From NCBI GenBank assembly GCA_965113315.1, contig OZ220364.1: a stretch of 64,000 bases of DNA; one strand, 5' to 3'. Positions 1 to 64,000 of the stretch are shown here, in pieces. The DNA comes from Podarcis vaucheri (Eukaryota). Position 1 is the first letter of the stretch. Each line of letters opens with the position of its first letter. The notes beneath the pieces are model-generated. The model made no database searches. It saw only the letters and a list, made by a program, of their open reading frames with translations, and was not told the origin of the DNA. The position numbers and the translations under genes were made by a program.

Positions 1-999
1 TGCCCAGCACGAGCGGGGGGGACAGCCGCGATGGAACCCCACCGGGATTGCGCTGCCGGTGCATCTGAACCCTGCAAGTTGTACAAGTCCATGTTCTTCA
101 GAGCCTATGAACTTTGGTGATGTCTCTTCTTTTAAATACACAAACCCACCAGTCCTCAAGGTTCTTAAATTAATCAGCTTAAACAAGATTGTTTCCTTCA
201 TTTCACGTACTTGAAACCTTTCTCTCTCTCCCTCCCTTACATTGTCCCCACTCTGCATTTCTGTAAATGTTGTTTTATTCACAAAGGAGTTTCCCTTATT
301 TGTGATGAACTGAAATATTTCAATAAGGAAAGATGGCTAAAGTATTGCAAATCAAGTATTGCGGGTTGATTGAATAAAACAACAAACTTTCTTATATAGA
401 CACAGACTTGGTAAAAACAAAACACTAAAAGTACATATACACAGTTTTAAAATATATCATAATTCTATTAGCCAAAGACAGACACAAACTGAGATAGAAT
501 AAATTTAACAAAATCCCTTTCCCTAGTCTTTGCTGCAGAAATGAGAATTCTAGCAATTATTTGCGTTATTATTTTGTGTCAGCTAATAAGAAACGGGGTG
601 TTATTAAGAGAAAGTAGAAAACAGAATCAGGCATACATGAAATTTCCAAAAAATATGGCAAGGTGATTCATATTACTGTAAACTCTGATTTTACAACCAT
701 TGTTTTGATTCCTGCAAGAGGGAAAAAAATCAGTTCCCGGGATTGTTGATCTGGAATCACCAAGTGGCTTTTCAGTAGAATTTTCAGACCTGTGGATTGT
801 TTTGTGGATTTATTATGTATTGCATCATGGGACTTGCAGTGTCCGAGTTACTGAGCACATATAGGGTTCATAGGCTGTGCTGGTCTTATTAATTTCTCTT
901 GCGTCCCTTCAGACTTCCTCAAACATTTCAGCTGTTTACTGCTAAAATCCAGTAAATCTAGGTAGCATCTGTTCTGCCAAAGTAACAGGGTTTAGTAAT

Positions 1000-2230
1000 G
1001 ATCCTATCCGGCTGAGGAGACATAATTTGAGCATACGATTGTAATGAAAGGGATAGGAAGAGTATCTCAAGAATGGCGTCCTTCATCCAAACCTGCTCAA
1101 AGCGCTTTATTCAACATTCAGTGCCCTGCCTTTGGTCCACCCACCATCAGATATATGGTTGGAGGATCCTTGGAAGGACCAGCCTTCGGGAGGCCCTCAG
1201 CTCTGTGCTACACACTCTATATGGTCATGCAGTCAAGCATGGATCCCATTTGAAAGTGGCGTCACTGGCTACCCATTGCTAAAATGGCCATCTGGGGGCA
1301 AGCTGAGGAGTGGCAGCATAGTTGGGTTGAGTCAGTATGAGGTAGTAGACACAGAGCGCCAATTGGATCTAGCCAGGACTCCAACGTTTACTGCCACGGA
1401 ATCCACCTTGCCTCCCCTATGGCATATCTAACTAAAACCGAAGTGTCTAAACACAGAAGGGCTTTCACCCTGCCTCGATGTCATGCCCTCCCCTCGGCCA
1501 TTCTTGAAGATTGACTACCCAGAAGACAATGCTCCTGTGACTTGGGACAAGTAGAAACATTAGAGCATGTCCTTCTCCAGTACCTGTACAGTGGTACCTC
1601 AGGTTACATACGCTTCAGGTTACAGACTCCGCTAACCCAGAAATAGTACCTCGGGTTAAGAACTTTGCTTCAGGATGAGAACACAAATCGTGCTCCGACA
1701 GCGCGGCAGCAGCAGGAGGCCCCATTAGCTAAAGTGGTACCTCAGGTTAAGAACAGTTTCAAGTTAAGAACGGACCTCCGGAACGAATTAAGTACTTAAC
1801 CTGAGGTACCACTGTATTCCAGAGTCATCCTTACTAGCCTGATTTCCCCACTACTTCATAAGTACCCAGAGCGCACAGGACAATTTTACACCTCCCTGCT
1901 GCTCTCAGATACCGATCCTGCTGCGACGTATAGTGTTGCTAGGTTCTGCACAGCAGCGCTCGAGTTTCGTAGGAGGATGACCTGTGCCACAAATCAGCTT
2001 TAATGAACATATCAGAGTGCTCTGTAAATGATAGTTAAAGCCTTTATATATCAACCTTTTGTGCTCTTCTACACCCACCCAATGTTCCTGACCCTTCTTT
2101 TGGATTCTTTTAGCTTCTTTTAAATTCTTATAGACTTTTATATTCACCTTGTCTAAACGCTTTTCAGATTTTAAATCTAAAGGCTTTTTAGATTTTAAAT
2201 GTTGGTCTATGACCGTAATAAAGATTTATA
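1000..2230 (+). mobile_element. Degraded non-LTR retrotransposon 3' fragment (RTE-X-like), interrupted by a MITE
   Basis: Remnant reading CSCDLGQVETLEHVLLQ at ~1530-1580 (C-terminal Zn-knuckle-like); 3' end GGTCTATGACCGTAATAAAGATT. Family and 5' boundary are tentative. Confidence 0.4.
1589..1814 (+). mobile_element. Tc1/mariner (pogo/Tigger-like) MITE, family CAGTGGTACCTC
   Basis: TIRs CAGTGGTACCTCAGGTTA / TAACCTGAGGTACCACTG with TA on both sides; 7 copies in the window. Confidence 0.9.
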
Positions 2231-4013
2231 TTGAATCAGTGTGAGAGGTAATACAGTGCCAGCCTGACTCCTGGTGCTGAGCCTGGTACTTGGGACAGGG
2301 CCTTTTCATCTTAAATCTGAAATAACCTTTCTAAGGAGGTCTATTTGGCACACAGCTGTTTGCTTTTAGACGGGCAGGGAATACAATTGTACAAGCTTTA
2401 CTTGAGCACTGCTCTTAAAAGTGTCATTTTGATTGCTGCTGCTGCTGCCTTTTAACCTGCTTTTAGTTTTAATTATGTGGCTTTATTGTGCTGCTGTTTT
2501 ATACATTATTGTAAGCCTCCTTGTGTATATTTATGAAGATGGGAAAGGAGTGCAGAAATAATAATAAAAAACTTTTTAAGATAGGAATATTTTCATGTGG
2601 GTGAACAAGGGATTATTTCAATGGCTGATTTCTTTCTGCACCCCTTGAAAATACATTGTTAATTTAACAACATCAACAACACCAGCATTTTGCTTACTAA
2701 TGTAAATGCTTGCTCTAAGCTTTCAGCAAGCTAAAAAGCCCAAGGAAGCATAGCTAATACTTAGCACACATATTTCAAAATAATCTGGAAATAAGATTGC
2801 AATAGATTACAATGGCGCGCTATTAGATTTTATTGTGCTTTTTCGCATGGAGCGCCTTATGTTCCAATGGACAGGAGAAGCTATAAAAGCAATACTGTTA
2901 CAATTATTGCTTGAACTATCCAGGCAAAGTTAGGCACTTTAAAATCCTGCTCTTCTTCAGAGCATTGTATTGTCCTCGTCATCACCAAAAGTTAATTCAG
3001 TCGAGATTAATTCCGTACCGATATATAAACCATGTGGGTTGTGGAAAGTCAAAAGCGCATTCACTGGGCATGTTGGCAGTGGCAGTCAATCATCCCTGTA
3101 CAAGAATGACACTGTGAATTGCATGTCCTTCTAGTTTTTTGTGGCATAGCAATACTGTAGCAATAAGGTCAACTGAAATCAACCACAATTACTTACCACA
3201 TTAGTAAACTGGTTACAATGGTAACGTACCATGAAGGGAGGGGTCAAGCAATACTCATATCCACATTTGTAAGAACTCAGTCATTTGGTGTGGCAGCACC
3301 TGAACTTTGGAACTCCTTCCTATTGAGATCTAGCAGGCGCCATCTCTGTACTTTCTGATGCCTGCTAAAAACATTCTCATTTAGACAAGCCAACTTAGAT
3401 TCTTAGAAAGTTGAGGTAATTTTAAACTGGTTTAGTATTTTCACTTTTGTGTGTTTCAAAGTGTGGTTTTGAATTTTTCTTGTTTTGTCTTTTTGTAAAC
3501 TGAGGTTGTTAGGGGTTTTGTTTTTACAGTCAAGTGGAGTATAAATTTTATGAAATAGATAGATTATGGTCTCTCCATGTTTCCAGTCTTCAGTTCTCCA
3601 TATTTCCACACCAATTCACATTTTTAAAAGTCCTCTATAAATTCATCAGCCTTTTGGTGCAATTTTTTCTAAAACACACATTTTCCAATGCTATTTCCCC
3701 TAATATACATTCACTAACGTATGCATTCTAATGCACTCCTTGCCCTACATGCATTATTGTGCATGTTACCTAGCAGGAGAACTGCACTGCAAAATTCAAA
3801 GAAGTGCAAATTTTGAAAAGTAGCTGTGTTATGGTTCCCATATTGTCTCAGAAGATGAAGATTCTCCCCTATCCCCAATACCATATAGATATATATGGCA
3901 TTTTCCAGCCAGAACTCAAGGGAACTCAGGTGGGCTCCATTGCCATTATAAGAGAACAAGGGAGGTGTTCATGGTGAGTTCTGGCACTCTTTTTCTAGAA
4001 AAATAGCACTGTA

Positions 4014-4042
4014 GTGTGTGTGTGTGTGTGTGCGCGCGCGCA
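4014..4042. repeat. (GT)n(GC)n alternating purine-pyrimidine tract
   Basis: gtgtgt...tgcgcgcgcgca seen directly; composition favours Z-DNA. Confidence 0.9.
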
Positions 4043-4790
4043 ATAAAAATATAGATAAAAAACCTTGTTACATTAATTTACTGACCTCCCTTCACCCTAA
4101 AAACAGATTTACCTAAACTCTGCAACTTGGATTATTTACTAGAAAAAACAAAAACCTTCGCTTGGGACTGCATACTGCTTGTTCTCATTGTATTTTATTC
4201 CCTGCTTTTATTTTCTTCCATTTACTGCCCACCCCCCGCATTAAGTTTAACACGGAGAGCAGAGGGTCAAATACCCTTGCTTGAAATGGCTGGTGGAAAC
4301 CATTTCCCAGAAAGGCAAATTTCAGCAAGTGAGGTTTTCTCCCCTCAGGCCTGCTCTACAAGTTGAGAAACGGCACCTATGAATAGGACCCTTGTCCTGC
4401 ATTGAAACTGCAAACCTTATCAAACCACACCTGCTCAACTTGTGACCTCTACGCAACTCACCAGAATTGTGTTGCTGGGCTATGGGGTCTTAGTGCTTGA
4501 TGACCCTATTGTTGTTGTTTTTCCAGTTTAGGCAGGTAGAAAAAGCAAGCCATTGACTGGGTCTGTAATATTAGGGTATTTAGAGCCCTGTTCACCCATT
4601 ACTTTCCTGAAAGGGCAACGTGGGTTGTTTTTTTTTTAGGGGTTTAGTCCTGTCACCAAGGTTACATGGCTCCACCCAACCTCTCCCATGTTGAGGCTTA
4701 ACTTTTCGAGGACACCTTTTCTATCCACACCGGCTCCCCATGTGATTTAGGACTCTGATCTTTCAAGGGTCTAAATCACACAGGGAATCT

Positions 4791-5605
4791 GTTAAAACAG
4801 CAAAAAATGTATAGAACAAGTTCTAATAAGTGTTGGAAGTGTAAAGAGAAAGAAGGCACGTTTTACCACATGTGGTGGAATTATAAAGTAATCAAATGCT
4901 ATTGGGAAATGATTTATAATGAAATGAAAAAAATGTTTAAGATAACTTTTGGGAAAAGGACCAGAAGCTTTTCTGTTAGGCATTACAGGCCAGGACTTGC
5001 CAAAATAATGGAAGAAACTCTTTATTTACGCTACAACAGCGGCGAGGATGCTACTAGCTAAACCCAAATGGAAAGATGACAAGATACCAACAGAAGAAGA
5101 ATGGCAAGAAAAGCTGATGGAATACGCTGAAAAGGTGAAACTTACTGGGAAACTAAGAGACAAGGTGTTTCCTGCTTGGCAGGGGGTTGGACTCGATGGC
5201 CCTTGTGGTCTCTTCCAACTCTATGATTCTATGATTCTAAGGACAATAGAGACTTTAAAAAGGACTGGGAACCGTTTATGGTGAATCTACAGAAACATTG
5301 CAAAGAAGTGATCTCACGAGCAGGGTTTGAGTAAACACTTACAATTAAGAAAATAAACAAAAAAAGTTAAGAGACAATAAAGGGGTAAATAATAAAACAT
5401 AAGATGTGACTTGGGAAATAGGGCATAAAAGTGATAAGAATATAACAATATTTAATTAAAAGATCGAAAAATTAAGGTACAACAAATTAGGCAGGACAAG
5501 CAATATTTAAAGAACGAGAAGGGGAAGCTGAGGGAAGCCATTGGAGGGGGGATCTATATATGCTATATGTGATAATGATTTTGTTGAAGATAAAATTGTA
5601 TATAT
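4791..5605 (+). mobile_element. 5'-truncated L1-clade LINE (ORF2 C-terminus plus 3' UTR)
   Basis: CWKCKEKEGTFYHMWW motif in frameshifted ORFs 4807-5284; 16-bp TSD ATCACACAGGGAATCT at 4775-4790 and 5606-5621. Confidence 0.85.
5164..5239 (+). mobile_element. CR1 extreme 3' end nested inside the L1 fragment
   Basis: (ATTCTATG)n tail; near-identical to the reverse complement of 58574-58650. Confidence 0.9.
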
Positions 5606-5789
5606 ATCACACAGGGAATCTACACAGAGAGGAAGGTTCCCCACCTCGGAAGTTAACCCTCAACAATGTGAGGTGGGCAGAGGACTGCGCAGCTAAACAC
5701 AAGGCCCCACCCACCACAGCCATTTTGTGTCCATGTTGCCCCTTCACACAAGTAACACACGAAGAGGGTTTTTAAGAAGCCAAACTCCT

Positions 5790-6104
5790 GGTCCTGTTCA
5801 CACCATACATTTTAAAGCACTCTACGGCTTCCCCCAAAGGATTCTGGGAGCTGTAGGTGGTTAAAGGTGCCAGGACTTGCTAGGAGACCCCCGGATTCTC
5901 CTCAGTTACAATCCTCAGAATGGTTTTAAGAGACAATCTCTTTTCACAAGGATCTCTGGGAATTACAGCACTGCAGGGGGAATTGGGGTCTCCAAACAAC
6001 TCTCAGCATGTTTAAGAAACTACAGTTCCCAGGATTCTTTGGGGGAAGCCATGGCTGTTTAAAGTGGTTTCATAGTGCTTTAAATGTACGGTGTGGATGT
6101 GGCC
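5790..6104. mobile_element. Hairpin MITE (ACCATACATTTTAAAGCAC / GTGCTTTAAATGTACGGT)
   Basis: Imperfect terminal inverted repeats; a related shorter copy lies at 48751-48919. Confidence 0.6.
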
Positions 6105-6730
6105 TTCTTGTCTCTTCAGAATCTGTGGGGTGTGTGGCTGTCTCCCACACCAATTATCCCTCTGAGTCAACTGTGCTCTAGGGCAGGGTGTCCCAGCCTT
6201 TAAAGATTTTTGTGGGGGGTGCTGCAGGCCGCTGGCCACCTCTGAGATGCAAAGGAGATTCCCCCCCCCCACTGCCATGCTGCAATTTGGGGTCATCCCG
6301 ATCACAGCTGGGGGAGAATGGAATAAGCCTCCCCACACGCTGTGATCCCCAAAAAAATTGGGCTTCCCCACACCTACAATCAATTATAGAAAACCAGAAT
6401 ATACAGCTGCACACTATGTATTGGGATAGTGCAAGGTTTGGCTCCTTGGGAGCTGAAATATACTACAGTGCTGTCAGATGGGTGGCAGAGCTTGCTGCCG
6501 CAGTGTTCTGCGGAGTTTTTTTGAATATTTGAAAAGGAGAAGCGGTTGTGATCTGAGCTTTCTGGCAAAAGTGACAAAAGGGGAGAGTGTTGGGTTCTGG
6601 TGCAAGAGGTCAAAGGGGCACAAAGGGCTTAGCCAGAAGTTCCCAAGATGATCTCTAGCAAGACGCTTCCAGTATAACCAAGCCTTCATCAACCCAAGCA
6701 CTTGTTGGAGGGCTGGAGGAAGCTATAGTC

Positions 6731-6869
6731 CAGGCATAGGCAAACTCGGCCCTCCAGGTGTTTTGGGACTACAACTCCCATCATCCTTAACTAACAGGAC
6801 CAGTGGTCAGGAATGATGGGAATTGTAGTCCCAAAACATATGGGGGGCCCCCAAGTTTGCCTATGCCTG
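6731..6869. mobile_element. hAT-like palindromic MITE (CAGGCATAGGCAAACT)
   Basis: 16-bp TIR; degenerate 8-bp TSD ctatagtc/ctgtaatc. Confidence 0.85.
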
Positions 6870-7012
6870 CTGTAATCCAAACTCTGTGGTAACCCACTTT
6901 ATAGAACTGTTGTGAGGATGACAAATATATACTGCCCCGCCCCCGAAAAATGTGAGAAAGAAAATAATCAGCATGTTTCAGCTTATATTGTACTACAAGT
7001 CATACTTTAATT

Positions 7013-7148
7013 CAGGCATAGGCAAACTCGGCCCTCCAGATGTTTTGGGACTACAACTCCCATCACCCCTAGCTAACATGACTGGTGGTCAGGGATGATG
7101 GGAGTTGTAGTCCCAACACATCTAGAGGGCTGAGATTGCCTATGCCTT
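7013..7148. mobile_element. hAT-like palindromic MITE (CAGGCATAGGCAAACT)
   Basis: Same family; TSD-like ctttaatt/ttttaatt. Confidence 0.8.
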
Positions 7149-7759
7149 TTTTAATTCACCATTAACTACCATTCTGGTTTGAGTGGCATCACTTTGGTGT
7201 TCCACTGGTGCCATATGGTGATTGGCCAGTGGGAGCTGTCACCAGCTTTTGATTGGGCCCACATATGTATTGGTATTGTGGTGATATCATCAGCGTATGC
7301 CATGATAGGAATAGCTGGGGGTGGCTGTCATTTTTCATTGTCCCCCCCTTTTGTTTTTTTTTTTGCTGCTGCTGCTCTTTCCTGTGCTTTAGACAGAGCT
7401 TGGAGAACCTCAGGCTCCCTAGTAGTTAAATCACTGTAGGTTCCTATAGGTATAGTGGCAGCCCCTAGCTGGGCCATAGGATCACCCTATCAAGCGTGAA
7501 CTTTGGCTTCCTTTGAATTATGCAACTCATGTTGTGGAAGTTTACTCCGGAGTAAATCACAATGAATGGGGCATACTTCCAAGGAAGTATATCTTGTTCT
7601 AAATAAAGCTTTACTTTGCAAGAGGTCCTGCGGTTTCACTAAGAAAAACTAACAACAACAAAATCCAAATAAGCAGAGAATAAACAAAAAAGCAAGGGAG
7701 AAAGGTAAGATTCTTGTGGCTGGTGACCTCTCCCCCCCCCTTCTTTCTCTCTCAGTATC

Positions 7760-9360
7760 AAGGGAAGCGACAAAGGGTTTTTCCACACTCCATAAAGTGT
7801 TAATAATGCGCGCGATTGTTCCAGATTAACTCTCAGTCCAAGGAACGATAAATAGGTGCGAAGCTTGCCTGCTGCCGCCTATACTTTTCAAAGTAGCTTC
7901 TCCCTTCTTTTGGAAGAAAACAAATTATAGAGAAGGGGAGTAATTGAAGCGGGCAGTTTTGGCTTTCAGCAGACAGGGGTGGAGAGGGAGAGAGAGAGAG
8001 AGAGAGAGAGAGTGACGAAGGAGGAGTGCACAAAAGGAAACCGAAGAGCCGGCCACCAAAAACTTTTTGTGGAAATGATTATATTGTGCCACATTTATTG
8101 GCAGCCCAGGCTGCCGAATTCAACCACCCCCACCCCCAACTCCGGCCCTGATCGCTCTTCCAAAAACTTAAGATCTCGGATCTCTCGTGCCTTTGGGCTC
8201 GGTTTCGGAAGGAGGCCCAGCCCTTTCGATTTTCCACCCGAACCTGCAAGAACCAACATTTCATTTGGAAAGGCGAATCCCATAGCCTCGCTGCGGGACA
8301 CTCTTCTTGCAAGTAACGCGGAGGACACGGACGCACGCACGCAACCAACTCCTTCTCTCTCAATCCCCTCCTTAAAGGGAGGCGGGATCTCCGGGCATTT
8401 GATCTCTGCGATCCCGCCCCTACTCCGGTATCCTAAAGTGGTTCCCAAGCACTCTCTAGTCCGGCAGGCAAACGGGGGGGAGAGGGAGAGAGGGGTGGGT
8501 GGGAGAGCAAAGGAGGCAGCCCACCAAAAGTGCAGCGGCGTCTTTCCCGCCCCCCCCCCCGCACGCCAGCCCCTCTTCCCTGCACTATGGTGCACCCGAT
8601 CCACCGCGCTCGAGTCTTTCCGCTCCTGCCGATCAACAACTCTCCAGAGCGGGCAGTGGTGGCCACAGCAGAAAGCGACTCGGATCGGAGGGATACCCAC
8701 GTTTAATAAAAGTGAAGTTGCGGGAGGTGGAGGAGGAGGGAGGGAGGGAAGAAGGAGAGAGGGAGGGAGGAGGGGAGGCAGCCAAGGAGAGTGGGGGAAA
8801 AAGCTCTCTCTGAAGTTTTGGCTCCAACACCCCCCCCCCGCTCTCCTCGCTCCCCCCCAGCCCACCTCCAAGCAGCAAGAAGGCGAAAGAAGGGGACGAA
8901 ACGGGGGTGTGGAAAGGCTGACCCGCTGCAACGGAGCGGCACAAACCACCATGCAGCTTGTGTTATGGGCAGTGGGATTAAGCACGCTCTTCCTGCAAGA
9001 CTTCTTGAATGTAGCCGGTGCAGCAGCAAGGAAAGAAAGATTGCATCTGAGACAAGGTAAGATACAGCAGCGCCTTTTTTAAAAAATAAAATAAAAATAA
9101 TTTTCTTTTTCTTTTTAAGTTTGGCATTGCTTTGCTCGTGGCGGGGTGGGGTGAAGGGGTGTCACGCTTTTCTTTTCAACGCGGGGAGGCAAATCTGCAA
9201 AGCGCAGAAAGCGTTCCTAAGCAATTGGAGCTCCAGACGTATCCAGTCTGCTAGCAGCTCCGCCTACAAATATATGTATGCTGTGCTTAAGATTTCGAAA
9301 CACTTGCAGCCCCGCAACATTGCTGTCGGTAGTTCAGCCTGCTTTGCTTTTCTCTTTCGC
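7760..9360 (+). promoter_or_regulatory. CpG-rich ADAMTS9 promoter / 5' UTR region
   Basis: Clear rise in GC and CpG density around exon 1; AT-rich TATA-like TTTAATAAAAG at ~8702-8712 followed by a purine/G-run tract (8722-8797). Boundaries and TSS are estimated by eye. Confidence 0.7.
8951..9056 (+). CDS. ADAMTS9: ADAMTS9 exon 1 (signal peptide, MQLVLWAVGLSTLFLQDFLNVAGAAARKERLHLRQ)
   Basis: Kozak-like ACCACC-ATG at 8951, hydrophobic N-terminus, donor AAG|GTAAGA at 9057, phase 1. Confidence 0.93.
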
Positions 9361-10163
9361 TGCCTGTGGCTGGAAAGCAGCCTCCCTAAACATTTTTTTA
9401 ATAAACAAAAACAAAAACCTAAAACTCCAGCACTTGTGCCATGTGTACTTCTGCTGCAAACAGCTGGACATTTCTGTTGGCTCTTTTTGTGCTCTGTTTA
9501 AAGGCAAAAGTTTTGCATTGGGGAGGCCGGGGGGAAGGGAGCTCCTGTTAGCAAACCTGTTAATTCGCTCACCTCCTGAACGTTTCCTTGGGCTGAACTG
9601 AACTGCTTGGCTCAGCCTCAGAAGGATGCTATTTGCAGTGGCCCAGAACTAAGTGCTTTCTTTCCAGAGCAGCATTGGGTTTTAGGAGATGTCAACCTTG
9701 CGGTGCACATACATTCATATATACCTGTGTGCATTTTGCGGTGGTTAAGGAATTTTACGTCCCGTTTGTGCAATTGCTGCCGAGTGCATGTGCTGTTCGC
9801 AGTGCTTAGCGTGGTTACATAAGAGCGGAAAGTTTTTTTCCCCCCTCACAGGCAGCCTCTGCCCTATTGCTCTAAACCGCCAGCCTCCTTTACCTTTGTG
9901 AGCGTTTGCAGAATGCACATCAGATATTTCAAGTGAATGAGGCAAGTTATAACTCTTGAGAAAGATGGGCAGTGTTCAGAAAAAACAGTCACTTACTGTG
10001 TCTTTCCCACAGATAAGGAAATGGCCCTGCTATGGGGCTGTTGCTGGTTTCCCTTGGTACTGGATTTCTCACAGTCCCACGGGGTGGAAATAATATTGTA
10101 TAGTGCACAGACGCACACACTTGCATCCGCTCACAGGGGATCTGTTTTGTTCCCTCTCGACAG

Positions 10164-10576
10164 CCAAACTGCTGGAGACTCTGAGTGAGTACGAGATAGT
10201 GACCCCCACCCGGGTGAATGAGTTTGGAGAGCCCTTCCCTCCCAAAGTCCACTTTCGAAGGAAGAAGCGGAGTCTCCATTTGGACGCTGAGGCCTGGGGC
10301 CCGGATTCTACCTCCTCCTCCTCCTCCCCATCTTCCAGTGCCGTCCAAGCGCACTATAGGCTCACAGCCTTTGGGCAACACTTCTTTTTCAACCTTACAG
10401 CCCATTCGGGATTTATTGCTCCTCTCTTCACTGTCAGCTTCCTGGGAGTACCTGAGGTTAACCAAACAAACTTTTACACCGAGGAGGAGGAAAGTGACAT
10501 TAAGCACTGTTTCTACAAAGGACATGTCAATACCGAGCCCCAGCACACAGCAGTCATCAGCCTCTGTTCTGGGATG
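10164..10576 (+). CDS. ADAMTS9: ADAMTS9 exon 2 (prodomain)
   Basis: Acceptor cgacag|CC; reads [25 protein letters not shown]...RKKRS...HCFYKGHVN...SLCSGM; N-glycosylation sequons NLT and NQT; donor ATG|GTAAGT. Confidence 0.97.
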
Positions 10577-11760
10577 GTAAGTTAAGTGGCCTTCCTTGCT
10601 GGTCTTGGCTGTGGATGGAGTCTTGTTGTCACAAGATGGACAGCCCTTGTTGTTGTTTATAGGGGCAGGGGTGGGGTGGGGTGGGGTGGAATGAATTCAT
10701 TCTCAGCCCTTGATTCTGAACCACAATTGGGGATGCTTGGGATTATGTCACACTTTTTTTAAACATCCTTGCCCCGTGGCTCTATTGGAACCTGTCTGCA
10801 TGTAGGAGGAGTGCTGAAGTTAAAGATAAGGCTTTTAAACAAAGCAAAACTCCTGTTTGTTAAAAGTTGTTTGCTGATGGATATCGGAGCTGGCTGCTTT
10901 CCTTCCTTCAGCATCTCTCCCCCCCCCCCCGCCTTATTTACAAAGCACTCTTTTAAAAAAAAGTGAAACAAAAGTTAAGGAATTGCCATTGTGGTCCGAG
11001 GCTAGAGCAGTAGATCAAAAATCAAAGGATTCACTTTTGAGGAGAGCTCATTTTGATTGATGGAGAAGAGGGGAAAGCGATGCGGGGAGGGAGAAAGGAG
11101 GGTTGGGGGGGCAATGATCTGCCAGGAACAAGCAGTGATCATTAGCAAATTCTGGGTTTTTTTCCTCCCAAAGGTCATTAGAGCCAAGTCCTTCTCTCCC
11201 CCCTATTCCCATTGACAAACACATGAGCAGTGTCCAGCCAAGGAGACTTAACCGGGGAACTGCAGGGCTCTGACGTGAGACTGGGATTGCGATGGGAGAG
11301 GAAGCTGGGAGGTGGGGTTACCCCAGGCGGCTTTTTGGAGGAGGGGGCAGATGGGTGGGTTTGGTGGGAGGAGGATTCGCAGTCAGAAGAACCCCAAACA
11401 AGGGTGGTGCTCTGAGCCGGAGAGCTATTTAAGGTGGAAGGAGACAAATAGAAGCAGCGTGTGTTTTCCCCTTTTCTTCCCCCTCGCTCCCCCTAGGGAC
11501 GAAAGTTTACTGCTCTACAGCTCTGCAACTTGGAAGTTTCTTGAAAAGTGTCCTTAAAGCCGGCAGGGCTCCTCTCTAGTTTAACAGGTTTTAAGTTGAA
11601 AAGCATGGCACGGTGTCAGACAGTGTGCGCAGTTCTTGCTAAGGAAGCCTGCCCGAGGATGGGGGTATATAGTCAGGATAGATACTACTACTTTGATCCA
11701 GTAGGTGGGTTTGCGGGAAGAGTGGTACGGGTTCCCAGCTTTCAGAGCACCAAAAGAGTA

Positions 11761-12697
11761 CCGTATTTTTCGCTCTATAACACGCACCTGACCATAACAC
11801 GCACATCATTTTTAGAGGAGGAAAACAAGGGAAAAAACATTCTGAATGAAACAGTGGATGTATCATTTTTGTGCTTCATGCTGTGGCCACAGACATGTGA
11901 TCTGATGGTGAATTTGGGCTGACCCAATGCAAAGATCCTGAGGATCCATGTGGATCCATGCTTTGTAACCACGTTTTTGCACCATTGCAGCCCCAGACAA
12001 CAGTGGGTGCGTGATTTGGGGGGGCAGGCTGTAGCCATGGACATGCTATGTTCTCTGGTGGTGAATTTGGGGGTGACCCAATGCAAAGATCCTGAGGATC
12101 CATGTGGATCCATGCTTTTTAACCACATTTTTGCACCATTGCAGCCCCAGGCAACAGTGGGTGCATGATTTTTGGGGGGCAGGCTGTAGCCATGGACATG
12201 CTATGTGCTCTGATGGTGAATTTGGGGGGGTGACCCAATGCAAAGATCCATGTGGATCCATGCTATGTAACCACGTTTTTGCACCATTGCAGCCCCAGAC
12301 AACAGTGGGTGCATGATTTGGGGGGGGGGCAGGCTGTAGCCATGGACATGCTATGTTCTCTGGTGGTGAATTTGGGGGTGACCCAATGCAAAGATCCATG
12401 TGGATCCATGCTTTTTAACCACATTTTTGCACCATTGCAGCCCCAGGCAACAGTGGGTGCATGATTTTGGGGGGGGGGCAGGCTGTAGCCATGGACATGC
12501 TATGTGCTCTGATGGTGAATTTGGGGTGACCCAGTGCAAAAATCCTGAGGATCCATGTGGATCCATGCTTTTTAACCACATTTTAAGTGGGGAGGGAAGG
12601 AAAAACACAGAAGGGCTAAGAATGCAGGAGTGGGGTATAACGGGAGAGAGAAAAGGAAGGCAAAAGTTTCCCCCACGCACCCACCCAAGCCAGCCAG

Positions 12698-12757
<60 letters not shown>

Positions 12758-13131
12758 CTCCCACCTGCATGTTTTCAGCAGCACCGGAGCACAGAGAGGA
12801 AGGAACGGAGCACAGAGAGGAAGGAACGACACTCTGCTTTCCCCTCTTCTTTCCTGGAGGGGAGGGGCTTTCCCTGCTCTTTGTTCCGTTTGAGCAAACA
12901 CAGTAAGGAAACAGAGAGGGTGGGCAGTAAGACCCTGAGGCAGAATGCAGGAATGCACCCACTTCCTCTTTTCAGGTTTCCCTTTCAGGTTTCCCAGCTC
13001 CCTGAAGCGCGGTTTGATTTTTGCCCGATTTTTCGGCTCCAGGGACCACACATTCGCTGCATAACACGCACAGACATTTCCCCTTCCTTTTTAGGAGAAA
13101 AAATCTGCGTGTTATAGAGCGAAAAATACGG
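11761..13131. mobile_element. Non-autonomous Tc/mariner (Tc2/pogo-like) DNA transposon, 1371 bp
   Basis: Perfect 26-bp TIR CCGTATTTTTCGCTCTATAACACGCA; TA at 11759-11760 and 13132-13133; no transposase ORF. Confidence 0.92.
11901..12584. repeat. ~150-bp tandem repeat (4.5 units) inside the transposon
   Basis: Unit starts at 11901, 12054, 12209, 12359 and 12508; each unit contains GATCCATGTGGATCC. Confidence 0.95.
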
Positions 13132-13974
13132 TAATTTGATTAAGCTGTCATTTCCCCACTTGGAAGAAGTCCTGTTTTAAGAAGTTGTAAGAAAGCTTTG
13201 GGTCCTGCTGTCAAAACCTGACGCTCATCAGCTTTCTGTCCCAATTGCATGGGGAAGAAAAAAGATGTGAGGTTTTGCTTTTCTCCCCCTCCCCCCCCCC
13301 TGTTGCAGAGAGAGAGAGAGATGCAAGCAGCTAAGTTTTAGCCTTACTTACCAGGCAGAACTGTCCTGGTGTTGGGGTTGCCTGGGGCAGTGCCCTACAG
13401 GTGGGAAAGGGATGCAGTGACACGTAACCCGTTTTCTCCCCCCGCAAAACCATATTCCTTTCCTCCAAGATGCTGCTTGCGCAGTTGTAGTAAACCTCTG
13501 TGCCATTGTTGTTGTTGTGATGTTCTGATGCTTAGGGGGCGGAGGCAGTGGAGGGGAGGGAGGGCCCAGGGCTCTGCGGAAAGAGCCACCAGGGGGTGGG
13601 AGTGTGTTCTGCCAGGCCTCTAGACAAGCATGGCTTACCAGAAGAGGAGGGGAAATAACACTCATTTTCCTAACTGAGCTCAGGCACTGTGCCTTCCTAC
13701 TGGGATCGACCTTAAGGGACTCCAGGAACTTCCCAGCCTCTTCAGCCCGCTGGAAACTTAAGGTGGAAAGGCAAGGAAGACGTCAAGAGAGATCTTCCCT
13801 CCACAAGCCCCTGTGGGGAATGGTGGGAATGGGAGCGAGCAGGGCCCTGTTTGTAATTTGATTGGATCCGTAAGAGGGGCCACCTGTGCAGCGAGTGTCT
13901 TTAAGTGTTCCTGAGATGTGATCTCTTGTGCCACCTCCAATCTTGATCGTGTTTGAGAAATCCAGGATGATAAC

Positions 13975-14150
13975 CTACAAATAAGACGTCCAACAAAGCT
14001 GCATGTTGGAAGGTTTGGGACAGATGAAGCAAAGTGCTTCTTCACTCAGTGCATGTGGAACTCCCTCTAGAAGGAGGCAGTGATGATGGTCACCAACCTG
14101 GACCTTAAAAGAGGTTTCTTTTAGATGAATTCATGGAGAAGAGGGCTCTG
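13975..14150 (+). mobile_element. Old CR1 3' fragment
   Basis: Degenerate CR1 ORF2 C-terminal sequence (TTCTTCACTCAG...TGGAACTCCCT...TTAGATGAATTCATGGAG). Confidence 0.55.
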
Positions 14151-14193
14151 ATGGCTCTGCTGAGCCTCCACAGATGGGGACAGTAATTCCACT

Positions 14194-14226
<33 letters not shown>

Positions 14227-14228
<2 letters not shown>

Positions 14229-14362
14229 TTTCGTAGATTTTCACGGGTACAGGAATGCAGGTTTTGGTGTCTTCGGGTGTCTTCCCGTGTAAGAGTCGGG
14301 GTGTCTGGGCGACGTTTCGACGAGGTCTCACTCGTCATCTTCAGGCTGGTGCTTTCGGCTTC
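14227..14362 (-). mobile_element. Penelope-like element terminal fragment adjoining a (TA)n tract (14196-14226)
   Basis: Signature GACGTTTCG...CATCTTCAGG, typical of PLE terminal repeats; CpGs are still intact. Confidence 0.7.
14309..14346 (-). ncRNA. Minimal type-I hammerhead ribozyme motif (candidate)
   Basis: Minus strand reads GC-CUGAAGA-U-GACGAG-ugagac-CUCGUC-GAAA-C-GUC-GC: complete core, perfect 6-bp helix II, palindromic ACGU helix III, only 2-bp helix I. Confidence 0.6.
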
Positions 14363-14365
14363 TTG

Positions 14366-14770
14366 TTATTCAAAGTTTAAGGTTTCAAAAAGAAAAAAGA
14401 ACAATACAAAATATAAAAAAGAATACAACAGTAACAGAAAAGAAAGAAAAAGAAGGTATAAAAATACATTCTATTAAAAAAAATTAACAAAAAAGAACAG
14501 ATTAAACCTTTACATAGCTTTCTTCCTTTACTTATTTCCTTGACCTCCTCACACCTCCCAATTTTGTATTCTAATTCAAGTCGTTTTTTCAGCAAATCCT
14601 TCCAACCTTATTTTCATTTAAGTAATTTAATTTAAAATAATATAGTTTAACGTCCTCTCTTTCATCACTTTCATCAGTTTCTCTCATACTCTGGTTTCTC
14701 TTCTATGGTTTCTCTCATACTCTCATACTCTGGTTTCTCTTCAGATCATATAAATCTTTCGCCTTTTAGT
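14366..14770 (-). mobile_element. L1-clade 3' UTR fragment related to 42780-43160
   Basis: Shares GACCTCCTCACACCTCCC...TTTTGTATTCTA...TTTCAGCAAATCCTT with the reverse complement of 42920-42976. Confidence 0.75.
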
Positions 14771-15895
14771 AATTCCACTTGTTGGAAACCGCAGGAGGGG
14801 AGAGTGCCCTTGTGTTCGAATCCTGGCTTCCCACAGGCATCCGGTTGGCCACAGGATGCTTGGATTGCATCAGGACCATTGGCTTGATCCAACAGGCTCT
14901 TCTTGGCTCTTTTGTAGCTTCTTATAGAAATCCAGCCTGAGAAAAGAGAAGTTTCTCTCTCAGTTCACTGATCCATGCCCAGTGCTGCCGGTTAGTCCAG
15001 AAAAAGTGGCCCACCTCCATCCAAGAATACATAAATACCTCAAGGTGCAGCTTGTGGATGGGGAGAAATCTGTGATGAGTAAAAGCAGAACATCTGAGAA
15101 ATTCCCTCCTGCTGGCCTGCTCATTTGATTGCACCACAGTGGTAGAGTTAGTGTGTAGTTTGCACAATTTTTTTAACAGTTCAAGGAGTCAAAGAGCAGG
15201 ACAAAGTCATCTGCTTACTACTTCATTGTGGTACCGAAGATTCTTTTTGGCCGTTGAGTTTATATTCAAGGAGCTGCAAGCGAATGCTGTTCGTCTGTGG
15301 CCGGGGTGGGAAACTTGTGTGGTCTCCAGATGCTGGTGGACTCCAACTCCCATCAGCCCCAGTCAGCATGACCAGTTGTTTGGGGATGATGGGAGTTGCA
15401 GTTCAGCGACGTCCAGAGGCATGCAATTTCCTCATCTGCAGGCCTTCAAATACGTCACATAGTATTCACCTTAAGGAATCTTGGGAAAGAGCCAACGATG
15501 CAAAGCAAATACTATACATGCCATGTGTACCAAAGCCACCCAAAATACAGGTAGACAGTCATGCAAATGCAGCCTTTGTGCAAATTCCCATTCTTAGCAG
15601 AAGTTTAGAAACAGAATGGCCAGGTGTTTTCATGTTTTGGAAGCCACCCAGAGTGGCAGGGGCAACTCAGCCAGATGGGTGGGTTATAAATAATAAAATG
15701 ATGGTGATGATGATGATGATGCAAGCCGTGCCTGTTGGAATCCCTTCTTCTGCAAAGCTCTGAAAGGTAAGGAGTCCTGTCCTCTTCCCCCCCCCCCTTC
15801 TGCCCTGTTTCAAAGTTGTTGAATGAATCTTCTCTCTCCTCAGCACAGGAGTTGGAAGTTGGAAGTTTCACTGTGTTATTTTCATTCCTTCTCAG

Positions 15896-16058
15896 CTCGG
15901 CACATTCAGGTCTCATGATGGAGAGTATTTTGTAGAGCCACTGATACCGCCTGACCAGCAAGAGTATGCAGAAGAGCACAAAAAGCCACACGTGGTCTAC
16001 AGACACAGCGTACCTCCGACAGCCGTGCCAAGGGACAAGCAGACTTGCGACACTTCAG
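15896..16058 (+). CDS. ADAMTS9: ADAMTS9 exon 3 (prodomain)
   Basis: Acceptor ttctcag|CTC; reads LGTFRSHDGEYFVEPL...KPHVVYRH...TCDTS; donor CAG|GTAATC; 163 nt. Not in the ORF track. Confidence 0.96.
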
Positions 16059-16518
16059 GTAATCCCATATTTTGCTTTCCCCTGACCTTTAGCATTGAGT
16101 TTGCAGGAGGTAAGAATAATTTTGAAACCATCCAAGATAGCCCACGAGGATTGGAATCCTAAATTGGGGATGAAGAATTGATGGATGTGGGCTGCTTACT
16201 TTCTAAGAATATCTCTCTGGAATGGATAATCTAGTCCCGTTGTTCAGCTGAGTTGGCTTTGGTCTCTAGCATTATTGATTGCCCCAAGGCAAAGCTCAGC
16301 TCCTTTCAGGTCCGCCTTTCATCTCTTGTGCTTGAATTTTCCCTTTTTGTTTCACACTGCTTGTGGAGCTGTGCCCCCTTTCTCCTTCAAACTACAAGGG
16401 CACAATATTGCATGAAACTCAGTCCATAATGCAGGAGGCAGGAGGGAAGGGGAGAGCTCCTCCGGCCTTCTCTCTCATAGTGTTTGTGCACAAATACATT
16501 TACTTATAATGTAAGTAA

Positions 16519-16900
16519 GGGATGCGGGTGGCGCTGTGGTCTAAACCATTGAGCCTCTTGGGCTTGCCGATCAGAAGGTTGGCGGTTCGAATCCGCACAA
16601 CAGGGTGAGCTCCCCTTGCTCTGTCCAAGCTCCTGCCTACCTAGCAGTTTGAAAGCACACCGGTGAAAGTAGATAAATAGGTACCGCTGTGGCAGGAAGG
16701 TAAACAGTGTTTCCATGTGGTCTGGTTTCTGTCACGGTGTTCTGTTGCGCCAGAAGCGGTTTCGTCACGCTGGCCACATGAACCGGAAAGCTGTCTGTAG
16801 ACAAACGCCGGCTCCCTCGGCCTGAAAGCAAAATGAACACCACAACCCCATAGTCGCCTTTGACTGGACTTAACCGCCCAGGGGTCTTTTACCTTTACCT
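16519..16900 (+). mobile_element. Sauria SINE
   Basis: tRNA-like head (GGTGGCGCTGTGG, GGTTCGAATCC), (ACCTTT)n tail, 15-bp TSD TACATTTACTTATAA at 16495-16509 and 16901-16915. Confidence 0.9.
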
Positions 16901-17238
16901 TACATTTACTTATAAGAATAAATACATAAATAATTTTTTTATGACCCTTGGGGTCCCTTCCAACTTTACAACTGTATGATACATGCTTAAAACTGAAGAT
17001 ACAGTTAATGCATTGCAGGCTGGCATTGCTACTTTCATTAACATAAGAACGTAAGGAGAGCCCTGCCTCCAACAGTGGAGATAGATCATAGCCATGGTGG
17101 ACTCTTGATAGCCTTACTTTCTTTTGCCTTTTGTTCTTACATCTCTGCTGGCTCTTCCAAGATTTAGCTTCAGTAGATGTCACTGAGTTCTAGTATTAGG
17201 TAAAGGTCCATTTTCTTCACACCATGCATAATCTTATA

Positions 17239-17447
17239 CAGTGGTACCTCGGGTTACATACACTTCAGGTTATATGCAGGTTACACACTCTGCTTCAGGT
17301 TAAGAACTTTGCTTCAGGATAAGAACAGAAATCAGGCTCCAGTGGTGGGAGGCCCCATTAGCTAAAGTGGTGCTTCACGTTAAGAACAGTTTCAGGTTAA
17401 GGGTGGACCTCCGGAACAAATTAAGTACTTAACCCGAGGTACCACTG
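17239..17447 (+). mobile_element. CAGTGGTACCTC-family MITE
   Basis: TIRs and TA flanks; internally shortened. Confidence 0.9.
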
Positions 17448-18036
17448 TATACTGATTTGGAAGACAAGAGCTGAGAGTAAGATTACCACGTAATGATACA
17501 GGCCTATAGAACCTTGCAAAACATCTCAGATGAGACCTCTTGGTCACAGGCTGATGTTGATCACTAAAACGACACTCCAGGAGAAACGTCCTGCTCCACT
17601 CTCCACTCTCCACTCCCATCTCACACACTTCACCAGCATCTGGCGTAAATATCCATAGTGGGTTTGCATGGGGGGAACCATCCACCGCTGTGCCAGGAGA
17701 CAACTACAACGTTCCTGCCAGTTGCTTCATTGCAATACATCCGCGCGTTTATGAGAGAGGCATGAAGAGCCATATTTGCCTAAAACACATGTATGGATTT
17801 TTGTGTGTGTGTCCACATATATTTGGGGAGCAGGGATGCCATTGACTTATGTTGCGCTTTGCTGTCATTATAGCATCCTTGAACCCCCTGCAATGCAGGA
17901 ATATGCAACTGTCTCATGCAAGGGTTGAACCATGGCATGATCAGCACAAACGCTCTCTGTCTATAACTAGATTCCCCCTGCCCCAACTTCAACACAACAT
18001 GTCTTTTTCTCTCTGTGCGTCTGTTTGCATCCAATA

Positions 18037-18506
18037 CAGTGGTACCTCGAGTTACATACGCTTCAGGTTACATACGCTTCAGGTTACAGACTCCGCTAAC
18101 CCAGAAATAGTGCTTCAGGTTAAGAACTTTGCTTCAGGATAAGAACAGAAATCATACTCTGGCGGCACGGCGGCAGCAGGAGGCCCCATTAGCTAAGGTG
18201 GTGCTTCAGGTTAAGAACAGTTTCAGGTTAAGAACGGACCTCCGGAACAAATTACAGTGGTACCTCAGGTTAAGTACTTAATTCGTTCCAGAGGTCTGTT
18301 CTTAACCTGAAACTGTTCTTAACCTGAAGCATCACTTTATCTAATGGGGCCTCCTGCTGCTGTCACGCCGCCGGAGTCTGATTTCTGTTCTTATCCTGAA
18401 GCAAAGTTCTTAACCTGAAGCACTATTTCTGGGTTAGTGGAGTCTGTAACCTGAAGCGTATGTAACCTGAGGTACCACTGTAAGTACTTAACCCGAGATA
18501 CAACTG
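18037..18506 (+). mobile_element. CAGTGGTACCTC-family MITE (outer copy, interrupted)
   Basis: Left TIR at 18037; decayed right TIR ends at 18506; split at the TA of AATTAAGTAC. Confidence 0.9.
18255..18480 (-). mobile_element. CAGTGGTACCTC-family MITE (inner copy, inverted)
   Basis: Complete TIRs with TA duplicated at 18253-18254 and 18481-18482. Confidence 0.92.
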
Positions 18507-19263
18507 TAATTTACTTCTTACTGTCCCTGTATTCCAACTGCCTGGGTGCATTTCGGCCTAGTGCGCCAGCTCGCGTGCCGTCCATCGCATGCAGGAGAGA
18601 GGCAACCCGGAACTGGAGAGATGTGGGAGCTGTGAGGTGTTCAGAGACGCAAACTACAGTCACCGGGATTATTTGGCGAGGAAGCCGTGACTCTCAATGC
18701 GGAATAAGCACTTTAAATGTGCGCTTCTGCAGAATGAATACTGCACCTGAAACCCCCAGTGCTGGTCCTCACACTGAGTAGGATTGTGTCAAAATTTTGC
18801 CTGTGAAATAACTTAAGTCTCTCTTGTTCCAGGTCCCCTCTCTTCTGCTCCAGGTGCCATCTTTGATTGCTATTCGTAACATGATTCCAGCTTGTCAAAT
18901 ACCATGCTGGGGGTGGTCAGGCAAACCTCTCACATATTTAAATACCACATGGAGGGGGTGGCTGTTCCCTGAGACTGCTCACCACACCTGCCTGTAGCAG
19001 CGTGTTTGGCGAGCGGGTAAAGAGGTCCCCTGCGCGTGTACTAGCTATGCACACAAAACAACCTTTTGCAAGGGTCTTTCTGGGTCTTACAGAAGAAGCC
19101 CTGTTTGCATACATCCGTACATGTCTCAGGTCCTTTGTGCTCACTGAGCATGGAAGTGAAAAGCATGACTGGCAGATGAATCAGTGACCAGGGAGTGGGC
19201 TATCCCTTGACCTCAGGCATGTTTAAGATGCGCAAAGGGGTTTGTTTATATGCAACGATGCTA

Positions 19264-20135
19264 CCGTATTGGCCCAAATATAAGCCGCACTTTCCCCCCC
19301 AAATTCCGACAGTGAAAAGTTAAAGTGTGGCTTATATTCGCGGGCTTATGATATCGCTGCTGAAACAGCCTAGGATGCCACCACGAGGGCTGTCGGGGGG
19401 TGCAGGACAATGGTGCCCGCCTTGTCCACTGCTCCCAAGCCTCCCCCGAGCCGTCAGAGCGAAGAGGGGGAGGCCGCGGGCAAAGTGGGCGGGAGTGCGG
19501 GCAGTGGCGCACAGCCTGCCCGCTGCTCCCAAGCCTTGTAACTGCTGCTGGAGCCCTAGCAAACAGGGTGGCGGACTGCTGGCGGCTGGTCGCCAGTGCC
19601 GCCACTTCCCACTGTGGGCCTCCGCTGTCGGGGGGGGGGGTGCCCGCCCAGTGCCGGGAGCAGCGGGCCGTGGGATGGCGAGTGCTGGCAGGGGCTGCCG
19701 CACCACCACCACCATGTGATCTCCTTCTGCCTGCCCCGCCACTGTTAATGTAGTGGGGGACATCTTCCTGGCGCAGAATATCTTTTCTTGCCCAGTTGGC
19801 CCCTGCCACTGCTGTTAGGGAGCAGGGGGTGCCCACCCAGCATGGAGGGGGCAGCCAGTGGTGGGTTGCAGGTGCCCGGGTAGGCCACCTCCACCCTATG
19901 CCAACCTATCCCAGCTGCACTGTGTAAGGCTGGCACTTTGGAGGACTGTTGGGGCCTCTTTGACAGCCCCCCATCATTTCCTAGTGCGCTGTGCGGGTCC
20001 TCTAGGGCCACAAATGTTTGCTTGGACCACGTGGTTGCTGCTATGTGGTCATCTTATATTTGGGTATTGTCTTTTTTTCTCTCCCCGCCCCCCCCCTGAA
20101 TTTTAGAGGTTTGGTTTATATTTGGGGCAATACTG
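19264..20135. mobile_element. Non-autonomous Tc/mariner (Tc2-like) element with GC-rich interior
   Basis: TA-CCGTATTGGCCCAAATATAAGCC ... GGTTTATATTTGGGGCAATACTG-TA, an imperfect TIR pair. Confidence 0.75.
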
Positions 20136-21597
20136 TATGTGAGAATATCACTAAGGCGAAATGAAGCTGATCATTTGCCTTCACTATGAATGTTTGTGTT
20201 GCGGGGGGGGGCACACGTTTCCGCCTTTTTCCTAATGCAACTTGGTCACTTCTTTCTGACCTCCGGAAGCTGTGGGCATTTATAGATAATTTGAAATGAA
20301 GATAAACTTTTTTTAAAAAAACTTTTTGTTTTTAATCATTTGTTACCCATTCCAATACTCAAGTGGAATATTCTGGCATACAATGGGGGTGGGAGAGAAC
20401 AGTTTGCCAATACAGAGTAAATAATTAAATAAGAAAAAATAAGAAAAAAATCTATACTTGCACACCATTATTAACGTCTTTGTTATCGCATAAACAGAGA
20501 AAATAAAGTACATGATGTTCCTATGCTACAGGAAAAGGGTTAACAGCTGCCTCCACCGCTCTTGCAATTCTTATGAAACACTATCTTAATAATAAACATT
20601 GCTTTGATTCTTAAACCACTCTCAATACCTCTTTTCCAATATTTTTATATAGAACTTTACAAACCTGTAATGGGATCTATTTATGCCAACATTGTAAAGA
20701 GACTTCTTTCCCCCCAACTTACCATAGTTGCTTCCCACAGTTTCGCTTGTGATATTTTATGTATTAATATCCTGTGCCAGATGCCTGTGTACTATTCCCC
20801 TTAGAGATGACGTTCATTGTTTTGATGTGCTTTTAAACGGTATTTGGCTCTCAAGGTCCAGGCATCTGCCACAGCACTCATCCCGAGCTAATTCTCTTTG
20901 TGTTGTGGGCAGGTAGTCTTTTGCCCAGGCCATCATCTTAATCATAGCTGCTTTGTTGTGGTTTTTCTTTATCGTTAATCGTTCATGTTCATTGGTGTGT
21001 AGCGGGCTTGAAGCAGGAATTCATTTGATTCCAGTTTACTTAGCTGGGCTGACTGGAACTAGTGGTGCAAAAATTAGTATTATGGGTAAAGCGATCGAAC
21101 GAGTGAGGGAAAACCCCTTGCCAGGAGTTGCGTTAACATGTAGACAGCTCTGCTGTCCACCACTCGTTCCGATGGCCTGCCATGAGTTGGAAGCCGAAAT
21201 CCTGGAGCAGGGATCTGCATAAGAAAAGCCCTGCAGGATCAACTACAGGCCCATCTAGTCTAGTTTCCTGTTCTCACAGGGGCCAGAGGAAACTCACATG
21301 CTGGAGATGAGGGCAACAACATTCTCCTCACTTGGGATTCCACCGCCCTCAACAGCAGAGGAGGCTTCTCATGTTAGCATCCTGATCTTCCAATGTGGGG
21401 ACCTTCCACAAGTACATGGGGCTCCCCACTTCAGTCAATGCCCCTTCAGTTCATGGGGGAGGCAGGTGGAATAGTAGTGGGGGTGGAGTTAACACTCACC
21501 TCTCCCATGGAGCACCCACCCCATGTTAATTTAATACAGGAAAATTATGGCTGAAGAGAACTAGAGAAAGCATGAGAGATCTCTTAATAGCAATCAG

Positions 21598-21919
21598 TAG
21601 GGCTGGGCAATATATCAATAAATTGCCCCAAACCGGTTTGAAGTCCGTATTGTGATATCGGTTTCATAATTTTTGATCTGGCAGTATATCATGAATCATG
21701 GTGTGTGTGCTATGCGGGGAAAACTGTGAAGCCAGCCAGTGCTTCTCTTGATTCCTGCAGCCCCTTTTATCTCTGCCAGCTCAGCTCTCTCCTGCCAGGA
21801 AAAATCACAATGTGGGGAAAACCATGAAGCCAGCCATTGACTCTGCATAGCTCCATCCTTATTTCAGACATCGTGATATATCGATGTATCACAATGTTGA
21901 AACCAGATATCGCCCAGCC
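21598..21919. mobile_element. hAT-like non-autonomous element (TAGGGCTGGGC..ATATC)
   Basis: Inverted ends GGCTGGGCAATAT / ATATCGCCCAGCC; the right end abuts another repeat. Confidence 0.55.
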
Positions 21920-22124
21920 AGGGCTGGATTTAGGTTTGATGAGGCCCTAAGCTACTGAAGGTAATGGGGCCCTTTATATGTCCAGCTGTCCTTTGTCAAC
22001 AGCTGCTTTTTGTGTTGAATATATGCTATATGGACCATGTAAGCAGTCCATGCAGAATGTAGGCACCCTATATATAGAAATGAGCAGGCTAGCAGGCAGG
22101 GCCCATTTCTTACATCACAAGTAC

Positions 22125-22436
22125 GTATACCTGAAGGAGAGGAGCATCTCCACCCCCATCGTTCACCCCGGACACTGAGATCTAATGCTGAGGGCCTTCT
22201 GGCGGTTCCCTCGCTGTGAAAGGAACCAGACAGAGGGCCTTCTCAGTAGTGGCACCCAACCTGTGGTATGCCCTCCCTTCAGATGTGAAGGAAATAAGCA
22301 GCTATCCTGTCTTTAAAAGACATCTGAAGGCAGCCCTGTTTAGGGAAGTTTTTAATATTTAATGGTGTACACTTGATTGGGAGCCGCCCAGAGTGGCTGG
22401 GGAGACTCAGCCAGATGGGCAGGGTATAAATAATAG

Positions 22437-22479
<43 letters not shown>
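22125..22479 (+). mobile_element. L2-clade LINE 3' fragment with (TTA)n tail
   Basis: RAFSVVAP.LW-type ORF2 end; 3' UTR CCCAGAGTGGCTGGGG...GGTATAAATAA. Shorter copies at ~15625-15722 and ~49230-49370. Confidence 0.8.
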
Positions 22480-25400
22480 GAGCCTACACAACACAAAACA
22501 CTTGCTGTATGTAGGTTTTATTTTATTTGTTTTTTATCTTATATTTTGGAAATGTGCATCCAGGTTCCCCCCCCCTTTAATTTTATCTTGGGGCCCCTCT
22601 TAGCAACACTCGCCTAGAGGTGTAAGAAGGGCTGACTTCTCAAGAGAACGGTACCTCTGACAAGGCTTTTTATTGTTTGTTCTTCCAAAGGTTGCTGCTG
22701 GACTATGCCCCTCTGGTTTCTCTCTTCCAGCTGTCTCTGCTCCCTTCTTGGAGATCAGATGCTGGAGACTCAGAACAGTTGGAAGGAACCATGGGATCTG
22801 GCACATTTGATCAGCAACCCTTGGGAGAGTGGATCAGCAGAGCATGGATTCCGCTGAATCAAAGGTAGTTGGAGGGACCCTGGAAAAAAACAAAACTTGT
22901 TTGGGGATCCTCCTGTTAATCTCCCTCCATTCTTTCACCCATCCAGTGGTCCACACATCTGGGGAGGATAATGAGGGCCATCTTCTAACTAGCCTCACAT
23001 TGCTTGGCTTTCTTTAGTAACCCCAGGGAAGACTCAACCATTTTGTTCGTTACTTGACTGAGGATTCAGTAGGATAAGGTTCAGATCCATAGCTCAGCGG
23101 TAGTGCATCTGTTTTGCATGCAGAAGGTCCCAGATCTCCAGAGAGAATGCCTGAATCCATGGAGAGCTGCTGCCATTCAGTGCAGGCAGTGCTGAGCTAG
23201 GACAGTGGTCTGACTTGGTACAAGGCAGCTTCCTCTGTTCTTACGTTCCCTCTTCTCCAGAAGATGCCTGCATTGCCATTCATCATTTCCTATGATCATC
23301 GCAATGTATCTTCTTGTGCTGGTGTCAACCGCCTTGAAGTTGTATGGGAGGCAGTGTGCTCCTTTGCTCATACTCCCCTGCTCTGACCTTTCTATTTGGA
23401 GAGAGTGGCTTGCCATCAAAAGAGGAGTGGGGGGCTGGCGGGGGCTATTGTCAGCTTCATCATTGCAACTTGGCTCGCCCCGGTCCTTTTGTGTGGGCCG
23501 GCTCCATCAGTCACAGTTGCCAGCCAACCAGAGAGAAAAGAAATAATCTCGTGGAGTCTTTGAAGCTCAGCTGTATTCCAGAGGGATGCTTGGGTTAGCT
23601 TTTACAGCATTACTGGAGCAAACAGTTGCATAAACGCCACAACTTTTGCAGCAAAGGGGTGAAGTGGCTTGAGGATAAAAACGGCAAAACTTGCGGAAAG
23701 ATCTGCAAGCCGCATTCTTAATAGCTAAGCTCTGTGAGACAGGGAAGAGCTTAGTGTAGCTTAACTGGAAATGAGGATTTCTGAGTACCAGTATCCAGTA
23801 AATATTTCTTAAACACGATGATTATTTAGATGGTGTATAAGAACAGGGACCTTGCAAGGGAAATTAGTCTTTGTTTGGAACACCACCTGCACTCAAGAAA
23901 TTATTTCGCTTTGCCTCTTCTTCCAGGGGGCTGTGAAACACCACGTCCTGGTGAATTTCCCATGACTCACACAAAATCACTGATCACATTCCCAATCCTC
24001 CCGGCCGAACGCCCTCCCCCCTCCCCCCCTTCCTTCCTCTCCTCTCATGCATGGCTTAACAGGCCATTTCCTGATTCCTTCCAACACGTGTCTCAGTGGA
24101 ACACTTCATCCATCCCTCCTCCCCAATGTTGTCAGAGTCCCAGGTATGCCACACAGCAAGCCTGGGAGGGGGCTGGGCAATAGGGACATAGAGGGAATGG
24201 GCAGGAGACATCGCAGAACTTCTGATCTCCTGCTGCCTTGGGAGATCTAAAGGCATGTATATGTTCTCTGGCTTTCAACCCAGCAACCCTGGCTTGAGAG
24301 AAAGCTTATACGCAAGAGAGCTGGCCAAACATTGAAATGTATGGTTGAAGTCACTTGTGTGAGATCGCCATTTGTGCATCACAGTGATTGTGGAGCTTGA
24401 GATTGGGCTAAGTGGCCAAGGTCCAGAGAAGCCAATAGCGTACATGCTAGATATAGGGAGCTTTTCTTTACCAGAGTCAGGCCATTGGCTCAGTACTGTC
24501 TTCAACACTGACTGGCCAACCAGCTCCCTGTTGTTTCATAGGGAGCTGCCTTAGACTAAGTTGGACACACTGGCCTTCCACGCTCAGTAATGGCTCTCCA
24601 GGGTTTTAGAAAGGAGTGCTTTACAGCCTGGGGAGACCTGGTATTCAACCGAGGATGCCCTAACGTTGAGCTACAGCCTCATCCTGAAAGGTGTGCTTTC
24701 CTAGCTTGTCCTCAGAATGCCAGAGATTGAATCTGAGGCCTTGTGGATGCTCTGCCACTGAACCACAACTCTTGCCACATTTTAAAAAACTGTGTGGTGT
24801 TCAGCTTCAGCAGGTCTTGCTGAAATGTTAAGCAGCCCCCCCTCCCCCAGTTCCATGCACCTTCAACCTTGACCAAAAAGGATAGGCTATTTAAACGGGA
24901 TTTTGATGCAGAAGGGTCAAGACGGCAGCACCAGTGTGCAGGGTTTTGTGTCGCTTAGCGCTCCTCTAATCAGAGGCAACTCCGAGTGCTTTCTCTGCTG
25001 GCGTGTGCCAGCATCCCTGTTGAGTTGGCCTTTCAGATCCCAGCTTCAAATAACACTTGATCTAAACATTTCCCGTTATTGTGGGGAGGGGATGTGGGCA
25101 GGGAAGCGAAGGAAGAAGGAGGGACTGGGAACTTAAAAATAATCTGTAATAAAGAAAGGAAGCACTGCAGAACTCGGGAGCCTCGTCTTTCCTGTGAGCC
25201 ACGGAGGAGGGTGGGCTTGAGAACGAGGCGGAGGAAAAAAATAAATTGGCTCAATAGTTCAGATGCTCACTTGACTTGTGGGAGAGGAGGAGGAGGTGGA
25301 GAATAGTTTCAAGGGCAGGAGGTGTGACCCTTTGGAGCGGAAAAGGTCATAAAATGCTACCGAGTCATGCTGTTGTAAAATGCCGGATGCTCGTTTCATA

Positions 25401-27674
25401 ACACTCTCATCGTTCCTGGTTAAGAGTTCTGCACGTATTTTCTTACAATGTGTCCCAAGTATTCCGTGCCGGGAAAGTGACGTCACTCATCTGTTCTGCA
25501 TGCAGAGGATCCCTGGCACCTCCCGGTAGGGCAATGGAGAAACCCTGCCTCATATCCTGGGGAGCCACTGCCAGTCAGCAGAGACTAGATGGCCTAATGG
25601 CCTGAGGCAACATCCACTGTTCCTAGATTTTTATACTACTGGTGGGTTTCTCCCCCTCCAAATCTACCTATAGGAAAGACATTATGGCCTGATGCACCCT
25701 TGGCTTTCTAGTTCCTGGTGGATGATACCTGTTGTCATTATGGTCCAACTGTTTTCCAGAATGGCAGGATGCCCTAAAATCTAGCATATACTGTCCAAAT
25801 TTGGACCACAAAATCTGAGTTTGATAAGCCAAGATGTGCGCTAGCTTCACGTACAGCTTCTTTACAGCTCCCTCTCCACATACAAACCACAGTTAACTAT
25901 AGTTTCCTGTCACATCTGAACCAGGTCAATGGCTTCCAAACAAGGTAAGATGATGTCATATGAAATTGGTTTTCTGATCCTTGATAGTTGTATCCAGTTG
26001 GCATTCCTTCACTGGCAGAAAGCTTTTGCCACCAGTAGAGGATTCCATCAGCGGAACAGAAAGGGAGGTGATGTTTGGCAATAGCCCCTTTATACACCCT
26101 GCAGCCCCCTGCAACCCATACCATACTTCTTTGGTGGCTCCCCCCAAACTTCTGGAGCAGATTTGGGGGAGTTCAAAGGGAAAGGGGATTCTTGGCTCCT
26201 CCCCATTCCACTGACGGAAGCCAAAGAGCCTTACCAGTTGCTGGAAACCATAGGAAGGGAGAGTGCTGTTGTGCCTGAATCATGCTTGCTGTTTTCACGC
26301 AGGCAACTGTTCATCCACTGTGAGAACAGGATAGTGGATCAGATGCTCTTCTTAACAATCTTCTGTTCTTCTGTTACATGCCCAAAGTGGATAGGCATTG
26401 CAATTCAAATGGTGTGTGTGAGCCGTGTCTTGCGATTGATTATGCAGGGTGGGGCTTACCCCCCCCACCAATATTTTATTCAAGTTGGCAGCCCTGAGTA
26501 TATACGTTTGTATTCTGCTGCATAACAAAAAGTTTTCTGGGCTGTTTACAATAAATAATTAAAACAACAACAACAATGAACTGCAGCAAGTCCACAACTT
26601 AGGCACATTTAACTTGTGCGCATTCAGCTTTATGTGCTTGGCAAAGAATAAAAATAACAATAAGAAAGGGGGGCAGGGTTCCAGGAAAAATGACTTGGAC
26701 AATCCCAACCACCATTGAACCCTGTATGCTTTGACTGCACGATTTTGGCTTTAGGTGCAAACCCCAGAATGTAACCCTCACGTAAGTTGCAGCTTACTGT
26801 ACAAAGTGAAAAAGATCAAACAATTAAAAGGGGGGGGGCAATCCTACATAAATAACAATACAGAACTTGCCACACACCCAAAATTAAAAACAGATTTGCT
26901 ATGTTAACGATATAGCAACACTGAAGAGTTAGAATTCAGAATAAAACCCAGGCAAAGTTGAAATGAAATGAAGTAACGTACTGGGGCTAAGCAGCAAAGG
27001 CTAGGAAACATAAATGTCATCTTAATAGTCACTGAATGTTAATAATAATGGAGTTTGGCTAAGCTCAGAAGGGGTCATATCCCCACAATAAGTGTTCCAT
27101 CACAGACAAGGTCTTCCCCGTCGCTGCCACCAACCAAACTTCCAAGGTTGCGACACAACCAAGAAGGCCTCATAAACTTTGTAGCATTCATACAAGGCAA
27201 TTAGAGAAAAAAGAGCTCCTTCAGGGTTGTGGTTGTTTTAAAAAAGAACAGAGGCCCACATTACCTAAATTATTTAAAAGGACTGAGTGAACAAAAAGCT
27301 CTTCACTTGATGCCAGTAGGGTCACAAATATGGCTCCAGGAGAGCTTCCCAGGAAGGCTATTTTATAACTGAGGTGCCACCACTGAAAAGTCCCTGTCCC
27401 TGGTGGTTACCTGCCTTGCTTAAGCCGTAGAGGGCATCCAAAGAGGATTTTAAGGTTCTGGTAGTCCAAGGGCCTTTCTGTAGAGAGGTTTGGGGGAAAT
27501 AAGCTGGACTAGTGGGTGACTAGGTGACACAGGATCAGTATGCTACAAGCAGTATTTAAATTTGTTGTGGAAGCGCTGAGGAGGGAACCCACGAGCCATT
27601 GAGTACAGTCACACCCCCTCTTCTGAGGTAACTTTAGTGGTAGGTATTCCCCTTTCTCAGGTGTTTCTCTAGTA

Positions 27675-27810
27675 CAGGCATAGGCAAACGCGGCCCTCCA
27701 GATGTTTTGGGTCTACAATTCCCATCATCCCTGACCACTAGTCCTGTTAGCTAGGGATCATGAGAGTTGTGGTCCAAAAACAACTGGAGGGCTGAGTTTG
27801 CCTATGCCTG
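27675..27810. mobile_element. hAT-like palindromic MITE
   Basis: CAGGCATAGGCAAAC TIRs with a perfect 8-bp TSD CTCTAGTA at 27667-27674 and 27811-27818. Confidence 0.92.
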
Positions 27811-29154
27811 CTCTAGTACAAGAGGAGGGTCATAGGTCAGTAGAGTGCTACACATCCTTTGTATGTATGATTCTCCATGTTGAAGCCCCAGATATCTGTA
27901 GTCAGTAATACTGGGCTTGCATGTGAGATACAAGACACAGAAAGTCCTGCTCAGCTCCTGATTACAAAACCTATGGCTGGTGTTCAGAAACTTGTAGATT
28001 GCAAATGAGTCAGCCAGTGTCAAGGGGGGGAAAGTGTCAGGGAAAACCAGCCTTAGGAACCATTCTGTGCCAGCCTTGCTTACCAAACGAAGTGCAGAAT
28101 ACCTATGGAATACCTTCATATGTGATTGTTGTCACGTTTGCAAGTAGCTTGCAATCTCAGGCTGCTTCTCTGTCTTGATTGATTGATTTTATTTTCCAAT
28201 TTTGCATGCTCTCTTCCTTTTTTTTATTGCATTCAGAGGCTGGATTTTTAATTAGCTGTTTCTGGTATTTCCTTCTCAATGTCACGAATGGTTTTAAACT
28301 CTTGTTTTCTTATCAGTTGACCTTTCCTTTGGCTTACTCGGTTTCCTTCCTGGCCTCACCTTAACGATTCCCAACCACCCCCACCCCCAAAAAAGAAATG
28401 TAATCCAAGTTGCCCTCATCGTGCGCCACACCACTTCCCCCTTGACCTTTGTTTGGGATTGCAGCGGGGTCTGCCTCTGGCTGCAGCAACTGATAAGGGT
28501 GGATTTCTCATATGTCAAAATGGGAAATGAAAGCAGTTGTCTAGGGCCAACTTTTCCTCCATTTTTCCAAGTGGAATTTGAGGCGCCTTGTACTTCTTGT
28601 GCCTTTTAAAGCAGCTGTGGTGAGGGCAGGGATTGCAACAGATTAGATCTGAGGTCAATTTCAATCCTGATGTGTCATAGTTCCACAAAGGCTTGACCGC
28701 TCCAGCGACCTAACGCTGCACATTTCGTTTGTGGCTAGGAAAGGTGACCAGAGACCTCGCCTCCTTGAGAAGAGGCAAAGGGGTTGTAATCAAGGAAGGA
28801 AAGGACTTCCGTCGATTCTCACCGTGGTGGCAAGAAGCTGAAATGGTTCTCAGCACAGTGCCAGCCTCTGGGAGAACATATAGGATCTGACGCCAAAGTC
28901 TTTCTTCGCCTCTCAGCAGTGGCTGATAAGGTGGAGGGGAGGCCAAAAGTAAGGGCTTAGTCTGAGATCCTTTTTCTCTTCTGCACTTCCATGAACCCTC
29001 TTCACTGAGGCTTCACTGGAGAAATCAGCTGGCAGATTTCAGGATATGTGTGTGGTTTGCAATCCAAATGGCATTTGATTGAAAGAAGCAAAAATCAGGG
29101 GGAGGTGGGGCAGTAAAGATGTAATTCCACTTAGGGTTCTACCTAAAAGATATT

Positions 29155-29725
29155 TTTCATATTTTTAAATTTGTTTTTAAATAATGTAAACAAATTACAA
29201 ACAACAATTTAGAGTCCAAATATTGAGATTACAGTACTCTGATTCTCCTGACTTCCCCCAATCCCTTCCCTGGGTCCTAATGATAATGTTTACAACTGCA
29301 TTTCAACATGAATCCAATTTTTTATCCTTCTAACTTATCCATCCTTTCTGTTACTTTACAAGTGCGGTTAAAATCCTGTCGATGTGTTAACTTGCTTGCA
29401 GTGGTCTCTTAAGGAAATCATAAACTTTTCCCATTCTTTTTAAAAGTTTTTGTCTTCTTGATTTCTGAGCATCCCAGTTAATTTTGCCATTTTGGCATAG
29501 CCCATCAGCTTGGTTTGCCATTCTTCTCTAGTCAGGGTTTTTTCTTCCTTTCATTTCTGGGCTAGTAGCATCTGTGCGGCTGTTGTCGCATCCATGAATT
29601 TTCTGGTCCTTTGGTACCTGTAATTCCAAATAAAAAGGCTTCTGGTTTTTTCCGCAAAAGTTATTTTAAACATTTTTTTCAATTCATTATATGTCATCTC
29701 CCAAAAAAAATAATTACTCTACACG
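29155..29725 (-). mobile_element. L1-clade 3' fragment
   Basis: Reverse complement is similar to 4900-5330 (GAAATGATATATAATGAATTGAAAAAAATGTTTAAAATAACTTT-type and EEWQ.KLM.YA-type segments). Confidence 0.7.
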
Positions 29726-30042
29726 TCCACTGTTTAGTCACCTCTCTCTTTCCTCCCCCAATATAAACTTGGATGCAGTGGGGCGGGAAAAGTAGGCTGT
29801 ATTCAGAGATCCCTCTAATTCCTGGATCCAGCAAGAGTTACAATCTAATCAAGGCTTCTGATTCTTGGAATAGGCAGGCTAGCCTGCTTTTGAGGTGCAA
29901 TGGGAACCAAGGAAGGGGCTCTGTGGGAGACGGCAAATGGGTGGGGCCTTTCCCTCAACTCGCGGATATTCAGAAGGGCAAAAGCCAGAGTTTGGAGTGG
30001 AGAGATTACAGTGGTGTGACCTAGAAGCAAAGCAGCAGGCAC

Positions 30043-30080
<38 letters not shown>

Positions 30081-31149
30081 CCATGCCAGATTTCTGCTTG
30101 AATCCAAGGAGAAACAAGACCCTTTTGGGGTGTTCATGCTGTGAACCCCTCCATCGTGGGCTCAAGATCTATATATGTGTAAGTAAACCATATATCCTAA
30201 AGACACTGCAGTCTCCGCTGTGCCTTGTTCCAAAAGGAAGCACGAACTCCAGGGTAAAGGCCTGGAACCCCTGGAATTTCGCACTGCTCGGAGATGGGGT
30301 GGCGTGCAACACAAACGCTACCACTTAGCGTCTTTGAGCGCATCCCCGTAGAAAGGATTTGGTGTAAATGCCTGAAATAAAGAAATAACAGTGAGAGGCG
30401 TGCTTGAGTGGAATCTTTCGAAAAGGACGGGGGGTGGCGGGGAGCGCTGGCATATTTCTTTCCAGCCTTGCCTTCGTGAAATGCTATCAGTTTCAGAGTC
30501 CACTTTGAGAAAGCATCGACCTGAGCTGGCTGCCTTTGTTGGCTGTGTGCACTTGACTGGGCATAAGAAATGGAGCTCTTCGTCAAAGCCCCCCATGAAG
30601 TCAAGGTTGAAACACATTAGCAGAATATGAGGAGCTTGGGTTACTGCAACTCGTACTATGTAGCTGGGGGCAATTTATTTCTTTTTTTAAATGCCAGTGG
30701 CAGTAGAGCTTTGGTTTCCACTATCTCCAGCCATAGCAGCTTTCATTAGTTTTAATCAAAGGGTCTTTTGAAATCATGGAAACTTATTTATAATGGGTGC
30801 ATTTAGAGATAAGCTGAACTGAAAAGACACCTTTGTTGTTATGGGTGATCTAGGACTAGTTCCACCTAGCCAGGATTTTCAGAGTTGTGTGCCATGGTGC
30901 TGTCACCTCCTATAGTGCCCTTGAGTGACGGGAAGCGGGGAAAATGCACTTCTTCCTTCCCTGATAAATCCATTTTGTGGCCTTCTGGCTTATACTGGCA
31001 CTGCATCCTCACCTGGAGGGAAGAGCTACACCTTGACATGACCTGAAGCATTGAGTTAGGCTACAGCCTTGACACTTCCTGTAGAGCGCCCAGATTAGGA
31101 AGAAATTCGACATTTGAAGGCAAACCTTCCTAATTTGCCTTTTCCAGTA

Positions 31150-31374
31150 CAGTGGTACCTCGGGTTACAGACGCTCCAGGTTACAGACTCCGCTAACCGA
31201 AAATAGTACCTCGGGTTAAGAACTTTGCTTCAGGATGAGAACAGAAATCGTGCTCCGGCGGCGCAGCAGCAGGAGGAGGCCCCATTACCTAAAGTGGTGC
31301 TTCAGGTTAAGAACAGTTTCAGGTTAAGAACGGACCTCCAGAACGAATTAAGTTCTTAACCCAAGGTACCACTG
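31150..31374 (+). mobile_element. CAGTGGTACCTC-family MITE
   Basis: TIRs and TA flanks; inserted in an older repeat. Confidence 0.9.
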
Positions 31375-31557
31375 TACAGTAACACACATTGGAATACAGC
31401 TGTCCTTCAGAATTCGTACTTATCCAGGTTTTGCAGCGCAGTTCTCCAGCCAGCTATTGTTTACAAAATTGCAGATACTGGTGTGCCTATAAATGTGTAT
31501 ATTTGTGGAAAATAACGTACAAAAATGCATTCTGTTAGGGGAAACGGCATAAAAAAA

Positions 31558-31988
31558 TTATTTATTTATTTTCCTGTATTTATATACTGCCCTATACCTG
31601 GGGGTCTCAGGGCGGTTCACAGAATAAAATCAAGATATAAAACTACAAAAATACCTAATGAAAATAAAAACAGCAACCAACCCCCCACCCAAAAAAACCC
31701 CCACATTTTAAAAGGGCATAGGATATAAATCACATCAACCAAATGCCTGGTTAAAGAGAAACGCTTTTGCCTTGTGCCTTAAGGTGTATAATCGAGGTGC
31801 CAGGCGAACTTCCCTGGGGAGAGAATTTCACAGGTGGGGAGCCACTGCATAGAAGGCCCGTTCTCATGTTGCCACCCTCCAGAACTCTCGAGGAGGAGAC
31901 ACAGAAAGGAGGGCCTCAGAAGATAATCTCAGGGTCCGGGTAGGTTCATATGGAAAGAGGCGGTCCTTGAGGTATTGTGGTCCTGAGC
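31558..31988 (-). mobile_element. L2-clade LINE 3' fragment (different subfamily)
   Basis: (TTTA)n tail followed by CTCAGGGCGGTTCACA...GGAGCCACTGCATAGAAGGCCC, the reverse complement of an RAF..VAP.LWNSLP end. Confidence 0.65.
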
Positions 31989-32552
31989 TAATGTGTATAG
32001 TTGGAATAATTCACGGGATAATGCTGATGGATTTTCATGAGAACATCATTTCCCATGGAAATGGAGCCCTCAAAACCCTGAAAAGGTTGACCACACCTGC
32101 TCTCATGCATCTTCTTCTCTTGCTTGCTGTTGCTGTCCAGGCTCAGGTAGACGGAGGAAGGTAAATGCAAGGACCATTGGAGGAAAGGGTCGGAAGGTGC
32201 ACAATACCTTGGGGCAGTTCTAACCTTTATGCCCTCAAATTGGGTGATGAAGCTGCAACCAGCCTTTAGGATTTCCAGATTTTTACTGGACCTGCTGTTG
32301 TGCCATAGCAGTACTAACCAAATATTTTGTCTGTTTTTCCTGCTGTGCCTTTGACTCTTAATTTTTTGTATGTCGCTTAGAGACTTTTTTCTTTGAAATT
32401 AGGTAACTAACAAGTTACATTAAAACTACCATTATCATTAATTAATAGCAATAATAATTAATACTCTGGCATGCAGAATATTGCAGGTGAGGACTGCAGC
32501 GAACTTCTTGCAAAATCAACAAGGGGTGTGTTAAGACAGGGTTCACCTAAGT

Positions 32553-32932
32553 GGGAGCTGGTGGTGCTGTGGTCTAAACCACTGAGCTTCTTGGGCTTGC
32601 TGATCAGAACGTCAGAGGTTCGAATTCGTGCGATGGGGTGAACTCCCGTTGCTCTGCCCCAGCTTCTGCCAATGTAGCAGTTTGAAAGCACGCCAGTGCA
32701 AGTAGATAAATAGGTACCACTGTGGCAGGAAGGTAAACAGTGTTTCCATGCGCTCTGGCTTCCGTCATGGTGTCCCATTGCACTAGAAGTAGTTTAGTCA
32801 TGCTGGCCACTTGACCCGGAAAGCTGTCTGTGGACAAACACCGGCTCCCTCGGCCTGAAAGTGAGATGAGCGCCGCAAGCCCGTAGTCGCCTTTGACTGG
32901 ACTTAACCGTCCAGGGGTCCTTTACCTTTACC
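32553..32932 (+). mobile_element. Sauria SINE
   Basis: Same family as 16519; (ACCTTT)n tail; short TSD-like TCACCTA. Confidence 0.9.
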
Positions 32933-32968
32933 TCACCTACATGGTGCCCTCCAGAAAATGTTGGACTC

Positions 32969-33647
32969 TGTGATAGGAATTTTATGGTCTTAGATATATG
33001 GTAATGTTCATAACTGCACATACATAGATCAACACAGGAAGATCAACCTGGAACCATTTTGATTCCTAAACTGACCAAATCCTTTCTCTGCAAGGTTAAA
33101 CTGGAAAAGCCTCCCCATTGTCTCTTTCCTCACAAATCCTGTCTCAAGGATATGTCTGTTTGAATAAGGTGTGAGCCTGTGACCTGGCCCAGGAAATAAG
33201 TATTTTACCACTACAAAAGAATGGCCAGGCTCCCCAGGAAATCCAATCAAGTAACCTGCTAGACAGGAGATAAACAACAGGAGAAAAACAATATTAAAAT
33301 TTATGTGATGTAGGTGGGATGTATCTGAGGGGTGGTCTTAGGTTACACCCCTTCTGTGATGTATGCATAATGTTTCTGGGGGTGGTCTTGATCTAGAAGA
33401 TGGGAATTTCAAAAGTCTTTATAAGCCCTGGCACAGTAATTTTGTGGGTCCTCTTCCTCTCCTGCGTGTGAGGGGAGCACCTTGTTGCAACAGATCAATA
33501 AAGATCAAGCTTACTAGCTGCTTTGCTCCTCAATATTCTCTGGTTGGCCTCTGTTATTTTCTCCTACCAATAGGGAACCTATGTAAGGACTCTATATGGG
33601 CTCTTGGATACCCCATAAGGGAAAAGGGCATATTTTTATTTACAACA
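32969..33647 (+). mobile_element. Solo LTR (ERV- or Gypsy-type), 679 bp
   Basis: TGT...ACA termini; 4-bp TSD ACTC at 32965-32968 and 33648-33651; TATAA at 33420; AATAAA at 33497; interrupts a MITE remnant. Confidence 0.7.
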
Positions 33648-36600
33648 ACTCCATCCAACTCCCATCAGTCCCAGCCAGTGTGGTCAGGGACAGAGGGAGT
33701 TGGAGTGCACCGGTCAGAGAAATGCTGTGCTATGACGAGATACTTTCTACAGAGATACAAGATGCTTTCTACAGAGATGCAGACAAAGTTCTAATGGGCA
33801 TCTGTTTGGGGCATCCATGCAGTATATACAGTAACAGCTCGCTGCGGCTTACTGAGAGAACAGGGCCAATGTGACAGGGAGGAAGGTGAGGTGCAGAAAC
33901 ATTGGCACCCTTTCCCTGCACTGACCTCCCCAATGCCTCCCCTTTCTCCCTGATTGTAAGCACCAGTGATCCACTTGCCAGAAAGCCAGCACAGCTTCCC
34001 TGCTGGATAGCAAGGGTAAAATCCCCCTTTCCAGTATAGGTTTGCCTCCAATGACAGCTCTATAGATGTGTAGCTCCGTGGCAGGAAACCCATGTTGTTG
34101 TCTTGCACCCTCGCTTACATGACAGAATGTCTTGTATCGTGAGGTAAAATCTATTTTTGCTGTAGTCATACACAGCACCAACCAACACCGTTTCGGATTG
34201 TGCCAATTGCTTGAAACAACAACAACAAACAAACCTTTGTTTTTAGTTCATAACATTTGTATCTGCCTGAAGGTATATTGGTTAACATTTGATCAGCTCT
34301 GCGAAGGCCTGTGAAATAATTAACTTCCTAGTTACTGCACGGCTGGCTGAGAGTAGCTATAGAAACTGACACCCCCCCCCCCAATCTGTCATGAGCCTGA
34401 ACTGGACTTGTGTCCATTGTCCCATGTCCCATTAAATAGTGCAAAATGGTGTCTCTTCTGAAGGACACGTTATTGTGGAAACGAAGGGGATTAGGGTGAC
34501 TCACCATAAGTGGTTGCCCTCTTTCAATTTCTCAGTTTAGCATAACAATGCTTGTGGACACAGCGATTATGCATCCTGTAGCGTTTCCATATTGCCCAGA
34601 GAGCCAAATTTTTGCCGGGATTCTAGGCCTGCCACCTTGTGCCTGTTTGGGGCATTAGCTGCCTGCCCTGGATTCACGTTTTCTTTTGTTACAAAATACA
34701 TTTCTGTTTTCATGGAATTGTTGCATATTTTGAGTATGTGTGTTTATATTTTTTTGAAATCGGTTTTATAATTGCAGATTCCCCAAGTCTATTGGGCAGT
34801 CAAGCAGTTAAGTGGTATATAAATATTCTATTGTTGTTGTTGTTGTTGTTGTTGGTATATAAATAAATTTATGATGTTTTATATATAGAGAGAGGGAGAG
34901 AAAGTGCCTGAGATATAAGGGGACCTTGCAGGCAATATTCTGCTCAATTGTTTAGTAAAGAAACAAGGCTGTGTTCTGCGTTCCACTGTTGTAACTAACA
35001 AGGAAATTCACTGCTAAGATTGACAGAAGGTCATTGGAACAACTGCACATAAGGAAAGTGACAAGATTTCTGTACTCTTCTCTCCAGTTACAGCTTTTTT
35101 GTGTGTGCTCAAGGTTTCTGCCTTTTGTTTGGTATGTAGGTATGAGTGTATAGAGTTCATCCTCCCTTTCTTCCAAACATGGGCCTTACGAGTTAAGGTG
35201 CCCTGAAGCATATATAAATGATACTTTTTTCCTTTGTAAGGGAATGGCCCAGGGTATGGTGTGAGGTAATGGCCCAGGGTATGGTGTGAAGGCACGTTAG
35301 ACCACCACTTTGCTGAAGCTAAGCGGGGCGGGTCAGTGTGATTTTTGTCACAGCTCACGTCAGAGGGCAGAGTGTAAAGGTGCATGTCAAGATCACAAAA
35401 GAGCGTAAAGTTTGAGTTGTGCTTAGTTTGGGAAGTGCTTCCTATTTTAAATTCTAAAGTTTGCAAAATAATACTATCATGAATCTTGATGCACGCTTCT
35501 GTATTTTTAATATCTGAATTTTTGAGAACTCCTCACAGGAAAGGTGCTCAAGCTCTTGTTAGATGTTGTGCCAGCTTATGCGATTTCTTAATTCCATTAT
35601 ATGACTTTGCATGTATTCTTCTCTGTGGACCCAGTAGGGTGCTGAATATTTTCAGCCAGCATGATGTAAATTACAGCAAATCTTCAAAACAAAAAGGGAC
35701 TGAGATTCTAAAGATTAAGCCCTTGATCTAGAGCGACCTAGATACTCAAAGGCATAGGTGGAACGCTTGTGTGAGCATTTCAGTACCTGTGGAACGTCTA
35801 CTTCAGAAACGGGAAAAGAGAAAAAACCCTGTATGCGTGGAAGCTCTGTGGCATGGAAGGAAATTCTGGCTTCAGGAAGAAACAGTCGCAGTCTGAGAGA
35901 GAGTTTGCTCGATGAAACTGCTGGCAGGTTGCTGCCGGATGTTAGAAGGGAGAGGAAAATTCCTAGCCTTGGGTACTGGGAGGCAGCAGTGGAGGTGCAG
36001 ATTCTTGCAGAAAATCCCCTTGTAAGTTCTCAACTGGATAGTTGCCTAGAGGCCCTCTAGATATTGTAGGAATATAGCCCCCATCAACCCTAACCACTGG
36101 CTGTGTTGGCTGGGGCTGATGAGAATTGTTGTCCAATGACATATGGAGGGCCACAGGTTCCCCAACTGTTACAGAGAAACTCCAGACAAAGAAGTCTGCA
36201 AGGAACCTCTAGACACCATTACATGGTCCTCAATTCCACAGAAGTGTTCTCTTAAAATAAATAGAAGAAATTGCGTTCAGGGAATTTAGTGACTGGTGTA
36301 CCTGCAGCAGCACAACTGGGCACCTTCACCTGCCCCAGCTGCAACAAAACATGTCTCTCCCATATCGGTCTCTGGATCCACAGCAAGCCCTACAACCTTT
36401 CAACAATTTGACTTCCCCACCCAGAGGTGCATTCCTCCGTTGACTCCTGAGACAGGCAGATGTCAACAAGTAAGCATTGAGTCCAGGGACTGGCCTTAAT
36501 AACCAAACCAAAAACAATGTTTGCCAAGCCCATGCCCCTTCCTGGTCTGGCTGTGAAAGCCACTTCCGGAAATCTAGAACAACCCAGCAGATGTTTCGTG

Positions 36601-36833
36601 TTCATTTCCTTGCTAATGGTTTCCAGAAGAAAAAAAATGTTGGCAAACTTGGGGCAGGGGGTTGTGTTGTGTTGCAGTTTACCTTTGTTTTGCATTTATC
36701 ATGCTGCCCCTGTTCATGTGATGAAATTCAGGGTGCTTTTCTGGCACACTGTTCTTCCCTGCTGTTTAAAATTTAGCATGGCATGGCTGATATATGTTGC
36801 TCAAAAAGCCACTGTTCCATAACGTAACAGGTA

Positions 36834-37198
36834 AGGTAAAGGTAAAGGGACCCCTGACCATTAGGTCCAGTCGTGACCGACTCTGGGGTTGCGGTGCTCA
36901 TCTCGCTTTATTGGCTGAGGGAGCCGGCGTTTGTCCACAGACAGCTTCCGGGTCATGTGGCCAGCATGACTAAGCCGCTTCTGGCGAACCAGAGCAGTGC
37001 ACAGAAACACTGTTTACCTTCCCGCTGGAGCGGTACGTATTTAACTACTTGCACTTTGACGTGCTTTCGAACTGCTAGGTTGGCAGGAGCAGGGACCGAG
37101 CAACGGGAGCTCACCCCGTCATGGGGATTTGAACCGCCGACCTTCTGATCGGCTTGCCCTAGGCTCTGTGGTTTAGACCACACCGCCACCCACGTCCC
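36834..37198 (-). mobile_element. Sauria SINE
   Basis: (AAAGGT)n tail on the + strand; 14-bp TSD TAACGTAACAGGTA at 36820-36833 and 37199-37212. Confidence 0.92.
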
Positions 37199-37696
37199 TA
37201 ACGTAACAGGTACTGCAGTGTAAAAGGAACATTAGAAACGCTGGCATTATAACTAGGAAAACTTAACCCAATATACCCCCACCTCTGAATGGAGCCATAG
37301 TGATCTGGGCTGCAGTCCTAGCCCTGGCTGTTGCCTGCCTGCCTGGACTTAACAGAATGACAGTGCCACCTCTGCATATGTAGCTCTGCCAGCTTGGACA
37401 GAACATGGGTGGGCAGGCAGATTGCTTTGCTAGTCTAGGGTTGGCATGGTAATCAAACCTGGATCTGCCCTGGCACCATTGCTCAGGATCAAAATGTCCT
37501 CCAGAGCAAATTGGAAGAACATACTGATCGGACGGGCAGTTTTGCGAAGGTGGGTGGGAGAGAGACTGCGCTTGTGCTTTACATTAAAAGAAAAGGCTTT
37601 TGTGCAACAGCAAATGGAGTGAAGCATCGTGCATATTTTGACCCTAGATGACAAGGAAGCCATCTTGCGCAGGGGCTTCATGTGGGGGTTTCGACG

Positions 37697-37992
37697 AGTA
37701 TACCTGAAGGAGCGTCTCCACCACTACCTGAGGTCCAGTGCTGAGGGCCTTCTGGCAAGACGTGAAGTTACAGGGAACCAGCCAGAGGGCCTTCTCAGTA
37801 GTGGCGCCTGCCCTGTGGAACGCCTTCCCACCAGATGTCAAAGAAATAAACAACTATCTGATGTTTAGAAGACATCTGAAGGCTGCCCTGTTTAGGGAAA
37901 TTTTTAATGTCTGGTGTTTTAATGTATTTTTAATATTTTGTTGGAATCTGCCCAGAGTAGCTGGGGAAACCCATGAATGAATGAATGAATGA
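37697..37992 (+). mobile_element. L2-clade LINE 3' fragment
   Basis: ORF piece QRAFSVVAPALWNAFP; ends ~70 nt upstream of the exon 4 acceptor. Confidence 0.8.
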
Positions 37993-38062
37993 AAAATCTT
38001 GGTCTCATTCAGGCATATTTTCAAGAATGTCTCTTGTCTTCCTGCCTTCTTTAAAACTGCAG

Positions 38063-38352
38063 GGCATGAAAAAAGCCACAGAAAGTTTAAGAGGCGGAGC
38101 AAGATGGGACAGTGGCCCACGGCGAGCATATTGTCCGACGTGGAGGCATTGAAACGTGGCCTAGCCTCAGCGCAGTCTCCTGCATCCAGTAAAAACAAGA
38201 CTAGCAGCGTGAGGAGGAAAAGCACACGCCGAAGAACCAAGCGATTCCTCTCCTACCCTCGATATGTGGAGGTCATGGTGGTGGCAGACAGTCGGATGGT
38301 TGCTTACCATGGAGCAAATCTACAGCACTACATTTTGACCTTAATGTCCATA
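38063..38352 (+). CDS. ADAMTS9: ADAMTS9 exon 4 (prodomain end, furin site RTKR 38233-38244, start of catalytic domain)
   Basis: Acceptor ctgcag|GG; reads ...NKT...RRRTKR|FLSYPRYVEVMVVADSRMVAYHGANLQHYILTLMSI; donor ATA|GTAAGT; 290 nt. Confidence 0.97.
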
Positions 38353-38481
38353 GTAAGTATTAAAATCCCACTGCGGGGATTTTAAGTATGCCAGATCTGT
38401 GCAATTTAATGCTTGCCTACGGAACAAGCGGTTGCAGTGCTCCTGCTCAGAGTTCCAGACAGCCCAGATGGAGACTTGGAG

Positions 38482-38974
38482 TGTTGTTGTTTAGTCATTT
38501 AGTCGTGTCCGACTCTTCGTGACCCCATGGACCAGATCACGCCAGGCACTCCTGTCTTCCACTGCCTCCCGCAGTTTGGTCAAACTCATGCTGGTAGCTT
38601 TGAAAACACTATCCAACCATCTCGTCCTCTTTCGCCCCCTTCTCCTTGTGCCCTCCATCTTTCCCAACATCAGGGTGTTTTCCAGGGAATCTTCTCTTCT
38701 CATGAGGTGGCCAAAGTATTGGAGCCTCATCTTCAGGATCTGTCCTTCCAGTGAGCACTCAGGGCTGATTTCCTTAAGAATCGATCGGTTTGATCTTCTT
38801 GCAGTCCAGGGGACTCTCAAGAATCTCCTCCAGCACCATAATTCAAAAGCATCAATTCTTCGGCGATCAGCCTTCTTTATTGTCCAGCTCTCACTTCCAT
38901 ACATCACTACTGGGAAAACCATAGCTTTGACCTTTGTTGGCAAGGTGATGTCTCTGCTTTTTAAGATGCTGTCT
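38482..38974 (-). mobile_element. BovB (RTE clade) LINE 3' fragment
   Basis: VKAMVFPVVMYGSESWTIKKADRRRIDAFELWCWRR...HGVTKSRTRLND with a (CAA)n tail. Confidence 0.93.
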
Positions 38975-39526
38975 CCCGGGCATTTCAGAGGGCACTTTCT
39001 TCCCCCTCCCCCCCATGGCACTTGCACACAACGAAGCCGAGTGTTTTGTTGCTGTGTTGTGGCAGAGATGAGGAACCTCCAACCTGGAGTCCAAAGATGT
39101 GACTCTTGGCTTTGTACAACAGGCCAGAGGTTTCTCTGCAAACATACACCTCTCCATCCTCCATCCAGGCAACAAGAGGAGTTATGGGGGTTCAAGGGCA
39201 CATCCTAGCCAGGAAGAAGATACTGAGGAAGGTGTGGTGCTCAGCAGGGCCCAGGAAGACCTCTAAGGGCTAGATAAGGAGACCCGCAGGGCTGCATTTG
39301 GCCTTTAGGTCTGAGGTCTCCCACCCCTTCCTTGCTCTCAGAATCTGTTGCTAACAGAACGTACTTCCTGAGGTCAGGATTTAATCAGCTGTAGGCCAGT
39401 AGCTGTAGCTTTTTGCACTGCAGGTGTTTGTTTGTTTGTTTGCTTTTTTTAAAAAAAAGAGTCAATTATTTGCTTGCTTGTATAGTGTTAACGTTAACTT
39501 TTCAAAATTTATCCTTTTTTATGCAG

Positions 39527-39610
39527 GTAGCTTCTATATATAAAGACCCAAGTATTGGAAATCTAATTAATATTGTTATTGTGAGATTAGAGGTCATACA
39601 AAATGAGCAG
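39527..39610 (+). CDS. ADAMTS9: ADAMTS9 exon 5
   Basis: Acceptor atgcag|GTA; reads VASIYKDPSIGNLINIVIVRLEVIQNEQ; donor CAG|GTAATT; 84 nt, phase 0-0. Confidence 0.96.
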
Positions 39611-41029
39611 GTAATTACTCCTTCCCTCGTTCTTCTCTCTCACTCTCTTTCTCGCCTGGACATATTTCTAGGAATGTCTTATTCTTGATCATTTAAATGC
39701 TCTAAAACTGAGAAAAAAACATATGTCCTTCCCAAATGTTCACTGAGATTTGTATTGCTGAAAGTTGGGTGTATGGGGCAGGCAGTATGAGGCAAGCTTG
39801 TCTCAGCTTCAGAGGCCCACAGATTTGTGTACATGGACCAGCAGTGGATTTCTAGAGTTCTGGACAGGAGTCTCTACTAGATGTTCTACCACTGAGCAAT
39901 CGCCCTTTCCTAACGATGTAATCCACACTTGTGTGATTGGGATAATTCTAGAAGATTTATCCATATCCTTGGGTGCGGAAGTGGGTCAACGCTTTGCCAC
40001 TGCTGCAATACCAGTCAGAATCAAGGGGCCTTGCCCCCACTATTTGCAATGGCAGAAACATTCCCACTTATTTATTACCAGCAGCCTTGTGTACAACGTA
40101 GCTCAAAATTCTGAGAAGCGAAAACTTCAGGGCAGTTTTGAAATCGGTGGTTGAAATCAGTGTGGTTTTGAAAGACTCTGCCATTTTCAAAATTGTGCAA
40201 ACAAGCGTAGATGGAAACCTGCTCCTTGGTCACAGGAGCCATTGTGCGCAATTTGGTTAAGATCAGTGTGAGGTTTTGAAAGGTTCAGTTCAGCCATCTT
40301 GATTCAAAATGGCGTCCAACTGAATCCAAACATCTCCTCGCCGACTGCAGGAGAGTGACAAAGAACCATCCGTGCCTTGTATGCTGGAAGGTGCTCTTCA
40401 AACAGCAGCACCACATGGAAGATCCTCAACACTCCTCATGAGCTTGGAGCCAGGGAGCTCCCTCCCCAACACAGCTCCTCTGCCTCTGTAGATCAGGCTA
40501 AATGCCCCTGTATTCCAGCATCCTGTTCTCAGCGGCCAATAGGGATAATGAAATAGGATAACAAATACTTTAAAGAAATATATATGTCAAAGATAGATGC
40601 CTCAAAATAACATGTATGCACAAGGGGTACCATTTACTCAATTAATCACCCACCTGGAAGCATCCCCAATCGGTGCAAACAAATGCTTCCCTACTAAACA
40701 AGCTATTGCAGTGTTTTCCCATTTCCTAGCAAAGCAGTTCCTGATCAGGGTTCCGTACAACCTAGACAGAGCTTCGTATTCTCGCTGAGGATTTCAGAAG
40801 GAACGTTCCCCCCCTCCCCTTTCTCACTGCACTTGCCGTATTATTATTATTTTGTTATATTACTGAGCGAATGGGAATATCATGGGGAGAAGAGGGCTGT
40901 TTATTTAAATTTTACAGCACTCATCAGTCTCACAATAGTGTTAATGTGTTTTTGGAGGAGGGGAGAGTGGAAAAAACAACAACAACAATGCTACCTTATT
41001 GAAAGTCATTAGGAATTTGAAAGTAATCC

Positions 41030-43167
41030 GTCCGGGTTAGCGCCTCTGGCAATGGCGGATTTCCTCTGACCGGGAGGAATCCGCTCTGTGGAGATCAGGG
41101 TCTGGACCGCCACGGCGAGGCAGAGACCCACTAAAAACCACAGGCGGGAGAAGCCTGTGGACGTGGGATTTGGCTGGCACCTTTTGCGCCTCCCCTACTC
41201 GCGGGGAAACCCAGTTTCGGGGATCCGGAGCGACGTGGGGTGAGCGGCGCGGTGCTTCGAATCAACTGCTTCTTTCATGGAGTGAAGCCGCATTGCTGTT
41301 GCCGGAGAGCGCTGACTTTTTCCTGTGGACAATTGGACTTTAAACAACTACCCGTGAGTAGAACGGAAAATTGGATCTTTAAACATCTTAATTTGGCACC
41401 GAAACGGGAAGGTTTCAAACAGGAAGTCTGCCTTCCTCTTTTGTAAATAGATTGAAGCAAAGGCGCTGCAAGCTAAAGTCTTGGAAAGCCGTTTCTAAAG
41501 GATTAAATTTCCATTGGTTAAAACTACTAAACCCCCCTTGGAAGCAGGAGAAGAGGGGGGAAATTTTAGATTGCCTAAGCCTGCAGGAGAGAGAGTGAAG
41601 AAAGATAAATTACCACCGTTTTGAACCTGGGAACGGGCTGCCAGTAAGATCGACGTTTTGGGAAAGTTCATTGACTGAATAAAACGTATGCTGACAGACA
41701 GTTAAATAAGAGAAATATATTGTTTCCATTGTTTCTTTTTGCACTTAAAAAGGAGCAAAAGTAGCTGAAAATTGAAAGTAATTTTGTTGCTGGATCTGCA
41801 TTTAAAAGGACGGATACAAATAGAAATTGTTTCCTCTAGAGGGAGCTTTTGAAACTGTTGCAGGAGTGGAGCTGGGGAATTTTCCAGCTGCAGAGATTAA
41901 AGACCGTGAGAATCAGAGATTGACCTTGGACAAGAATGTCAACAGAAGAAGCCTTAGTGATTGCATTTTGCAAGATAAGTGCTTTATTGGAACAGCTTCA
42001 TGAGAAGATGGATGTGATGACTACTAATATTGATAATTTGGGACAAAAAATGACTGATTTGGGACAAAAAGTGAATACCTGTACAGAAACTACTCAGGAA
42101 TCGATTAACGAATCCACTTTGACATGGCAAGTTGTGGAGAAGACGAGGGAGAAAGCTGTTGTTGAACCCCAAGTAATACAAGTGGAGAGAGCCCCAGCCG
42201 TTCAGAGGCAATTTGATGAATATAAGCTGTTGCCTTCTACGATTGAATTTAGAGAAAGCCAGATTTGGAGAGATGGAGTCCCGCCTGGATTGGAGAAGGA
42301 AAGTTGGATAGATCCCCTTATGCAGGGATGCTCTGGCTTTTGGGATCTGGATTTGGGTCAGGGGGAGATTGGAGTTGTGGGGGCCTTTAGCTTCGGAGGG
42401 ATTTTGAAACACGCTCTGAAATATCTTATGGACTTTAGTTTTGACTATGGAGAATGGGCTGACCTGTCGAGAAGGAATAAAGACATTGGTAGGTTGGAGT
42501 TTCCCCGAGCTCTACTCCTCAGCGCCAAAGGAAGGAAATTAAGAACAAGATCAGCAGAAGATAAAGTTAAGTGCATGTATAAATATGAAGAAGATCTGCA
42601 GAAGGGACATGGAAAAGAGTTAAGAGCCTTGGACAGAAGATCACCAGGTTGATGGACCATATGGAATTGATAGAAAGGACTGACAGAATCCGAGACCAGG
42701 GAGAAGAGACGGTGAAAGAAGATTGAAAAAAAGTTTAACATTTATTTAGAGAAATATTGTAAAATTAATGAGTGTTAGAAAAATGTTGGAATGAAATTAC
42801 ATGGCTTTAGTAGAAACGTTATAAGGAGTTAAGTTCAAATAAGTTTTAGGGTTTTAATGGTAAGATAAGGTTAAAATAAATCAAGATAATTAAATGACAG
42901 AAAACAGTGAAAGATGGAAAGGATTTGCTGAAACAATTAATAACTAGAATACAAAAAAGGGAGGTGTGAGGAGGTCGATGAAACAAGTTAATGAAAGACA
43001 AAGATATGGAAATATTGGATGTGTTTTTAATTGTTTTTGTTTTGATCTATTGTGTCTTTTGTTTTTTTTAATGTATTGTAATGTATTGATTTGTATTGTT
43101 TACTTTTTCTCTTTTTTTACTTCTTTCTGTAATCTTTAAACTTTTAATAAATATTATTTTAAAAAAA
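41030..43167 (+). mobile_element. Full-length non-autonomous L1 derivative (ORF1-only, half-L1-like), 2.14 kb
   Basis: 19-bp TSD AGGAATTTGAAAGTAATCC at 41011-41029 and 43168-43186; CpG-rich 5' UTR; ORF 41936-42652; short ORF2 C-terminal remnant; AATAAA at 43146; A-tail. Confidence 0.85.
41936..42652 (+). CDS. L1 ORF1p-like protein, 238 aa (element-encoded; expression unknown)
   Basis: Uninterrupted ATG-started ORF with heptad-like N-terminus (IDNLGQKMTDLGQKV, 21-nt repeat) and a C-terminus loosely resembling the ORF1 CTD; sits at the ORF1 position of a TSD-flanked element. Confidence 0.55.
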   Translation: MSTEEALVIAFCKISALLEQLHEKMDVMTTNIDNLGQKMTDLGQKVNTCTETTQESINESTLTWQVVEKTREKAVVEPQVIQVERAPAVQRQFDEYKLLPSTIEFRESQIWRDGVPPGLEKESWIDPLMQGCSGFWDLDLGQGEIGVVGAFSFGGILKHALKYLMDFSFDYGEWADLSRRNKDIGRLEFPRALLLSAKGRKLRTRSAEDKVKCMYKYEEDLQKGHGKELRALDRRSPG

Positions 43168-43427
43168 AGGAATTTGAAAGTAATCCACAAGTAGGATGCC
43201 GGTGCTGAATGCTTTTGAGCAGAGAGAGATGGTTTGCTGTTTTTCTGATGACTACATTCAGTGTTCTTTCCTGCGGCCGTCCATCTCTGAGACATGTTAT
43301 CAGGTAGAAAGGTGGCCCATAAAGGTAAAATAAAATAGTCAATAAATAAAAGGCACTGCAGATGGAGGGATGGGAACTAAGGAGGATAGGGAGTGCTAAT
43401 CCTTCGACATGTTTGCTTTATACCTAG

Positions 43428-43552
43428 GATGGCCCTTCCATATCTTACAATGCTCAGACGACACTAAAAAACTTCTGTCAGTGGCAGCAGACCCAGAACC
43501 ACCCTAACGAAGATCATCCAGAAAAGCATGACACAGCTGTATTGGTGACAAG
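43428..43552 (+). CDS. ADAMTS9: ADAMTS9 exon 6
   Basis: Acceptor cctag|GAT; reads [42 protein letters not shown]; donor AAG|GTATGT; 125 nt. Confidence 0.96.
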
Positions 43553-43741
43553 GTATGTCACGGGCAGATTTTTTGGCCTCACTGTAATTGCCACTAGAAT
43601 GCAATGTTACAAATCACAACTGAACGACAATGCATGTTATAGTCAAGGGTAATTGAAACGTTGAGGCATGATGGGGAAAGGTATTATATTGCTGTCTAAT
43701 TTTTTGGCGGTGATGAGAACAGGAGCTCTAAGGGCTACGGA

Positions 43742-44109
43742 TAGGGGCATCAGGAATTCATTTCAATTTGCAATTAAAGGCGGATCTACTGAATATCCCC
43801 CTTTTGAAAACGATAATGCAAACAAAGCACAGCCTTCTTTCAGAATGTGCAGCGCAGTTCTCCAGCCAAATAACGTACTGCATACGTGAATGGTAGTGGG
43901 TGCGTAAAAATGCATATATTAGTGAAATCAAAACACAAATGTGTGTTACATCAGGGGGAGTTGCGTGCAAAGATTACAAATTTGCGCTAGACTTTTGTTG
44001 AATTTTCGTGAGGGCTTTAAAAATATATATATTTACAAACTGGTGTAGAAATGTAGAAAACTGAATAAAAGGCAAGAAACAGAGAGGAACTGAAATTAGC
44101 CCATCCCTA
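43742..44109. mobile_element. Old interspersed repeat with TAGGG...CCCTA ends (hAT-like)
   Basis: GCAGCGCAGTTCTCCAGCCA / AAAATGCATATATTAGTGAAA-type body recurs at ~3540-3860 (reverse), ~31080-31555 and ~55950-56699. Confidence 0.5.
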
Positions 44110-44669
44110 CCAGGGGATCAATATTTATTTTTTTTTGGAGTGAGAGTATACAATCCTATTACTCAGCCGTATGGTCATTGGCTGAACCCAAAGTGAGGCT
44201 TTCTGGAGTTTTGGTGCTAAGTTTGCAATGTATGGGAGTTTCTTATTAAGCCCCACCAGTTAGCACTAAAGGCAATGCTTTCTCCTTTTCAGAAAAGGAG
44301 AGGTCTTGTGGGAGGGATTTCAAGCTGGGGTGGAAGTGGCTTTATGAATGCATAAGCATTTGCACTACAGCTGTGGCTGGAGGCCGTGATCTAACACGTA
44401 CACATCTTCTTTTCATTGTTGCTCTCACAGCCTCCCTGTTGCACACTATGTTTTAGATGTGTAGGGTTCTAAAACACAGTTCGTCAGCTGGGGGGGGGGG
44501 CAGGTGGGGGCAAGCAGCTGGACCAGAAATGAAAAAAGAAATAAAATCTACTTACACAAGTAGTCATGTATTTCAAGTGGGGACCTAATTGAGCCTTGGC
44601 TGTAGATTCAGAGTGGGGGAAATGGCAGTAGGTTTGTACAAATGTTCTAATAAAGCACCACAGCCTATC

Positions 44670-44808
44670 CAGTGTTTCCCAAATGTGGGTCTCTAGCTGT
44701 TTTCAGACTACAATTCCTATCATCCCTGACCACTGGTCTTGCTAGCTAGGGATGATGGGAGTTGTAGTCCAAAAAAACCAGCTGGAGACCCAAGTTTGGG
44801 AAACAGTG
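44670..44808. mobile_element. hAT-like palindromic MITE (CAGTGTTTCCCAAA subtype)
   Basis: Inverted ends with an internal GACTACAA..CATCATCC / GGATGATGGGAGTTGTAGTC hairpin. Related copy at 57501-57636 and a half copy at ~52209-52264. Confidence 0.8.
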
Positions 44809-45577
44809 GCCTGTACTAGTGACATAAGATAGTAAAAACATCAGCTGTTTTTAGTAGGCGCTTATTTCTAGTCCTGCCTGCTCCAACCAATGCCATCTAG
44901 AGGTTTTGGCCTACAACTTGCATCATTGGCTATGCTGACTGGGGGCAGTGATGGGGATTGTATTGCAAAACGTCTGGAGGGCAGCAGGTTGGGAAAGACT
45001 GCTCTTACTCAGTATTATGAGCCACCTCTGGGTTAGAGGATACTAGCAGCTGCCTCCATGACTTCAAATCTGGCTAGATGCCAAGTGGATGGGGAGCATT
45101 GCCTGCTACCTTCAGAACATTGCACAGTTTGAATTTTACTCCAGAATGCATAAAAAAAAAAGTGAATAGAAAGACCCATTTGGCTTCTTCTTCATTTCTG
45201 CTATTAGTTTAAAATAGCTACCGGTTATGAGCAATGCACAGCACTCAGTCAAGGCAGGGCCTTGGAGTTTTGCATTGAAATTTTCATTAAAGTGAGCGCT
45301 CATGTCTCTTATTTATAATGCCACAAAATATTTTAATGTGAGATTATCAGGCCTTAATGATAGTCCTTTGAAAAATCAAATTGGATTTTTATTCCTGCTT
45401 TTTAAATCTACTATTATCCCCGTCTTGAACATTTGGAATTGGGCAGGCTACATATTGAAATTAATGCCAAGCAAGAAACCCAAAGCCATATAATTAAATG
45501 GTGTTATGTTTATTATTGTGTGTTCTGAATGCTAACTTGCATGGAAATTAAAAGCATCAAGTCTGTTTTGCTTTCAG

Positions 45578-45618
45578 ACAGGATATTTGTAGAGCTCACG
45601 ACAAATGTGATACTTTAG
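45578..45618 (+). CDS. ADAMTS9: ADAMTS9 exon 7 (41 nt)
   Basis: Acceptor tttcag|A; reads (R)QDICRAHDKCDTL(G); donor TAG|GTAAGC. Confidence 0.95.
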
Positions 45619-45707
45619 GTAAGCCTAATCTCCTTTTTCTTTTACTCTTTAAGGTGTCAATGTTAACATGTTTTTGACAGAATGTTGTGTGCGCCTTTAT
45701 TTAGAGA

Positions 45708-45745
<38 letters not shown>

Positions 45746-45764
45746 TCTGCTTTTGATTTTCCAG

Positions 45765-45870
45765 GTCTGGCTGAATTGGGTACAGTCTGTGATCCATACC
45801 GGAGCTGCTCAATTAGTGAAGACAGTGGACTAAGTACTGCTTTTACGATTGCACATGAACTTGGCCATGT
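45765..45870 (+). CDS. ADAMTS9: ADAMTS9 exon 8 (first half of zinc-binding motif, HELGH)
   Basis: Acceptor ttccag|GT; reads [35 protein letters not shown](V); donor TGT|GTATGT; 106 nt. Confidence 0.97.
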
Positions 45871-45949
45871 GTATGTTCTATAAAAACATAGATATATTTT
45901 TAAAATAACAGTATTGAGAGAGATATGTAAACCATATAGCTTACATGGG

Positions 45950-46138
45950 GATGCAAGTGATTGTTCCGGTTCACGAATATTCTTTTGGAACCCGAACGTC
46001 TGATGGGGCTTCTGTGGCTTCTGATTGGCTGCAGGAGCTTCCTGCAGCTGATCAGAAGCCGTGATTTGGTTTTCAAATGTTTCGTAAGTCGAACGGACTT
46101 CTGGAATGGATTCCGTTCGACTTCCAAGGTACAGCTGT
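45950..46138. mobile_element. Partial Tigger-like MITE with internal palindrome
   Basis: GGCTTCTGATTGGCTGCAGGA / TCCTGCAGCTGATCAGAAGCC hairpin; right end ...CCAAGGTACAGCTG-TA. Confidence 0.55.
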
Positions 46139-47461
46139 ATATGCCAATATTGGCTTGGATCCAAACTTTCCCCTTGTAAACTGAAGAGTTATAGAACAGG
46201 GCCTTCCTCTCCCCTCTGCGTCCCCCTGACCTCTCCAAAAATCTGATTAAGGGAGCTGGGGGACCCTTGAAAATAGTGTGTGATATGGCACTGGGAACTG
46301 TAAATAGATGGGGGAGTTGATTTGATTATTTAATTTCTATACCACTTAATTTATTAAAAACAGCTGTAAGTGGTGTACAGAAACCTGAAGCAAAACCAGA
46401 CAACTTCAACAGAATATTACAAAAACACACAGTTACATATGATAATGGTAGATTAATACAGAGTTACTAATATATATAAATCAATATTAATTCAGTTCCC
46501 TTCTGACACTCCCTCCTTCTCAGCCACCAGGGTCGAAACAAACTCTCCACTGTCAGATGGCAGAAATCAATCCACTGCTCCCTTATGTGAATGAAGGAGC
46601 GAGCTAGGGTTCAGGGCAATGTTTTCTCAATGTTTGAAATTGTGGTATGAGCATTAAATACTGTAGTGGGAATTTTTTTGAAAAGTTAGAAAATGAATAC
46701 TAAATTTTTTGGTGCTGGGTGACTGTAGACTATTATTTACTACACTATTGATGCCGCTAGGCTTATTAGCAGAGCATGTTGCCACATGTAAAGTTGGTGA
46801 CACTGTCCTGCCACAAGGTGGGACAATTTTTGCTAAATTTTTGCTTTTCTGGATTTCTGATTGGGTAATGCAATAAACAACAGTTTCCCCTTGTGGTTGT
46901 TTTGGTAAAGCATGCAAAATGTCTTCCCTTCTCCACAGCCCCAGATCATTAGTTACGTGTCCTGACAGTGCTTTATCAATAATTTTATATATATTAAAAA
47001 TTCATTTGCATAGCTTGCTTTACTGCTTAAAAACCTATGGAGTGTCTACGCACTCTGTTAGGCATGTAGTCACCTTTTGATTTCCAAAGCAGAAAGTCCA
47101 AAACATCTGAAATAATATTGCTTGCTTGCCCATGGAGAACTGGGAATTGTTGTTTTGGAGATGAGGCAGGAGACCCCTCACATGGGCGGTAATCTCTGAA
47201 CACAGCCCTAGGAGAAACCCCTGTTTATGTAGGAATTCTGTAAGCCTTTGCTCCATAATTCCCATCCAGAGCACTCTGAATGAAATGATTTTACTAGATG
47301 ACCCCTTTTATTTCTAACATTCTGTGATTCTAAGTAGGGGAGTTGGCAAAGCCTTTGGCTCCCTTCCGCTGAAATCCCTTATGTGTGCAAGTGTTTTTAA
47401 CTTTTCCTCCTTTTTAAAATTCACGTTAAACACATTGGCCACTGTATGCTGTCTCTTGTAG

Positions 47462-47608
47462 ATTTAACATGCCTCACGACGACAACAATAAGTGCAAAGA
47501 AGACGGAGGGAAAAACCAGCAACATGTGATGGCTCCCACCCTGAACTACAACACCAACCCTTGGATGTGGTCAAAATGTAGCCGGAAATATATCACAGAA
47601 TTTCTAGA
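47462..47608 (+). CDS. ADAMTS9: ADAMTS9 exon 9 (third Zn ligand and Met-turn)
   Basis: Acceptor ttgtag|A; reads [48 protein letters not shown](D); donor AGA|GTAAAG; 147 nt. Confidence 0.96.
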
Positions 47609-49317
47609 GTAAAGCCTTAATGACTACTTCATAGATTCCGGAGTTTGTGTGAAATTGCCTGGATATGAATGCATGCTTAGCAGCGGGGGTTGGGGGGGGG
47701 TTGGGATGCAAATATACATTACATGCACACTGTGGATTCGTTTGCTCATATTACGAGTTTGTGAATCGAAAGGTCCCGGCGCTTGCTCCATTCATACCGC
47801 ATTGTCGCAACTTTTCCGTGGCAGAAATATAAGAATACAAGAGGAGGGCTGTGCTGAATCAAGCCCAAGGCCCAACTAATCTAGCATCCTGTTCTCACCA
47901 TAGCCTGAAAGCTGCCCGCGAGAAGCCTGTAAACAGGACCCAAGAACTCTCCCCGCTTGTGATTCCTAGCAAATGGTATACAGAGGTAGACTGCATCTGA
48001 CATCATGGCCAGCAGCAATTGATATCAGTGCTGCTCTCCATGATGAGCAGAACAAAAGAAAGGGAGGGTGTTAAAGGTACAGGCAAAGCGTACTAGCCAC
48101 AAAAGAGAAAAATCTGGTGATTGCAAGCAAGAAACCTTGTACTGTGTCCTCAAATCCTAAAGGAAGTGTTCCTGTTTAAGGTTCTTCCTCTCCTCCGTCA
48201 GGCCATTCAATTGCTGTCTCCCTTTCTATTTTCCTTTTCCATCTGATACTCGACATTCCACAACTGTTGAGCATGCTCAGTCCTTAATTGGGCCTTTCCT
48301 AGTTCCTATTTGTGTTTTTCACCTTAAGGCTTTCTTGCACTTCTGGGGTTCCCTTGAGCATGCAGATGCAGTCCCTCCCTCTTGTTTCCCCCCCCCCCCC
48401 CAGTGTCCTTATTTTGGCTATAATCCTGTCAACGCTTGAGTTTGCGGTTAGAAGGAGTGATAAAGAAGTTCAGTGGTTTGTGATGCAAAACACTCTTAAT
48501 TGTAGAAGTGGGCAATAAAGAAACAATCACCGTGAGTGATGGCGAAAGTGCAAAACCCACATGAGTGTTGTATCCAGCAACTCACCAAAGGAAAAGGAGC
48601 TACTGGGTTGTATTACTGGGTTATCATCTGATCCTCTTTCTTTACATGTGTACAGCACTCTTCCAAGAGTGCCACATGGGGGTGCTTTTCCAACATGATT
48701 CCATATGTGAAAATTTAGCGGGTGGGAAACAGGCCAAAATTATGTCGTGAGGCTGCACACGCAACATACTTTTAAAGCACACACGCATATATCTCATCCA
48801 AGAATCCTGGGGACTATTTTACCCCCTCACGGAGCTACAATTCCCTTAACACACTACAGTTCCCACAATTCCTTTGCGGGGAGGAAAATGTGCTTTAAAT
48901 GTATGGGGTGTATGCAGCTTCCCCCCCCCGACCCCCCCAGTTTTCGAAGCCCTACTGTGCACATTACTAAGATGCATTTGAGAACAGCAGCCAGCTGTTT
49001 GCTTTCTGCCAGTCTAAAAGCAATATTCTCCAACCCTAAAAGGCAAACTCTACAACTGTACATTAATTTATATAATAAAGAAATCAAAGTTTCTTTCTCA
49101 GGCCGAGTTTCTCATCAGCATAAGAGGGTGACAGGTGATTTGAGGCAGCTTGCACTGCCTTTAGGTTCTCTGTTTTAATTGTGGAATGATGCAGTGCTAG
49201 ATGGGAGGGTTGGCCTCATAGCGTATGTCTGATGCTGTATTGTTTTTAATATTCAGTTGGAAGTCGCCCAGAGTGGCTGGGGAAACCCAGCCAGATGGGC
49301 GGGGTATAAATAATTAA

Positions 49318-49367
<50 letters not shown>

Positions 49368-49499
49368 TAATTAGCAGCTGGGGGGGGCTGAGAAGAGTAG
49401 GATGTTATTTTTACCTTCCACTCTCACTTAACTTTTGCTTCCAACCTTTAGAAGACAGCCTTGTGCACCTCTTAAACCCCTCTCTACTGCTATAAGTTA

Positions 49500-49715
49500 C
49501 AGTGGTACCTCGGGTTACATACGCTTCAGGTTACAGACTCCGCTAACCCAGAAATATTACCTCGGGTTAAGAACTTTGCTTCAGGATGAGAACAGAAATT
49601 GTGCTCTGGCAGCGCGGCGGCCCCATTAGCTAAAGTGGTGCTTCAGGTTAAGAACAGTTTCAGGTTAAGTACGGACCTCCGGAACGAATTAAGTACTTAA
49701 CCCGAGATACCACTG
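49500..49715 (+). mobile_element. CAGTGGTACCTC-family MITE
   Basis: TIRs with TA flanks. Confidence 0.9.
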
Positions 49716-49864
49716 TACAGAAATATTATGTGAAAATTAAATTTTTGTTGGTCTTTGTGAGCAAGTGGTTATCATGCAGTGAAGCAACTTTATGGCACGA
49801 CTGTGGTCCTTTAGTAGATTACTCTTTTTATAAATGGGCTTTTTGAGGGTTGGTAAGCTTAAGT

Positions 49865-50230
49865 GGGACGCGGGTGGCGCTGTGGGTAAAAGCCTCAGCG
49901 CCTAGGGCTTGCCGATCGAAAGGTCGGCGGTTCGAATCCCCGCAGCGGGGTGCGCTCCCGTTGCTCGGTCCTATCGCTTGCCAACCTAGCAGTTCAAAAG
50001 CACCCCCGGGTGCAAGTAGATAAATAGGTACTGCTTTATAGCGGGAAGGTAAACGGCGTTTCCGTGTGCTGCGCTGGCTCTCCAGATGCAGCTTTGCCAC
50101 GCTGGCCACGTGACCCGGAAGTGTCTCCGGACAGCACTGGCCCTCGGCCTCTTAAGTGAGATGGGCGCACAACCCTAGAGTCTGTCAAGACTGGCCCGTA
50201 CGGGCAGGGATACCTTTACCTTTACCTTTA
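49865..50230 (+). mobile_element. Sauria SINE (subfamily with a different 3' part)
   Basis: Intact CpG-rich head with A/B boxes, (ACCTTT)n tail, TSD-like TAAGCTTAAGT / TAAGCTCAAGT. Confidence 0.9.
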
Positions 50231-50373
50231 TTAAGCTCAAGTGGCCTTATGCTGTATGTTACTATTCCGTGCTAATAATACTCTATTCACTAACCATTGA
50301 GAGATTTTTAGAATGATCTTAACCGACTTCTCAAGTGCAGCTGTGGAGATAAATGTCACATTTTTCATTCTAG

Positions 50374-50515
50374 CACTGGTTATGGGGAGTGTTTGCTTGA
50401 TGAACCTTCACCGAGAAAGTATGCGTTGCCTCAACAACTTCCAGGATACATATATGACGTTAATAAGCAGTGTGAGTTAATTTTTGGGCCTGGAGCTAAG
50501 GTTTGCCCCTACATG
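50374..50515 (+). CDS. ADAMTS9: ADAMTS9 exon 10 (catalytic domain end, disintegrin-like start)
   Basis: Acceptor ttctag|C; reads TGYGECLLDEPSPRKYALPQQLPGYIYDVNKQCELIFGPGAKVCPYM; donor ATG|GTAAGA; 142 nt. Confidence 0.96.
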
Positions 50516-50696
50516 GTAAGAACACTTTTTTAAAAAAAAAACAAACTTGCTTTGAGTATGAAATACTGATAGGCACATTTCGAATAAGATGCATGCATGT
50601 GTTTTGTATGTGAGATTCCTAAATGAGACAAATCCTTGTTGTTGAAAAAGATTGCAGCCTTTCAGTCATTTTAGATTCGAAGCTTTACAGTGTGAG

Positions 50697-50737
<41 letters not shown>

Positions 50738-51972
50738 AAAACCACTTTCCCAGGTCCTCTCACATGGCTGTGGTATTATTATTATTATTAGTAGTAGTAG
50801 TAGTAGTGGTAGTAATAGTAGTATTAATACTTACAGACCACCCTTCACGAAATGGCTCCAGGGACGTTACAAGAATTTAGAATTAGAATTAGTAATTAGA
50901 ATTTCTAATTCTAATATACTAACATTAAAATCATAAAATTGCAGCAAGAAAACCAATAGCAAATACTGTATGTGTTTGAATGCCACAATGCATGGGTCAG
51001 GTCAATCTTGTGGACCTTTCTTACCCAGTCAACACCCTACTTCCTTACAGAGTGCTGATCAGATGTTGGAAATCCATGCAGTCTGCCCAGTCCCTGTATT
51101 TGGGTTGTTCATGTTCATTACACAGCCATGTGAGAGATGCCTCTGGGTAGGTGTGTGAATGGGGCCTGCTTGAGCAGCAACATTTAAGCTTACAGGCAAT
51201 ATTAGGTAACTTCAGTCTACAAGCACAATATGTGGTAAAACTTGTGCCCAATTTTAAATTTGCTGGGTGAAGGGAGAGGAAACATGATAGGATTTGGAAG
51301 GACTGATGTCGCAGAAATCCCTGTTTATATCACCAAATTCTGACCTAGAGCAGGTTCTGCATGCTGCTACAGGAAGAACTTAAAATTTTATATAACTGTT
51401 CCAAATTAGGAATCACAGAGGGGAAATGGCTTATCCACATATTTTAATAGTAATAGAGTTGGAATGTAAGACAGTCTCATTGTTAACTGTGATTGCCAAC
51501 CTGATTTTCTTTCTACACTTCAGGGGCTCCATACTGCAAATGATATTGCTGATCTTAAAATCTTGCTCTCTCCTGCCCCTAGAATACTCCCTTTTTGACG
51601 CTTTAATGCTTTAAGTTCCCCTGGCTGAGCCTCAGCTGAGCCAGGGTCAGTGTCTTACACAGCAAAGCCCCAGCTGAGCCAGGAAACCCAAGATCCACTG
51701 AATCCAAACTCTCCCGCCCCAGTGAATCTTCGGTTTGGACTGAGCTGTTGGCTACTAACCCGGCCGCTGAAATCCATGGTTAAGGCACTTAAGCAGAAAG
51801 CTTCTCCGTTTGCAACCAGAGCCCGAGTCATCTTCCCCTGCTTTATTGCGTTCGTTGTTTACACACGATGGTAACAACACCAGGGAGATAATCTAAACTA
51901 TGTCTCTGGGCTATGATGTATGTTGGGTTGGCTGTTCAGTAATGCTGAGACTTTTTGAACTCACTTAAGCAG

Positions 51973-52077
51973 AAGCAGTGCAGGAGACTCTGGTGCATCA
52001 ATGCTGATGGAGCACATAAAGGATGCCGGACTCAACACACGCCATGGGCTGATGGGACGGAATGTGGCCAGGGCAAG
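51973..52077 (+). CDS. ADAMTS9: ADAMTS9 exon 11 (disintegrin-like)
   Basis: Reads [35 protein letters not shown]; donor AAG|GTTTGT. The acceptor lies in a tandem AAGCAGAAGCAG run, so the start could shift by multiples of 3. Confidence 0.92.
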
Positions 52078-52428
52078 GTTTGTTTCAGCTCCTTGACTCG
52101 TTCTTGCTAACCCCAAAGACGTGAGCCGTAATGCCTCCAAGCATGGCCATGGAACATTGCTAGCCTTATCCTCCATGAATTTGCCTAATCCTCTTTTAGA
52201 GGCATTAGATGATGATGGGAATTGTAGTCCAAAAGCAGCTGGAGACCTAAGTTTGGGAAACCCCGATCTAAACTAAAAAGCCCCAAATGTTGTAACCTTT
52301 GGGGAGTTGCTCCATCTCCTTGACCATATTTGGCTGCCATTTTCTGAAGCTTTCTCAACTCTACGATACCCTTTTTGAGGGGAGGCAACCGGAACTGTAC
52401 ACAATATTTCAAGTGTGGTCATGCCATG

Positions 52429-52910
52429 GTTGTTGTTGTTGTTTAGTCATGTCCGACTCTTCGTGACCCCATGGACCAGAGCACGCCAGGCACTCCTGTC
52501 TTCCACTGCCTCCCGCAGTTTGGTCAAACTCATGCTGGTAACTTCGAGAACACTATCCAACCATCTCGTCCTCTGTCCTCCCCTTCTCCTTGTATCCTCC
52601 ATCTTTCCCAACATCAGGGTCTTTTGCAGGGAGTCTTCTCTTCTCATGAGGTGGCCAAAGTATTGGAGCCTCAGCTTCACGATCTGTCCTTCCAGTGAGC
52701 ACTCAGGGCTGATTTCCTTCAGAATGGATAGGTTTGATCTTCTTGCAGTCCAGGGGACTCTCAAGAGTCTCCTCCAGCACCATAATTCAAAAGCATTGAT
52801 TCTTCGGCGATCAGCCTTCTTTATGGTCCAGCTCTCACTTCCATACATCACTACTGGGAAAACCATAGCTTTAACTATATGGAACGTTGGCAAGGTGATG
52901 TCTCTGCTTT
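52429..52910 (-). mobile_element. BovB LINE 3' fragment abutting an old CR1 fragment (~52160-52425)
   Basis: ORF 52447-52893 nearly identical to the 38482 copy; (CAA)n tail. Confidence 0.93.
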
Positions 52911-54274
52911 TGTTTTTAAATCAGCATTATTTCAGATTCATCTGATTCACACAACTAGACGTAGCACTCACCTGCAGTTGCCATCGTTGGATTACACCAG
53001 TTTTCTCCAGTAAGGCTTCCACCTTTCACTGCTGGCTCAAACATGTGTAAAACGTGCCGCGTCGTGTGAGTTCTAGGCGCTCTCAAGCCAAATTGGTCTG
53101 TTCTGCGCGGAGCGCGATTGCTATTCAATATTTTCACTGCACATGGCAGCTGTTCCGCAAGATGTTCCTCTTTGGGGATAGCGCTGTCTATATTGATGCC
53201 ATGTGTATCTTTATTTTGACAGCTGCAGAACCTCTGTGCTCTTGCAGAAGGTTAGCGTAGGAATTGATGCTGCCGTTCTTAAATTCTCCGAGCTTCCCCT
53301 TCGCTGGGAGTGATGTGGTTGCACATAAGTGGTGCAGGATCTTTTCAGAAGGGGAACATATTGTGCCTAGGGCATCCAGCTTGACAGGGCAGAGACATGA
53401 ATCCACTCTCTCCTTCCTCCCCACCCCTGTTATTTACATCATCTTTTTTTTTTTAGCCTTCAGTATTTGAGAGGTTCTTTCAACATGCCTGATCTGCAGA
53501 TGCATCTTTTCTTTCTACGCACTGTGACATCTAACCTGTGATCAGAAAATCAGCCAGGCTGCTTTCCTCAGAAGCTGTAACAGCTTTCGCTTCTCATCCT
53601 GGATCAGCAAATGAGCAGAACTCAATTACTTGGGGAGTTGTCACTCCACTGTCCTCAGCAGACTGATTGTCCTTCATTGTTCAAAGATTCAAAACTCATT
53701 CATATCTGCAGTAGAATTTGATGGGAGTGGAAGCTTCTTAATCCATAACTAAAAACTGATTATAAATTCACTGCCCTGGTTCAGATACAATGGGAAACTG
53801 AAGTTTCCTGCTACACGAGCATCAAGATTGTGCCCTCCCCTCCCCTCTTCCATGCACCAGACAGAGAACATTGAAAGCACCCACTTCTGCTTTTAAGCAA
53901 ACTTTGGTTCCTTGTGATGCTTGAAGTTGAAAAACTGTGGCTTGTTTAAACTGTGTGTTTTTGAACAAGTCAGCACCTGAAACAATGTCTTTATCTTGGC
54001 TTATCCTCACTTACCATAGTTTAACCAACTCCCTTGATAAAATAATGAGTAGAAGAATTTCATTTTAGTAGGATGGAAAATACCAGTTTATCATAGTGTT
54101 ACAACCAGATTTTGAGCAGCAGCAAAAAAGCAAATGCAGCTCCCCACATCACAGTAAACGGGAAAATGCCCCCTGCACAACTTGGGTTAGGAGAGAAGGT
54201 TGATCTCTAATATTGTGTTCTGCAAGGTGCAATTTCTTTTCCTGCTAAGTTTGACAACATCACATTCAGGTGTA

Positions 54275-54671
54275 AAGCTAGACTGGTGACTGGGAGTGGC
54301 CGCCGAGACCATATAACACTGGTCTTGAAAGACCTACATTGGATCCCATTACGTTTCCGAGCACAATTCAAAGTGTTGGTGCTGACCTTTAAAGCCCTAA
54401 ACAGCCTCAGTCCAGTATACCTGAAGGAGCATCTCCACCCCCATCATCTGACCTGGACACTGAGGTCCAACTCCAAGGGTTTTCTGGCGGTTCCCTCACT
54501 CCAAGAAGCATAGTTACAGGGGACCAGGCATCTGAAGGCAGCCATGTTTAGGGAAGTTTTTAATGACTGATGTTTTAATGTATTTTTAGTCTTTTGTTGG
54601 GAGCTGCCCAGAGTGGCTGGGGAAACCCAGCCAGATGGGTGGGGTATAAATAATAAACTACTAGTAGTAGT
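54275..54671 (+). mobile_element. L2-clade LINE 3' fragment (internally deleted)
   Basis: DHITLVLKDLHWIPLRFRAQFKVLVLTFKALN motif plus the shared 3' UTR. Confidence 0.85.
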
Positions 54672-54767
54672 ATCTCGGGTTCATTTTAGAATGCTTGGAT
54701 CCAGATCATAGCAATGAAACAATGTTGTGAAACTCTTCCTTTTTCTATTGCCCTTTCTGGAGTGTAG

Positions 54768-54913
54768 CACTGCAAATATGGCCACTGTGTTCCCAGAGAG
54801 CGAGAGATATCCATGACGGACGGAGCATGGGGCACATGGAGTCCCTTTGGCGCATGCTCACGAACATGTGGTGGGGGCATAAAAAATGCTGTTCGAGAAT
54901 GCAACAGGCCTGA
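54768..54913 (+). CDS. ADAMTS9: ADAMTS9 exon 12 (TSR1 first half)
   Basis: Acceptor gtgtag|CAC; reads [48 protein letters not shown](E); donor TGA|GTAAGT; 146 nt. Confidence 0.97.
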
Positions 54914-56153
54914 GTAAGTACAGGAGTGCTAACCAACTGTTCAGCTTACTGATGAAAGAGTAACAGCCATTGTTGGCCTCCCTCCCAAAATGAAAAAAAT
55001 GTCGCTAAAATGCTGATATCTCTAGTGCTGTAGTAAACCATATGAGGATGTCTTGTTCTTATATCATAAGGAAGTATTTCATCTAAGGATAGATGGATCA
55101 ACCTATTTCTTAGCCCTCAGTTATATGTATAATCCATCCTCATTTTGCATTTAAATTATCTTCATTTTATATATATTCTTACTCTGAAATACACATTTTG
55201 TATGTTTTTCAATATTCTCCACTAAAACATGCATCTGTATAAACATCTTTTTAAAAAAAATATTCATTTTTGGTGTATTTTTTTGAACGAAAGCTACACC
55301 ACCCAATTTGGAGAGGTGCATAGTCTGATTTGTAGCTGCATTATCACCAGCTTATGAAACTGAAACTGGCCAATTAGGTCACTTAGCTTTAAAACAAATT
55401 TCTTTTGTGTTGCGAATTTCAGTCCTCAGTTTCCAGCTGTGGAAGTCATACAATTGACGATGAAGATTTTTAATCAGTACTGATCTCAAATAAGCAGAAT
55501 GAGAAGAAGTAATGCGTCAATTGTTGAATGTTCTTCCACAAGAGAGGGTCACATGGTGTCTGATCTAATTTTGGCATCAGTCAAATACCTTGTTTGAACT
55601 TTCTCAAGCCTTTTAATTCGGTTTGCTGTTGTGCTTTAATTTTTGTGTTACTCCTTTTAAATTTACTGACATTTGTGTGTGTGTGTGTCTATAATCAGAA
55701 GCCACTTCAGGAATTCTTTAGAGTGCAAATTTCTTTTAAAATGCTGTTTGTTTTTAATGTCATATTCATTTTGGGTCAAATAGTACTTGTAAGTGATATT
55801 GTCTCACAAGGCAACCATAGACTGCTCTCATTCTCATACGTCAGTAGATTTCGTAAAGCGCTTGGGGGTATGGTGTAGCAGTAGGCATGAGGGAGAAATA
55901 GGACTCCATTCACATATACAAGACAAACATAGCAAATTCTCACTTTCTGAATCAACATGCTAACCGAACCACAGCCATCTATAAAAGTTCACACATCTCT
56001 GAATTTTGCAGTGTGGTTGTCTAGCCAAGTTAAGTATGCAGGAATGCTCAAATGCATAATGAGTGTGCATAAATATGCCTATATTAGTGGGGAAAGTTAT
56101 ATTGGGGATGCTTTGTAAGAAATATGCGTAATTACATACAACAATGTGTACAT

Positions 56154-56489
56154 TACCTGAAGGACTGTCTCCACCCCCATCGTTCAGCCCGGACACTGAG
56201 ATCCAGCGCCGAGGGCCTTCTGGCGGTTCCCTCATTGCGAGAAGTGAGGTTACAGGGAACCAGGCAGGGGGCCTTCTCGGTAGTGGCGCCCACCCTGTAG
56301 AACTCCCTCCCTTCACATGTGAAGGAAATAAGCAGTTATCCTATCTTTCAAAGACATCTGAAGGCAGCCCTGTTTAGGGAAGTTTTTAATATTTAATGCT
56401 GTACTGTTTTTAACACTTGATTGGGAGCCGCCCAGAGTGGCTGGAGGGGCTCAGCCAGATGGGCAGGGTATAAATAAATAAATAAATAA

Positions 56490-56530
<41 letters not shown>
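56154..56530 (+). mobile_element. L2-clade LINE 3' fragment with (TTA)n tail, nested in an older repeat
   Basis: Very similar to 22125-22479; TACATTA occurs at both junctions. Confidence 0.85.
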
Positions 56531-56531
<1 letters not shown>

Positions 56532-57655
56532 CATTAGGAGAAATTCTCTCCCTAAACTGCCGATGATTTTTCATGAAGACTATTTTTAAAAAAGAAAAAG
56601 GAGTTGCAAACTGGTGAGGAAATGTTGGGAACTGAACTTAAGATTGGAAAAATGAGAAACGGGACGAAATAGAAATTCACAGATTTCACTCCTCCCTAGT
56701 TGGCCGTGTCGAAGGACAATGGTACGAAGAGTGAGCTGGGAGAAGAAAGGGAGGAGGAGGCCAAGTGAAGCCTCTTTTCCCTGGTTTAGTGCTGCCTCCC
56801 CATTAAACTTGATGGTGCTCACAAAGCCCAAGACACAGCCTTATCCTGAGCTTTTGCTGCCAGTGGTTCTTTTTTATTTTATTTAAAATGAATTTATTCT
56901 GACACATACATGGACCAGCTCTTTTTAAGAAGATGTAAGTGGCTTTGCAAGCAGACTATGCTTTCATAGCAATCAAAGGAATGAGCAGAGCAGACCCCGT
57001 CTCACCGCGATGCTCTGCTGAGTCCCCAAGGTAGAAAAAAGGCTTAAGATAAGCCACTGATGGATGGGATTGGTGTACTTACTGGATGCCACATGGGGAA
57101 GACGCTTTCAGCAAAGCAAGACTGGCCTCAACCACCGTTTGCAAATCTATGTCGGCAATCATATACGTCGTATATGTCTAAAAATGTTTGTATCCCATCT
57201 CTTCGACATAACTGATTTACAAACTGGCAAGTAGGATAGCGTCACAGCAAAACAATAAAAAGCAGCAATTAAAACAATGGCCATAATTTCAAGAGTAAAA
57301 GTAAAATTGGAGTAAAAATGGCAGAAGTATAAACTCACTTTAACAGCTGAGACGTCTGTTGTGGTGGACTTTCTTATATGACATTCTTTCATCCTTTTAA
57401 TATTTTTTGCTTTCTTGTTTTTAGCTATAGATTTTATTTATTTATTTTATTAAAAAAAATAAGGGAGCAATCCTGTACTTCCTTGGAGACGCCACCAGGC
57501 TAGGGTTTCCCAAACTTCGGTCTCCAGCTGTTGTTGGACCACAATCCCCATTATCCCTGACCACTGGTCCTGCTAGCTAGGGATGATGGGAGTTGTAGTC
57601 CAAGAACAGCTGGAGACCCAAATTTGGGAAACCCTGCTCCGGGCTATACGTTCTT

Positions 57656-57984
57656 AAGGTAAAGGTAAAGGGACCCCTGACCATTAAGTCCAGTCATGGC
57701 CGACTCTGGGGTTGCGGCGCTCATCTCGCTTTATTGGCTGAGGGAGCCGGCGTACAGCTTCCGGGTCATGTGGCCAGCATGACTAAGCCACTTCTGGCAA
57801 ACCAGAGCAGCACACGGAAACACCGTTTACCTTCCCTTCTACTTGCACTTTGACTTGCTTTTGAACTGCTAGGTTGGCAGGAGCAGGGTCTGAGCAACGG
57901 GAGCTCACCCCGTTGCGGGGATTCGAACCGTCGACCTTCTGATCGGCAAGTCCTAGGCTCTGTGGTTTAACCCACAGTGCCACC
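57656..57984 (-). mobile_element. Sauria SINE
   Basis: Very similar to 36834-37198, with small deletions. Confidence 0.9.
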
Positions 57985-58213
57985 ACTGGCATAAAGGCCA
58001 TTCTATTGACCGAGGGAGGTCCACCAGTAAACGCCCCCAGAGGTCCCCTAGTATGCAAAATATGAATGCCTGCTAGCACTGGTGTTCTGGCCACATGCCA
58101 AGTCCCTTAGCTTAAGATGAGTCTAGAAAACCTTCTGACTACAGCTGCCTATATTTTCCCGCTGTAGAGCAGAAAGTTTGGGTTGATAACCCAAGAGTCT
58201 TTCCAACTGTCTG

Positions 58214-58377
58214 TTAAAAAACTATGAACATTGGGATGCAGAAAGGGAGGTATGGGGAAGTCCGAGAAAAGAAGTTTACGAAAAATTGTTATGAAACTAT
58301 ACGTGTTTGTATGTCTTTTTATGTGTGTGTTTGTTTAAAAAACTTTGTAAAATTAATACAAATTTTATTTTAAAAAA
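58214..58377 (+). mobile_element. Short poly(A)-tailed L1-type 3' end
   Basis: 21-bp TSD AAGAGTCTTTCCAACTGTCTG at 58193-58213 and 58378-58398; A-tail. Confidence 0.8.
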
Positions 58378-58573
58378 AAGAGTCTTTCCAACTGTCTGAA
58401 TGCGGAAAAAGATTTCATTTCAGATATCTATTGAAAAAACAGAATGGAATTTGATTGTATAAGAAAAGGAAATGTCCCAAATGGCAATTGTGAACAAGGC
58501 ATGGCAATATTGGAGACAGTACTTAATTGGGAACATACCCTCTCTGTCAGTGGGTACTTCTTCTGCTTCAAAG

Positions 58574-59064
58574 TAGAATCATAGAATCATAGAGTTGGAA
58601 TAGACCACAAGGGCCATCGAGTCAAACCCCCTGCCAAGCAGGAAACACCATCAGAGCACTCCTGACATATGGTTGTCAAGCCTCTGCTTAAAGACCTCCA
58701 AAGAAGGAGACTCCACCACACTCCTTGGCAGCAAATTCCACTGTCGAACAGCTCTTACTGTCAGGAAGTTCTTCCTAATGTTTAGGTGGAATCTTCTTTC
58801 TTGTAGTTTGGATCCATTGCTCCGTGTCCGCTTCTCTGGAGCAGCAGAAAACAACCTTTCTCCCTCCTCTATGTGACATCCTTTTATATATTTGAACATG
58901 GCTATCATATCACCCCTTAACCTCCTCTTCTCCCGGCTAAACATGCCCAGCTCCCTTAGCCGTTCCTCATAAGGCATCGTTTCCAGGCCTTTGACCATTT
59001 TGGTTGCCCTCCTCTGGACATGTTCCAGTTTGTTAGTGTCCTTCTTGAACTGTGGTGCCCAGTA
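58574..59064 (-). mobile_element. CR1 LINE 3' fragment (young)
   Basis: Open ORF2 C-terminus (WAPQFKKD...LEHVQRRATKMVKGL...WNLLPRSVV) with an (ATTCTATG)n tail. Confidence 0.93.
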
Positions 59065-59548
59065 CATCGAGCCAGGTTTAGATCTGTCTCTGCTTGCTGC
59101 TGAGAAAGCTAGTACAAAGCCTTAACGGCTTCAACGTTTTCATAACATTTGTTAGAGTGGTAAAGGGCTAGTTTGGAAAAGAAAAAAATCAATTTCAGAG
59201 CTGTAAGTATGTTTTAACCCCAACATCCTGATTGAAAGGAAGTTTCATTATGGTACCGTGAAGCTGATGAATGATAGCTTGGCAGCAAAGCCCAGCTTCC
59301 TGCGGTTTGTGACAGTACCATATGTGCAGTGTGTTGCCTCTGACATCAAAAATTACACAGGAAAATGGTATTGCCTTGAAAACCTATTGTGAGCAGCCTT
59401 CAAAAACCTATTGTGAGCAGCCTTCAAACCCAGTTTCGTGTGGATTGGAATCCATACATTGTTGCTTGCTGTCTTCAAATAATAACAATTCCCTCCACGT
59501 TAAAACTTGTTTTTGGTGTCATGGTTTGAAAAAAATCTGTACATGCCT

Positions 59549-60002
59549 TGTTGTTTAGCCATGTCCGTATTGGAGCCTCAGCTTCAGGATCTGTCCTTCC
59601 AGTGAGCACTCAGGGCTGATTTCCTTCAGAATGGATAGGTTTGATCTTCTTGCAGTCCATGGGACTCTCAAGAGTCTCCTCCAGCACCATAATTCAAAAG
59701 CATCAGTTCTTCGGCGATCAGCCTTCTTTGTGGTCCAGCTCTCACTTCCATACATCACTACAGTGGTACCTCAGGTTACATACGCTTCAGGTTACAGACT
59801 TTGCTAACCCAGAAATAGTACCTCGGGTTAAGAACTTTGCTTCAGGATGAGAAGAGAAATGGCAGCAGAGGCCCCATTAGCTAAAGTGGTGCTTCAGGTT
59901 AAGAACAGTTTCAGGTTAAGAACAGACCTCCAGAAAGAATTAAGTACTTAACCCAGGGTACCACTGTACTGGGAAAACCATAGCTCCAACTATACGGACC
60001 TT
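59549..60002 (-). mobile_element. BovB 3' fragment, internally deleted and interrupted by a MITE
   Basis: 11-bp TSD TGTACATGCCT at 59538-59548 and 60003-60013; homologous to the other two copies. Confidence 0.88.
59761..59966 (+). mobile_element. CAGTGGTACCTC-family MITE nested in BovB
   Basis: Inserted at the TA of CATCAC-TA-CTGGGAAAACC with the TA duplicated. Confidence 0.92.
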
Positions 60003-60710
60003 TGTACATGCCTACTCAGAAGTAAATCCCACTGAGTTCATCATAGCTTACTCTTAGAAAAGTGGGCATAAGGTTGCAGCCTAATTTTCTTTCAAACAGT
60101 TTTGGATTAATTTATTAGCTTTTCACAATAAAGGGGGGGGATATTTCCTGTCACGTAATTAGCTCTTAAATGGATCCTGCAGTATCTTGTTGAGAACCAA
60201 GATAGTCCAGCAGACTGTGTACTGTTTTCAATCCAGATTTTCATATTAAGTGACTGGTGTGCCTTGGCTCTTGGTCTTAACATGGCTTTATTTGTGACAT
60301 TTTATTCTGCACAGATCATCTCCGCTTGGGGAATGGTATGTATGTGCTGTCACATATGAAATGCAGTGTGCAAACTTGTTTTGCAAGGAGAACACCCACG
60401 TGCTTGACAGTTCTTACCTCATCAATCCTTATAACAATACTGGAAGGTCATGTTAGTGATTCATAATCAGAACGAAGCAGCTCTCTCTAATTCTCTTCAG
60501 AAACAAGGGAGCCAGCCTGCACAGTGTGTGACCCATCACTCTAAATGAAGCCCACCACCCGTATATTGTGGCCTGCCTGGTAATCTGTATCAGTCTAGGC
60601 AAGGAGTGAAATATTAGTTCCTGTAGGCATGTCATACAAGGCTGGTGGGTTGTGTTTGCCACGAGTGGCAAAAATATTTTGGAGACCTGAAGTCAGTTCA
60701 GACTTCGACG

Positions 60711-60711
<1 letters not shown>

Positions 60712-60741
<30 letters not shown>

Positions 60742-60756
60742 CTTCTTCTTCTTCTT
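60712..60756. repeat. (CTT)n microsatellite
   Basis: Seen directly. Other microsatellites: (GA)n ~7989-8012 and ~30043-30080, (CT)n 12704-12760 and 45713-45743, (AC)n 50701-50734, (TTA)/(GTA)n ~50774-50823. Confidence 0.95.
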
Positions 60757-61755
60757 TGCTGAGAAATCCTGACCATACAACACCAGTTCAGACATAATGA
60801 TCTCAGTCAAATGGACTATTACAGGTGTTCTTAAACTGGTCCACAGACCACCAGTAGTCCGTGAGCTTTGTTTAAGTGGTCTGCGGATTTGTGGCTGAAG
60901 GGGAGAGATGGCACATCCATTGCATTAAATATTCAAATTGATTTTTAATTGGATTTTTCTTGCTGCTTTCATTTCATGCATTCATTTTATTGGGTTATAA
61001 TTTGAATTATATGGAATTCAAATTGCAATACATTAAATCACAATATATAAGAAATAAAAGAAGCAACAAAAATGCAATTTAAAATTATACAGTACCTAGC
61101 ACAATGCATTGTAAGTGCTACAACCGGCAGAAAAGCAGCTAAGTGGTCCTCCAAGACCCCCAGCGATTTTCAAGCAGTCCGTAGGGGGAGGTTTAGGAAC
61201 CACTGGCCTATTAGACTTGAGAAAAAGTGTTGTCCTCTGGGGGGTTGGGAGAAGCCCCAGAACAGCACCTGGAGGGAAGAGAGGGGGTATTGTTCCATCT
61301 GGCAAGCTGAAATGCTCGCGGCAAAAGAAAGATTATGATAATGTTACCCTGAATTTATTCCTATGTTACAAACCTGGTTTGATTTTTGTTTGCAAGCCAG
61401 GGTTTTAGAAAGAGCTTAAAACACAGTTTCCTGGTTTGGATGTAACAAGAAACTCTGGTCTGACAAACCCTGGAAGTATGGCATTAGGCACACAAGAGAA
61501 GGAAGCAAGGAGTGAGTGGGCACAACACTTCTTCTTTGTCTCTTAAACCACATGGGACAGAGTACCATCACAGCTATCAGTATGTCTGATGCAACCAATA
61601 TTGTAGTAAGGCTTTAAAAAATGGAAAGAAGTGAAAGGATCAAAGAACTAGTCAAGGCTTCAAAAAAATGGATGGGTTGTGTGAGAGCGTTGGGTTTTCT
61701 TAATTAATGTTATCATTTGTAACTGTATACTTATCCCATCTCTTTTTTTTTCAAG

Positions 61756-61937
61756 ACCCAAAAATGGTGGAAAATACTGTGTGGGACGACGAATGAAATT
61801 TAAATCCTGCAACACTGAACCATGTTCAAAGCAAAAGAAAGATTTCCGCGATGAGCAATGTGCAGTCTTTGATGGGAAGCATTTTAACATTAACGGTCTA
61901 CCTCCTAATGTGCGCTGGGTTCCAAAATACAGTGGAA
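61756..61937 (+). CDS. ADAMTS9: ADAMTS9 exon 13 (TSR1 end, Cys-rich start)
   Basis: AAG acceptor after a T-tract; reads [60 protein letters not shown]; donor GAA|GTAAGT; 182 nt. Confidence 0.96.
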
Positions 61938-62714
61938 GTAAGTATATCAAAACAATCTAGCAGTTAGATCAGGGTGGGGAAGCCCAAGTCCAGGAGCTGA
62001 GAAGTTGCCATGAAGGAAATGAAGCCCTCGAGTTTAATGGGTCCCTCATCTGTGGACTAGATGCAAGGAACACACACCTTGCAGCTTAATTCTGTGTATT
62101 GTTCCTAGTCCCAGGGTTGATTCCTGCCACCATTTTTAAGAGCAAAGCCTTAACATGAGGCCTCTCTGCCCCCACAGAAAAGACATTAACAGGGCTAGTT
62201 TGGTTTGACAAAAGCTCCCTTACATTATTTAAATAGCAAGTTACAATATTGGGAGTGGGGGACTGTCAAATGAAGGCAGGCAAGATCTCTAGAGATTTTC
62301 AGGATACAGTGATTTCAACCTTGCAGAATGACAGTCTAAGGAGGAATTTGTGGGGAGCCGCCTCATGATGATTTACTACCGTTGTTCCTCACTGGAGCCC
62401 TGCCTCCGCTGTCCAGTTTACTTTTACCACCTGGCCTAGTAGAATCAGTCACCTGCCTGCAGCCATAGGCCCCTCCACCACCACCACCAACCTGCTGCCG
62501 CCATAACAACTGAGCTGAGAGCAACCCAGCTGGGCAAATGAGTGCCTCGTTTGGTCAAGGCGGTGCTGGCATCTGATTCTTGACCTGTGAGGGAAGGGAC
62601 ATTAGCTCAGAGTTGTGGGAGAGTGAATAAGAGTGTTCTCTCACCATACAAAGTAAGCAACCAGCACTAAATTAACTTGGTTTTCTCCTCTCTCTCCTTT
62701 CTTTCTCTTGGCAG

Positions 62715-62851
62715 TTTTAATGAAAGATAGGTGCAAGCTCTTCTGCAGAGTGGCAGGAAACACGGCGTATTATCAGCTCAGGGACAGAGTTATTGATGGC
62801 ACTCCTTGTGGCCCAGACACAAATGACATCTGTGTACAAGGACTTTGTCGG
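62715..62851 (+). CDS. ADAMTS9: ADAMTS9 exon 14 (Cys-rich domain)
   Basis: Acceptor tggcag|TT; reads [45 protein letters not shown]; donor CGG|GTAAAT; 137 nt. Confidence 0.96.
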
Positions 62852-63762
62852 GTAAATACAGCCTCCTTCGGTTTAACTGGCTAACGCTCTTTGAGGAACC
62901 AGCTCATTCCTCTTCCATGAGTTGGATCCTGAGCGCCTTTCTCCAGGTTTCACAGGTGGGCACACCACCGGTCAGTCAGTCACCTGTGCTCACGACGACC
63001 AGTTTGTGCAAATATGACATCAGATATAGGGCATGTGGGCATGACTTGGCCTAAATGGCTTTGTGGGCCAAATGGGAAGGCCTGGGAGCCCTAATCAGGA
63101 CTAAAGGCTCTATTCCATACTCTTTATCTTAAATTAAACCCAAGAGCCTTGTTATCTGCTTTAGACTGTAATATATCCCCTTTAGGGTTCTGTTTTGTAT
63201 TACCCAGCTGCCTTAACAACCGCGTTTGGTGTATCTTGCCAAAGCCCCAAATCACAAAATAATGAGGGGTTTTAAGTGTATGAGGAGTGAGGTTTCATTC
63301 CCCACATAATAGCCATGATAGGGATGGATGCTGTGAGGCCCTGGTGCATGCCTGTGTGTTGGCTTTGTGCCAGCACCTAGAGGCTTCATACAGTCCAGAC
63401 AGAATCCATTTTGGATGGCAGAAACAGGCCAGTCAGTTCCCAAAATGGATCTGTGGGATATGAACTCCACAGAACCTACGGCATCTAAATCATATAACAG
63501 ATTTTGCTGCTTCCTCTACCATTAAAGTAAAGGATTGTAGTTTCCGTGCCAAAATTGGACCTAACCCCTGACTGAAATGGATCTAGAAAATCATTTTCCC
63601 TGAGAGTGCCTGCCTTCTTCGCTCTCTTCACTGCCACTAGGTAGTCTCGATGATGAACCCTCACCAGTCTTTGATTGCATTTGACTGGAGTTTTCCTCCA
63701 CCACAGCAACTCCCCATCCCCGACCTTCAAGTATGCCCTGAAGCTACACCAAGTTCCCAGGT

Positions 63763-64000
63763 GGGCACAAGTGGCGCTGTGGTCTAAACCACTGAGCCTC
63801 TTGGGCTGGCCGATCAGAAGGTTTGAATCCCCGCGACGGAGTGAGCTCCTGTTGCTCTGTCCTAGCTCCTGCCAACCTTGTAGTTCGAAAGCACACCAGT
63901 GCAAGTAGATAAATAGATACCGCTGTGGTGGGAAGGTAAATGGTGTTTCCGTTCACTCTGGCTTTTGTCACAGTGTTCCATTGTGCCAGAAGCAGTTTAG
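63763..64000 (+). mobile_element. Sauria SINE (cut by window end)
   Basis: Same head and body as 16519 and 32553. Confidence 0.88.

Follow-up and report, generated by a model that had tools for sequence, protein, structure and literature searches.

Introduction

The half-L1 elements of mammals (HAL1) were reportedly described by Smit in 1999 and by Bao and Jurka in 2010. In the accessible portions of three further papers, HAL1 is described from mammals (PMC5753468, PMC5786205, PMC5322556), and as far as these partial sources go, the lizard family reported here resembles it in being L1-derived and non-autonomous, with only a 5'UTR and ORF1, a poly(A) end, target-site duplications (TSDs), and an origin from a resident L1 that lost its internal sequence. 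Within the same partial coverage, the lizard family differs in its parent (a squamate clade-1 L1), in an ORF1 that lacks the basic N-terminus and half of the RNA recognition motif (RRM), in subfamily-to-subfamily identities that fall to 24%, and in an RxPG end created by the deletion junction. The experimental proxy for HAL1, the ORF1mneoI reporter, is an ORF1-only L1 RNA that ORF2p mobilises in trans, as is proposed here for the lizard family; it differs in needing its own RNA-binding-competent ORF1p if the driver supplies ORF2p only, and in human cells a reporter with an RNA-binding-dead ORF1 is immobile under such a driver (PMC11260458). RNA binding by the lizard ORF1 protein is improbable, so that RNA-binding ORF1p would have to come from its helper.

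The lizard clade-1 L1s (PMC5381506), among them the parent family L241/L271-L276 in this genome, share with the element the GACTTCCGG...ATGGCG start, the long 5'UTR, the ORF2 end, the 3'UTR, and the ORF1 order coiled coil-RRM-CTD, whereas the family lacks ORF2, has about one third of the length, and outnumbers its parent. More distant parallels are HeT-A (Jockey) and Ag-Sponge (CR1), bipartite non-autonomous LINEs that keep ORF1 and are proposed, in the accessible part of one source, to multimerise with helper proteins (PMC5786205); they belong to other clades, and no report of an RNA-binding domain destroyed with the frame kept was found for them in the text available. A literature search that covered its sources in part (including PMC5203782 and PMC3787681), Repbase/Dfam and Bao and Jurka (2010) aside, found neither a squamate HAL1 nor a gutted but open ORF1.

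The Element in the Window

The window is a 64,000-nucleotide stretch of Podarcis vaucheri DNA (assembly GCA_965113315.1, contig OZ220364.1), and all features discussed here lie on its plus strand. A preliminary description had reported a complete, HAL1-like retroelement of 2138 bp within a perfect 19-bp TSD, and both the duplication (left copy 41011-41029, right copy 43168-43186) and the enclosed length were recovered. The L1 5'UTR with its internal promoter region (41030-41935) measures 906 nt, close to the ~900 bp given earlier, and its first 300 nt are CpG-rich as claimed (6, 6, and 10 CpG per 100 nt). The YY1-like motif noted at 41051 is present (AATGGCGG; ATGGCG, 41051-41058) and belongs to the lizard clade-1 5' consensus; the first few bases of the window copy are missing, and other copies begin GACTTCCGG...ATGGCG, as lizard clade-1 L1 does.

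The single open frame of 238 codons in the preliminary description is the sole ORF (41936-42652, 238 aa) and encodes a degenerate ORF1p whose start corresponds to the internal Met52 of the parent. Codons 7-35 (41954-42040) carry N-terminal heptads with a hydrophobic a/d pattern common to all subfamilies examined, an in-frame 126-nt deletion point lies at 42397-42398, and the conserved final 11 codons (42617-42652) end in R-x-P-G-stop, a candidate C-degron. The Gly and the stop are products of the ORF1/ORF2 junction (42645-42648), where 3716 nt present in the parent L241 are deleted without GT-AG ends. The remnant said to follow the ORF directly consists of the final ~43 ORF2 codons (42648-42778), spread over two frames, with the frame not maintained, and homologous to intact ORF2 ends in the same genome; a TGATG stop-start mini-ORF considered within it was dropped, being disrupted in several subfamilies. 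The element closes with an L1 3'UTR (42779-43145, ~80% identity to the parent), the AATAAA seen before (at 43146), and an A-tail of just 7 nt (together 43146-43167). Neither endonuclease nor reverse transcriptase was found in the window element, as stated at the outset. One claim that did not hold is that of a 3'UTR shared with 14366-14770. The resemblance there is just 70% over 274 nt, and the segment is a 5'-truncated copy from another family, a sister autonomous L1 whose other copies continue into ORF2.

The element sits in sense orientation within an intron, and its AATAAA lies 282 nt (~280 nt in the earlier estimate) upstream of the next exon (43428-43552, same strand), which is an exon of an ADAMTS-type metalloprotease gene, presumably ADAMTS9. 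RNA depth over this exon was near zero in the runs examined. Three RNA runs of a related organism gave reads on the element, most of them 90-95% alike and some of them from ORF2-bearing L1s, and contigs of run X1 at the insertion edges enter the element by 20 and 29 letters, below the rule for bridging.

Family and Parent

The window element is a copy of a multi-copy, ORF1-only, non-autonomous squamate L1 derivative, a conclusion supported by the junction and by the TSDs. A junction query returned 3376 first-look candidates in the genome, with identities of 96-100% among the 40 that were scored. A 20-nt junction pattern had 869 exact genome matches and an 18-nt 5'UTR pattern had 729, with no match for either reversed control. 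Because the exact junction pattern is retained in 53 of 88 sampled copies, the 869 matches correspond to an estimated ~1,400 junction-spanning copies. A one-off deletion at this locus is ruled out by these many matches. Among 98 loci picked by similarity, 70 are full-length copies, and 59 of these carry their own TSD of at least 10 nt; TSD lengths in the family are 12-25 bp. The squamate family that the preliminary description had inferred is thus borne out by many loci with the same junction and different TSDs. In a sample unbiased with respect to ORF state (90 loci from among the first 100 entries in the list of 5'UTR-motif matches), 77 could be aligned across the junction, 2 proved to be complete autonomous L1s, and the remainder were truncated or interrupted; the ORF is intact in 27 of 80 alignable copies.

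A profile search returned 19 proteins, including a Podarcis lilfordi 'hypothetical protein' belonging to one subfamily and unnamed, far more divergent Logan proteins. With a divergent Logan protein as query, 150 scored matches were found in the genome. The 12 copies fetched from this deep branch, which is absent from the tree described below, have the same design and measure ~2.0-2.1 kb where both ends were located. Their ORFs (212-215 aa, 24-28% identical to the window ORF) are open in 10 of 12, although selection by protein score biases this figure toward open frames; every open ORF stops at the same junction, and a TSD is detectable in 4 of 12.

The parent is the clade-1 L1 L241, with L271-273 and L276 as nearest sisters. 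L241 aligns with the element end to end, from which the element differs by deletions of ~149, 126, 31, and 3716 nt. The first contains the ORF1 start and removes the first 51 codons, the basic N-terminus; the second removes parent residues 224-265, 42 RRM codons comprising strand 3, helix 2, and most of strand 4; the third affects the ORF1 tail; and the fourth runs from the ORF1 end to the final ORF2 codons. A splicing origin (SpIRE) is ruled out, as GT-AG ends occur at none of the four deletions relative to L241. In the tree, the 168 family copies are monophyletic and sister to L271-273/L276. A full open ORF2 was seen in none of 150 parent-family matches (longest 999 aa) versus ~30 of 150 matches to other L1 families. 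Because tip lengths are ~2% in the family and mostly 2-5% in the parent, both look recently extinct. Family and parent number 88 and 2, respectively, in the unbiased 5'UTR-bearing sample of 90, or ~30 to 1 after correction for motif retention; the element thus outnumbered its parent, and both apparently stopped together.

Homology and Losses of the ORF

By sequence comparison, the family ORF is a real ORF1p homologue. Over the aligned residues, the window ORF and the parent ORF1p share 54% identity (BLASTP E 4e-61), and human L1 ORF1p in turn ranks first for both the parent profile (E 0.001) and the parent model (E 0.003), modest as these E-values are. Pfam, PDB-sequence, 5.8-billion-protein, and Atlas searches with the window ORF returned no ORF1p match, a negative that is uninformative because genuine host ORF1ps also miss Pfam; they miss Transposase_22 as the window ORF does, and a genome search with PF02994 gave no match anywhere. 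The preliminary description held that the coiled coil was kept and the RRM shortened. The RRM deletion stands, and the first 51 codons and the tail of the parent ORF1 are lost as well, but the coiled coil appears undamaged only toward its N-terminal end, Pro78 being present in 7 of 7 family ORFs and in 0 of 5 parent ORFs.

With its L1 derivation, an ORF1p homologue as sole product, no endonuclease or reverse transcriptase, and amplification as a unit with TSDs and an A-tail, the family has the design that was earlier compared to HAL1. It departs from the full coiled coil-RRM-CTD set, a feature assumed for HAL1 on sources available in part, in that the N-terminus and half of the RRM are deleted. 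To the extent that those sources describe it, the lizard family works like HAL1 and has its defining architecture, and it differs in its gutted but open ORF1.

Selection on the Open Frame

Internal branches of the tree (at least 3 descendants) carry 430 nonsynonymous, 274 synonymous, and 59 multi-hit codon changes and 0 stops, compared with 656, 314, 53, and 34, respectively, on the tips of the unbiased sample, a difference in stops that is significant (Fisher p 8e-9). The empirical tip rate was used for this comparison because a model-based expectation overshoots on the tips (71 stops expected versus 34 seen). Five internal-branch stops in an initial count were artefacts of multi-hit codons, and the recount gave 0. 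A majority stop occurs in 0 of 55 clades. Of 22 shared indels within the ORF, as counted raw, 16 preserve the frame, 4 offset one another as two compensating pairs, and the remaining 2 are homopolymer slips seen in scattered copies; shared 5'UTR indels are multiples of three in 8 of 53 cases. The master lineages have thus gained no net frameshift, and the frame is open on all of them, which makes it likely that the element needs to be translated in order to be copied.

Most of the amino-acid sequence is under far looser control. Omega is ~0.74 on internal branches of the family (p 1e-4), compared with 0.30 for the parent and 0.91 for the tips. No part of the element is less conserved than the ORF body (73-78% identity across subfamilies versus 80-90% for the 5'UTR), and one subfamily (18 sampled copies) has lost 99 further nt of the RRM. 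The earlier hint of selection on the open ORF is consequently correct for the frame and the two ends of the protein, but not for the bulk of the sequence, which drifts almost freely. A CTD-specific constraint in a first, biased sample (p 0.003) disappeared in a larger one (p 0.42). On the stem branch, parsimony gives an omega of 2.4 (p 0.006); positive selection there is suggestive at most, because pairwise YN00 estimates against the parents span 0.57-1.29.

The Conserved Ends

At the N-terminus, residues 7-35 show a heptad pattern without proline in 14 of 14 aligned family proteins, and proline is absent from residues 1-35 as a whole. With a/d positions assigned by eye, large hydrophobic residues are kept at 5-8 of the 7-8 positions, versus 48-80% past residue 46. 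The joint probability of this pattern in neutral simulation is 0.04-0.10 per lineage, and the internal versus tip comparison of N/S at a/d positions is not significant (p 0.18), so that the evidence for heptad retention is modest.

At the C-terminus, deep and near lineages share 72% identity across the final 11 residues, against 23% in the rest of the protein (the comparison pairs are not independent), while synonymous differences are equal in the two regions (39% in the tail versus 40% elsewhere). R-x-P-G-stop is found in 155 of 168 copies (4 are gapped) and in 10 of 10 open deep-branch ORFs. The Arg at -4, the Pro, the Gly, and the stop are nearly invariant and show synonymous variants, whereas positions -3 (S/L) and -5 vary, the latter freely. 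This tail contains two C-degron motifs, a C-terminal -PG and an RxxG, which are recognised by KLHDC10 and APPBP2, respectively (PMC7458402), and Gly is rarer than any other residue at natural C-termini (PMC9098119). On motif content, the R-x-P-G end is accordingly predicted to target the completed protein for degradation. A degron reading is weakened by the length of the tail, 11 conserved residues being more than a minimal degron comprises, and by the Gly at -1, a position that is not optimal for APPBP2.

The length of the conserved stretch and its Pro-Gly-stop ending also suit a termination-stalling peptide, which would hold the ribosome and the nascent helix on the RNA and so give time for helper proteins to be captured, much as has been proposed for Alu. 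Proline close to a stop codon slows termination. Deep-branch conservation ends at the stop, the sequence right after it being different, and a ribosome-association model exists for trans-mobilised RNAs (PMC11260458). However, the variation at -3 and -5 is what an RxxG pattern expects, one literature search found no precedent among LINEs, and stalling is considered quite unlikely.

Another explanation, which also appears improbable, is that only translation matters (e.g., as an escape from RNA decay), with an inert protein and a tail that is an RNA signal or the product of 3'-end exchange between subfamilies. It draws on an omega close to the tip value and on the main clade, in which the conserved block runs into the ORF2 remnant (88-91%) and synonymous changes are also reduced over the final 23 codons (19 versus 37 on tips); because of this reduction, RNA-level constraint or homogenisation may contribute to the tail. 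Against it, no RNA structure signal was found around the junction (mean z 0.1) or in the 3'UTR, deep-lineage tails differ at synonymous sites and directly past the stop, and the N-terminus retains its heptads and lacks proline.

A remodelled ORF1p still working as a chaperone in cis, as is assumed for mammalian HAL1, would account for the weak purifying selection and for a CTD region that is colinear with the parent and partly conserved, but such a role is unlikely for the family product, and this explanation is very improbable overall, given the deletion of half of the RRM and the further loss in one subfamily, the absence of the basic N-terminus required in human ORF1p (according to the part of PMC5940361 available), a net charge of -5 to -10 versus +6 to +8 in the parent, and a structural model that, from a shallow alignment, is unconfident past residue 41 (pLDDT <50).

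A Proposed Mechanism

The reading preferred here, which is judged somewhat probable on the whole, is that of a high-copy, enzyme-less L1 derivative whose gutted but open ORF1 has fixed ends, and which would borrow ORF2p as well as working ORF1p from its parent L1, depend on translation, and carry a predicted degron tail. In a first step, the element would be transcribed from its L1 5'UTR and reverse transcribed in trans by ORF2p of the parent family, as suggested by the TSDs (12-25 bp), the A-tails, and the retained L1 ends. In a second, a ribosome would have to translate as far as a stop close to the 3' end, so that the RNA would remain stable and polysome-bound; meanwhile, the N-terminal helix emerging from the ribosome may bind helper ORF1p and thereby tether the RNA to L1 particles. 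The retention of the helix suggests this co-translational tether, and the helper most likely supplied ORF1p, because the family protein is unlikely to bind RNA and lacks the basic N-terminus. Trans copying and obligatory translation with a tether are, taken together, reasonably probable.

In a third step, the released protein would act as a dominant negative and poison helper ORF1p, and a degron comprising the Gly end and RxxG would therefore remove it; this part of the preferred reading is tentative and somewhat doubtful. The order of translation, tethering, and then destruction is favoured because truncated ORF1p suppresses L1 in trans (PMC5605252) and because the tail fits -PG and RxxG degrons. 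The case for a tether, like that for needing a degron, is weakened, however, because in human cells the coiled coil without its N-terminus neither pairs with nor suppresses full ORF1p (PMC5605252), and the family protein also lacks the N-terminus. Doubtful to a greater degree is the extension of the preferred reading to a defective-interfering L1, an obligatorily translated parasite with a nascent coiled-coil tether, a free spacer, and a junction-born host degron that spares the helper. Such a degron would have been born with the founding deletion and selected across lineages that are 24% identical, and the protein would be destroyed before it could poison the helper.

Conclusions

The family bears on why ORF1-only elements retain ORF1 and on how transcripts made by Pol II gain access to L1 ORF2p in trans, the ORF1p-dependent route having been called unexplained (PMC11260458). 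Its many lineages form a natural experiment in which translation is uncoupled from the production of a functional ORF1p, and it singles out two short peptide ends as targets for mutation in a standard assay. HAL1-type parasites are extended to lizards, at high copy number, and if the tail is a degron, this would be a transposon that uses host protein disposal to spare its helper.

L1 pieces and rearranged copies

In addition to the ORF1-only copy, the window contains the 3' end of a 5'-truncated L1 from an autonomous sister family (14366-14770, minus strand), which carries a small internal duplication and for which a first look returned 1797 candidates, as well as old C-terminal L1 ORF2 fragments at 4800-5250 (plus strand; broken by another insertion) and 29464-29704 (minus strand). 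Elsewhere in the genome, the unrelated family copies L193 and L199 both lack the ORF start; their 5' breakpoints differ, the point of resumption is nearly the same (about window 42511), and each deletion is a singleton, with no splicing at a GT in either copy. Nested insertions were also observed (one L1 within the ORF2 start of another at L106:300-1968; an antisense family copy adjoining L1 ORF2 pieces at L287). The predicted Podarcis raffonei gene LOC128406054 (P0003), which combines a parent-type ORF1 coiled coil with ORF2 reverse transcriptase sequence, probably reflects faulty gene modelling over a decayed L1.

Deep-branch copies

Directly 3' of the ORF stop, most copies of the divergent deep branch (L297-L308) contain two more in-frame stops (TGA TAA/TAG TAG), which would protect the C-terminus from read-through. 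A genome search with a deep-branch query recovered copies with identical scores near contig ends (C10:134.93-135.00 Mb, C25:107.81-107.88 Mb, and C1:0.16-0.17 Mb), probably carried by a subtelomeric segmental repeat.

Subfamily history and substitution skew

Root-to-tip distances in the family tree range from 0.07 to 0.58, and most tips are ~0.02 long; subfamily insertion is approximately simultaneous, with very unequal divergence rates between subfamilies. Substitutions on the master lineages (internal branches) are strand-skewed, with rate ratios of 3.6 for non-CpG C>T/G>A and 2.7 for T>C/A>G, whereas the tips (single copies) show lower ratios (1.5 and 1.9, respectively). Since the autonomous parent L1 is likewise skewed (2.7 and 2.5), the strand skew seems to be characteristic of the way L1 is copied in the P. 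vaucheri genome.
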